A stretch of DNA of 48,757 bases. Source: Salisapilia sapeloensis CBS 127946. Its lineage: Eukaryota; Protista; Oomycota. A program made the position numbers and the translations under genes. Positions 1-48,757 of this stretch are shown piece by piece. Location: positions 1 through 48,757 of the forward strand of contig JAADVB010000140.1 in NCBI GenBank assembly GCA_023334545.1, given 5' to 3'. Every line of letters starts with the position of its first letter. Positions within the stretch are counted from its first letter, which is position 1. Under the pieces are notes generated by a model. That model was not told where the DNA came from, did no database searches, and saw only the letters and a list, made by a program, of their open reading frames with translations.

Positions 1-293
1 AAGCGGCCATCATCAAAGTCTGCTGTATCCATAAGCCAATTTGCTGCCTCATTCGGCCACAGACATGTGATAATCAACCACGACGTCCAGCAAATGGAGA
101 CGAGTAGTGCGAAAAGCATGCCATATCCCAAATATCCAAAGGTTTGATGGAATGAAGGCGCTTGAACGAACTCTGTATTCCTTCTATCGCCTGATGGAAA
201 AGTTAAACTTTCAATCTTTGGACCCGCTGGGACTGGAGCGATACTGTTGAGGTTCATGGTCCAACGTCCGTAAAAAGTTTCTGCGTGCGCCAT
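1..293 (-). CDS. 5' part of an oomycete multi-TM (TM-LRR-WLGC family) protein; runs off the left edge of the window
   Basis: Not in the ORF track (no stop inside the window). The minus-strand frame from ATG 293 is open to base 1: MAHAETFYGRWTMNLNSIAPVPAGPKIESLTFPSGDRRNTEFVQAPSFHQTFGYLGYGMLFALLVSICWTSWLIITCLWPNEAANWLMDTADFDDGR. It aligns by eye with the N-terminus of the gene at 15896-18363 (SFREVFGFYGYAIFIVATVSALWSTLIIALNVAPNETVNYLMKTAEYDDGNFW). Alternative start ATG 257. Confidence 0.8.
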   Translation of the reverse strand, partial: MAHAETFYGRWTMNLNSIAPVPAGPKIESLTFPSGDRRNTEFVQAPSFHQTFGYLGYGMLFALLVSICWTSWLIITCLWPNEAANWLMDTADFDDGR

Positions 294-794
294 AGCAATG
301 CACGAAGGTAGTCTATATTTAGCTTCGTCTTCATTAGCAGCCAAGATAAGTTGTAAATGTGCACATGGTGTTCCTGTAAGAAAAAAATGCTTCACTTTCA
401 AGTATTATGCTTTCTGGCCAAATTTCCTTACTTTGAATGATTGCCCTGGGCATATTATATCTGATTGGCTACAATTTAATTTTTCTACGAATTGAATTGC
501 ATAAACATGCGACGGATCACACAATAGGAAAAATGTATTAGAAAATGTATTGAAAGATTTTGCTCACGCGATTGATTCAATCCGGGTTGATAAGTTTGAG
601 TAAAACGCAGAATAATTTGACTATACTGTGTATTATGCACTGACTAAATACGAAGTAGGTCGAACATCCATTTGTTTCACCCAGGCTAATCGTAGTTAAT
701 TCACTAAGTCACAGCACACAGAGTTTGGTCTGGGTGAGACTAAACGCAGTGGAAAGCTATCATCTAGCTCGGCGAGTAGATCGCCTAAATTACC

Positions 795-821
795 ACTCAT
801 TTGATTGGCAGAAATGCCAAT
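795..821. promoter_or_regulatory. Candidate core-promoter elements (Inr-like CTCATTT plus two CCAAT boxes in opposite orientation) in the divergent intergenic region
   Basis: Sequence actcatttgattggcagaaatgccaat lies ~115-140 bp upstream of the ATG at 934. CCAAT and Inr-like YCAYTYY motifs are known oomycete promoter elements, but short motifs also occur by chance. Confidence 0.3.
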
Positions 822-933
822 GTCCATTATAAGAAAAGTTTATTCGAAGCGTTCAAAGCACGACTAAGGCGGGAAAAACCGGTGGCAGCTTCCTTCTTTA
901 CCCGATCTCCTCTCCTTGACCCTGACTGAATTT

Positions 934-2874
934 ATGAAGGTATCTATCGTCCAGACCAGGCACTATATACCCAGTACTCATATATCCCATGGCGGTGCAT
1001 TACTCAGGCACGAACGGAGACCACACCGCTCTCGATCGAGACCGTGAGCAAGCGGATGCTAGCTCCTGATGAGGAGTGGCAGCAGCGTCGCGACGCCATG
1101 CGAGACTTGAAAGGCATGGTAGGCTCTCAAGAAAACAAATATTCCCCACTCAACTCGTCGGACGTCACTGCCGACAGCCTCTTGGTGCTAGCATCTCCCT
1201 TCTCTCATACGGTACGCGTCCTTCGCCACTACTTTACAAAGAGCCTTGAACCAACGACTTTATCATAGATTAAAGACCTTCGCTCTGCTGTCGTGAAGGA
1301 AGCTTGTGACTCGTTCGCTACCATTGTAGAGTCCCTAGGCGGCTCCAAATGTCGTCTCCTACTGCGCGATGTTTTCCCGACGCTCATGACCGCCAGAGGC
1401 ACCTCTAACAAAGTAAATATCGCTATCAAGCTTACTCAGGTACATGTCTTAATAGTTTTAATAGGTTAACACGAATGCCGTGCATGCTTGCATCCAACGT
1501 ATCGTCCAGTCCTCGAATGGGAAATACGTGATGGAGCCTATTCTGGAGACGCTGGCGTCCAGTAAGAACCGAGAAGTGCGAGAAAGCTGCATTCAGTACA
1601 TTGGCCTTGCCTTCTCCCACTGGTCCAAGTCCAGCCTCGAGCCTTTCCAGATGCCTTTGCAGAAATCAATCCTCAAGTCTCTTCGAGATGCCTCGCAGCA
1701 GAGTCGCGAAGTTGCTCGCCAGTGTTACTGGAAGTACGTCGCCATGTGGCCGGAAGATGAAAAGATCGACAACAACCTCACGCCTGGCGTCAAAAAGCAC
1801 CTGAAGCGAACTGCCAGCGACAACTCCATTCGGAGCGAGACCGAGTCTGCCAAGCGCCGTCGTCTCGCTACCATCACCAACTCCCAGCGCACGAACAGGA
1901 GTGCAGCCAAGTCCCTCGGCTTTGAGCAAGACGAGAAGCCTTACAACCGGCCGACTAGAGTGCGCGTTGACGAGAGTTCCCAGCGACCGCATACGACTGT
2001 GGGTTCTTCCCGGACACAAAAGCCGACGTCCATGATGTCACCTGGCATGAAGAGCAGCTACAAGGGGCCGCTGAGAGTGCTCGTGAAGCCTCCCATTGGT
2101 GCGCATCAGAGCGTATCGAAACCTTCTGCACCCGTAAAGCCTGTGCCTACCTCCAAACCAGTCACGCGTCCTCGACCGATGACGTCAAACGCTTCCAAGC
2201 CGACAGTAACCTCCCAGAAGGCTGCAGTTCCGTCCAAGTCGACAATTTCTTCGAAGCCAACGGCTCCGTCGTCGTCACAGGCGAAAAAGACAAAGGTGAG
2301 CTACATGAAGCTGGAAGAAAAGTATATCAAGGCGAGAAAAGTGCTGGAGGAGACCAAGGCTGAAGTCAAAGTGCTCCGGATGCAGCTGGAGCAGGAGCGA
2401 ATGCAGAAAGAGGAGTGGCGGTCGGCGCAGTGCCTCGATCAGTCACCATGCACGTCGCATCCAATCTCTAACGACGTTGAGGACAAGCAATCTACTGCTG
2501 AACGAAGTGAAGTGGATGCTGCTTCATCATTAACCGAGCAGTGGGCAAAAGAATTAAAAGAGCTTCCTGAATCGGCAACAGAGCCAGCGTCGAATGATGC
2601 GGAAGAAAGAGTCCGAGTCGCACAAGATGCAGCGATGGATGTTGATATGGAGGGCAAAGAAGAGCAGCATTCGCCGATGGAGGAGCCAGCAGAGGAAGAA
2701 GTGATCCCTACAGCTGAACCAGAAGTGGAACCAGCGCATGAAGTTTCTTTAGAAGATGCGAAAGACGAGTGTGAAAAGGAGCATGATGAACTTAGTGAGC
2801 AGGCCGACTCGAACTTTACCGACATCAAGGAAGGGGACGCAGACCATTCGGTAGTAGAAACGAAAGGCAAGTAG
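934..2874 (+). CDS. CLASP N-terminal (TOG/HEAT) domain protein; join(934..939,1008..1211,1269..1412,1465..2874)
   Basis: Three GT-AG introns (940-1007, 1212-1268, 1413-1464) join the frames into MKARTETTPLSIETVSKRMLAPDEEWQQRRDAMRDL...IKDLRSAVVKEAC...VHACIQRIV...KNREVRESCIQYI...LRDASQQSREVARQCYW. The 'W..R..A' and 'DLRSxVVKEAC' motifs are CLASP-TOG hallmarks. These are followed by an S/P/K-rich linker, a coiled coil and an acidic tail. Confidence 0.8.
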
Positions 2875-3076
2875 CTTTTTAGCCAAAGATGACCGCGATG
2901 GGTCTCGCCTATAATACTTTGTCGTGTCTTTGCCGTTTGTTTCGTGTCAGCTGCGGACATTGTTTCATCAAGTTGCACAATACCTTTCTTTCTCTGATAA
3001 ATCTCGAGCGTTTCTGTCTATTCTAGCAATCGTGTCCGCTTTCCTACCATCGACTCCATGTAGCAGCATGCAACCT

Positions 3077-4072
3077 TCACTGTCCAGTCGCAGAGACGAC
3101 CAGTAGTCTTGGTCGATGGACGTCGGGACAATAGTCTTGACGCTGCTTCATATACGCAAAATGCTCCCTCTCCAGCTTTGAGTCAAAGGATGCGTCCTGA
3201 CGAACTTGTAGTCCAGCTGCCTTTGCAAAAGCGCAAAAGCGTTCCATGGACCCGTTTCTCGACGGTTGCATCAGATACGCTTTGCCCGTGCCTGGCTTCA
3301 AAAGAGCTTTGATCGTACAAGCCAAGTCTTCGTGGAAGTCCTCGAAAAACAAACAGTCGCTGGCGAGGATCATGTCAAAACAATGTCTGTAGTCGTTTGG
3401 CATGTGCTCTGCCTCCTCTCGACTCCACCTCAGTACCTCTGTCGAAATCTTCGTCTTGGATGAAAAACGCTTCGTGTTCGCTTGGGCACATAGTCTTAAA
3501 TTCTGGACGCATTGGGCATTGCCATCCGTCACGAGCATTCGTCCGAAAGCTGTAGGAGCTTTGAGAAGCAGTCCGAATGCAGCTAGGCCAGCCATGCCAC
3601 TGCCGAGCTCGCACACGTCAAGACTTGCTTTGCCTGTTGCATCTACTATAGACTCGCAAATCTTTTCCTCGAGCAAGTAGCTTAGCAGCAGGGACTCTGC
3701 TGGCCATGTGCGAATGTTCCCGGTGTTGTCAACGCCGGCGTTTTCGTGGTGGCTGAGTAGTTCAGATACGGATACTCGACCGGCTTGGTCTGGCCGCTTT
3801 TCACGAACATATAGCACATTCTCTTGATCTTTTTGAGTCATCGTAGAAGCCGATAGGTCGTAGCTGACCCAGCAGAATGGAAATGGGACGTCAGGTAGCT
3901 CTGCTGGCAACTCTTCCAGTCTTGTCGGCACATATCGAGGGAAAAATTGGGTGGCAATCGACGAAGCCGTCTCTCCGCTTTTTGTTCGCGACCTTTTCGT
4001 CAAGGCAGCTCGGAGGACGCCCCAATGGCGTGCAGATTGAGGGTGGTTTGGCTGCGAGGTTGTCGAGGCCAT
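3077..4072 (-). CDS. CAMKMT: Calmodulin-lysine N-methyltransferase (class I SAM-dependent, METTL21/CaM-KMT family)
   Basis: Motifs HWGVLRAAL, GVDNTGNIRTWPAESLL, VCELGSGMAGLA, LVTDGN, LRW and FDMILASDCLFF match the CaM-KMT family. Confidence 0.85.
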   Translation of the reverse strand: MASTTSQPNHPQSARHWGVLRAALTKRSRTKSGETASSIATQFFPRYVPTRLEELPAELPDVPFPFCWVSYDLSASTMTQKDQENVLYVREKRPDQAGRVSVSELLSHHENAGVDNTGNIRTWPAESLLLSYLLEEKICESIVDATGKASLDVCELGSGMAGLAAFGLLLKAPTAFGRMLVTDGNAQCVQNLRLCAQANTKRFSSKTKISTEVLRWSREEAEHMPNDYRHCFDMILASDCLFFEDFHEDLACTIKALLKPGTGKAYLMQPSRNGSMERFCAFAKAAGLQVRQDASFDSKLEREHFAYMKQRQDYCPDVHRPRLLVVSATGQ

Positions 4073-4545
4073 CGCGTGTTCCGATGTTTGTGCGTTTTAT
4101 GCTGCTTCGAGCTGAAGAGTCCACTAGATTAGAAGGTTCAAGTTCAGTTGCAAACGAATAAATCTCCAACGGTCGTCACAATAGACGGGCAAACTTCAAG
4201 TTCTCGACACGAGCCAAACGAGACGTCCAAGGCGGAAGATGCGACTCGGATCCTCTACCAGTACAGAAAGATGTATGGTCGTGAAATTGACGCTTCGACT
4301 AGTGTCCAAGCAGTCGTACATACCCGAACAGAGCTGGAGGTCACGATCGTGTGCTCCAGCAGCTACAAAAGTTTATGGATTGCTCTGGTCAGTGATCCAC
4401 TCCTCATGCTACCGACAAGGGATTTCTGCATCGAATGCAGGGGCTAATGTACTGGTGACCAAGTCCAAGCCTCGTATATCAAGACCGTATGCGATGCGTG
4501 GTGACGGCGACACATCCGAGTGATTAAAATGTGCTTCTTTAGCTC

Positions 4546-5187
4546 GTGGAAATCCAATCACAATGGGATGTACCAGCAATTGTCGTGGCAACTTCCGCAT
4601 GTAGTACCAATTTGAAGTGGCCATTATGTGCCCACTCATGCGTACTAGACAAAGCTTGGAATGTAGCCATTGGAAATGCTATCGCATTGGCATCAAGCAA
4701 CAAAAACATAATAACATGGCGTTGGACCCAGTCTTCGGACGAAAATGGTGAAAATCTAGCCGGCCCTGATATTGTGATGACGAGAGCAATGATTATACAG
4801 TCATGAACGGATATTTAGGAATTGTGCAGCATTTTCACGACTATGGAGAAGAGAGCTGCTCGACCGATGCCATGTAAGGCGTTTCCTTTCCTATTTACAT
4901 GGAAGTCTCTAAATTTCTTTACCTGGGCTGGAGCGAGGGGTGCTCTCGACGAACCAAAAACAAATGGCTCGCGGTGGATTTCCCCAAGTTGTCAAGTGGC
5001 TTACTCGCCATCTTGACCAAGGATGTAAGACGGACGCAAAGGACAACGCTGAATCTAGCAGGCAACAGAAAATTTGCAATGGCTTCATAAACATCAGACG
5101 GAGGACTTGTCCAAGCATACCATGCTTTGCGCCACATACAATAGACATCTAGAAATCGTGAAATTGCTTCTGGTCATGAACAGTTGA
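4546..5187 (+). pseudogene. Degraded oomycete-type ankyrin-like repeat gene
   Basis: Repeat fragments resembling the consensus NGHLEVVKWLHENRxEGC(S/T)xxAMD occur in three frames: NGYLGIVQHFHDYGEESCSTDAM* (4803-4877, premature TAA), MEVSKFLYLGWSEGCS (4899-), GGFPQVVKWLTRHLDQGCKTDAKDNA (frame of ORF 4940) and QWLHKHQTEDLSKHTMLCATYNRHLEIVKLLL (5077-5187). This implies at least one stop and two frameshifts. Confidence 0.7.
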
Positions 5188-5463
5188 TGCGAATAGAATT
5201 ATATGCGTATGCTCTTGATTCTCTCAGTCGTGCACTATCGCCTGAATATATGCAGGCGCCGAGATGCATTTCTGTCAGAATCTTATGCAGTCGATAATAT
5301 GATGAACCTTCCGCTTTTGCACAGAACACAAGCAGTATCAAGTAGAAACCACTGGCGAAATACGAAGAAGACACATATTTCCCCGCGACCATGCCAATGT
5401 TATATACTCTAACTCTTTCATGAAGACAAATTGCTTCAGCGATAAAAACTCAATTTCAATGCA

Positions 5464-8400
5464 TTATAGGTTCCATGGAAACCAAGATCCACCCCTTGGA
5501 CGACCCTTTCTCCTGACTATGTTTCCTTCTTCATCGTACTGACTGCCATCAAGTTGAGACTGTATGTTTTCGCTGACACGACGTTCGCGCATGGTCTCTT
5601 CCCGGGAGCGTTGCAGCTCTGCACTGAGCTCTTCCAGTTTCTCTTCGTAACTCAAGATCTTTTGCTGTGCATGCCGCACACGATTCTGCATGCCAAGCAC
5701 ATTGCCCTCCAACCGACGAATTTCCATTTCCTTCTCCTCAATCTCCTCGTCCCTCCTCTCCAAAATCACTTTCAGCTTGCTAGCGTCCGACAGCTTGGCG
5801 CTATCAAAGATCTCATGCTGCACAAGGCTCCCTCGCCTTTGGAAGCGTATACGAAACTCATCGTCAGGAACAGGTTCAGCCTGCTCTCCTTCCTCCACTC
5901 TAGCTTCGTATTCGTTCCCGTGTGTGACTCCCTCTACTAAGTCATCTACGCTTGGCTGTTTGCTCGCCAAGACTGCCATTTGCTCATTCTGAGGATCCAC
6001 TTGGGGCGGATCGTACGCATTTGCAGCTTGCTCAATACTCTTCGCGCTTGACGAGAAGGACTCGACGAGGAAACCGACGACAATGGGCAGCAGAATGGTG
6101 CTAATCGAGAGTCGATACGTGAAAAAGAACACGTACGTTGCGTTCGATCCGGTCATGGCATGTGCCGCGTTCATGACGATATCCCATCCAGCGAGCACAG
6201 CCACAGAAAAAAGCGTCACGAGTGTCGAGTCAAAGGAATCGAGTTGGAATTCTGCACGTACGTCGTACCAATTCGGAGACATATATCGGTATTCGGGTGG
6301 ATAATGCTGCAACAAGGAGCCATAGTTGGCCTGACCTACGATCGCAAAGGCGTAGATGACACTGAAGACGACAATAAGCAGCTGTGCCATGAGAGGCATG
6401 ATCCGCTGCATCGTCCACAGAATCTCATGGAAAGGTGGGAACAGATTCAGCAGCTTTATAATGCGCAACGATCGGACTGCGAGGGCCAGGTTGTAGAACG
6501 TCGTCGAGATTTCTGGCGGGTCGTCCGTGCTAGTGATGGCATAGAAGACCCACCCGACGGATACAATCGCTAGATCTAGCTTGCAGAAGGGTCGACCGAA
6601 GAACTCGGACCTGCCGAACGCAATGAGCTTCAGCACGACTTCCGTAGTGAAAATTGAAAGGAGACAGACGCCGACGATTCGCCACGACCGGTTCTGCGCA
6701 AATGCTAGTTCGATGTTATTCACTTGCACAGCCTGAACGACCGACAGGCAAATGAGTGCGCCAACGAACAACTCTGCAAGTACCACCCGATGGTTCCCAC
6801 ACAAACGCACTTCATACAAGAGAGTATCCCTCAGTTTCACACGCGATCGTTCAATCGACTGGCGAGTCGGCATTGAAAAGCAAAAGCTAAAGGGAGTCAA
6901 ACGATCCCGATGCGTTCGCTCTACTTTTACGCTCAGCAAAGAGCAAAGCTGGAAAAAGTCTGCTAGGTCGACACTCCCAACATGCTCTAGATCCACGGTA
7001 TTGAACACCAGCTCGGCGTCCGTGCTGCTCCACATTGGCTGCAAGTGGACGCAGACTGCGATCCAAGATTCTAGAGACAGCCTCTTTTTCTGCATCGGCA
7101 CTGGCGCATCATGACTCTGCGTCTGTGGATCAAAGGACACGGTGCGTCCATAGAAACGAGAGGATCCACGTCGAAGCGTGCGACTGCTTCTGCCACTGCT
7201 GTTCCGTACAAAAGCCTCTTGTTGCGGGTTGTCTGACAGAATGTCAAAAGCTGCGAAGAGCGCTGCCTTCCGTTTCTGCAGCCGCTTGTACAGCATGTGC
7301 TCCGTGTGCTGTTTGTAAGACTTGTAGGACACAGCAATGGTCAGTTTGGCGAGAAACAGGTTGGTGAGCATGATGAAAACGATAAAGTAAAGCGCACTCC
7401 AGTGCGAGTTGACAAAGTACGGATACATGGTTTGGACGAGACGCGGCGGACAAGTGTGCACGAGCAGCATCGTGTACATGGAGGAACCAACGGAAGCAAA
7501 GTGGGGCGACACTTGTCCGTCAATTCCGACGTCGCTCGAAAACAGCATGTACCCCACTAGGCCGAAGAACATGATGAGACTTAGTAGCAACAAGAGGACT
7601 ATGAGCACCTTTCGAAGAGCTCGAATACAACTTCCGAATATCACTCGGACGTTCCTTCGTCGAGCGATGAAGAAGAATGGACGAAGAGCTCTAGTGTACC
7701 TATACGGGTTCCATGTCGGTATCGCCAAGTTCAGTGCTAGGTCAATGACCGTTGCAAGTAGCATCTGCGCTTTCACAAAGGCCCACGGTTCTCTTGATCG
7801 GTACTTGCTCCTGGTCTCCTTGGAGCTCATGAGCCATCGGATAGCCAGGTCGGAGGCAAACAACAACAAGCAGCCAATTTCGACTCCTAGTGTGGCATCC
7901 AACTTGCCCATGGGTGGACGCTCCACGAATGCGAGGGAGCTCGCCACCAAGACTGCGAGTGCGTAGATCATGTGGTAGGAGTCGGAATGAAAGAACTGAT
8001 TCAAGAACAAGGCTTGACGGTCTAGTCGATAGCCAATCTTCCGCCCATGGACGCCATCTCGGATAAACGATGCCGCAATAATATACTGGTCATGCTCCAA
8101 ATCGCTGTCATCCACTGCGTTCTGGACCACTGGATTAGCAAACTCCTGTCCACCTATGCGAAAGCTCGGTGCGTGTATCAGCTTCGGTCGACGTCGACCC
8201 TGGCTGTCGACACTCGAGCTCTCACTCGCTGGCTTCCCTTGCTGACTGTTGCTTTGGTGCCTGAGTTTCTGTTCCTGGTAAGCTTTCTGTACTTCAGTCG
8301 CCATGTCCTTGGCAGTGCTATTGTCTTCGATCTCTGTCAGCTTTTTCCACTTGCGTCGTGTGTTCAAGATATCTGGATCCACTTGGACATTGCCACTTGG

Positions 8401-8592
8401 AGAACTGGCGGGTGGACTGGAGTTGGCATGGCCAAAGTGTGAGAAAGTGGAGGACATGGGCGAGTCCGAGGATTCGTCCGAGTCCACGCCCTGCGTCACC
8501 GCTCGTCGGATCAGTGGCGTGATCTCATCGGGCATGCGTCCGCCACTATTCGAGCGTACATGGCGAGACGAATTAGCTCTTGGATCGCTCAT
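5464..8592 (-). CDS. TPC: Two-pore channel (TPC family), 2 x 6TM with EF-hand-like linker and C-terminal coiled coil
   Basis: 1042-aa intronless ORF with two S1-S6 repeats: S4 RYTRALRPFFFIARR and AVRSLRIIKLL; S6 YFIVFIMLTNLFLAKLTIAVSY and ILLPIVVGFLVESF. EF-hand-like FNTVDLEHVGSVDLADF lies in the linker. Confidence 0.9.
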   Translation of the reverse strand: MSDPRANSSRHVRSNSGGRMPDEITPLIRRAVTQGVDSDESSDSPMSSTFSHFGHANSSPPASSPSGNVQVDPDILNTRRKWKKLTEIEDNSTAKDMATEVQKAYQEQKLRHQSNSQQGKPASESSSVDSQGRRRPKLIHAPSFRIGGQEFANPVVQNAVDDSDLEHDQYIIAASFIRDGVHGRKIGYRLDRQALFLNQFFHSDSYHMIYALAVLVASSLAFVERPPMGKLDATLGVEIGCLLLFASDLAIRWLMSSKETRSKYRSREPWAFVKAQMLLATVIDLALNLAIPTWNPYRYTRALRPFFFIARRRNVRVIFGSCIRALRKVLIVLLLLLSLIMFFGLVGYMLFSSDVGIDGQVSPHFASVGSSMYTMLLVHTCPPRLVQTMYPYFVNSHWSALYFIVFIMLTNLFLAKLTIAVSYKSYKQHTEHMLYKRLQKRKAALFAAFDILSDNPQQEAFVRNSSGRSSRTLRRGSSRFYGRTVSFDPQTQSHDAPVPMQKKRLSLESWIAVCVHLQPMWSSTDAELVFNTVDLEHVGSVDLADFFQLCSLLSVKVERTHRDRLTPFSFCFSMPTRQSIERSRVKLRDTLLYEVRLCGNHRVVLAELFVGALICLSVVQAVQVNNIELAFAQNRSWRIVGVCLLSIFTTEVVLKLIAFGRSEFFGRPFCKLDLAIVSVGWVFYAITSTDDPPEISTTFYNLALAVRSLRIIKLLNLFPPFHEILWTMQRIMPLMAQLLIVVFSVIYAFAIVGQANYGSLLQHYPPEYRYMSPNWYDVRAEFQLDSFDSTLVTLFSVAVLAGWDIVMNAAHAMTGSNATYVFFFTYRLSISTILLPIVVGFLVESFSSSAKSIEQAANAYDPPQVDPQNEQMAVLASKQPSVDDLVEGVTHGNEYEARVEEGEQAEPVPDDEFRIRFQRRGSLVQHEIFDSAKLSDASKLKVILERRDEEIEEKEMEIRRLEGNVLGMQNRVRHAQQKILSYEEKLEELSAELQRSREETMRERRVSENIQSQLDGSQYDEEGNIVRRKGRPRGGSWFPWNL

Positions 8593-8845
8593 CTACTCGC
8601 TGACGAATGTCGGATCGGATTGTCGATGTAGACGCAGGCGCGAGAGAGAGTAAGATCGCCCTACTTTACCACGAACTGTCAGAGGAATCAGACATCATTT
8701 TGCAAATCAGCACATCCGAACCACCTGGTGCTTGAAGTGCTGTCGAAGGCACCTGAGCGGTACAGTGAGCCACAGTCGGATCGGAGTTCGTTCGGACGAC
8801 TGCCGACCGCTTCCAGCACCGAAAGCGACTGCGATTCTTATTCCG

Positions 8846-10720
8846 ATGGAGTTTCTCGTGCACAATACCTCGCACTCTGACCTTGTGGTGGAGCTTTCTT
8901 GGATCGATGCACCAGCGTCTACTGCGAGCTCAGATGCCGCCGCGGACTCGACTGCGACACCTAGCGTGACGGCCAAAGACGGAACGAATGTGCCATTGAC
9001 TTTCCTTGCTCGTCCTAAATTCAGTCTCTTTCAGCCGATTAGTCACTCAATCTTGAGGCAAGTCCAAAACCTTCGCTCGAATGAAGAAAAACAAAATGAC
9101 AATTCTTCGAGAAGCGCATTTACATCCGTCTCGAATGGAAATACTTCCATGAGCGTGTCTGCTCTCAAACCTAGCTTTATGGATACGACAGAAGAGTCTT
9201 CTGACACTATAGACTCAAGTCTACCAGACTGGGTAGCTTTCTGTAGCAGCACAAAAGCTCCTGTCGGTTTCCACCTCCGAAACTGCCCTATTCCAGTGAC
9301 CGATCTCCAGTCTTTTCGTGTCAGGGGTACAAGCGACTAGAACAACATCTTGTAATATCCACTAACAACCAATTACACCCTCTTAGGTGACATCGAGTCC
9401 GTGGAGCTTATCCAAAAGTACTGGGGCCGAGTTGCCATCACAGCCGTCTACTTTCCGCTCGTCGCCGTCATCATTCCGAAATGGGAACAAGTTCTCTCTC
9501 AGTTCCATTCTCGCTCTAGCAAGCAGCTCTTGTACATGATCAGTGGTGCCGGCATCCCGAGGAACTCTAGTCATTCCATGCAAGGCAATTCGACGGAAAT
9601 CACAGCGCAATTGATCACACTCTTCCTTCATCAGTGCTACCCAAGTATCGAAGTCAATCAAGTCCACTCGGGATCCAACATCTTTAGGTACGATGACAAT
9701 GTCCAGTTCATGACACGAGAGCTGCGTCCTCGGCTAGAAGCCCAGAGAGAGATCTTGGTGGAGCGGTCAGGTGAGTCTTGGAAGTCCCACTTTCACGTGA
9801 CAATTGCGTATGCGGACGGTCCGCCCGCCCGTCTAAGTGCCTTGAACGCCTCTCTGCGTATCTACCAGCCTTCCTACCTTCACGCATGGCAGTTGAAAAC
9901 ATTCTGGCATCGAAAGCAGCTTTCGATGGATGACGTCGACTTTCACTCGTTCCAAAACATTGAGGCTGCACCTAGTATATCTGTGGACGACGCAGACGAC
10001 ATGACAAAGAAACTCGTGCTGGAGATGCAAGGATTTCGAGACCAGTTTCTCAACGCAGAGCACGAAGGAGAGGTGCTGGACTTTTGGCTTCGGAAAAGCA
10101 AGAAGCCTGTGCTAGCCGTTCTGTTGATCGAGAAGCCTGGCAAGGACGGTCAAGAGTCTCAGATCGTTGTCAGTCGAGGCATGAACTGCGAAGTGTCCAT
10201 GCCAACGGGGTCTCTCTGTGCCGAGAGAAATGCCATTGGAAGTGCGCTGGCAAAGGATCCGACGCTCACTCGGCGCTCGCTCAAGATGATTGGCGTACTG
10301 GGACTCAACCTGTCGAACAGCAAAAGTAGTACGCCGAATGGAGGGAAAGAAGAAGCAAAGCAAGAAGTGGAAGAGCCTCTGGTGCCAATCACTGTGTCCG
10401 AAGCAGAAGCAGAAGCAGTGGACGATGACGAAAGTCCTGGCAGTGAAGTGGAACCTGGAAAAAGGAGGAAGAGGAGACTGATCAACATGTCTAACTCGTC
10501 GCCGCTGCGGAAACCGAAGCGACCACGAACGTTCTCCTGCGATGAAATAAGCATTGCCGGATTGCAGGATCATGCAGATGTGCACGACCGAAATCCCTTG
10601 GCTCCGTGTGGAGCATGCAAGGAGTGGCTGCTCAAGATAGCTGAAGCAAACCCTTCGTTCCGAATTGTTACGTTCGAAAGCGTCCGATGTGATAACTTTT
10701 ACATTCATCAGCTCATGTGA
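8846..10720 (+). CDS. Uncharacterised protein with a C-terminal cytidine deaminase (CDA-type Zn) domain; join(8846..9326,9387..10720)
   Basis: A phase-1 intron at 9327-9386 (gtacaag...actaac...ctcttag) joins ORFs 8732 and 9401 in frame. Deaminase motifs GMNCEVSMPTGSLCAERNAIG (CAE at ~10217) and PLAPCGACKEWL (~10604). Confidence 0.85.
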
Positions 10721-10809
10721 GGCAATAGGCTCTCTAGGGAAAATAGTACGCTCCTTCGAATCGCATCATATAGATACATGTTGATTGTTTAGCAACCTAC
10801 GCGACGCAT

Positions 10810-13224
10810 CTACAAACTAGCGAAAGTAGACGGAGAGATACATGCTGCCACTTTACTCTCGAGCGATGATAGCTCATCAGCTTGTGGCACCGCAATCTAC
10901 GCAAACAATAAATAATTATCGCTCGACGATACATGAAAAGTAGATAAGACGTGAGACGTACATCAGAAGGCACATCGTATATGAGCGTGTGCCCATTGGC
11001 ATCACCAACGATCAGGCTCTTGCCATCCGAAGTCCAGCGCACCTTGTCGATGGATTGATCGGTCACCTGCAGCTGCGCCACTGCCATCTCTGTGTCTCTC
11101 CCAACGTGCCACAAGCTCAGCACTCCTGCTCCATCCGCGACAACAAACAACGAGGCGTGGACGGGAGACCATCGGACATCACACACATATTCCGCGGACG
11201 GCTCGAAGGACACAACCGGCTCGTCCGGATGCTCTGTGCTCCAAAGCTTCACAGTCGAGTCCAAAGAAGCTGTCAGCAGTAGACCGTCGCGATGCGGAGG
11301 TACTAGCGGATGGAAATGCGCTGCTGTCACTGGACCGAAATGCGCATTGTGGGTGGCAAAAGGAGATAGGAGCACTTCCTTCGCGTCCATGTTGTTGCTT
11401 TTGGCCGATCCACTCTTGCTCTTCTGTCGATCTAAACTAGTCAAGTACAACTTACCAGCCTCTGTACCTACGTATAACTCTGGTTGCTCTCTTCGATAGA
11501 CAGAAAAGGTGGTGGACGACGCCTCTATCTTTTTGTCTGGTGCGTGTGTCGAATTCGAAGATGGGGCAGTGGTAAATGGGGAGGCTATCCGCAAGTCAAA
11601 GAGCTCCAGTGGCTGTTGTAGCTGGTTCAAATCCCATACACCAACGCGTCCATCGGTGCTCGCCGTCACCAGCCTGAATACGACACAACATTAAAAGACT
11701 TTACACACATACAATAGCAGCTATTCATACTGATGCGAAGTTTTGTTGCCGACGAACGCCATGGCGTAGATCGGATGCGTGTGGCATCCCATCGTTAAAG
11801 ACGTCTTCTGCACAGGCGCCGACTTGGCTCGCGTGTCCCACACGACAAGCTGCCCAGCGTATGTTCCACCGACGACCAGGTGACGCTCGTACGGATGGAA
11901 GCATGCGCTCATAACTTGAGATTGACAGGTGAACCGATACTCTGGTCTTGTCGGCACCATGGTTGACCACAGCAATACCAGACCTTCGGTCACAGCAGCC
12001 AGATCCGTCAGCGCCTGTGCCGAAGCCAGTGCGGTGTCCCAAGGATCTTTGTGCTCTCTCTTCAACGGCGATGAAGACGGACTAAGCATTCCGTCTTGTT
12101 CATCCGCAAGGAAGTTTTGAGCCGTATAGGAAGCTAGGATGAGCTCTGGGAAAAATGGAGAGACATCTGTGTCGGTCACAGCACGATAACGATTCCATGT
12201 GTTGTCGTACAAGTCCACTTTTTTCGTCAGTGTCTGCGTCTGATCTGCGGACACTTCCTCTGTCGGTCCATTTGCGCTGTAGTCAATGGTGACGTCAAAC
12301 TGCTCTGCACTTGCGAGAGCTCTCTCCAATATCCTTGACGTCCGGTCGAGAAAGGATCCAAATGCGTCCGATTCGAATATCGCTTTCTGCTCTTCCTCCG
12401 TCGGAGGTGGCGCCAGTGGCGGCAGCTGACTTCCAGACATGAAATCCCCAGGTATCGACTGATCTGTGTGAGATCGGTGACGAGGAGATGACGCGTCTCG
12501 ACTAGCATTGCGAGAGTGTCGGATAAGAGTTGGCGAGCGAGGAGACGCTGGCAACTCAAGGTCGAAATTGGCTGTCGCAGTTCCTTCCTACATTTTCATG
12601 TTTGTCGGCTTTAGCCAGAAAAATACAAATACAAAAGTACGGGGCGTACATTGTGGACAGAGATATCGTTCTCCAGTGTTATCTCCGTCTGTACATGCTT
12701 TGTGTACGTCTCCACGAGCGTCGGCTGGATGTGGATTTCAGCAACGTTGTTGATCTGCATCATGTAATTTAGGATCCAGAAGTGGTGAAGTACAACACAA
12801 GTCATCTTGTACTTACCGTCGAAAGTGTAGAGAGTTTCTCGGCTAGTGATATTGCCGCCAACACCTGCTTACTCTCACCTTCCTCCTGCCCTTCGTCAGT
12901 AGGTTTCGGTTCATTGGACTGCAGGATGTCCTCGATGAAGCTATTGAACTGTGCTTCGTCGTCCTGAGCACGGTTTCCACTTTCGCTTGCATCTTCTTGG
13001 GTTTTTTCTGTGCTCCTAATGAAGATACATGTGCTTAAGATACTGGTCACTGCACGATGACGCTCTTAAAGTCGCTCAAGGATAGTTTCGCGACGTATAT
13101 TGCACACCACCACATAGGCATAGCGTCTGACATACCTAATTGCGGCTTTCCGGCGGCGGATCTCCTCCAACTTTCGCCGCTTCGCTTCCAATTCGGCAGC
13201 ATGCTTTGCTCGAACCGAGTCCAT
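10810..13224 (-). CDS. DYNC1I: Cytoplasmic dynein intermediate chain (WD40); exons 13224-13136, 13015-12817, 12754-12650, 12587-11731, 11673-10962, 10896-10810
   Basis: N-terminal MDSVRAKHAAELEAKRRKLEEIRRRKAAIR coiled coil, ETYTKHVQT light-chain-binding motif, ESDAFGSFLDRTSRILERAL, and WD repeats (YRAVTDTDVSPFFPELILASY, GLVLLWS, FTCQSQVMSACFHP, HTHPIYAM, LVTASTDGRVGVW, HFGPVT, YVCDVRWSPVH). All five introns are GT-AG and phase-compatible. Confidence 0.9.
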
Positions 13225-13320
13225 AATTACTTGCGTCTGATTGTGTCGATAGCGCCTGTAAACGGAAATATCTTGCGATTTGTATGGGGGCGAGTAGCTC
13301 CCGACGAACTCCAGACGAGC

Positions 13321-14430
13321 ATGAGCATCGATCAGAGCACCCAGACGCTGCTTACTTGCCTCGTAGCGTCCATTCTGACATCAGTAGCTGTTGCTACACT
13401 TCTACCAAAGGTTTGCGAGCCTCGAGATGTCCCCACATCTTCCGAAACGACAGGAAGTGAACCAAAGCGCGGTGCCACGGTTCGTCTTGATGAGCTGAAA
13501 GACTATGAGATACCAAGCGCACTTCGTATCGATAGCTACATATCTCCAGACCATCTAAGCAACTTTAGGCACAAGTCTTTATTTGAGCGATGTATTCATA
13601 TTGTCCAAGTACTGACTGAAATCGGTCCATACTTGGATACTTTCTTTCGCATGAACAAATGGAACGCTAGTGTACCTACCTTTACACTCCAGACGCTTCT
13701 AGATGATAAAAGCCGTGATTGGAATGCTCCGAAAATGGTTGGCGCATCCTCCACCAACAGTGTCATCGTCATGGAAGGTGTAGAACCAACAACGTTTCAT
13801 CCAGACAGGATTGTTAACGAAGACCTGTCGACGACTGCCGACGATGCTCAGCACAACCTGATCGTATCCCCTGGAACAGTTGTCCTCGGTGGCACTTTTG
13901 ATCTTACCGAAGGGTCCATCCATTTGGAAGAGGCCGTTCGAATCGAGCCTGGCGTGTACATTAAAGGGCCAGCGATCATCGGTGCCAAATCTACCATTCG
14001 ATCCGGAGCTTATCTTCGTGGCAATGTTATCCTCGGAAGCCACGTTGTCGTGAGAGGAGAGATGAAGAATGCGGTTGTATTGGATTACGCAGAGCTGTGT
14101 CACCCAGGATACTGCGGTGATAGCGTATGTGGCTACAAGAGTCATTTCGGGAATCAAGTGACGACCGCCAACCTCAAGTTGATTTCAAGCAACGTCGTGT
14201 TTCAAATCAGTGGACAACGAATTGATTCCGGACTGAAAAAGATGGGCGTCGTTCTGGGCGACGAAAGTCAACTCGGCTGCTCTAGCGTGACCGATCCAGG
14301 CACAATGCTCCTGCCTCGAACGATCGCGTATCCTTTGTCTAGGTTACCACAGGGAGTCTACGGTCCAGACATGCTAATCAAGAACAACCCGTTGCGAGCT
14401 GGAGTGATGGAGACGACACCACTGAGATAG
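13321..14430 (+). CDS. GlmU-like left-handed beta-helix (hexapeptide) transferase-family protein with N-terminal hydrophobic anchor
   Basis: Hexapeptide repeats IEPGVYIKGPAIIGAKSTIRSGAYLRGNVILG, followed by EMKNAVV..HPGYCGDSVCG..HFGNQVTTANLK..KKMGVVLGD..QLGCSSVTDPGT, typical of archaeal/bacterial GlmU-like C-terminal domains. Start placed at ATG 13321 because the ORF-track extension overlaps dynein exon 1 on the antisense strand. Confidence 0.8.
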   Translation: MSIDQSTQTLLTCLVASILTSVAVATLLPKVCEPRDVPTSSETTGSEPKRGATVRLDELKDYEIPSALRIDSYISPDHLSNFRHKSLFERCIHIVQVLTEIGPYLDTFFRMNKWNASVPTFTLQTLLDDKSRDWNAPKMVGASSTNSVIVMEGVEPTTFHPDRIVNEDLSTTADDAQHNLIVSPGTVVLGGTFDLTEGSIHLEEAVRIEPGVYIKGPAIIGAKSTIRSGAYLRGNVILGSHVVVRGEMKNAVVLDYAELCHPGYCGDSVCGYKSHFGNQVTTANLKLISSNVVFQISGQRIDSGLKKMGVVLGDESQLGCSSVTDPGTMLLPRTIAYPLSRLPQGVYGPDMLIKNNPLRAGVMETTPLR

Positions 14431-14681
14431 ACATGAAGAACGGATATACATAAAGTCTGTGGAAGTCTACTTGTTCCCACAAGTATTCTTATAAACGCTA
14501 AAAGTATGTGGAAAATGTACTTTGTTCATGACTTTTGTGCAAATCACAAATTATAGATTGGCACAGAACTGGTACTTTATGTCAACAGGAATACTGAGAT
14601 ATTAGGTTCATCAAGTTAAGAGACTGGATTTCGACTGGAACTGGATAGGAAGGCAGTGAAGATCGAGTGCGGACTGGCATC

Positions 14682-15837
14682 ATGAAGACACCAACGCAAG
14701 TATCCGGTGCGTTCAGCATGGCGCTACTCACTTGAGCGTTTCCTATTAACTAGTCGAATTTTGTCGTAGTTATCCTAGTCGGCGTCCTCTTGGCGGCGGC
14801 GTTGTGGTATGCTACTGTCATGCCCTTCTGGCTCACCCAGTCGGGTGAGCGAAACGACACGATCTACTACTCCCAGGGCATCGGTATCTGGCTCAACTAC
14901 ACAGAGCATGTTGGTGACCTCGAATTTGACCCAGGCAACGCGCTGTGGATCCCCCCACAGTCCACCGATGCCCACACCTTTGCCTCTCAATGGTCTGAAC
15001 CTCCTTTTCGTTCTTCCTCTTGAATCACACTAAAATGAATTGAATGGCTGTAGCTCTCAGCAGCCAACGTTTTGCAATGACGAGGGCAATGCAACGATCC
15101 CAGGAGAGTTGTACGAGCAATACTGCGAAGTCATGCATGTGTACTGTGGCACGCCAATGCTCTTCCTACAGCTCGTTATGTCCGTCTGCTGCGGCATGGG
15201 TGCCTTAGTCGCAGTCTGGTGCTTCGTCCTCATCACCACGCGACATCGAACTGTCGTCGACCAATACCTCCTGATTCTTTGCGTCTCGCTTGGCGCTATT
15301 CTCATTGCCGTCGGCATGTTCTGGTACTTTCACGTCTTTATGCCTGTCATGGACTCGAAATTCTACGGAAACCAATACACGCGCTGCCATGAGAACTCGG
15401 ACGGCAAAAGCTGTTGGGGAATGGGCACGTCCACCTATCTCGTGCTCATATCTGCAACAGGTTACACTATACTAGGCGTCCTCGTGACGTCGGAAAGCAC
15501 CAACAAGTATCGATCGTTCAAGGTATACTTATGAAGAAAGTGAATGGCTCTATTGGCTAACTCGTTTCCTTACATCCGATAGAAATCTCTTAAACGCTTG
15601 TACGAGAACGCTGCATCCATCGACCTGCCGCCCGCCAGGGTTACTCTAGAACAGACCAGTCTTGGTCAGCACGGCCAAGCTTCAGAGCAGTCTCGGCCTG
15701 TCCAGACATTGCAGAAGACGCCTTCGAGCGTCGGTAAGAGTGGAAGAAGCAGTCGAAGGTCAAGAAACGACTCGTCTCCTGGCAAAAGCTTCAAATACGC
15801 AGCAAAAGGACCGAAAGCAGAGGAAATAGCAAAGTAA
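14682..15837 (+). CDS. Claudin/PMP22-like four-transmembrane protein; join(14682..14706,14770..14992,15054..15522,15583..15837)
   Basis: Three phase-compatible GT-AG introns join ORFs 14790, 15040 and 15598. There are four hydrophobic segments, a first loop containing W...GIGIW and several Cys, a second loop ending CWGMGTSTYL, and an S/R-rich cytoplasmic tail. Confidence 0.65.
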
Positions 15838-15895
15838 ACTATACGATAGATATCGAATATACAAATTCGCTTTTCACGATATATGTCGTCTGTTT

Positions 15896-18363
15896 TTAGT
15901 CAGTGTCATTCGATGTACAGCCTAGCCAGCCTTCGACTGCCGGATCACAGGCTTCACCAATGCCAAGCGCTATCTGCTGGCGACGATATTCTATGCTGTA
16001 GATGTTTGAAGAGCACGAAATTGGCATCATTCGGCTACTTACGCATATCCCTTCGTGCACCCGTACGCCAGCCTCACTTTTAAGTTCCACTCTGCATTGG
16101 CGATACATGACACCCTCGCAGAAATCTACAAACTCTGGTGTGAACGTGTAGAAAGAATCAAGATATGCTTGCGGAGTCGGTTGACACACAGATTTTTTAT
16201 GTACGGCGAATTGGGAGAGTGTGGACTCTGTTGCCTTCATCGAACTATTAGATATGCAAGTGGGGGGAGGAAGATTTGTCTTGTTATCACTGGTGCAGTA
16301 GGCATCGTCCAGATTACAAGTTCCTAAGAACCCGTTGCAGCACAGAGGTGTAAGAGAATAGATTGTAAGTTTGCGGAGACTTTTTAAAGGGCTCATGTCT
16401 GAAAGAGTCTCCAGACCGCGAAGAGCAACAAGCTTCATTTTCTTCAGGTTTCCGAGATTCTTGAAAGACGGTAAGCTACGCATACCCACATTTACGGCTA
16501 GTGTTAAGTCTTCAAGTTGAACTAGTCCGTCAAAAGAAGGTATTTTCTCTAAAAACAAGTGAGTTCCGAGGTGAAGGCAAATCAGAGAGCCCATGTCGTC
16601 AAAGAAGTTATCTTCGATTCTCTGCAAATGAGCTCCAAAAGGCTTTCCTTCCACTTGTCTGTAGTAATAAACTAGATTAGTAGCCTGTTGAAAATGTATA
16701 CCAAAACGGCTTGGCTTTTACAATGAGCGCAGTCTTGAAAAAGTGTTTGGCCAATATGGTAACTCAGATGTTTCGGTGTATATCAGTATCCTAGGAGCAT
16801 AATAAAGTGTTAAAAAAGATTTATACAGCCTCCTGTTTGGTGACCTACAGTTCTTCCAGGTATTTACAGTTCTTCATACTTGGAGGTAGCTTAAGCAGTC
16901 TTCGATTCATGAGCATGACATTTCTCACGTATCCAGCTTGAGAGAGAATGTCAACAGAATCGTACACATCTTTCGGGTTCGCCCACTCTTGATAGTTTTT
17001 CGGTGCACGGTAATCATCCACGATGGCAATGCAAGGACACGTTAATTCGACTCCTTCGTCTCTGTAAAAAATTGATCGGTACGCATATGCTACACACTCT
17101 GGATAATCGCCGCAAAGGTATTGTGCTAGTTGTACTCTCGCAAGTGTCGCGAGGATGATTCCTACCCCCGCGACGACAAAGAATAGAGCCAAAACCTTTG
17201 GGACTTTCTTTTGGTAGTTTATAACTTCCAGTGACCTCTTTGCTCGCATCTTACGAAGAGATTTCTGCATCAATACGTCCGTCACCCGCTTTAAGCGATA
17301 CATGAAAGCAGCGTTGCAAAAAAATTGAATTAAAAAATCGGAAACAGAATTGATACGTAGACCTTCGATCGATACACGAAATTGCGCGACATGACTTGGA
17401 CCCACATGCAAACGCGCTAGAAGCTCGAAACTTCCAGCTGGATATATTTGTGTAGCTAAGGCATGCATGTCATGGTCGAGGTGAATACCTCGGTAACAGA
17501 TCAGAAGAGTTAATATTGGGAAGCCGACTGCGATCATCATGTCAAAGACGCAGTCGATCATGACTTCTCTAAAGGCAGAAATGTGCCTCCCTCGTAAGAT
17601 TATAGAGGCATATGATAGACAGTTGAGTGTAATTAGAGCAGTACAAGCGCACAATACTTCTACTGGAAACCCACCCTCCATCATCCTTATGAGCGTAATA
17701 TACTCCATAATCAAGTCCCCCACTTTAGTTACGGTGTTCTATAAAACCAAGAATTAGATCATGATGCATACGCACTATGGTAGCTGTCGAGTATACCCAA
17801 ATCTTGCGATATTTGCCTTCGTAGCCAGTGACGTCCTTCCATACACATTTAAACCATAATGCAGATCCAGTCGACGTCATAATCGCAATAAATTTTGGCT
17901 GGGACAATTCCAAACGTTTGCAAGATTTTTCCTCCTCGGCAATAATACGCCTGGAACGATAGAAGATGATCGCATAGACAACATACCAGTAGAAACAAGC
18001 AATAATGGAAAAGCAGCCTGCAGTTACTCCGACAAGTACTGGTGATGCGGTTGAGAGTAGCCAAAAGTTTCCGTCATCATATTCTGCGGTCTTCATGAGA
18101 TAGTTTACTGTTTCATTTGGAGCAACGTTTAAAGCGATGATCAGCGTTGACCACAATGCTGATACTGTTGCGACGATGAAGATGGCGTAGCCGTAGAAGC
18201 CAAACACTTCTCGAAAACTAAGATGCTTGATAGTCACCAATCTGCTACCTTGCTTGTTTTTACGCTCCGGCAGAATTTTGCGAGTGGTTCCTTTGGCTTT
18301 TGAAGTGACCCCGTCAGCCTTTGGGCCAGTGGCAGTCGGACCAACTAGCTTTGGGCCTTCCAT
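15896..18363 (-). CDS. Oomycete multi-TM + leucine-rich repeat protein with C-terminal WLGC motif; exons 18363-17797, 17738-16849, 16790-16722, 16658-15896
   Basis: Splicing gives KYRKIW|NTVTKVGDL, YLEEL|ILIYTETSELPYWPNTFSRLRSL|QVEGKP. LRRs LEKIPSFDGLVQLEDLTL, MRSLPSFKNLGNLKKMKL and LETLSDMSPLKSLRKLTI. Cys-rich end GEACDPAVEGWLGC. The 69-nt exon 3 is absent from the ORF track. Confidence 0.85.
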
Positions 18364-18664
18364 GCTCAATCGTTCAGAACTATAATTCAAGTGTGAAGGC
18401 TATTCTATTCTTAGGATCTTCATGTCCCAATCTACTTGAAGGGAAGTTGATGCGAAGGATGATGAAAAAGTAGTTGTGATCCTGTATAGTCGATTTCCAG
18501 CTGTTCGAGGTGTCTAGCTTGTGTACCACTGCTGCATCGGTGGTACATGCCAACTTTCCACTTAATTTCACTATGACCTTCCCGGATCTATTTCTGCATC
18601 CTGAAGAGGCAATCGACAAGCCAGCATAAGATATTTGTTCAACCTCATCGCAGTCTAGAGCTAG

Positions 18665-20514
18665 ATGAGCATTAAAGACCAAGCAACTGCTCAGCAACTT
18701 TGCGATATGGATGAGCCATCCATTGTGCGGGGAAATAGATGCATGACGGATGCAGACCTGTTGCTGTCTTCTCAGGAAGATGAAAACACGGCAGTGAACC
18801 AAGTAGGCCACTCTTCTGCACTGCGCAAACGCAGAGCCGATGAAGTCGTCCAGAGACATGCTGGCCGAGCGATTGTGACTCCGGATCGACCAGTACAGAA
18901 ACTTCAGAAACGGACGGCAGCAGGCTTAATGCTATCGCCTCGCACAGCGCAAGCTCCACTGCACACAAAGAAAGAGGCAAGTATTTACATATTTATTGTT
19001 CCTGTCTTTATAATTTATGATTAGAAGAACATGTAGATCAAGGACAATGTCCACGGACTCATGGTCTTTGAGCCTGTCTGCATGCGGATTATCGACACTA
19101 TTCAGGTAAAGCGAGCAATGGCATTTACTATCCTGCACTATCCAGAACTGACTCTGGCCACTAGTTCCAGCGACTGCGCCATCTTCATCAACTAGGAGCT
19201 GCCCACCACGTCTACATTGGAGCTACGCACTCTCGTTTCGAGCACTGTCTTGGTGTCGCCCATCTCGCAGAGCAGCTCCTGCTGACCCTGCGACGGCATC
19301 AACCGTGGCTTCCAATCGACGACACTGACATTGTGTGCGTAAAGCTAGCAGGACTCTGCCACGACCTCGGCCACGGACCATTTAGCCACGTCTTTGACGG
19401 CATCTTCCTCTCGCGTTTAAAGCAGTATGGGATCGTACCACGCACCTTTGAGTGGACGCATGAAGAGAACTCTGTAGCGATGCTAGATCACTTGCTCGAG
19501 GCTAATGGCATAAATCTTCGAGATCATGGACTGTGTCCTGTTCGAGACTTGACGTTTATTAAAGAGTTGATCCTCGGGTGTCCGTTGCAAGAGAACGACG
19601 GACACTTTCGAGGACGACCGGACTCGGCACAACATTTCCTCTATGACATTGTGAACAACGCACACAGCGGTTTGGACGTCGACAAGCTCGACTACTTTCT
19701 TCGAGATGCACAGCAGACAGGGGCTCGAGTATCCTCCTGCGATACGTATTTGCTATTGCATAACATGCGTGTCTTACGAGACCGGCATGCGATCGACAGA
19801 CGACCAGCACTGTGTTTCCCGGAGAAGCTGGTCGGAGCTGTATTGCAGGCGTTCCGTACGCGATACGAGCTCCATCAGACAGTCTACCAGCACAAGGCGA
19901 TTCGAGCGATCGAGTACATGATCTGCGACGCGCTCATTCTTGCCAACGACCATGCGTTAGTGAAAGGTTCTCGTTTGTCAGACGTGTTTGGTAACATGGA
20001 AGCCTTTCAACACGTCGACGACCGGATTCTGTGGCGGATCGAGCAGAGTGAGCTGCCAGCGCTCCAGGCAGCACGAGACCTCTTGACTCGAGTCGCGACG
20101 AAACCGTACTATGAATGTGTGGGCAAGACCAAGGTCACCGAGTATTCTGCGCACATGTCGGAAGACGAGTTGAAGACAGACGTGCTGTCTCTGGTCGACT
20201 TGACGACGGACGATAAGAAGCACGTGATTCTCGAAGTCATGAAGCTACACTTTGGGAAGAAAGACGCAGACCCGATCCAGTACGTCCGTTTCTATTCGAA
20301 AGATGCGGTGAATGACGCAACGTGCTACCAACTACCTCGAGAGGCGTATGAAGTCCATTTGCCGAAACAGTTTATGGAGCACGCCATTCGAGTGTATGTT
20401 CGAGATCCTGCTCTAAAAGTATCCGTCCGAGCGGCGTTTGACCTTTGGAGTTGTCGGGTGAACAAATCCGTCGTGATGCCGATGCCTGGCGTTGGTCTAG
20501 CAAAGATAACGTAA
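18665..20514 (+). CDS. SAMHD1-like HD-domain dNTP triphosphohydrolase (no SAM domain); join(18665..18976,19037..19105,19165..20514)
   Basis: IKDNVHG..IIDTIQ|FQRLRHLHQLG..YIGATHSRFEHCLGV..AGLCHDLGHGPFSH..WTHE..DIVNN..GLDVDKLDY..RYELHQTVYQHK, i.e. the H..HD..D metal ligands. Intron 1 (18977-19036) is GC-AG; intron 2 (19106-19164) is GT-AG. Confidence 0.9.
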
Positions 20515-20769
20515 TCGAAAGCTGCGCTTTTGTTTGGATAGCTTTGACCTTTCCGCTGCCGTTTGATCTCGTCGTCGCTCACGTCGATCTACGACGGAAG
20601 AGTCCTTTCATTTAAAAATGGACGTGAACAGTTACGACGTTTCTTCTCATCTTCATACTCGTCAACTAGTCTTCCCTGAATGAAGAGTGCTGGTGGACGT
20701 AGCAGATGTCATAATACAGGATTTGTTTACTGATTTCCTCATGTCCATTGGGTATCGAAAAGTGATATC

Positions 20770-22302
20770 ATGTCCGCTAAAAATATACTTCGTGTTCTCT
20801 ACATTCACGCCATCGGTGATGTCCAACCTTCACCGTCTCACTTGTACCCGCCTCTCCGGCTGCCTCGGGTGGGACTCGGAACAATCATCGACACGGCGGC
20901 GTGGCAAACCACGACGGCCAAGATTGCTCGCTCGCCATGGCCTCCAGCTGTCGTGCTGCATACAAAATCCAACATGTCCGACCTAGCCACTATGAGTTCA
21001 AGGTGTCCCGTCCATCGAGTAAGTTTCGAATCGCTAGGTTACAAATGTCATAGCATTGTGCGCCACCATCGCTTCATTTGGCCAGTTGCAAAGGAGAGAG
21101 CAAAGGCAGAGACCCTAGAGCACTAGACCAGACTGCCGTCGGAACAGACACTAGATTACATGGGCATCGACATGATGAATGCCATGCCTACAGACGAATG
21201 GGAGTGGCCGAGCAAAGTCCACCGGTCGCCAAGCAGTCTTGGTGGACCCTTGGCAGCACCTTCCAACAGCGCCGAGTTCACAGCGTCCACGGCTTCCACC
21301 AATGTGTCACTATGTGACTGCGAACAGACTCATTCCACTGGTGCCTTAATGAGCACCAGCGAGCGTATATTGTCCGAGACGGACGATATCATACGCCGCA
21401 AAACCAGCGTCGGCGTGCAAACGGGGCTAACGTGCCCGATCTGCCGAGGCGCAGATGTCGATACGCAGCTGAGTCCATGTGGCCACCACGTACACGCCAA
21501 GTGCTTCAAGCAGGCCGTGCAAACTGGGCTCGAGTGTCCGACCTGCCACCACCACGTCGACGATGTCCACGCCGCGTATTCCTGTCCGTCATTCTTGGGG
21601 GCGACCATCAGCATGGAGAAAGATCGTCGCAATGGAGCATCCTTCTCCACCACGTCTCCGGACGAAGAAGAAGAAGACGACGCCTTCGAGTGGGGCTGGT
21701 TTGAAGACTTTGACGATGACGAGTACGAGCGATCTTCCGAGCTTGCGCTCGCCAACAACGGTCTGAAAGGCCACAAAGCGGCTGACATGTACAGCCGTCG
21801 GTCTTTCCCGGCATCATCGCTTCAACCAGCCGCGCTGTTGAATCGGGACAATGATAATACGTTTGAAGTGTGCCGCACGTTTCCTCCTCTGCGCCCTCAG
21901 TACGACCTTCAATACAGTGAAAGTACGATCCCCTGGGTTCAGTCGCTGTCGAGTCACCGCCACTTGGCAGTCAAGATCCAAGTGCGCAGCTTCCGTATTG
22001 TCGAAAGCGCCGTGAGCAAGGCGCAGCATGCCGAATTCCTGTTGGAACTACAGATTGAAGGCAAATACATGACTACCTGGCGTCGGTTCTCGCGTATCCG
22101 TGACTTTGTCAACACGCTCAGCGCGTCCGAATACAAGGAAACGATGGCTGCGTGGCGAAGAGTCGAGGCTGCTGGCAGGTGGTTCTACCGGTTGGAACTA
22201 AGCTACCTACACCAACGATGCCAGTACCTGGAACGATTTGCCCACGCTCTTTTAATCGAGGCACCGAATGCTCACACCTTGGCCGAGTTGTTCGAGTGCT
22301 AA
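20770..22302 (+). CDS. RING-finger protein with C-terminal PX-like domain; probable join(20770 or 20974..21018,21127..22302)
   Basis: RING CPICRGADVDTQLSPCGHHVHAKCFKQAVQTGLECPTC. PX-like IQVRSFRIV..HAEFLLELQ..TWRRFSRIRDF..QRCQYLERFAHALL. A phase-0 intron 21019-21126 (gtaagt...cactag) removes the in-frame TAG at 21124. The start codon is uncertain. Confidence 0.75.
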
Positions 22303-23932
22303 GGCCGCAGATCAAGTCACACGAAATGTACAACTAAGATACGATTTGTATTTAACAATAAATAAGAGCTTGCTTAAAATCAAATGCATCCACATCCTTT
22401 GCATGCCGTTGCTTTACCAGGGGTGCTTGGTTCCTGCACGCGCGAGCATCACAGTTGAAAATTATGCACAGCATATATGATTTTCCCACGTAATAATTCA
22501 TTTCGACCCTTATACATTCACTTGTTCGTTTTTAATAGAAACACGTCTAGGATATTGCCAGGGGAAGCGTCGAGAGGTAGCCAACGTAGAAAGCATCGCT
22601 GGACACGTATGTATAGAGCGACTATGCTATACGAACGTAGTCTTTGTGCAGTCAACGTCTTCCAATTTAGTCACGCTCCTTGAAGATGCAACTTGAAGTA
22701 CCTTCATCGATGTCTCGACGGCCGTACGTCAGAAATATTTCCTCGTTCTCATGAAGCACGCGCGAGATTATCTCAACTTTCCGGATAATTGCCTGGTTGA
22801 CGCACGTCTGTCATTGCTGCCTTTACCACCCTCCAGGTTACCACATGAATAAGATCCCCGAACTGTCATACCAATCAGTATAGAAAACATCTATGTCTGC
22901 GGATGCTCTTTTAAAATATTATGCATGACAATTTTCAGTCACCACTAATTGGAAGGATCATGATCGCCTGCTAATAGCACTTGCTCGCTACAACGATAGA
23001 TGCAATCACACACGAAACTTGTAGCTTCTTACTTAAAAACAAGGCAGTGTCAAGAAAGAGATAAGCACAGACTTGCGAGTAAAAGCCAAAGTTATTAGAG
23101 TATATTTGGTTCAACAGTGGACATGACAATGCTAGTAAAGACCTTCGCGTATACTCGAAATCGAAACCGGATATCGCGCTTGCTGCCATGAGTATGGAGG
23201 AGGGAGCGAATTACGTTTCCAGTGACGTGGAAACTCAGGGGCCATGCCGTTCACAAATACCATCAGGCATCCGCCTTCTTGCTCGCGTGGCAAGATCAGA
23301 TTCCTCTTATTCAAGGAGGGAGCCGTGGTGATAGAATGGGTGTCTACTCCACCATTTGTGGCTTTAGCATGATTAAAGTCGATCTTAAAAGGTCATCACA
23401 GGCTCACCGACTGCCCATACTTATCCACTAACACGAAACCTGGGAAACTGTTGGCACGATTCACTTAAAACGCAAGATTCAACAAAACGAAAGCACTGGC
23501 TTTCATTTTCTTCAACCGTGAGCAGACGAAGAGCGCGTGATGCGACTTTTAAAAGTTGCGTAACTGGTGGGTACGTTTGTGTACGTCGTCCACGGCGGAC
23601 TTCTCAAGCGTTGTGCCTACGTCTGTCAACCTGACGAAGAGAAAATTGGTCGCGGCATGGGGTTACATCCCAAATTACAGCTTTTGCTCATGGCTACATT
23701 CCATCTAGCTATATATAGCTTGTGTACCAATATCATAAGTGAATGCCGAAAGCAAACGAGATTTACGCAAGTCTGCTTCTTGGTCAGTTTCCATTTAGCG
23801 GATACCGATGCTAATGTAAGAGATGCCAATTGATTTGGATTTCTTGTAAGCATACTGCAAGTGTGTCTAAAAATAGCTTCACTAGTTTAATCAAGACTAC
23901 CACTTCGTCGAAGCGGGAGCATCGACTCAACG

Positions 23933-26900
23933 ATGAAGAAGGCAGTCGTCAGCTACAACTCCATGGGGGAAAAGAGCATTAAATGGATGGATGTACCTTC
24001 ATTTGTGCCTGTCAAGGTGAGACGAGCAAGAGGAATTACAACTAGTCCTATTGGCGATAGAATTGGTAATCAAAAAGAGGTGCACGTGCCCCGACCTATG
24101 TCGAGTAGCCGACGATCTGAAACATCGGAAGAGCAACTGGATGATCCAGAAGTCATCACAAATACCACACCGATGGAAGTACATGATCAGACTCTTTTAC
24201 AAAGCATGCCAGTTTCTACGAGCTCCATCGACAAACTCGCGCCAGGAAACTCAGCAAAGCAGCGAGTACTCAGCCCTTCTTTTGCTCAAAACCCATGCTA
24301 TATGCCCCCAGACAGTAGAGTTTTACAAGCGCTGCACATCCCTGCTGAATTCCGATGCTGCTGGATCAAAGACTCCTGTTGGTGCGCCTCTCCTTCTCAA
24401 TTTAGCGTACTGTGGATAAACGACACGGACGAAAGCGAGACAAAGCAAATGTGCAAGGGCTGCCATAGACAGCAGCATGTTTTGAAGCTACATCGAGCCA
24501 AGTACTCTCCGCTGTTTTCCTTGCGCATGATCCTCGACATCATTGCTGATGTATATGACCGACTCGTCGCGCCTAGCCAAGTCGCAATTGCAGGAGCCTA
24601 CTCGATGCCTAGTTCTAATACCGACTTGTCCATCCACGAAACCTTATATGCTGTGCTATTGCAGCGATATGGAACACAGCAACTGTCCCAAGAGAAACTT
24701 ATGCATCTATTTGTTTCGACCACGCACTTCCTAGATGTGGACGCTATCGTTGTCTTCTGCGAACTCCTAGGTATATACCGCGAATACGACATACCCATGC
24801 AAATGCAGCCTTCAAACCTTGTCGTGGCCGTGTGTGTCAGTTGTTATTCGTGGCTTTATTCTCGCGCAATGGTTTGGAATGGCGCAGAAATCATCCGCCG
24901 GAAAAGAAAAAAGCGAATTCGTGATCGAGATAAGGATGATCTGAGAGCTGTGGAAAGCGGAAAGCGGACGCATTGGCAATTTGCGTCTCTCGACCACGCG
25001 AGCAAGTGCGCTCACGACGTCTTAGGCTATCCACTTGTCGGTCCAACAATGCTGCGCAATGTTTTGGACTACATGACGGCTTTTTCGCAGTCGCACATGG
25101 TAGCTCCGCCTGCCTTTCAAGATCTCGAGTATGCACAGGATTCTGTCAATTGTTCATGGCTCGAAGTCCACCGATTTCTTCGTGTAATTATCGGTGAGTG
25201 GAAACAACACAGCTATACATTTCACTTTGCAGACCAGGCGATATTTGCAGAGCCCATGCGTCGGGCGGCAGGGAACAAGTTGAAAGAGTTACTTGTGCGG
25301 AAGCTGCGTCTGATTTTAAGCTGCTTCGTATTCTATGACCAGGACAGGGTTGGTGTGATGACAAGCCCAGACTTTAGTGATGTATTACGACGTCTTCGAT
25401 ACCTCTGGCCAAACGAATGTGTGACGAAGGAAGAAGCACGAAGCGGTAAGGAAGTGTCTCTTACTTTTGAGAACACGGTATTGGCAGCAAAAGCTAGGTT
25501 TGCAGACTCAGACCACGATGGGCAGATCTGTTACTTGGACTTTTGGGCAGTGATGTATGTCGTCGGGATGAAGACAGGGGACTTGCTGAAATTTAGGGAG
25601 ATACCAGCATTCTGTAAGGATTACAAGCTCGAAGTTCCATCGGATATGAAAGCTTTGCTTTTAAAATACATGAAAAGCGCTTGCTTACTTGTGCTACCGA
25701 AAGGACTGGAACTAGAAGAGAGCACGAGTGAATCTACGGTCGAACGACAGCGGAAGAAGAGGGCAGGAGGATTACATGACGGTTTCTTTGACCCCAACCG
25801 AACCTTAGGAGCGTCTTTAGCAGCAGAACGACTGGTGGAAGAAGCACATGGCTCCACCAAGTCCACGCCTATGCTTCATATTGATGGCACAAAGCCTGCT
25901 ATGATACACAGCATCAGCACTCCTACACTGGAAAAAGGGGGTCAAAGTACTTTGTCATATGACGGTGTGTATGCAGATGCCAAGTACGGTCGGCAGCTTG
26001 CAGCTCACAATCGCTCTTGCTACCTTGGACCAGTGCCGAAAAGAAGGGCTTATATAACCCAGTTTTGTTATCCTCCATGTCGTTCCCGACAAATCCTAGC
26101 TCCACTACCATTACTTGATCGTCAAGAACAAGGTGGTGGTGTTGTACCTCAGTCGTACGATATGACTTGTAATAACGACTCCGATGCATGTGCTCAATCA
26201 TACGCCGAACTCGTATACCATTTTCCGTTCGTTGATCCGCACTATCGACGACTGCCATTCGCACCTCGTGATGCGGATGGAAAAAATCTTCGCCAAGTTA
26301 CCAGTCATTTTAAAGGATTTTCCTCCGAGAGCACAGATGATGAGGATAAGAAAGAATGGGAGACGCGGATGGCGATGTACGTCAAGCACATGGAACATGA
26401 GCAGCTTGAGAATCGACAAAAAGCATTAAACTTCTTAAAGGAAAAGCGGGAGCGACGTCGACAAGTAGTGGGCTTGGCAACAAACCCATTTCCTGCTTTA
26501 AAGCATGTACATTCATCCACAGTATCTGCTTCTGTGGGAACTCCTTCGGTAGAGGATGATCAACTGCTCATTGTGCCTAGTTTAGATTCGAACGAAGTGG
26601 AGAGTTTGTCTCTTCCCAGCAGCAGTGGGAACCATCAAAATGTCGTGAGGTCGTCTCTCTCTCCAGATTGTCTAGGCATGAACGCCAAAGTAAACAGTAA
26701 TGTATCGCGTCTAAGTGTCTCTGCGAGCTCATCAAATGTTGAGGAAGACGGAGAAGATTGGTATGTGGAAGCCACAGTTCCGATCATTGATGAAGACACC
26801 CTACAAGAGTTGGAAAGTGACAATGGAAACGATCAAAACTCTGAAGGTACTTCATCTTCCGAAAATGGCACGAACCAGCCCACTCTCGACCCAGGTCTTG

Positions 26901-28702
26901 ACGTAGACCAGGAAACCTATTCGGCAACGATTGAGAGCCCACCGAAGTCCAAGACACCTCCAAAGACACTCACAAAGCCATCAGAGGCTCTACCAACAGA
27001 AGGAGTTAAGCAAAGTCCACAGAATTCTAGTCCTGTAGTATCCCCTATGATATCGAAGCTGGAGGAACAGTCTGTGACAAAGTCTGCGGTGAAAGAGTTG
27101 AAGCCTCCTGCGATTTGTCGTGGTACTAACAAGAAAAACCTTGCGTTTTTAAAGAAGCGCGATCAAGACAACAATATCAAGTCCGGTCAAGACAATACGG
27201 GCAAGCTAAATTCGCCAGTCGATACGGTGGATATAAGTGAATCAAAGGAAGAAGGAGGCTATTCGCATCCTACTTATCACTTTACGAATTATAAAACAAG
27301 TAAAGACGCTGTGGACGAAAAGGAAGTCAGTGTCAGCTCAAAAGCTGAGAGTCCGGTCGAGTTGCAGGTTGTGCAAGAGGAAATTAGTAAGAAAGAGGAT
27401 GTGCCTTCGGTACAGAGACGCTCGGTTCCTGTAAGTTGGAAAAGGTGGGATAATCCAGAGGTTTCCATTGTATTTAGTGAAGATTCAGACAATTGGATGA
27501 AGACAAAGTGGTCTGTAATGTTTGATCGGGTGGAAGCATCAGTCATGTCCCCCGTACGAAGTGACTTTGCAGCTCGAGAAAAGATGCAGCGGGAGATTGA
27601 GCAGGAGCAGCAGATGCTCATGAATAAGCGCGTAGAACAGCAAGCTGAAGATATGAAGAAGCTTCAACATCTAGAGGAGGAGCATCGTAATGACGGCGAA
27701 GGTTCTAGCCACCAGAGGAAAAGAAAAAACCCTCAGGAAGCTGAGATTAAGGCTACTTTCCGCCATCAACGTGTACACCGGCAAAGTCTACCTACAATGC
27801 CTAATGAACTTGTATTAGGGAAAGCAGAGCAAGGTGAGTGTTTCGATGTCGAGAACCAAGTGCTATACTACTCCTTCTTGCTACCTTCGGACGAGACGAT
27901 TCATATCCTCACTGTAAAATTAAAGCTATTGTGCGGTAACGCTGAAGCATTCATGTCCATTGATACAACTGCCCCGAGTGCTACCGACCACATGTGGAAA
28001 TCTTTTACACGAGTTTCAACCGACAAAAGCGACAAGGACGAGGGGCCGAAGATCATCATCTATGCTCCAGAGATAGAAAAATTGCTGAGAAAAGTAAAAG
28101 CTGATGATGGGATGCTGTCATTCTATATTGCTGTCAAAGCATCCGTGCTTCCTACTCGATTTGCCATAAGCGTCATTTCGTCTGGGCAAAAAGTGGAACC
28201 AAACAAAGCGATACAGACTGTCGATGGCTTGATAAAGAAGTTTAATGACTTGTGTAGCTCCTTTGAGCAAAACTCATTGACGTCTGGTTCGTTCGAAAAC
28301 GCCTTATACGGCACACGAGCATGGGTGGCAGCAACTCGCGACGACGATGACGCATATCTCTCCGATGACTCTCCTCGGCTATTCCAGCAGCTTCTAGAGT
28401 CACTTGGTAAGCAACCGAGTGATGACTTGTCTTTAGCTGCAAAGCAGCCATATGATGTCAATGCACTCTCGACAGAGATGTTGGAAGATGAAAAGCAAAA
28501 GGCATCGCATCTCGATGCACATAAATCGGCAAAAATGGTGCTTCGAAGACGCGTTCAGCGTCTAGAAAGACTGGTACGAAAGCGCAAACAGCAGCGTTTA
28601 TCCCCTATAAAAGATAGCGTCCGTGGTGGAAGAATGCAAACACCAGAGCTTGTAGCCTACAGCTTAAGCGAATTGAAACATGGTAGGCACTCACAGCTAT
28701 GA
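23933..28702 (+). CDS. Large hypothetical protein (1589 aa) with EF-hand-like pair, long disordered region, coiled coil and C-terminal beta-sandwich-like domain
   Basis: Uninterrupted 4.77-kb ORF. EF-hand-like loops FYDQDRVGVMTSPDFSDVL and FADSDHDGQICYLDFWAV. Beta-rich QVLYYSFLLP..LTVKLKLLCGNAEAFMS..PSATDHMWKS..FYIAVKA..RFAISV. Confidence 0.8.
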   Translation: MKKAVVSYNSMGEKSIKWMDVPSFVPVKVRRARGITTSPIGDRIGNQKEVHVPRPMSSSRRSETSEEQLDDPEVITNTTPMEVHDQTLLQSMPVSTSSIDKLAPGNSAKQRVLSPSFAQNPCYMPPDSRVLQALHIPAEFRCCWIKDSCWCASPSQFSVLWINDTDESETKQMCKGCHRQQHVLKLHRAKYSPLFSLRMILDIIADVYDRLVAPSQVAIAGAYSMPSSNTDLSIHETLYAVLLQRYGTQQLSQEKLMHLFVSTTHFLDVDAIVVFCELLGIYREYDIPMQMQPSNLVVAVCVSCYSWLYSRAMVWNGAEIIRRKRKKRIRDRDKDDLRAVESGKRTHWQFASLDHASKCAHDVLGYPLVGPTMLRNVLDYMTAFSQSHMVAPPAFQDLEYAQDSVNCSWLEVHRFLRVIIGEWKQHSYTFHFADQAIFAEPMRRAAGNKLKELLVRKLRLILSCFVFYDQDRVGVMTSPDFSDVLRRLRYLWPNECVTKEEARSGKEVSLTFENTVLAAKARFADSDHDGQICYLDFWAVMYVVGMKTGDLLKFREIPAFCKDYKLEVPSDMKALLLKYMKSACLLVLPKGLELEESTSESTVERQRKKRAGGLHDGFFDPNRTLGASLAAERLVEEAHGSTKSTPMLHIDGTKPAMIHSISTPTLEKGGQSTLSYDGVYADAKYGRQLAAHNRSCYLGPVPKRRAYITQFCYPPCRSRQILAPLPLLDRQEQGGGVVPQSYDMTCNNDSDACAQSYAELVYHFPFVDPHYRRLPFAPRDADGKNLRQVTSHFKGFSSESTDDEDKKEWETRMAMYVKHMEHEQLENRQKALNFLKEKRERRRQVVGLATNPFPALKHVHSSTVSASVGTPSVEDDQLLIVPSLDSNEVESLSLPSSSGNHQNVVRSSLSPDCLGMNAKVNSNVSRLSVSASSSNVEEDGEDWYVEATVPIIDEDTLQELESDNGNDQNSEGTSSSENGTNQPTLDPGLDVDQETYSATIESPPKSKTPPKTLTKPSEALPTEGVKQSPQNSSPVVSPMISKLEEQSVTKSAVKELKPPAICRGTNKKNLAFLKKRDQDNNIKSGQDNTGKLNSPVDTVDISESKEEGGYSHPTYHFTNYKTSKDAVDEKEVSVSSKAESPVELQVVQEEISKKEDVPSVQRRSVPVSWKRWDNPEVSIVFSEDSDNWMKTKWSVMFDRVEASVMSPVRSDFAAREKMQREIEQEQQMLMNKRVEQQAEDMKKLQHLEEEHRNDGEGSSHQRKRKNPQEAEIKATFRHQRVHRQSLPTMPNELVLGKAEQGECFDVENQVLYYSFLLPSDETIHILTVKLKLLCGNAEAFMSIDTTAPSATDHMWKSFTRVSTDKSDKDEGPKIIIYAPEIEKLLRKVKADDGMLSFYIAVKASVLPTRFAISVISSGQKVEPNKAIQTVDGLIKKFNDLCSSFEQNSLTSGSFENALYGTRAWVAATRDDDDAYLSDDSPRLFQQLLESLGKQPSDDLSLAAKQPYDVNALSTEMLEDEKQKASHLDAHKSAKMVLRRRVQRLERLVRKRKQQRLSPIKDSVRGGRMQTPELVAYSLSELKHGRHSQL

Positions 28703-29606
28703 GTGGAACTACAGTTAGCCGAAGGTACCGCAGAAGCAGATAGCTGCAATCTGTATGCCTTGTTTCTGGGGGCGTCATCTCTGTGCGGCTTGGCCTAATT
28801 GAAGAGGTGAAGTTTATCGTAATATGTACGTAAGAAGCTTATCCAAACGGTTATCGTAGCTAGAGTGGCTATGAATATACCAATCTACCAGAGGAAGATC
28901 TCTCCAATGCTCTTTTAAATGCCATCTGTGCATGTCGCAGCGGGTCCAGGTTGCGAACGAAGGCTGATTATCATGCTCAGTTGCTGTGGATAAAGCTTGT
29001 AGAGGATAAGATTGGAGAGAATGATGTGCAAGACGTCTAGTATACACTAAAACCATGAGCAGATAATATTAATCTAACGAAACTACTGCAGTGTATCAAG
29101 TAACATCGGAACCTTGAGTAAATATGTGTATATGTGATATTGATTCGTTCGGTGAAGCATGTGGATGATACAATGTAGATGCTAGATCAAAGTTTTGACT
29201 GTTAATCCAGTTGACGGGCAGTGGTTGAATTCTCTGTCATAGTAGTGATAGCCTCAGGTTCACACTGTCGCTGTCTAGCTCTTAGTGCACCATACTTCAA
29301 GTGTTCAAAGGTTCAATGTAGCTAGAATGTCCTGTGAGGTCTCCAGTGTTTCCGAGTCTACACTTGAACTTGCGCACGTATATGATACTTTGCGCTGCTG
29401 GAGCTCTGCAAGAGTAGCTTGTCATGGAGTCAGAGTTATAGCTGATTTTTTAAACGAGTCAGGGAATTAACATTACATCATCCTGGACTGTAGGAAAGCT
29501 TTACAAAAGAGTTTTGGCTTCTTTGAATGAGTATGAGTTTGCATTTAACATCGCTACTCGCATCTAGGCTGAAGAAAAGCATGAAAGCTTGCACAGCACC
29601 AACAGC

Positions 29607-32600
29607 TTACAGCTTCATGGGTAGCAAGTCCTTGTGATAGCGCCTGCGGAAGAAGTTGCGCACCGGTCCCTGCACGAAAATCCATTCGTACAACACGACG
29701 GCGACGGTGTTCGCGACGCCGATCACAAACAGCTCCCAACGGAATCCATCCGGAAGTGGAATGTCCGGCAGTCCCACGACATTTGTACTACTGGCCACTC
29801 GGAACTGATCACCAGTACGAGTCGGCGGCCCCACGAAGATGACACACATGAAGACCACGAGGACGGCGTAGTATCCAAGCAGGAACCAGTTTCGCCAAAT
29901 CGTTTCGCGGAAGCGAGAGCCAATACCTAGCTGTAGCCCAGTGCTCATCTGCTGCCAACAAACAAGGAACCACAAAGTAGGTCCTAGGTTACTGTCTTGA
30001 AGCAACCACCACTGGACAAGGTTCACGTTCAAAGGAGCAAACGGGCAGTACCACGGTTGGCGGACGAGGTGCTGAATACCACCATAGAGGAACAGGTAGT
30101 GGATAATGAACGCGCCAATCATAGACAGCATCGTTGTCGGACCGATGATACTGGACGTTGGACGTTCAGATCCTAGTTCCTTTAGAGGCTTTCCACGCGC
30201 CAATCCGTAGGAAAGACCCACGAGGATGGCGCCATCCAAATACATGAAGCCGAACTGGGAAATGAAGACAGAGTTGTGGTACATCACGAAGCGAGCGCCG
30301 ATGCCGATGAATCCGTACATGATCAAGTACTTGACACTGGCAAAAGACGTAGCTAATGCTCCACGGCCTTCCTTGACGATGTCCACGACAGACTGCAGTG
30401 TACGCTGTTTGCTCGTAAACGGCGACACTAGCGAGGCTTCCGCGTCGCTAAGTGCCACGCCAACATGAGCTAGACGCAGCGCGCCACAGTCGTTTCCACC
30501 ATCACCACACATACCGGTAACAGCACCACACTTCATGTGTAGGCGGACGCATTCCACTTTGCCGTCGGGCGTCATACGACTAAAGATACGGATATTCAGG
30601 AGAAGCTTATGGATATCGCCCATCTTGACGAGATGATCGAAGGCCTTGCCGGTCACGGCGAGCTCGACATTCGAGTCGTCGCTCTTGACCATCTCCTTGA
30701 CCTGGTCCATAGTGTGCACCTGCTGCGTGTCGACGTCCTTCCACACGAGCACGCTTCCCCTGGCATTGTCAATTTCCATGTCGCCGAGAATAACTTGAGC
30801 GTCATCACCTACGAGACCACTCGCACGGCCGATGTAGCATCCCGTCATGGCATTGTCACCAGTGATCATGACGGTACGAATGTCTCCTCTCTTGAGCGTC
30901 AAGAGAGCGTCTCTCGAGTCCGGTTTGAGCTCGTTACGGAACATGATCAGTCCTAGCATCGACAGACCTTCCTCCACCGCGTCACGATCCACTAGGAGTT
31001 TGTTCAGCTCAGCCTCGGACATTTCCGGCATCTCCTTGTACGAGATACCCAGCACGTAGCAACCCTTTCGAGCAAGACTGTCAGCCGTCGATTTGTAGTC
31101 GCTCGGGAGAGAGGAGGTATTAGAAATCTGCTCCATCTTTTCGTAAGATCCCTTGCAGAACACGTACAGCTTGCCACTCTCGCGATGACGCACCAGAACG
31201 CTCATGGACATGCGTGCGTGGTCGAACTCGAAACGCTTGACGACATCTAGGACGTCGCTGCCATCGTTCGTCTGGATGACAGGCATCTGGCCTTCTTCTT
31301 CCACGAGCTTCCACTGCGTGCTTTGGAACATCTTCACCTCTACTTCACTACCAACGAGTTGTCCGTTTAACGACCCGACGCTGTGGCAGGAAGCGAGACC
31401 ATAAGTCATGAGTGTTGGCAAGCTGTTGGATGCCACATCCTCTACTTCAGGCAAAAACTGCGTCGTAGAAGTGTCCATCGGAACACACCCTCTAAAGTCG
31501 AGTCCCTCTCTCGTGATCGTACCAGTCTTGTCGAAGCAGAAGACACGTAGCTTGCCACTCAAAATAATCCGGTGAGGGTTGATGCAAAAGATGTCCTGCT
31601 TTCGCAGACGCTTGGCAGCGTTCACTTGGCCGATTGTGATCACCACTGGAAGCAACGGATTGAGCACGGCCGAGAACATGAACATTCCGTACACGAATCC
31701 GAACGCCTGGTTGGTCAAACCAGCACCGTCAATGAGGAACTTCATGGCCAGATAAGCGGCAACGAAACCAAAGATGAATAGAGCGCCAAACACAGCCTTG
31801 AGCTGTTCGTCGTACTTGAAGCGCATCGGCATCGGGAACAAAATCGACTGGACGAGCTGACCACGGTTCGTGTGGGCACCAGTGGCTTGCACCACTGCCA
31901 CGATCTCTTCACCACGTCCAGAGGCAAGGACCTTCGTACCAGAGAAGAGCGTGTACTTCTTTCCAGATCCCTCTGCAGAGTACGTGTCAGAGCTGTGGGC
32001 AGGAATCGGGAATTTTTGCACCGGCATGGACTCCCCCGTCAGCATCGACTCGTCACAGACGGTCGAGCCTTGGACGATGACCAGGTCGCACGGCAGCTCC
32101 GTGTTTTCCGTGACACCGACGACGTCGCCAGGAGCAAGATCCGCCGAATCGACGGTCGTCCACTCGCCATCGCGCTTGACGCGGATGTCGCACGAGAACT
32201 TGGTCATCTCGACGATGGATGCCATCATACTGCGCTTGGTGTAGATGTTGAGCGTAGCTGTCACGAGAATGACGACCGTGTTCAACAGTCCGACGTACAC
32301 ATAGTCCGTGAAGTACCACGCGTAGTAGCACATGAGCTGGTAGATGTAGAAGAAGGAGAAGAACTCGTCGACGATGCTCACGTAGATACTAGGCATTTCG
32401 ACTTCAATCGCATTTCTGCCAACCACACCCACGCGTCGGTCATGCTCTGCTGTCGACAGACCTACTGATTCGGCAGCAATATTATCGAATGTATCGCCTA
32501 GGACGATGGAGCCAGGAATGAACTTTCGAGCATTGTCATCGTACGTGTAACGAAGGTGCTGGAACTCGACATACCGAGCACCGTCCGTCGTGGTGTGTAC

Positions 32601-33908
32601 CTCCACCGTCTCCTCCGCGCCCGAGTGGTGGTTGGGGAATAAAAAGTTCTCGGCACGAGCGACAAAGGTCGACACGCCTGTGCGGTCCTCAAGCAACACT
32701 TCCGACGTCTCCGGCTTGTGCATCTGCACACGAGAGCAGGAAGCCAAAGTGTCCGGGTATCGGAAGTAGTTCATCATGCGATCCCGGAGGCAGACGACAG
32801 CTCCGAGCCAGACACACGTGACGGCCCAGAGGACGATGAACATCACAATGATGGTCTGGTTCGCGTCAAAGAGACCGGCGTATTGTTCCGTGGCAAAGTT
32901 ACCAGTGTTATCCAAAATGATGATGATGATCGGGAAGTTTAGAATCACGGTCATGGCGGCAAAGTACCACAAGACGACTTTACCGACGAACGAATCCGAG
33001 TATCCGACTTGCACAACCTCATCCGAAACTTCCCTCAGGTGCACTTCAGAAGGACGGTTGGCGACAGATACGCCTGTGACAGACTTGTCAGGAGTCTCCG
33101 GGCCTCCGCGATAGTCCATCAAGCTCTTTCGACCATCGTCAGGCTTGACGGGCGTCAACGACGATGGTTTTCTGCCGGAACGGGCAGTGCGGAGCACGAT
33201 CCAAGCCGCCAGTAGCACGGCGCAGAGGCCGTAGAGGACGTAGAAGACAACAATCGGTGCTTCTTTGAACGACGTGTAGCGGTACATGGACGGGAACGAT
33301 TCTTGTGTGCACATCGAGCGCGCATCTTCATCCACTTCTCCATTGTCGAGCATCAGGCTGGTGCAATTAGCTCCTGTGAGCGGGAACGAGGCATTGTTGT
33401 TACGTGGACTCGGGTCCGATGACCAGTAGACGGTAAAGTCCTCCGAGTCCTCTGCAAGTGACTTGTTCTGTGCGAAACGGTCATCGTCGGGGTTGAAGGA
33501 GCATTGCAGCTTTTCAACCAATTTGCCGTCGACTGCGACATCGTTCAGACGGCACATCTTGCCTGGCTTGTTGTAGTTGTACCACGGCGTATCCGGTGCG
33601 TACATGGAGAAGTGGCCGTCTTTGGCCCAGTCGACCTGACGAGCCTTAGCCCAGCCTTCTTCGTAGTATTTTTCGTACGTGTGGCCGTGCACCGGGTCCG
33701 TCTTGGAGCTCGGACGATTAAACTTGGTATAGACAATCTTGTTCGTCGGACTGAGCTCGCAGCAGTAGTACTCGGGTGCATGGTTAATGGCACATGCCGG
33801 GAAGTCTTTCTGCGAGGCAGCGGCCTCCGTCACGGAAAGCAAAAGCGATGCCGTCGTGGCAAGCACGAGCAACGCTTGGAGCTTGTTATTCGGGGTAGTT
33901 GGATCCAT
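29607..33908 (-). CDS. P5-type P-ATPase (ATP13-like) with N-terminal signal peptide and Cys-rich extension
   Basis: FDKTGTIT phosphorylation site, MLTGES actuator motif, MITGDN and MCGDGGNDCGAL. The M4 motif reads VLNPLLP. First ATG is 33908 (the ORF-track start 33917 is GTG). Confidence 0.92.
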   Translation of the reverse strand: MDPTTPNNKLQALLVLATTASLLLSVTEAAASQKDFPACAINHAPEYYCCELSPTNKIVYTKFNRPSSKTDPVHGHTYEKYYEEGWAKARQVDWAKDGHFSMYAPDTPWYNYNKPGKMCRLNDVAVDGKLVEKLQCSFNPDDDRFAQNKSLAEDSEDFTVYWSSDPSPRNNNASFPLTGANCTSLMLDNGEVDEDARSMCTQESFPSMYRYTSFKEAPIVVFYVLYGLCAVLLAAWIVLRTARSGRKPSSLTPVKPDDGRKSLMDYRGGPETPDKSVTGVSVANRPSEVHLREVSDEVVQVGYSDSFVGKVVLWYFAAMTVILNFPIIIIILDNTGNFATEQYAGLFDANQTIIVMFIVLWAVTCVWLGAVVCLRDRMMNYFRYPDTLASCSRVQMHKPETSEVLLEDRTGVSTFVARAENFLFPNHHSGAEETVEVHTTTDGARYVEFQHLRYTYDDNARKFIPGSIVLGDTFDNIAAESVGLSTAEHDRRVGVVGRNAIEVEMPSIYVSIVDEFFSFFYIYQLMCYYAWYFTDYVYVGLLNTVVILVTATLNIYTKRSMMASIVEMTKFSCDIRVKRDGEWTTVDSADLAPGDVVGVTENTELPCDLVIVQGSTVCDESMLTGESMPVQKFPIPAHSSDTYSAEGSGKKYTLFSGTKVLASGRGEEIVAVVQATGAHTNRGQLVQSILFPMPMRFKYDEQLKAVFGALFIFGFVAAYLAMKFLIDGAGLTNQAFGFVYGMFMFSAVLNPLLPVVITIGQVNAAKRLRKQDIFCINPHRIILSGKLRVFCFDKTGTITREGLDFRGCVPMDTSTTQFLPEVEDVASNSLPTLMTYGLASCHSVGSLNGQLVGSEVEVKMFQSTQWKLVEEEGQMPVIQTNDGSDVLDVVKRFEFDHARMSMSVLVRHRESGKLYVFCKGSYEKMEQISNTSSLPSDYKSTADSLARKGCYVLGISYKEMPEMSEAELNKLLVDRDAVEEGLSMLGLIMFRNELKPDSRDALLTLKRGDIRTVMITGDNAMTGCYIGRASGLVGDDAQVILGDMEIDNARGSVLVWKDVDTQQVHTMDQVKEMVKSDDSNVELAVTGKAFDHLVKMGDIHKLLLNIRIFSRMTPDGKVECVRLHMKCGAVTGMCGDGGNDCGALRLAHVGVALSDAEASLVSPFTSKQRTLQSVVDIVKEGRGALATSFASVKYLIMYGFIGIGARFVMYHNSVFISQFGFMYLDGAILVGLSYGLARGKPLKELGSERPTSSIIGPTTMLSMIGAFIIHYLFLYGGIQHLVRQPWYCPFAPLNVNLVQWWLLQDSNLGPTLWFLVCWQQMSTGLQLGIGSRFRETIWRNWFLLGYYAVLVVFMCVIFVGPPTRTGDQFRVASSTNVVGLPDIPLPDGFRWELFVIGVANTVAVVLYEWIFVQGPVRNFFRRRYHKDLLPMKL

Positions 33909-34608
33909 CAGGCCCACCCCCTACCAACCTCCTTTAATTTGATGTAGCTAAGTGTTGTTAGTGCCGCTGATGTTGGCGGACTTGTCGGTCAGAGTCGCTC
34001 TCGCAAGGTGAGAAGTACGTCTTGGAGAGCAGATCAAGGAATGGCCTATAGGCAGGCTCGATTCTGTGTCACCAAATCAGACGATTTGACGGACCACATG
34101 TCCGATCTCTACTTGATGGTGGGCGAGCCGGAGCGCGTGCTTCATTACTATGAAGTCCAGCATTGGTGACCACACTGATAATGGATAAAGGAACGGCGGT
34201 CGGATACCTACCTGCACATAGACGCAGTTATATCGCATATACGTTCGTACAGAAGGTGCTTTTCAATCTCGTAAGCGTACGATAGTGGATTAAACGGGAA
34301 ATCGCCGCGAGTACAAACGACCGAACCACTCAAAGTGTCGACAGGTGGAGATGCTTTTTGAAAGATGTGCAGCTTGGCATCGATAAAGAAGCAAGAGTAG
34401 GATGTGGCAGTTCTTACGCTGCACCTAGTGACTAGAAGAGGAGATGAGTGCTTCAAAACTTCAGCAAAAGATAGACTCGCCCTAGCATATCCATCTGGGT
34501 TTCCATAGTCACAATGGAATAAGAACCTCTGGAACGAATGGCTGTCCGATTGGCATATGGTTCTATTGGATCCAGATTACTTGACCCGCACCGACACGAC
34601 TCCTCGTA

Positions 34609-35394
34609 ATGGTTGACTTCTATTCGCGCGACTTTGACTGGGAGGAGCACGCTCGGGACTGCCGAGCAGCAGTCGAAGCTCCACAGCAGACACCGTCCGT
34701 GCAATTCGACCCGAAAGAGAGGTGGGAGACTTTTCACCGACAAAACTCCGGGAAGGCATATAAGCCTCGGCGGTACCTAACGAGTGAGTTTCCGGAGCTT
34801 CAGACTTTGGATGGCAATCAACTCACCACCGAAATTCTGGAAATTGGATGTGGATACGGCAGCTCCATCTTCCCCATCCTCGAAACGTGTCCTCACATCC
34901 ATGCGCAAGTGTGTGACTTGAGTCCTCACGCCATCGACATCTTACGCAATAATCCTTCACATGACAACTCGCGATGTCGAGCCTTCGTACTGGACATTAC
35001 GCAAGACGATCTAGACGTGCCTAAAAACTCGGTGGATATCGTTCTACTCGTCTTCACCTTGTCTTCCATCCACCCATCCCACCACGACAGCGTCATGGAG
35101 AAAATTTACAACGTCCTCAAGCCAGGAGGTATCCTGTGCTTTCGAGACTATGGACTGTACGATCTAGCCATGCTCCGGAGTTCCCAAAAGCTGTCTTCAT
35201 CGCTCTACTATCGCCAAGACGGCACGCTCGCCTACTTCTTTTCGACCGAGACACTTCCATCGACCAACTTTTCCATCCTCGAAAACGAGTACCACACCGT
35301 CCTGCTCAAGAACCGTCGGAAACAGTCGGATATGAAACGCGTCTACCTTCATGCTAAACTCCAGAAGCCAACGAAAGAAAAAAGTACCAACTAG
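34609..35394 (+). CDS. METTL6: tRNA N3-methylcytidine methyltransferase, METTL2/6 (Trm140) family
   Basis: WETFHRQN..YKPRRYLTSEFPEL, ILEIGCGYGSSIFP, CDLSPHAI, VFTLSSIHP, LKPGGILCFRDYGLYDLAMLR and YYRQDGTLAYFF. Confidence 0.85.
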   Translation: MVDFYSRDFDWEEHARDCRAAVEAPQQTPSVQFDPKERWETFHRQNSGKAYKPRRYLTSEFPELQTLDGNQLTTEILEIGCGYGSSIFPILETCPHIHAQVCDLSPHAIDILRNNPSHDNSRCRAFVLDITQDDLDVPKNSVDIVLLVFTLSSIHPSHHDSVMEKIYNVLKPGGILCFRDYGLYDLAMLRSSQKLSSSLYYRQDGTLAYFFSTETLPSTNFSILENEYHTVLLKNRRKQSDMKRVYLHAKLQKPTKEKSTN

Positions 35395-35433
35395 TTAAAT
35401 TCCAAACTACAAATCTCACTGCGTAAAAGTTTC

Positions 35434-37145
35434 TCACTCGGCCACTTCGATCGTAGCCTCCTCCATCTCGAAGCTCTGACGGTCCCAGTCCCAGTCCAGC
35501 AAATCCTTGAGCAACTCGACCACGTCCTGTGACACAGACACGCCGAACTGCACCGCTGTTGTCGAAGGATACGTCGCCAACACGCCCTGCACGTCCGCCA
35601 TCCGATAGCAGCGCTTCATCGTATCACGAGGCAACGGCAGCTTATTGTTCTCAAACAACGCGCGGAACTCTGGACTCTCACGTAGCAGCGCCAAGTGGCC
35701 TGTGAAGGTTTCACGACCTGCTCTCTCGCGAATGTCTTTTAACGTTGGACGCATCTCCAGCGCAAAGCTTGAGAGCACCTCGTCGATCAAATACACGCCA
35801 TGCTGCACGACGCAGTGTGGTCGAAAGACAGCGTCATACTCGAGGTACTCCATCTGACGTGTCCATAGGCGACATGTCGGCAGGAACTGGGCGATGTTCT
35901 GTAGCAGAGGCTTCGGAAGTCTCATGCTGCGGTCCAGCAGCTCCCTCGTGACCTGGTGACGTTTCGGGCAAGGGGTCTTTAGCACCGTCGCTCGGCCATG
36001 CACTACCAGAGAGCTCATTCGCATCAACTCGCGACTACGCTTGCGTCTCAATTCGTTCCGCATGAGCCTCAACTGGTTCGACACAGTAATTTGTAAAAAC
36101 AAGCGGACGTGGCCTCGTCGATGAGCAGTCTCTGCCGCGGTCTTGTCGCGATCGTCTTTCTTAAAAATGTCTGCGCCGGCAGTCAACAGCGCCTCGACGG
36201 CTTCCAGGTGACCTCTCTTGGCCGCCAAGAGCAGAGCGGTGGAGCCCTGTCGGGTCTGTGTGTTTACGTCCGAGCCAGCCTCGATGAGGAGCGTCGCGAT
36301 GGACGCGTGGCCTCTTTGCGCAGCCAGCATGAGAGCCGTCATGCCCTCATTGTTGGCTGCGCACGGATCGGACCGACGCTCCAGGAGGAAGTGGACCACG
36401 GCCTCGCGACCTTCTTGGGCGGCACGCATGAGGGGCGTCGTCCCCTTGAGATTGGCATAGTTGGCGTTGGCTCCGTAGTCTATCAGGCGCTGGACAGTAC
36501 TCAGGTGTCCAAAGTGGGCGGCCGGAATTATAGCCGTGTTCTTGGCCTCCTCACTGGCGCCATTGCGCATGAGCATCTCTGTCATATCCGTGTGCCCTTT
36601 CTGAGCGGCAAGCTGCAATGCACATAGACGTTTGGACTACGCGTAGACGTTAGATCAAGTGGATTTTAACACGATACGATCGATAGTACGTTTGTTTGGT
36701 TGACATCGGCGCCGTTGTCCAGGAGGAATTGACAGAGACTGGGCAGGTGCTGCCGCACGCCGATCATGAGCAACGTGAAACCGTTCTCGTCTTCGTCCGA
36801 GACGAGTCGAGATAGAATTTCGCGCCCATTGTGGCTTTGCTGGACTTCTCCTAGACACTTATCGAGCATATGAGGCTTGGGCTCTCGTGCCCATTTAAAG
36901 ACTTCCCGCGCAACGTCTTCATAGACGAGGACGGTGGATTCACTGGATTCGACGAGTAGTCCTGTACTGTGGTTTTCTTCGTCGTCTGTACTGGATTCTT
37001 CCGTGGCGCTAATAGTAGTGTTGTGCGCTGGTCGGGAGGAAAAGAGGGGAAAGTCGAGACTCTGCGGGACGGACCAGAAGGACGTGCCTTGGTTGTCTTC
37101 TACGCGGATCCGTTTCCGAGGTGGCTCCTCGCGCCCTTCGCTCAT
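35434..37145 (-). CDS. Ankyrin repeat protein; exons 37145-36690 and 36636-35434
   Basis: Intron 36637-36689 (gtact...gcgtag) joins GADVNQTN|SKRLCALQLAAQKGH. About six ankyrin repeats (e.g. GTTPLMRAAQEGR, GMTALMLAAQRGH, GSTALLLAAKRGH) precede a helical C-terminal region. Confidence 0.88.
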
Positions 37146-37486
37146 TCTTTAGCCGATCGATTCGGAAATGGAGAGTACTAAAAAAAAGGTACGACGGCCG
37201 AAAGTGGCCGTTTTCGAGTATACAAACAGCAAGTCTTTAAAATTTTACTTAACTGGGACATCAGACGAAACAGGTTCCAAAGACTTGTCTCTTCCACCAA
37301 AAGACATGAGATCTACAGGGTCAATTACAAATTACAGGATATTTGAACTGCGCTTGACTATTCATTGCCTGGATGCGGTTTCCTCAAATGTATATGCTAC
37401 AAGGCAGGTCTTATCTGATTCCAATAGGATCGAGCTACGGGAAGAGATACATCGGTGCATGCACATTACAGTTCAAAAAGACCTTG

Positions 37487-38209
37487 TTAGCTGTTAAAGA
37501 TTCTCGTGTAAAGTTGGTCGTGCATATTTTGCACCAAGTCCAGCACTGGAGCAGAAGTATACGCATCAGCGATCAGTCGATCTTTTTTCTGCCGCCATAC
37601 CTCTTCCACTTCCTCTTCCATTTGCATGAGCATTTTAGAAGCTTGTGTCGGACCGATGAGATTCAGTCGCGTCGCAGCACTCACTGCATCCCGCATACAG
37701 CAATATAAAAACATCTTTTGTGCCGTTCCGCTTTCGATGTCCAGCATGCCGCACACAACTCCAAAGATGACGGTTTGATGCATTCCTTTGTGTCCATGCA
37801 AGCTCTTCTCTCTAGATTTCTTTCGAATATCACCCAATAGAGTGTTCAAGTCCAAACGCGTATTTAAAAAAGAAGGATAAATCGCTTGGGCAAGTCGCAG
37901 CATGGCGTTACCCTGGGCAACTGACGCCTTCGTCGCAACATGATTCGAAAACAATGCACTGGTCTCATTGTTCAACCGCTCCAGTTCCTCCAAAATCTCT
38001 TCCGGAGATGACAAGGAAGCAGCCGAATGGGCGGATGTGACGATCGGCATGGACAAATTGGCTGTTTGGTGTAAAGTGGAACTTAGAAACGCGTCCAAGG
38101 AAAAAGGGTGATCAAGTAGCTTTTCCTGTAACATCGCTTCGAGTCCGAGCGAGTGGGCAAAGCCTCCAGTGGGACAGAACGAGTCCACGAGCTGCCATTC
38201 CCGCCACAT
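37487..38209 (-). CDS. ureF: Urease accessory protein UreF
   Basis: WQLVDSFCPTGGFAHSLGLE, ASVAQGNAMLRL, HQTVIFGVVCG, RDAVSAATRLNLIGP, APVLDLVQNMHDQLYTRIFNS (the UreF C-terminal 'RxFxS'). First ATG is 38209. Confidence 0.92.
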   Translation of the reverse strand: MWREWQLVDSFCPTGGFAHSLGLEAMLQEKLLDHPFSLDAFLSSTLHQTANLSMPIVTSAHSAASLSSPEEILEELERLNNETSALFSNHVATKASVAQGNAMLRLAQAIYPSFLNTRLDLNTLLGDIRKKSREKSLHGHKGMHQTVIFGVVCGMLDIESGTAQKMFLYCCMRDAVSAATRLNLIGPTQASKMLMQMEEEVEEVWRQKKDRLIADAYTSAPVLDLVQNMHDQLYTRIFNS

Positions 38210-38265
38210 CGTCCAACTGACCACGTGCTAATCTGATAACGAAAGAAAAGAAAAAAGATTTTCTT

Positions 38266-40773
38266 TTACTTGCTTCCGTCCAAGCGAAGGACAAACTTAT
38301 CGTCCTCGGCGCCGTTGCACGTATTCGAGCTATGTTCCGGGTTTCCGCAATAGGCACAAGGTTCATGCGAATACAACTGGTGATGGTGCAGCACCAGCCT
38401 CCGCCCGTCCATATCGATCCTCGACTTGGCCTTGATCTCCTTTGGACACTTAGCGATGCCAGGTCCACGCAGCTCCACGTGCCATCCCTGACCATTACGC
38501 AAGACCTTCCCGACGCTCCACCTCTTGCTCACCTTGGTCAACATATTGTTGATCTCTCGCTTCCCGAGGTTCGGTCGCTTGCTGTCGGCCTGGTAGCACG
38601 TCAGCCAGTACGTCTCCCGCTTGTTTCTCTTCTTGGTTTCCAAAGGAGCACAGACGCTGTCTGCAAAGCTCTCCAGCTTGTCCAGCAGCCCATCCGCTCT
38701 CTTCAGCTCCGTCAGGATCTGCTGCTGCGTCTGGAACTGGAGCGTGCAGCCAAGGTCGCGCTTCCACTCCAACGGGTCTTGAACGCTCAGGCGCCACTGC
38801 TTCGGATTCGCCCACACCTCCTGCTTCTCTCGGACGTCAAACGGATGTCGGATAGAGATAACATGTTTGGAAAAGTCAAAGACAGAAGCGTAGAATCGGA
38901 AGAAGAGGCGAAGTAGTTCTGCAACGGACAAAGTGCATGGCGGTAGCTGGACCATGCGTCTGGCAGTCTCGACATCACAGAAGGCAATGTTGGCACCGTC
39001 AACGTTGATCTCCTTGACGTCCGCCTGGGACAAGAGGAGCGGGTCCTGCAGGTCAGGTAGGATGCGTGCCTGAGTCTGCAAAAAGTAGATGACGAGGATC
39101 GTGTACGTGTACGAGCTAAAGAAGCCCTGGCTAGCATCACTCACGCCTCGACTTTTGGCCCACTTCTTGACGGCTAATCCTAGGATACGACAGCGTTCGT
39201 CGAAACTCGCATAGCTACGTAGCAGAATCGTATTCTGTTTCGCCAAGATATTGTCCAGTCCAACATCTACTTCCACACCTGTCGACGGGTGTTCGCACTT
39301 GATGATCGGGACACGAGCACTCGCCAGCACCATCGTAATCTTCCATCGCTGTCGAGCCAGAGCGTTCTTCACCTGCATCATGGCATCGCTCTTACGCTTC
39401 GCCATCGCCACTTGACGCTCTGCCTCCTTCTTTGCATCCGAGTGACCTTCTGCATCACATACGGACAACTGGTAGGAGATGGCATTCTGAAGCAGTTCCA
39501 ACTGGTACCAGAAGAATCGCATGGTGTCATCCACCTCCTTATCTTCTTTCGCTTGTACCTTCTCCATCGTCTTCGATACGAGCATACGTAGTTCGCTCAG
39601 GAAGAGCGGATCCGAGTTGTCCGTCGTCTTCGCTAGATGTTTCGTAGCTGTCGTGTCCAATGGATCGCGAGGCGTTAGATTCACACTGAGATCCACGTCC
39701 GAGTGCTTCGAGCCAAAGTGAGAAAGGGAGCTGCCGAATGCTGCCACCTGGGCGCCACGCCACTCTGCCTTGTGGGATCGGAGCAGTGCTTGGAGGTCTG
39801 CAGCAACGTCATGACGTCGCCTCTCTTCCTGTGCGTCGATGCGAATGGCCATGTAGTTCTCCATGATCTCCAACTCCCACTTGGCATTCACTTCCACTGG
39901 CGTCGGCAGTTCGTACGAATGAGGACTGGCGTACTCGTCGACAAACTCTAGGAAGGCTTTCACTTGGGTGACGCAAGCATTGATCGACGCTTTCCCAGGC
40001 TTCTTCTTCCTCTTTGCATCGTCACTCGTAGGCTCCGCGGATTTCGTCGCACGACCAAGGCCAGGGAAGACACTCTCTAGCAACTTGTGTTGCTCCTCGA
40101 CGTCCTCCACACCTTCCGATTCGTCATTCTCCAGCACTCGAATCCACTTGAGCAGATCCTCTCGGTCCATCACCGTCGCCTTGCTCAGCAACAAGTCAGT
40201 CGTGAGCTCCAACACTTCGCTCCAGATCATACGTTCCAGCTTCCCTGCCGTCTCGAGCTCCTTATCCTTTTCATGACAGACACGCCACGCCTTCACCACT
40301 CGACTCGCTTCATTCACAATGCTTCCAGCAGTCTTCAGATTCTCCGACTCGGTCGTGTCAACGCTGCCTTCGGGCTTTAGCTCTGCCTTGAGCACACTTT
40401 CAAAGTTGTAGAGCACACGGATACGACGCAGCGTTTCTTCGTCAGACAATGCGTGTGGATCACCGAGACCTTGGGCTCTAGTCACCACAAACTTGCAGAA
40501 AGCAATATCTCCACCAGAAGCCTTGTACCACAGTGTCTGGGTAAAGTCAGAAGGGGGCTCTGGTAGGCTAACGCTTTTAGCACTCTGGGCAAGTTTTGCT
40601 TGGGATGGGTCCTCCGCCGGAGTCTCCTTCTGCTCTTGAGCTTGCTGAGCTGTCGGCTCCCCAGTAGGCTCTCCCGCATTCTCCTTGTCTTTAGACTGGT
40701 TTCGACGAGGACGCCGGTTACGCGGACGGCGCTTGCGCTGAGGCGCAGCGGCCTGCTCACCTTCAGCCGGCAT
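38266..40773 (-). CDS. Cid1/TUT-family terminal nucleotidyltransferase (TUTase-like) with PAP-associated domain and C-terminal CCHC zinc knuckle
   Basis: AFGSSLSHFGSKHSDVDL (GS..DxD), SARVPIIK..EVDVGLDN, VKKWAKSRGVSDASQGFFSSYTY, LSVQDPLEWKRDLG and CAYCGNPEHSSNTC. Confidence 0.9.
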   Translation of the reverse strand: MPAEGEQAAAPQRKRRPRNRRPRRNQSKDKENAGEPTGEPTAQQAQEQKETPAEDPSQAKLAQSAKSVSLPEPPSDFTQTLWYKASGGDIAFCKFVVTRAQGLGDPHALSDEETLRRIRVLYNFESVLKAELKPEGSVDTTESENLKTAGSIVNEASRVVKAWRVCHEKDKELETAGKLERMIWSEVLELTTDLLLSKATVMDREDLLKWIRVLENDESEGVEDVEEQHKLLESVFPGLGRATKSAEPTSDDAKRKKKPGKASINACVTQVKAFLEFVDEYASPHSYELPTPVEVNAKWELEIMENYMAIRIDAQEERRRHDVAADLQALLRSHKAEWRGAQVAAFGSSLSHFGSKHSDVDLSVNLTPRDPLDTTATKHLAKTTDNSDPLFLSELRMLVSKTMEKVQAKEDKEVDDTMRFFWYQLELLQNAISYQLSVCDAEGHSDAKKEAERQVAMAKRKSDAMMQVKNALARQRWKITMVLASARVPIIKCEHPSTGVEVDVGLDNILAKQNTILLRSYASFDERCRILGLAVKKWAKSRGVSDASQGFFSSYTYTILVIYFLQTQARILPDLQDPLLLSQADVKEINVDGANIAFCDVETARRMVQLPPCTLSVAELLRLFFRFYASVFDFSKHVISIRHPFDVREKQEVWANPKQWRLSVQDPLEWKRDLGCTLQFQTQQQILTELKRADGLLDKLESFADSVCAPLETKKRNKRETYWLTCYQADSKRPNLGKREINNMLTKVSKRWSVGKVLRNGQGWHVELRGPGIAKCPKEIKAKSRIDMDGRRLVLHHHQLYSHEPCAYCGNPEHSSNTCNGAEDDKFVLRLDGSK

Positions 40774-41106
40774 GCTCCAGTACGATAATGATGCGAGTAC
40801 TCACCGATCCTAAATTTGTATTGCACACCCTTGTCCTACTTGGTTATTGCGCATAAACAGTATTTCTAAATAATAAAGAGATCAATTTAGTATTTACGGC
40901 TGTGTACATAGCGTGTATGATGCAGTATTATTGGACAAAAAGCTGCAATTTCTACGAGTGGACGAGCTTCCCGCCGATACATCGTCCTACAATATCTGCA
41001 ATCGTGCAATACTTCCACTATGTATAAAGACGTATAATTTAATGATCTACATTTGAATGCCGAATGATGCATCATTCCGGGATACGCCACGCGCACCACA
41101 AGTTCA

Positions 41107-42531
41107 ATGGCGACGTCCGGACACGCGGAGGCGAATGCCCAGCCGACGTACTCCTTCCCTCTGCTCATGCCTCGTGACATCTTTGACACTTTGCGCGAGT
41201 GGGGGTGTCCGGTCAGTGAGACGGACATTCGCCAGTGTAACGCCGAGTCCATACAAGCACTGTACGACTACTTTTTACGGACCACAGCGCCTCATCTGCG
41301 CAAGCGTGTACACAAGAAGCCTACGCCTGGGATGCTTGCCTCCGTTAGCTTTCCGGAAGGTCACATGACAGCCTTTACCTTCCGTGGTCCTCAGATCGCC
41401 ACGGGAACCCTCCTCCGGTTGTGCGGAGTGCACGATTATACGTGGGATGACTTTTTCGAACCTCAACCGAGACGTCTACGTCGTATCTTAAGTGCCTTGA
41501 TCAACTTTGCGCGATTTAAAATGGAGCGTGAAGAAGCTTTTTACGAATATCTCGCCGGAATAGATGAAGTGGACGCCAAAATTGCTGAAGCCAAGAAGCG
41601 TGTAAAGGCTAAACGCCAGGAAAGGAATGCTTTGATGAAGAAACGGGAGGAAGCTCGACCGCTCGAGGATGAAGTTTCTCAGCAGGTTGCCGAGCTAGAG
41701 ACGGAGATCAATCATCTAAACCACCGTCAGGCTGAATTGCGGCATGAAATCACCGAGCTCCAGCACGCGAGTCGACGCAAGCGTGACGAGGTCAGCTCCA
41801 AGAACTATGCGGTGGTGGAAGCTGATCAAGAGATTGAACGTCTACTCCAACAAATTGTCAACTCCCCTGAGCGTTTCCGCAAGTCGCATGCCGATGCCGA
41901 ACAACGTCTGGGTGAGCAACAGTCCAAGGTCAGTCAAGCGGAAGAACGCCTGTACGCCATGCGCGATGAAGTTGAGGTGTATGAACGAGCATCTGCTGAA
42001 TGGGACAAGACGCTGGCTGTTCTGCAGGACGCAGCAGAAAGCGTCAAGCGCTGTCGCACGGCCAAAGCAGAGGTTACTCGAGTGCGCGAGAAGGCTGCTG
42101 AAAACCATCGCATCCTGGAACTCGTAACTGCGGATACGAAACGCCTCGAGTACCAGAATGAGCGCATGCGAGAGATGATTGAGCGTAATCAGCGAGAGTT
42201 AAAGGAGCGCGTGGAGAACATGAATGCAAAGCTGAACATGCTTCGCGATCGCGCTCGGGAGATGGAGAAGGCACGCGAGGGTGTTCGTCAAGAGATTACA
42301 CGTATCGAAATGCAGATTAAAGAGAAAGATCACGTTTCCCAGATGGAGGCACTTCAGTTCCACTCGGACTGTGAAGAGGCAAAGCAGGTATGTCTTGCCT
42401 CTTGTACCCTGTTCATCTTGATAATAACTAATGGATGATGCCTGTAGATTCTGGAGCACGTAAAGCTGTCCATGGAGAGACTGCGTAGTCAATACATGTC
42501 GGAAACGGAGAAGGAGATTGACCTGGAGTAA
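41107..42531 (+). CDS. NUF2: Kinetochore protein Nuf2; join(41107..42387,42448..42531)
   Basis: YSFPLLMPRDI..., DYTWDDFFEPQPRRLRRILSALINFARF, then a long coiled coil with IVNSPERF. Intron 42388-42447 (gtatgt...ctgtag). Confidence 0.9.
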
Positions 42532-42714
42532 GCGACAATGGCATCGTCAACTCCCTTTCCTCAACTTATAAGACGAAGCCGCAGTGATGGTATACTCGTA
42601 ACACGCTTGCAATTAAACCGTGTTCTTCGTCTTTATTTTAGGACCGACTCCATCCATGGATCCGTTTCACTCTCATCGCCCATCACCACAGCGTCCCTCC
42701 GTCAGGCACCACCT

Positions 42715-45700
42715 ATGGCGTCTAGTGGTCCTGCTCCAGAAGGAGATGATGGTAATTGCTATGAGCTCTCAGCTCTTACGCGGCCTACAGCTGACTGGGA
42801 GATCTCTCGTGATCACGTGTACTTTGGCACAAACGTTGGCTTTGACACGAAACTTAACTCGCTTCAGCTCATCGAACGCCCTTCTGACGGGCGCCACGGC
42901 GGCGTCCTCTTGCTCGTCAGTGGAAACACTGTCCAATTGCTGACGTTGATCGATTTCACGTCGCCGCCGGAACCTCCTCAACGAACAGTTTACAACTCTT
43001 CCATCACCTACTACCTCCATCCGCATGTGCATTCCCGTCGTCCAGTCTTTGGTCTCAGTGGCTCTGGCATCGGCGCAGTCTGCGTGCATCCTAGCGGTGC
43101 GTTCTTTGCCGTTGGAGAAAAAGGAGCCAAGCCGCATATACTCGTGTACAAGTACCCTTCCTTGTCTCCTTTTAAGATCTTGAGGAGAGGGACAGAACAA
43201 GCGTTTAGCTGTCTGTCATTTAGTCACGACGGAGAGCTGCTGGCATCTGTCGGTAGTGCGCCGGACTACCTCTTGACGATATGGGACTGGCAGTCCGAAA
43301 CGACCGTCCTTCGGTGCAAAGCCTTTGGACAGGACGTCGCTGGTGTCGCCTTCTCTTCCAACGACAAGGGGTTTCTCGCCACGAGTGGCGTCGCTCACAT
43401 CCGCGTGTGGAAGATGGCAGCGACATTTACAGGTTTAAAGCTCCAGGGCGAGATTGGTAAGTTTGGCAAGACCGAGCTGTCAGACGTTGCTGCGTTCTGC
43501 ATCCTGCCGGATAAAAAGGTGCTGAGTGGTAGCGACCGAGGAGCTCTCTTGTTATGGGAAGGTCCGACGATCAAGTGTGAGCTACGTATATCCGAAGAAG
43601 AGTTGCCACACACAGGAGAAATCACAGTCGTGCAGTTGCAAGTGTCGACTAGACGGATTCTAACTGCCGGAGTCGATGGCAAGATGAAATTTTGGTCTCT
43701 AGATGAAGTAGACGGTGCCGATCTGCCGCCTGATGGGCACTTTGCTCTTGTATCGTGTCAAGAACAAGTGGATGTAGGGCATGCGATCCAGTGTGTTGCC
43801 CGTATCGAAGGGGATACGTACATGGTGCAAGGTCTAAACGGCGGCCTTGATCGTATCGTCTGTGGAGAGCAACTGATCGTAGAGAAAGATTACATTCCGA
43901 ACGACAGCGGCGTCATGACAGCCGTCGTATGCAGTCCATACGAGCACCTCGCAGCCTCCTGCGGACAGGATGGAGCAGTCCGAGCATGGGACTACACCAT
44001 CCAACGCTGTGTGTTCCTAGAAACATTTTCCTCTCCTGCGTCTTGCATCACGTGGGTTCCGACTGCTAGCTCCTTTCGCAACGTTGACTTGGGGGCTAGT
44101 CGACAAGTGGCCGTGGGTTTCAACGACGGCGTAGTCCGTGTCCTTCTACTCGACATGCCACGACGACGCATCGTGCGGACGAACGTCCTAAAGCCTCATA
44201 AAGACCGCGTCAATCGTCTTTGCTTCTCTTTGAGTGGCAAGTTTCTAGCCACCGCCAGTTCCGATCACTCATTCTTCCTCTTCAAGACGCAACCGAGTGC
44301 CCAGTCGACTCCGTCAACTCCGTATCCACCAGAATACCTTCCCTTGGGTTTCGTTCACCTCTCTTCCGCTGCCATGGATGTCAGCTGGAGACCTGACGAT
44401 GAGGCTCTACTTGCTACTCTAGAAGACGGAAGTCTGGTCGAGTACGATCTTCCGGAAGCAACGCTAAACGAACTAGTGGAGCAGGCAGAGGCAGAGACCC
44501 GAGGCGCAATACCACGAGCTTCTTTGGAAATCCGCTTGGACTCGAGGTGTCTTGGGGCCTTGGAGAGTGTGCGTCCGATGACGACACCGGAGCTCGATGC
44601 TCTCGTGAAAGACAATGAAGGTCTGGGTGCACTCTCACCGGACGCCGAAGAAGCAGTGAAGAAACGATTTACATTAGAATCAAATGCAAAAGTTAAAGTA
44701 CGTGCTGCTGCGTACGTGTCTAACAAGAGTTTCTTACTAGGCACCTCATCTCCCTTCCAAAGTAAACTTCTCCATGCTTCGTTTGACGGATCGGAGGTCT
44801 TGCACAGGTATCCGAGCGATGCTCTTGCGTCTATCGAAAGTATCTGCACATCGTACTCGACCAACTTTCTCCTCGTTGGTCTTTCCAACGGCAAAATCCA
44901 CATACGGAGCACGAAGCTACCGCATGCGTTCCTCAGTGCCGAATTCCACGACGCCACTCCGGACGGGATACTAGGCACATCCGATCGTGTTCGAGCGCAA
45001 AGACTTCGTGCATGCATGTCGTTCGACGACACTTACCTTTTGTCGTGTGGTGTTGATGGAAACCTCTGCGTCCTCCGTCTTGAACCAGACAAGATCGAAA
45101 GAGCAGCTAGACGACTGCACGAGAGCCACCACGTCCTACTCAAAGAAGCGGACATTGTAGCAGATCAAGCCCAGGACAAGCAGCAGACCGTGCTAGACCA
45201 GATCAAGAAGAAGAAAGAATCGGAAGAGAGCGAGGTGACGTACAGTAGTAACGACATCCCAGACCTCACATCCATGCCAGTCTTCCATCGAGCCAAGGCC
45301 TACAACTCGTATATCCAATCCAAGCTCATTCCATCTGTCGACTCCGAAGATGAAGAGCGAATGCCTGGAGTCGGGAAGGATGAAGAGATGTTCAAAGGCG
45401 TTACTCGTCTACTTAACCATCCGAGTACCAATCTCTCTCCTGAAGCCCCACCTGCCGATGGGAACGCCGTCCATTTGAGAGAAGCAATGGACTTGAAAGA
45501 CGCTTCAAAAGCGTACACGATCGAAGAGAGTCGTCAGAAGACGGATGCAGACGCTCGAGCGGAAGCCGTAAAGAATAATCAGGAGCAGACGAAGGAAGCG
45601 ATGAAGTCTTTACGTGCCAAGTTTCAGGAGATTGTCGAACGTGACAGACAGCTGCCGGAAGAGAGTCGTGTGTCGAGTGACGAGTGGCTGCTGGATGTCG

Positions 45701-48417
45701 AGTACAAGGAGCTGTTGGAACGACAGGGAGAGGCTGCGATTGAAGAAGTGAAGAAAGAGTTTGCGTATGATCAGGAGAAGAGTGATAAACTCTTGAGCAA
45801 GATGACAGAAGAGTTTTTAGATCCGGTTGCAGTGGAGCTCATCAATGTACACAGCCTCAGCAGCGACGTTTGTGTCCAGACATTCAGGACAATGCAGATG
45901 CATCCGAATCTGCATCGACGTCTAACAGAGCTCAAATTCCAAGGCACCAACGACACAGACACGAAAGAGTACTCGACTCCTCCGTCCGTATTACACATCC
46001 TCGCGCATGAAGAGATTCCGTTGCCTCCTTCCTTTCCTCTGCAAGAGTCCGAGAGGAGACTATTGACGGCAGCTAGGTGTGCTTCAGCCCACTCTCCAAC
46101 CCGTTTGAAAGGGAACCAGCGAGAAAAAGAAAGTGTCCATGGGTTTGAAGCGAGGAAACAGAAGCGACTGGAGCGCAAGAGTCGATTAGCTCAGTGGGTG
46201 GATCAAAAGCCTCGAGAGGACGCAGATGATGCGAGAGACGTCGTTGCGACGGCCTTTGCCGCGAGGAACGTGGGTGACTACAAGTTGAAAACGGCGTCTG
46301 ATTACGTTGTTCCTGGGCACCAACGCGTGAACGCAGCCAAGAAGAGGAAACAACTAGCATTTCTGGAAGAAGCACTTCACAATGCTCGTCTGCAGTTCAA
46401 CGCACAGGTACTGAAGCTTCGGGATGTGAAGATTCCGCTTGTATACGCTTTGAAGAGAGATCAAGAACGCATGGGCCTCCTACGTCAGGCGCTAGGAGTG
46501 CAAGGAAAAATGGTCGAGTATACGATTGCCAAAGACGAATGGCCAGAGCAGAGGGAAGACGTGACGGTAGAGGACATTGATCAGTATACCCGCACGCAAC
46601 AGGTATCTCTCCCTCGAGACAAGTTGCAGGCAGTAGAGCAAGAAGGTGTAGCTGCGTACATTGCGAGATGGAAGAAAGAGTTGGTTGTATCGGAGGAGGA
46701 CGACGATGAGCATGTATATGAGGTTCTGATGGAAGTACTGCAAGATGCTCTATGCACCAAGAACCCATACATGTCCGACCCAGTGCAGCTAGCATGTGAA
46801 GCAGATCCTTCTCTACTAGTCCTTCGCCATCTTTCGTTGAAAGCAGCCTCCGATCCGCTTAAGAACAGCGTACAGGACGACTCTCCAGAGGCTGCAATCA
46901 CCACCTATCGCCTCGAACAAGAGCTACGAGAGCTCGAATCCCGCATTGGACATCGAATCCGTCTCTATGATGCTGCCGTTCAGTCTTTGCGGAAGACACG
47001 AGGTGCTCTGGATATTTCACTCAAGCAGACAGAGCTGCAGCTGCTTACTCTCCGAAGCGAACTGACGCTACTAGAGGAACTGGAGTATCAGGAGGACGCA
47101 CTTACGAGTAAACTGGAGAAGGCGCAGAATGATAAAGACACTATTCTATTCGACTTGGAGACTGTCCAAGAGGCCATGGACGGGAAGAAGAGTGAGTTGG
47201 AGACGTGGCAGACGCAAGAGAAGTCGGTCCAGGCTGAGTTCATAGGCTTAGTGAGCGTGAACAATGGCAGTACCACCAGTAGCATGGCGAATATGATGCA
47301 TCCAGCCTATACAGCGTTGCAAAAGATTTTCAAGAAGCGACTGAAGCGAGTGAAGAAGAAAGTGAATGAGGAAGAGGAGGAAGAAGATGAGGAAGAGGAG
47401 GAGGAAGATGGAGAAGAGGAGAGTGATGAGGACGACTCGGACGAAGACGAGAGTGATGAGGAGGGGGAAGAGGATATCTGTCCGCCTGGATGCGACCCTG
47501 TTCTCTACGATCAAGTGCTTGCTCTGCGTGAGAAGCGGCAGGACGCGGACGACATGATTCTAGAGCTGACCAAGGCGTTGGACGAGCACAAGAAGAGTGG
47601 AGAGCGGTTGACGACGAAACTGCGGCAGATCGACAAGGAACTCCAAGCCACAGAAGTGGACATCCAGCGCTTCCAGAGCGAAAAGCAGCGCCGGTTTAAT
47701 GAACTTCAGGTCGTCCGAGCTCTGTCTTGCCACCAACTTCGGTCGCTCCAGTACTTGGACGGATGGACGCTTCCTGATGACGCGAGTGACTGTCTCCTAT
47801 TTTCTCTCTCGACATTCGAAAGACTGGCTTCGAGAGTCAAGTCGCTGAAGAGTGAGAACCAGTCGCTACGACAACAGTTCCGAGATCTTCATAGACAACA
47901 ACGTTCCTTGTCTAAAGAGAAGCAAGCGCAGCAGCAGGAAGTTGCTCGGATGGAGGAAAAGAGTAATCAGCTGCAACGGTTGAAATTCGGACGATTGGTG
48001 GATCTGTCAGTACTGGATGCTGGGAGTGAGATGACGAGCGTGGAGGACCTGCGGAAGAAAGTGAATACGAAGGAATCGGCTGCGTCGAAAGAGGTAAATC
48101 AGAGGCATGGGGAGCAACTGGACGTGAAGAAGAGCTTGCTGGATGCGACGGAGAGAAACACACAGCTGCTCAATCGAGTGGCAGAGCTGAGTGAGCGGAA
48201 GATGGCATTGGAGAGGATGCTGGATCACGCGCAGAGTCAGACGCAAGAGTCCACAGGCGACGAGAACGAAGAGAGCAAGAAAGAAGTCGAGGTCAAGGAG
48301 CGTAGGAAACTTGTTAAACTAGTGAAACTACAGGCAAGAGAGGTGGAAGCACTTCGACAGGAGATCGGGCTACTCAAAGGCAAGGACGGGAAGGTATATT
48401 TCTTACAGCAAAAGTAG
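42715..48417 (+). CDS. CFAP44: Cilia- and flagella-associated protein 44 (WDR52)
   Basis: WD40 block GIGAVCVHP..AVGEKG..PHILVYKYP..LRRGTE..LASVGSAPDYLLTIWDW..KAFGQDV..WKMAATFTGLKLQGEIGKFGKTELSD; then NVGDYKLKTASDYVVP, a poly-E/D tract, CPPGCDPVLYDQV and coiled coils. Start is ATG 42715 (preferred) or 42538. Confidence 0.92.
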   Translation: MASSGPAPEGDDGNCYELSALTRPTADWEISRDHVYFGTNVGFDTKLNSLQLIERPSDGRHGGVLLLVSGNTVQLLTLIDFTSPPEPPQRTVYNSSITYYLHPHVHSRRPVFGLSGSGIGAVCVHPSGAFFAVGEKGAKPHILVYKYPSLSPFKILRRGTEQAFSCLSFSHDGELLASVGSAPDYLLTIWDWQSETTVLRCKAFGQDVAGVAFSSNDKGFLATSGVAHIRVWKMAATFTGLKLQGEIGKFGKTELSDVAAFCILPDKKVLSGSDRGALLLWEGPTIKCELRISEEELPHTGEITVVQLQVSTRRILTAGVDGKMKFWSLDEVDGADLPPDGHFALVSCQEQVDVGHAIQCVARIEGDTYMVQGLNGGLDRIVCGEQLIVEKDYIPNDSGVMTAVVCSPYEHLAASCGQDGAVRAWDYTIQRCVFLETFSSPASCITWVPTASSFRNVDLGASRQVAVGFNDGVVRVLLLDMPRRRIVRTNVLKPHKDRVNRLCFSLSGKFLATASSDHSFFLFKTQPSAQSTPSTPYPPEYLPLGFVHLSSAAMDVSWRPDDEALLATLEDGSLVEYDLPEATLNELVEQAEAETRGAIPRASLEIRLDSRCLGALESVRPMTTPELDALVKDNEGLGALSPDAEEAVKKRFTLESNAKVKVRAAAYVSNKSFLLGTSSPFQSKLLHASFDGSEVLHRYPSDALASIESICTSYSTNFLLVGLSNGKIHIRSTKLPHAFLSAEFHDATPDGILGTSDRVRAQRLRACMSFDDTYLLSCGVDGNLCVLRLEPDKIERAARRLHESHHVLLKEADIVADQAQDKQQTVLDQIKKKKESEESEVTYSSNDIPDLTSMPVFHRAKAYNSYIQSKLIPSVDSEDEERMPGVGKDEEMFKGVTRLLNHPSTNLSPEAPPADGNAVHLREAMDLKDASKAYTIEESRQKTDADARAEAVKNNQEQTKEAMKSLRAKFQEIVERDRQLPEESRVSSDEWLLDVEYKELLERQGEAAIEEVKKEFAYDQEKSDKLLSKMTEEFLDPVAVELINVHSLSSDVCVQTFRTMQMHPNLHRRLTELKFQGTNDTDTKEYSTPPSVLHILAHEEIPLPPSFPLQESERRLLTAARCASAHSPTRLKGNQREKESVHGFEARKQKRLERKSRLAQWVDQKPREDADDARDVVATAFAARNVGDYKLKTASDYVVPGHQRVNAAKKRKQLAFLEEALHNARLQFNAQVLKLRDVKIPLVYALKRDQERMGLLRQALGVQGKMVEYTIAKDEWPEQREDVTVEDIDQYTRTQQVSLPRDKLQAVEQEGVAAYIARWKKELVVSEEDDDEHVYEVLMEVLQDALCTKNPYMSDPVQLACEADPSLLVLRHLSLKAASDPLKNSVQDDSPEAAITTYRLEQELRELESRIGHRIRLYDAAVQSLRKTRGALDISLKQTELQLLTLRSELTLLEELEYQEDALTSKLEKAQNDKDTILFDLETVQEAMDGKKSELETWQTQEKSVQAEFIGLVSVNNGSTTSSMANMMHPAYTALQKIFKKRLKRVKKKVNEEEEEEDEEEEEEDGEEESDEDDSDEDESDEEGEEDICPPGCDPVLYDQVLALREKRQDADDMILELTKALDEHKKSGERLTTKLRQIDKELQATEVDIQRFQSEKQRRFNELQVVRALSCHQLRSLQYLDGWTLPDDASDCLLFSLSTFERLASRVKSLKSENQSLRQQFRDLHRQQRSLSKEKQAQQQEVARMEEKSNQLQRLKFGRLVDLSVLDAGSEMTSVEDLRKKVNTKESAASKEVNQRHGEQLDVKKSLLDATERNTQLLNRVAELSERKMALERMLDHAQSQTQESTGDENEESKKEVEVKERRKLVKLVKLQAREVEALRQEIGLLKGKDGKVYFLQQK
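47365..47474 (+). repeat. GAG/GAA/GAT-rich low-complexity tract encoding the poly-E/D stretch of CFAP44
   Basis: gaatgaggaagaggaggaagaagatgaggaagaggaggaggaagatggagaagaggag... encodes NEEEEEEDEEEEEEDGEEESDEDDSDEDESDEEGEED. Confidence 0.8.
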
Positions 48418-48609
48418 CCCAAGACACTGGAGAGAAAACGGTATTACTCCAACTTTCTATGCAGCCCAAGTGGCTCGATATACTTCAATCAAGAACACGA
48501 ACAAGCCTCCAGGCTAGTTCTTCTAATCGCATGAATGTGACACTTTCGAACCTTTGTCTTCAACGTCAATTAAAATCCACTTGCTGCCTACACTACCTCA
48601 ACATCGACC

Positions 48610-48757
48610 TTAGATCAACCCTTCGCGTCTATTCTTCTGATAGAGTCTATGTTTTCGCTTCGGATTTCGCACTTGGTTGGAGTATGGGCGAAGGCGCCTG
48701 GGACGGCGTCGGTGGCCAGTGGCGGGCATAGCGAAAGCAAGTGAGTTGGGTCGAGCG
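48610..48757 (-). CDS. Possible 3' end of a gene entering from beyond the right edge
   Basis: GC-rich, coding-like stretch. One minus frame reads ARPNSLAFAMPATGHRRRPRRLRPYSNQVRNPKRKHRLYQKNRREGLI*, but all three minus frames are open for >100 nt, so the frame cannot be fixed. Confidence 0.25.
   Translation of the reverse strand, partial: ARPNSLAFAMPATGHRRRPRRLRPYSNQVRNPKRKHRLYQKNRREGLI

What the first reader, a model, noticed from the sequence alone, without database searches (positions are those of the whole stretch)
8846..10720. Uncharacterised 'sensor-like Rossmann domain + cytidine deaminase' protein, with a ~130-residue gap between Zn-ligand motifs
Seen: the C-terminal domain has CDA-type ligands (CAE...PCxxC), with Cys rather than His as first ligand. 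The two motifs are ~130 residues apart, versus roughly 30 in canonical homotetrameric cytidine deaminases, because of an acidic/basic low-complexity insert containing KRRKRR and RKPKRPR (NLS-like). Upstream is a well-structured ~130-aa segment (~9520-9900): LLYMISG-x-GxPRN..GNST / helix / IEVNQVHSG / helix / FHVTIAYADG-PPARLSALNASL / PSYLH. Inference: this strand-helix order, with a 'strand-G-helix-strand(Y)' end, resembles CARF-like nucleotide-binding Rossmann domains. That would make the protein a ligand-gated, possibly nuclear, deaminase, i.e. a candidate eukaryotic signalling- or defence-type effector analogous to prokaryotic nucleotide-depleting deaminases. It does not look like a housekeeping CDA, tRNA deaminase (ADAT) or dCMP deaminase architecture.
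Basis: partly seen in the sequence, partly recalled or inferred. Interest (0 to 1): 0.75.

Follow-up and report, generated by a model that had tools for sequence, protein, structure and literature searches.

The report
Eukaryotic CARF-like sensor fused to cytidine deaminase
This expressed oomycete gene joins a zinc cytidine-deaminase domain to a sensor domain that, in predicted structure, looks like the CARF domains bacteria use in CRISPR alarm signalling; its bacterial relatives sit beside type III CRISPR genes, so it may be a eukaryotic descendant of that alarm system.

Summary
A two-exon gene (8846-9326, 9387-10720) has its 60-nt GT..AG intron spliced out in transcript-like contigs. It encodes a roughly 604-aa protein. 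The C-terminal half is Pfam PF14421 (E 1e-62), with NxE, CAER and PCGAC. CAE and PCxxC lie 129 residues apart because of a disordered basic insert that varies among eukaryotes and is absent in bacteria.

[quoted passage not shown] The architecture is therefore not new, and Cys as first zinc ligand is normal for this clade.

What is new concerns the sensor domain.
- Two AlphaFold models, two structural aligners and the ESM Atlas all rank CARF proteins first (Z up to 13.3, against 8.7 for the best non-CARF).
- The extreme N-terminal strand, in exon 1, supplies CARF strand 1.
- The most conserved N-domain residues lie after strands 1 and 4, where CARF binds ligand.
- Seven of 15 bacterial contexts examined carry CRISPR-linked genes within 10 kb: three type III effector modules (one operonic with the deaminase gene), Cas6, Cas2, and CARF genes.

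Sequence profiles do not show homology to CARF (HHalign below 5%).

Best reading: a ligand-regulated cytosine-nucleotide deaminase descended from a CRISPR ancillary effector. Its ligand, substrate and role in eukaryotes are unknown.

The parts
8846..9326 (+). Exon 1 (160 codons plus 1 base). It encodes the N-terminal strand and the insert subdomain of the sensor domain.
   Evidence: ORF and splice-site reading. Transcript contigs cover it and join 9325/6 to 9386/7. It aligns with the N-termini of homologues.
8849..8881 (+). EFLVHNTSHSD: the predicted CARF strand 1 and its following loop (the motif-I position). Eukaryotes have [LV][LV][HY]N[IVL]SHxD and bacteria have LVHN[IV]GHH[DE]. The His is conserved in 90% or more of the family.
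   Evidence: In the orthologue model the structural alignments to CARF chains begin at model residue 1 against chain residues 1-3. With this strand present, Z rises from 9.4 to 13.3. Conservation is shown.
8882..9326 (+). Family-specific insert between strand 1 and helix 1. It holds beta hairpins, a long helix, a low-complexity Ser/Thr/Asn-rich disordered loop (about nt 9098-9235), and the conserved PxGFxL and FRxR strands.
   Evidence: Orthologue model: E14-19, E47-64, H66-89, pLDDT near 50 for residues 90-133, and E134-163. Alignment. The bacterial insert is shorter.
9327..9386 (+). Intron, 60 nt, GT..AG.
   Evidence: Sequence. It is skipped in contigs of 4 runs from 2 organisms.
9387..10720 (+). 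Exon 2, including the stop codon. It encodes the rest of the sensor domain, a helical linker and the deaminase domain.
9452..9964 (+). Core of the CARF-like Rossmann domain, from helix 1 to strand 6 (exon-2 residues 22-192).
   Evidence: AlphaFold pLDDT about 85-95. VIA-align matches CARF chains over model residues 20-192.
9542..9595 (+). SGAGIPRN...GNST: a glycine-rich loop and helix cap after strand 2. G53, S68 and T69 are invariant in eukaryotes.
   Evidence: Alignment A2; secondary structure.
9812..9832 (+). ADGPPAR: the loop after strand 4 (the motif-II position). The Gly is invariant across eukaryotes and bacteria. Bacteria have S-x-STGT-x-x-M, which resembles the TSGTKAM of T. thermophilus Csm6. 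The eukaryotic Arg is nearly invariant.
9974..10093 (+). Helical linker ending in the family-specific FW[LF]RK motif. Its second half (from nt 10004) is already covered by the Pfam PF14421 match.
   Evidence: Model helices 204-223 and 227-233. W, R and K are invariant.
10004..10714 (+). CDD/CDA-like deaminase domain (Pfam PF14421 LmjF365940-deam).
   Evidence: E 1.3e-62, 211.9 bits against a cut-off of 27.1. The best structural matches are CDA 3dmo (Z 11.8) and blasticidin-S deaminase (Z 11.0).
10184..10228 (+). N-x-E (10184-10192) to C-A-E-R (10217-10228): the ribose-contacting and catalytic/zinc motifs. The N-to-C spacing (11 residues) is the same as I recall for Bacillus subtilis CDA (from memory, not checked here).
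   Evidence: N266, E268, C277, E279 and R280 are invariant in 50 eukaryotic sequences and in the bacterial sequences.
10328..10576 (+). Eukaryote-specific disordered insert inside the deaminase domain. It carries KRRKRR (10460-10477) and RKPKRPRTFS (10508-10537), which are NLS-like. An RxRxxS-type motif recurs in distant eukaryotic homologues.
   Evidence: pLDDT below 50. Variable length. Absent in bacteria.
10604..10618 (+). PCGAC: the second and third zinc ligands.
   Evidence: invariant.

Best explanation
The gene encodes a eukaryotic member of a family that joins a CARF-like sensor domain to a CDA-fold zinc deaminase.

Shown:
- The gene is expressed and spliced.
- The C-terminal domain is a PF14421 deaminase with an intact N-x-E / C-A-E-R / P-C-x-x-C catalytic set.
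- The N-terminal ~360 residues model as one compact unit. Its Rossmann core is most similar to CARF domains. Strand 1 comes from the extreme N-terminus, and a family-specific insert precedes helix 1.
- Many bacterial homologues are encoded next to type III CRISPR effector genes, including the cOA synthase Cas10, or in other defence islands.

Inferred:
- The sensor domain, probably as a dimer, binds a nucleotide-derived small ligand at the loops after strands 1 and 4 (N-x-S-H-x-D and A-D-G-x-P-A-R).
- Binding switches on the deaminase.
- The deaminase converts a cytosine nucleoside or nucleotide with a free 3'-OH into the uracil form. The most attractive substrate is CTP or dCTP, by analogy with Cad1 (ATP to ITP) and with bacterial dCTP-deaminase defence.
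- In bacteria the ligand is most likely a cyclic oligoadenylate made by Cas10.
- In eukaryotes the family entered once (one clade), lost the CRISPR partner, and gained a disordered basic insert (an NLS-like or basophilic-kinase site). It now responds to a different ligand, still unknown; the loop residues differ from the bacterial ones.
For: Gene model and expression.

Deaminase identity and catalytic residues.

CARF-like fold:
- window exon-2 model; the 14 best N-domain matches are all CARF, Z 8.0-9.4; the first non-CARF is at 7.4.
- orthologue N-region model with pLDDT 85 and pTM 0.85; 18 CARF chains at Z 9.5-13.3, including VC1899, Card1, Can2, Csm6, Csa3, Sso2081 and Cad1; the first non-CARF is at 8.7.
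- in Foldseek, the N-domain matches are nearly all CARF (cytidine deaminases fill the rest's list); best E 3.4e-4.
- the Atlas shape search returns Csm6, Cas02710, Card1, RtcR, SSO1393 and Csa3 clusters.
- an independent ESM model of bacterial P0320 again lands on Csm6, RtcR and Cas_NE0113, and its nearest named language-model clusters are all CARF families (weak scores, 0.75-0.80).

Motif positions: the family-wide most conserved N-domain residues are the His after strand 1 and the Gly after strand 4. These are the two sites that define the CARF pocket (PMC4012209).

Context in bacteria:
- Operon Cas10 palm / RAMP / RAMP / TIGR03986 RAMP (E 2e-77) / small ORF / deaminase.
- Cmr2-Cmr6 module 4 kb away.
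- Three RAMP genes plus a 987-aa gene.
- Cas6 20 nt upstream, plus a Cas_APE2256 CARF gene.
- Cas2, a TOTE system and toxin-antitoxin genes.
- Cas_APE2256 and MJ1673.
- McrBC/CoCoNuT-like operons. That system type is known to recruit CARF proteins (PMC11090510).

Phylogeny: eukaryotes form one clade with support 100, and bacteria are far more diverse.
Against: - There is no significant sequence-profile link to CARF. No CARF Pfam family is hit even at E 10. PADLOC gives nothing. A profile search of PDB sequences finds no CARF. HHalign against a Csm6 CARF profile gives probability below 5%, P about 0.01, and in a register shifted by one beta-alpha unit.
- The structural evidence rests on predicted models, and residue-level superposition could not be inspected.
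- The canonical CARF motifs are only partly matched. There is no basic residue after strand 4 in the bacterial members. The D-to-R spacing in eukaryotes is 5, not 6. Strand 5-6 is not a tight hairpin in the model.
- A 175-residue insert between strand 1 and helix 1 is unusual for CARF.
- The conserved-neighbour search over the 16 genome loci found no shared neighbour, and the neighbours scanned in five of them look housekeeping.
- In oomycetes the gene is single-copy and strongly conserved (63-75% identity in the N-domain from Saprolegniales to the window's own sequence). That pattern suits a core regulatory or metabolic enzyme as well as an immune one.
- No eukaryotic cOA synthase is known.
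Confidence: 0.6

Rival explanations
1. A housekeeping or metabolic pyrimidine deaminase. The Rossmann-like domain is an ordinary allosteric or oligomerisation module that binds common nucleotides, as dCMP deaminase is regulated by dCTP and dTTP. It has no signalling or immune role in eukaryotes. The CARF likeness reflects ancestry only.
For: The gene is single-copy and highly conserved across all sampled oomycetes, and is also present in ochrophytes, haptophytes and many marine eukaryote metagenomes. The free-nucleoside-type N-x-E motif is kept. Many bacterial members have housekeeping neighbours.
Against: The strongest conservation sits exactly in the CARF ligand loops. The protein is not a canonical CDA or dCMP deaminase: PF00383 scores below its cut-off, 13.8 against 25 bits. 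Bacterial relatives are embedded in type III CRISPR and other conflict loci.
Confidence: 0.2
2. A nucleic-acid editing or mutagenic deaminase, as proposed for the family in 2011. The CARF-like domain recognises RNA or RNA ends, as the RtcR CARF does with 2',3'-cyclic-phosphate tRNA fragments. The basic insert takes the enzyme to the nucleus, where it acts on RNA or DNA.
For: Iyer et al. 2011 suggested mRNA editing or DNA mutagenesis for this clade. The insert is NLS-like. RtcR-type CARF clusters are among the structural neighbours. CoCoNuT-linked CARFs are proposed to sense RNA ends.
Against: The N-x-E motif at CDA spacing contacts the ribose 3'-OH in free-nucleoside CDAs (established knowledge of tetrameric CDA structures, not tested here), and a 3'-linked polynucleotide would clash with it. 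No recognised nucleic-acid-binding domain is present in the oomycete protein. The closest deaminase structures are nucleoside deaminases, not APOBEC, TadA or DddA.
Confidence: 0.15
3. The middle domain is a degenerate 2H phosphoesterase (LigT/Acb1-like), not a CARF domain.
For: Weak Pfam PF13563 hits occur in 4 of 50 homologues (E 0.003-0.007) around FHVTI. Language-model neighbours of the exon-2 N-part are 2H/Acb1 clusters at 0.90-0.91.
Against: The scores are at chance level for that tool, and the shared features (141 of 256) fall below the range for true relatives. The His of H-x-T is not conserved in the family; N, R, K and S occur there. There is no second H-x-T/S motif. No 2H protein appears among the top 50 structural matches of either model. 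The alpha/beta Rossmann topology is incompatible with the 2H fold.
Confidence: 0.02

Closest known systems
LmjF36.5940-like CDD/CDA-derived deaminases (Pfam PF14421; Iyer, Zhang, Rogozin and Aravind 2011, PMC3239186)
   Same: The window's protein is a full member. It matches the Pfam model at E 1e-62 and carries the CAE and PCxxC motifs. It has the stated stramenopile architecture, an N-terminal Rossmann-fold domain plus the deaminase.
   Different: The 2011 description left the Rossmann domain 'uncharacterized' and proposed editing or mutagenesis. It gave no link to CARF or to CRISPR loci.
CARF superfamily sensors of type III CRISPR / CBASS-like signalling (Card1/Can2/VC1899, Csm6/Csx1, Csa3, the ring nucleases Sso2081/Sis0811, Cam1)
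   Same: These are the best structural matches of the N-domain by every aligner used. The topology is a six-strand Rossmann-like fold. The conserved loops fall after strands 1 and 4. Bacterial homologues are encoded beside Cas10/RAMP genes.
   Different: There is no significant sequence-profile similarity. A large insert lies between strand 1 and helix 1. Motif I is S/G-H-x-D rather than G-T-S. Motif II lacks the Lys. The protein occurs in eukaryotes, where CARF was reported absent in 2014. The effector is a CDA-fold deaminase.
Cad1 / CAAD, the CARF-adenosine deaminases of type III CRISPR (ATP to ITP)
   Same: The logic is the same: a CARF sensor fused to a nucleotide deaminase and encoded with type III CRISPR. 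The Cad1 CARF is among the structural matches (Z 10.2).
   Different: The Cad1 deaminase is of the adenosine-deaminase superfamily, a different fold (from the literature, not tested here). Here the deaminase has the cytidine-deaminase fold and would act on cytosine.
Homotetrameric cytidine deaminase and blasticidin-S deaminase
   Same: The deaminase fold is the same (Z 11.8 and 11.0), with three Cys zinc ligands and the N-x-E...C-A-E-R...P-C-G-x-C motifs at CDA spacing before the insert.
   Different: The domain is embedded in a roughly 604-aa multidomain protein. It has an 83-residue disordered insert before the PCxxC helix, family-specific FW[LF]RK and NPL motifs, and scores below the Pfam PF00383 threshold.
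Bacterial dCTP-deaminase anti-phage defence (Tal et al. 2021 preprint; Hsueh et al. 2022)
   Same: The outcome may be the same: depletion of a cytosine nucleotide pool during infection.
   Different: The partner domain and family are different. No PADLOC model, dCTP deaminase included, matches any member. Activation there does not go through a CARF domain.

Membership tests
PF14421 LmjF365940-deam (CDD/CDA-derived clade) | Matches the family HMM above the curated cut-off | tested here: met
   211.9 bits against a cut-off of 27.1, E 1.3e-62, profile positions 3-217 of 218. All 50 aligned homologues match as well.
PF14421 LmjF365940-deam (CDD/CDA-derived clade) | C[H]AE in helix 2 and PCxxC in helix 3 | tested here: met
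   CAE at exon-2 residue 277 and PCGAC at 406. Both are invariant across eukaryotic and bacterial members.
PF14421 LmjF365940-deam (CDD/CDA-derived clade) | Non-kinetoplastid members carry an N-terminal Rossmann-fold domain | tested here: met
   The alpha/beta domain is modelled with pLDDT about 90. It is conserved in all full-length homologues.
CARF superfamily | Six-stranded Rossmann-like core, structurally closest to known CARF domains | tested here: met
   This rests on predicted models only. The 18 best PDB matches are all CARF, at Z 9.5-13.3, with the first non-CARF at 8.7. The window's own exon-2 model gives the same ranking, as do Foldseek and the Atlas.
CARF superfamily | Strands 5 and 6 form a beta-hairpin | tested here: inconclusive
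   The model has a short helix between the last two strands: residues 327-331, helix 335-340, then 348-351. Coordinates could not be inspected.
CARF superfamily | Polar (S/T) residue at the end of strand 1 | tested here: inconclusive
   Eukaryotes have N-x-S-H-[ST]-D and bacteria have N-x-G-H-H-[DE]. Ser is present in the window's protein, but the conserved residue is His, and the register rests on alignment ranges.
CARF superfamily | [DN]x[ST]xxx[RK] signature with a basic residue just after strand 4 | tested here: inconclusive
   The window has A-D-G-P-P-A-R, with D-to-R spacing of 5. Bacteria have S-x-S-T-G-T-x-x-M without a basic residue. The Gly is invariant. Some accepted CARF families also lack the basic residue.
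CARF superfamily | Detectable sequence-profile relationship to CARF families | tested here: not met
   No CARF Pfam hit at E up to 10. Nothing in PADLOC. A profile search against PDB sequences finds no CARF. HHalign against the Csm6 CARF family gives probability below 5%. Only one CARF family was compared.
CARF superfamily | Encoded with a cyclic-oligonucleotide synthase (Cas10) or other conflict systems in prokaryotes | tested here: met
   This applies to bacterial homologues, not the eukaryotic gene. Cas10 and RAMP genes in an operon; a Cmr module; RAMP genes; Cas6; Cas2; Cas_APE2256.
CARF superfamily | Dimer that binds cOA or another nucleotide ligand | not testable with these tools
   Needs binding assays or a complex structure.
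Cad1/CAAD (CARF-adenosine deaminase) | Effector domain of the adenosine-deaminase superfamily | tested here: not met
   The effector here has the CDA fold, matching cytidine and blasticidin-S deaminases. It is an analogue, not a member.
Canonical homotetrameric CDA (PF00383) | Single-domain enzyme of about 130-150 aa that matches PF00383 above its threshold | tested here: not met
   PF00383 scores 13.8 bits against a cut-off of 25. The protein has about 604 aa and two domains.
2H phosphoesterase | Two conserved H-x-[ST]-x motifs in a two-lobed alpha+beta fold | tested here: not met
   There is one H-V-T, and its His varies in the family. The fold is Rossmann-like. No 2H structure is among the matches.

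The most novel reading that the evidence does not exclude
Many microbial eukaryotes (oomycetes, brown and golden algae, haptophytes, green algae) may retain a working CARF-based second-messenger pathway inherited from a bacterial type III CRISPR ancillary module. On this reading the protein is switched on by an endogenous oligonucleotide signal made during viral infection or RNA damage. It then deaminates CTP/dCTP, or a related cytosine nucleotide, to stall replication. That would be the first eukaryotic CARF effector, and a cytosine counterpart of Cad1.
Probability: 0.2. Interest if true: 0.9.

Novelty: new variant of a known kind. Interest (0 to 1): 0.75.

Why it matters
CARF domains are the main receptors of cyclic-oligoadenylate alarm signals in prokaryotic type III CRISPR immunity. 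The paper that defined the superfamily reported failing to find them in eukaryotes (PMC4012209).

If the sensor domain of this widely conserved eukaryotic protein is a true CARF, three things follow.
- It adds CARF to the short list of prokaryotic immune-signalling modules inherited by eukaryotes (cGAS/STING, TIR, viperin, gasdermin).
- It defines a new CARF effector class, with a cytidine-deaminase fold, on the bacterial side. That class could be tested directly in the Cas10-linked loci found here.
- It raises a concrete question: which signal activates the protein in organisms without CRISPR?

It also gives a testable function to a Pfam family that has stayed uncharacterised since 2011.

Tried and rejected
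- Sequence-level links to CARF were sought and not found. I tried Pfam at E up to 10 on eukaryotic and bacterial members, PADLOC, a profile search of PDB sequences, and HHalign of the family N-region against a 70-sequence T. thermophilus Csm6 CARF alignment in several settings. HHalign gave probability below 5% and a shifted register. Only one CARF family was compared.
- The 2H-phosphoesterase lead was rejected because the His is not conserved and the fold differs.
- The large profile search with the N-domain returned 642 hits, but only the best 150 are listed. All of those have the same N-domain-plus-deaminase layout, so the distant tail that might bridge to CARF could not be seen.
- Extra Pfam domains were sought in the long (about 1000 aa) eukaryotic homologues. 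None was found.
- A conserved gene neighbour was sought across the 16 GTDB loci. None was found, and no CRISPR arrays lie within the fetched flanks.
- Searches for published work on CARF with cytidine deaminase, or on CARF in stramenopiles or oomycetes, found nothing relevant. The 2020 CARF classification paper is not held, so I could not check whether it lists this fusion.
- This scan's earlier notes contain nothing on CARF or oligoadenylate.
Full report
**1. What is in the sequence**

The finding's coordinates hold a two-exon gene on the + strand. Exon 1 runs from the ATG at 8846 to 9326. A 60-nt GT..AG intron follows (9327-9386), and exon 2 runs from 9387 to the stop at 10718-10720. The frame is continuous: one base before the intron and two after it make a Gly codon.

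Assembled contigs of three public runs of the same organism (100% identical) and of one run of a roughly 94%-identical relative skip exactly these 60 nt. The gene is therefore transcribed and spliced as modelled.

The product would have about 604 residues. Exon 1 (window:8846-9325, 160 aa) and exon 2 (window:9389-10717, 443 aa) were analysed separately. A natural full-length orthologue, P0001 from Pythium oligandrum, served as stand-in for the whole N-terminal region. It is 65% identical over exon 2 by BLASTP and 75% over the N-domain.

The best homologues are all from oomycetes, and this scan's notes also call the genome an oomycete.

**2.

CAE lies at exon-2 residue 277 and PCGAC at 406, 129 residues apart. 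The intervening 83 residues (314-396, nt 10328-10576) hold KRRKRR and RKPKRPR and are modelled as disordered.

Among eukaryotic homologues this insert varies from almost nothing to more than 150 residues. Bacterial homologues lack it. It is therefore a lineage-variable, eukaryote-specific loop, not a change to the catalytic core.

Oomycetes conserve RKPKRPRTFS within the insert, and distant eukaryotes keep an R-x-R-x-x-S-like motif at the same place. This is compatible with a nuclear-import signal or a basophilic-kinase site. Neither was tested.

The Cys first ligand is the norm for the CDD/CDA clade.

**3. The deaminase domain**

Pfam PF14421 (LmjF365940-deam) matches at E 1.3e-62. The nearest solved structures are cytidine deaminases (3dmo: Z 11.8, rmsd 3.0 Å, 122 residues aligned) and blasticidin-S deaminase (Z 11.0).

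The following are invariant in eukaryotes and bacteria: R-G-x-N-x-E-V-S-[ML]-P-T-G-[ST]-L-C-A-E-R-N, N-P-[LI]-x-P-C-G-[AS]-C-x-E-W-L, and a family-specific F-W-[LF]-R-K.

The N-x-E motif sits 11 residues before the first Cys, the spacing I recall for Bacillus subtilis CDA (from memory, not checked here). In tetrameric CDAs these two residues hold the ribose 3'-OH. That statement rests on established CDA structures, not on a test made here. It favours a nucleoside or nucleotide substrate over an internal base of a polynucleotide.

**4. What was already known**

Iyer et al. 2011 (PMC3239186) defined this clade. They listed kinetoplastids, stramenopiles, chlorophytes, Perkinsus and Bdellovibrio. 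[quoted passage not shown]

The only other paper found that names the family is a structure-clustering study with no functional result for it. The architecture is therefore catalogued but functionally unexplained.

**5. The sensor domain**

*The window's own model.* An AlphaFold model of the window's exon 2, built with 50 aligned homologues, is confident over residues 20-235.
- Foldseek against the PDB gave only weak E-values (0.01-0.05). Apart from cytidine deaminases for the C-terminal domain, the list was made of CARF proteins: Csm6, Can2, Sso2081, Cad1, Cam1 and Card1.
- An exhaustive, Foldseek-independent comparison with 48,161 PDB representatives put CARF chains in all 14 top places for this domain. 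VC1899, Card1, SSO1393, Can2, Cdn1 and Csm6 scored Z 9.1-9.4. The first non-CARF Rossmann protein scored 7.4.

*The orthologue's model.* Those alignments began at model residue 20-22 against chain residues 10-13, that is, after CARF strand 1. I therefore modelled the orthologue's complete N-region, P0001:1-365. That model has pLDDT 85 and pTM 0.85, and is one compact unit.
- The same search now gave 18 CARF chains at Z 9.5-13.3: VC1899 13.3 (rmsd 2.9 Å, 132 aligned), Card1 12.9, Can2 12.7. The first non-CARF followed at 8.7.
- The alignments now started at model residue 1 against chain residues 1-3.
- For T. thermophilus Csm6 the match starts at chain residue 50, where its strand 1 (FAVSVHTLGTS) begins.

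*Resulting topology.* The extreme N-terminal strand EFLVHN, encoded at nt 8849-8866 in exon 1, takes the place of CARF strand 1. A family-specific insert of about 175 residues follows; it is shorter in bacteria. Then come helix 1 (FPLVAVIIPKW), strand 2 (LLYMISG), strand 3 (IEVNQVHSG), a long helix, strand 4 (FHVTIAY) and two further strands.

*Independent checks.*
- Foldseek with this model again lists almost only CARF proteins. The best are the ring nucleases Sso2081 (E 3.4e-4), Sis0811 and SSO1393.
- The ESM Atlas shape search returns clusters carrying Cas_Csm6_HEPN, Cas_Cas02710, CARF_Card1/HFX_2341_N, RtcR-type activators, Cas_APE2256 and Csa3_N.
- The Atlas's own, independent model of a bacterial member (P0320) has the same neighbours. 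Its nearest named language-model clusters are all CARF families, at weak scores of 0.75-0.80.

**6. Motifs**

Makarova et al. 2014 (PMC4012209) define CARF by a six-stranded Rossmann-like core with three features: a strand 5-6 hairpin, a polar S/T at the end of strand 1, and a basic residue after strand 4, often within [DN]x[ST]xxx[RK]. These two loops form the ligand pocket.

In this family the most conserved N-domain positions across eukaryotes and bacteria fall in just those loops:
- The His in the loop after strand 1. Eukaryotes have N-x-S-H-x-D and bacteria have N-[IV]-G-H-H-[DE]. Compare V-H-T-L-G-T-S in TtCsm6.
- The Gly in the loop after strand 4. Eukaryotes have A-D-G-x-P-A-R and bacteria have S-x-S-T-G-T-x-x-M. 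Compare T-S-G-T-K-A-M in TtCsm6, whose Lys is K137.

The placement fits and the residues fit only in part. Eukaryotes have Ser and Arg, bacteria have neither, and the hairpin is not clear in the model.

**7. No sequence-profile support**

No CARF Pfam model is hit, even at E 10. PADLOC returns nothing. A profile search against PDB sequences finds no CARF. HHalign of the family's N-region against a Csm6 CARF alignment gives probability below 5% (P about 0.01), in a register shifted by one beta-alpha unit.

Common descent from CARF is therefore inferred from predicted structure, motif position and genomic context. It is not demonstrated by sequence.

A rival lead was a degenerate 2H phosphoesterase, suggested by weak PF13563 hits and language-model neighbours. 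It fails because the His is not conserved and the fold is different.

**8. Bacterial relatives and their neighbourhoods**

The Atlas search revealed a bacterial PF14421 cluster, mostly Myxococcota. A scan of GTDB genomes gave 16 loci, and a word search gave about 90 bacterial-type proteins of 400-510 aa. They share both domains and lack the deaminase insert.

No single neighbour is conserved across the 16 genome loci, but the contexts are telling.

| Member or locus | Neighbourhood |
|---|---|
| P0320 (L004/L018) | Cas10 palm-domain gene, two RAMP genes, a TIGR03986 type III RAMP (E 2e-77), a small ORF, then the deaminase gene, all on one strand. A DUF2357/AAA/SF1-helicase (McrBC or CoCoNuT-like) cluster lies on the other side. 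|
| P0328 | A Cmr2/Cmr3/RAMP/Cmr5 module 4 kb upstream. |
| P0334 | Three RAMP genes and a 987-aa gene. |
| P0333 | Cas6 20 nt upstream on the same strand, and a Cas_APE2256 CARF gene. |
| P0329 | Cas2, a reverse-transcriptase/primase TOTE gene and toxin-antitoxin pairs. |
| P0336 | Cas_APE2256 and MJ1673. |
| P0324 | The last gene of an AAA_5 / DUF2357 / helicase operon. |
| P0403 | Kinases, VWA, PP2C and a helicase. |
| P0385 | Macro-domain and radical-SAM genes. |
| L003 | JetD and a Schlafen/AlbA_2 gene upstream. |
| L005, L006, L009, L010, L013 | Housekeeping genes. |

CoCoNuT-type systems are themselves known to recruit CARF proteins (PMC11090510).

Taken together, a sizeable part of the bacterial family behaves like a type III CRISPR ancillary gene. 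None of the papers I could search describes a CARF protein with a cytidine-deaminase-fold effector. The 2020 CARF classification is not held in the library, so I could not check it.

**9. Evolution**

In a maximum-likelihood tree of 30 eukaryotic and 84 bacterial-type sequences, the eukaryotes form one clade (SH-aLRT 100). They are separated from a much more diverse bacterial set by a single branch.
- The root is unknown. One transfer from bacteria to an early eukaryotic lineage is the simplest reading, but it is not proven.
- The bacterial label was assigned by length and architecture. It was verified only for the members whose contigs were inspected.

Within oomycetes there is one orthologue per genome, 63-75% identical over the N-domain. 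Most differences from the close relative in run X5 fall on third codon positions within the folded parts (my count). The gene is therefore under purifying selection.

**10. Most likely mechanism**

- A CARF-like sensor binds a nucleotide-derived ligand at the strand-1 and strand-4 loops. This is inferred.
- Binding activates a CDA-fold zinc deaminase. The catalytic set is shown to be intact.
- The deaminase acts on a cytosine nucleoside or nucleotide. This is inferred from N-x-E. CTP or dCTP is a guess, by analogy with Cad1 and with dCTP-deaminase defence.
- In Cas10-linked bacteria the ligand is probably a cyclic oligoadenylate.
- In the oomycete the ligand is unknown. The loop residues differ from the bacterial ones, there is no CRISPR, and a basic disordered insert has been added.

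My estimates: CARF-type fold 0.85; true CARF homology 0.7; ligand-gated deaminase 0.55; immune role in the oomycete 0.3.

**11. Verdict**

The gene belongs to a family catalogued in 2011. What appears to be undescribed is the reading of its sensor as CARF, the CRISPR linkage of its bacterial members, and the implied presence of a CARF effector across several eukaryotic lineages. All three are directly testable.

Noticed in passing
window 10508-10537, and homologues in alignment A3: The eukaryote-specific insert of the deaminase domain keeps a basophilic R-x-R-x-x-S motif. It reads RKPKRPRTFS in oomycetes and GRKRTMS, SRVRSMS, KRPRGWS or KQRSLS in distant algae, although the rest of the insert is unalignable. 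It could be an AGC-kinase or 14-3-3 site as much as an NLS.
   Followed up: partly
window 10720-10900: Transcript-like contigs that cover the deaminase gene run on past its stop into the convergent WD40/dynein-intermediate-chain-like gene on the minus strand (ORF 10797-11669). They show a loose end at 10896, probably an intron border of that gene. The two genes have overlapping or abutting 3' ends within about 77 nt.
   Followed up: no
L018:939-11317 (GCA_030694465.1, contig JAUXYJ010000083.1): A compact type III-like effector operon: a Cas10 palm-domain gene, fused RAMP genes of 754 and 511 aa, and an 864-aa TIGR03986 RAMP with weak similarity to gRAMP/Cas7-11. It ends in the CARF-like deaminase and is flanked by a McrBC/CoCoNuT-like cluster. 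No CRISPR array lies within the fetched 19 kb.
   Followed up: partly
L019:1-11335 and L029:8001-17290: Other bacterial members of the family sit at the end of an AAA_5 / DUF2357 (McrC-like) / SF1-helicase operon, or next to Ser/Thr kinases, VWA, PP2C and a helicase. These are contexts described for CoCoNuT-type systems that recruit CARF proteins.
   Followed up: partly
window 9389-9988, and P0001:252-320: The exon-2 part of the sensor domain draws weak 2H-phosphoesterase/Acb1 signals: Pfam PF13563 at E 0.007 and language-model scores of 0.90-0.91. I judged these to be chance, but it is curious for a domain suspected of binding cyclic-phosphate nucleotides.
   Followed up: yes
window 18665-20514 (another finding of this scan, s1-297058 / s1-297573): A SAMHD1-like dNTPase gene lies about 8 kb away on the same window. 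Another note proposes loose co-location of two nucleotide-depleting enzymes. I did not examine it, and eukaryotic gene order alone is weak evidence.
   Followed up: no
alignment A6, pooled bacterial neighbours: One neighbour ORF among the GTDB loci matches CRISPR_Cas6 (E 1.8e-12). It is not in L004.
   Followed up: partly
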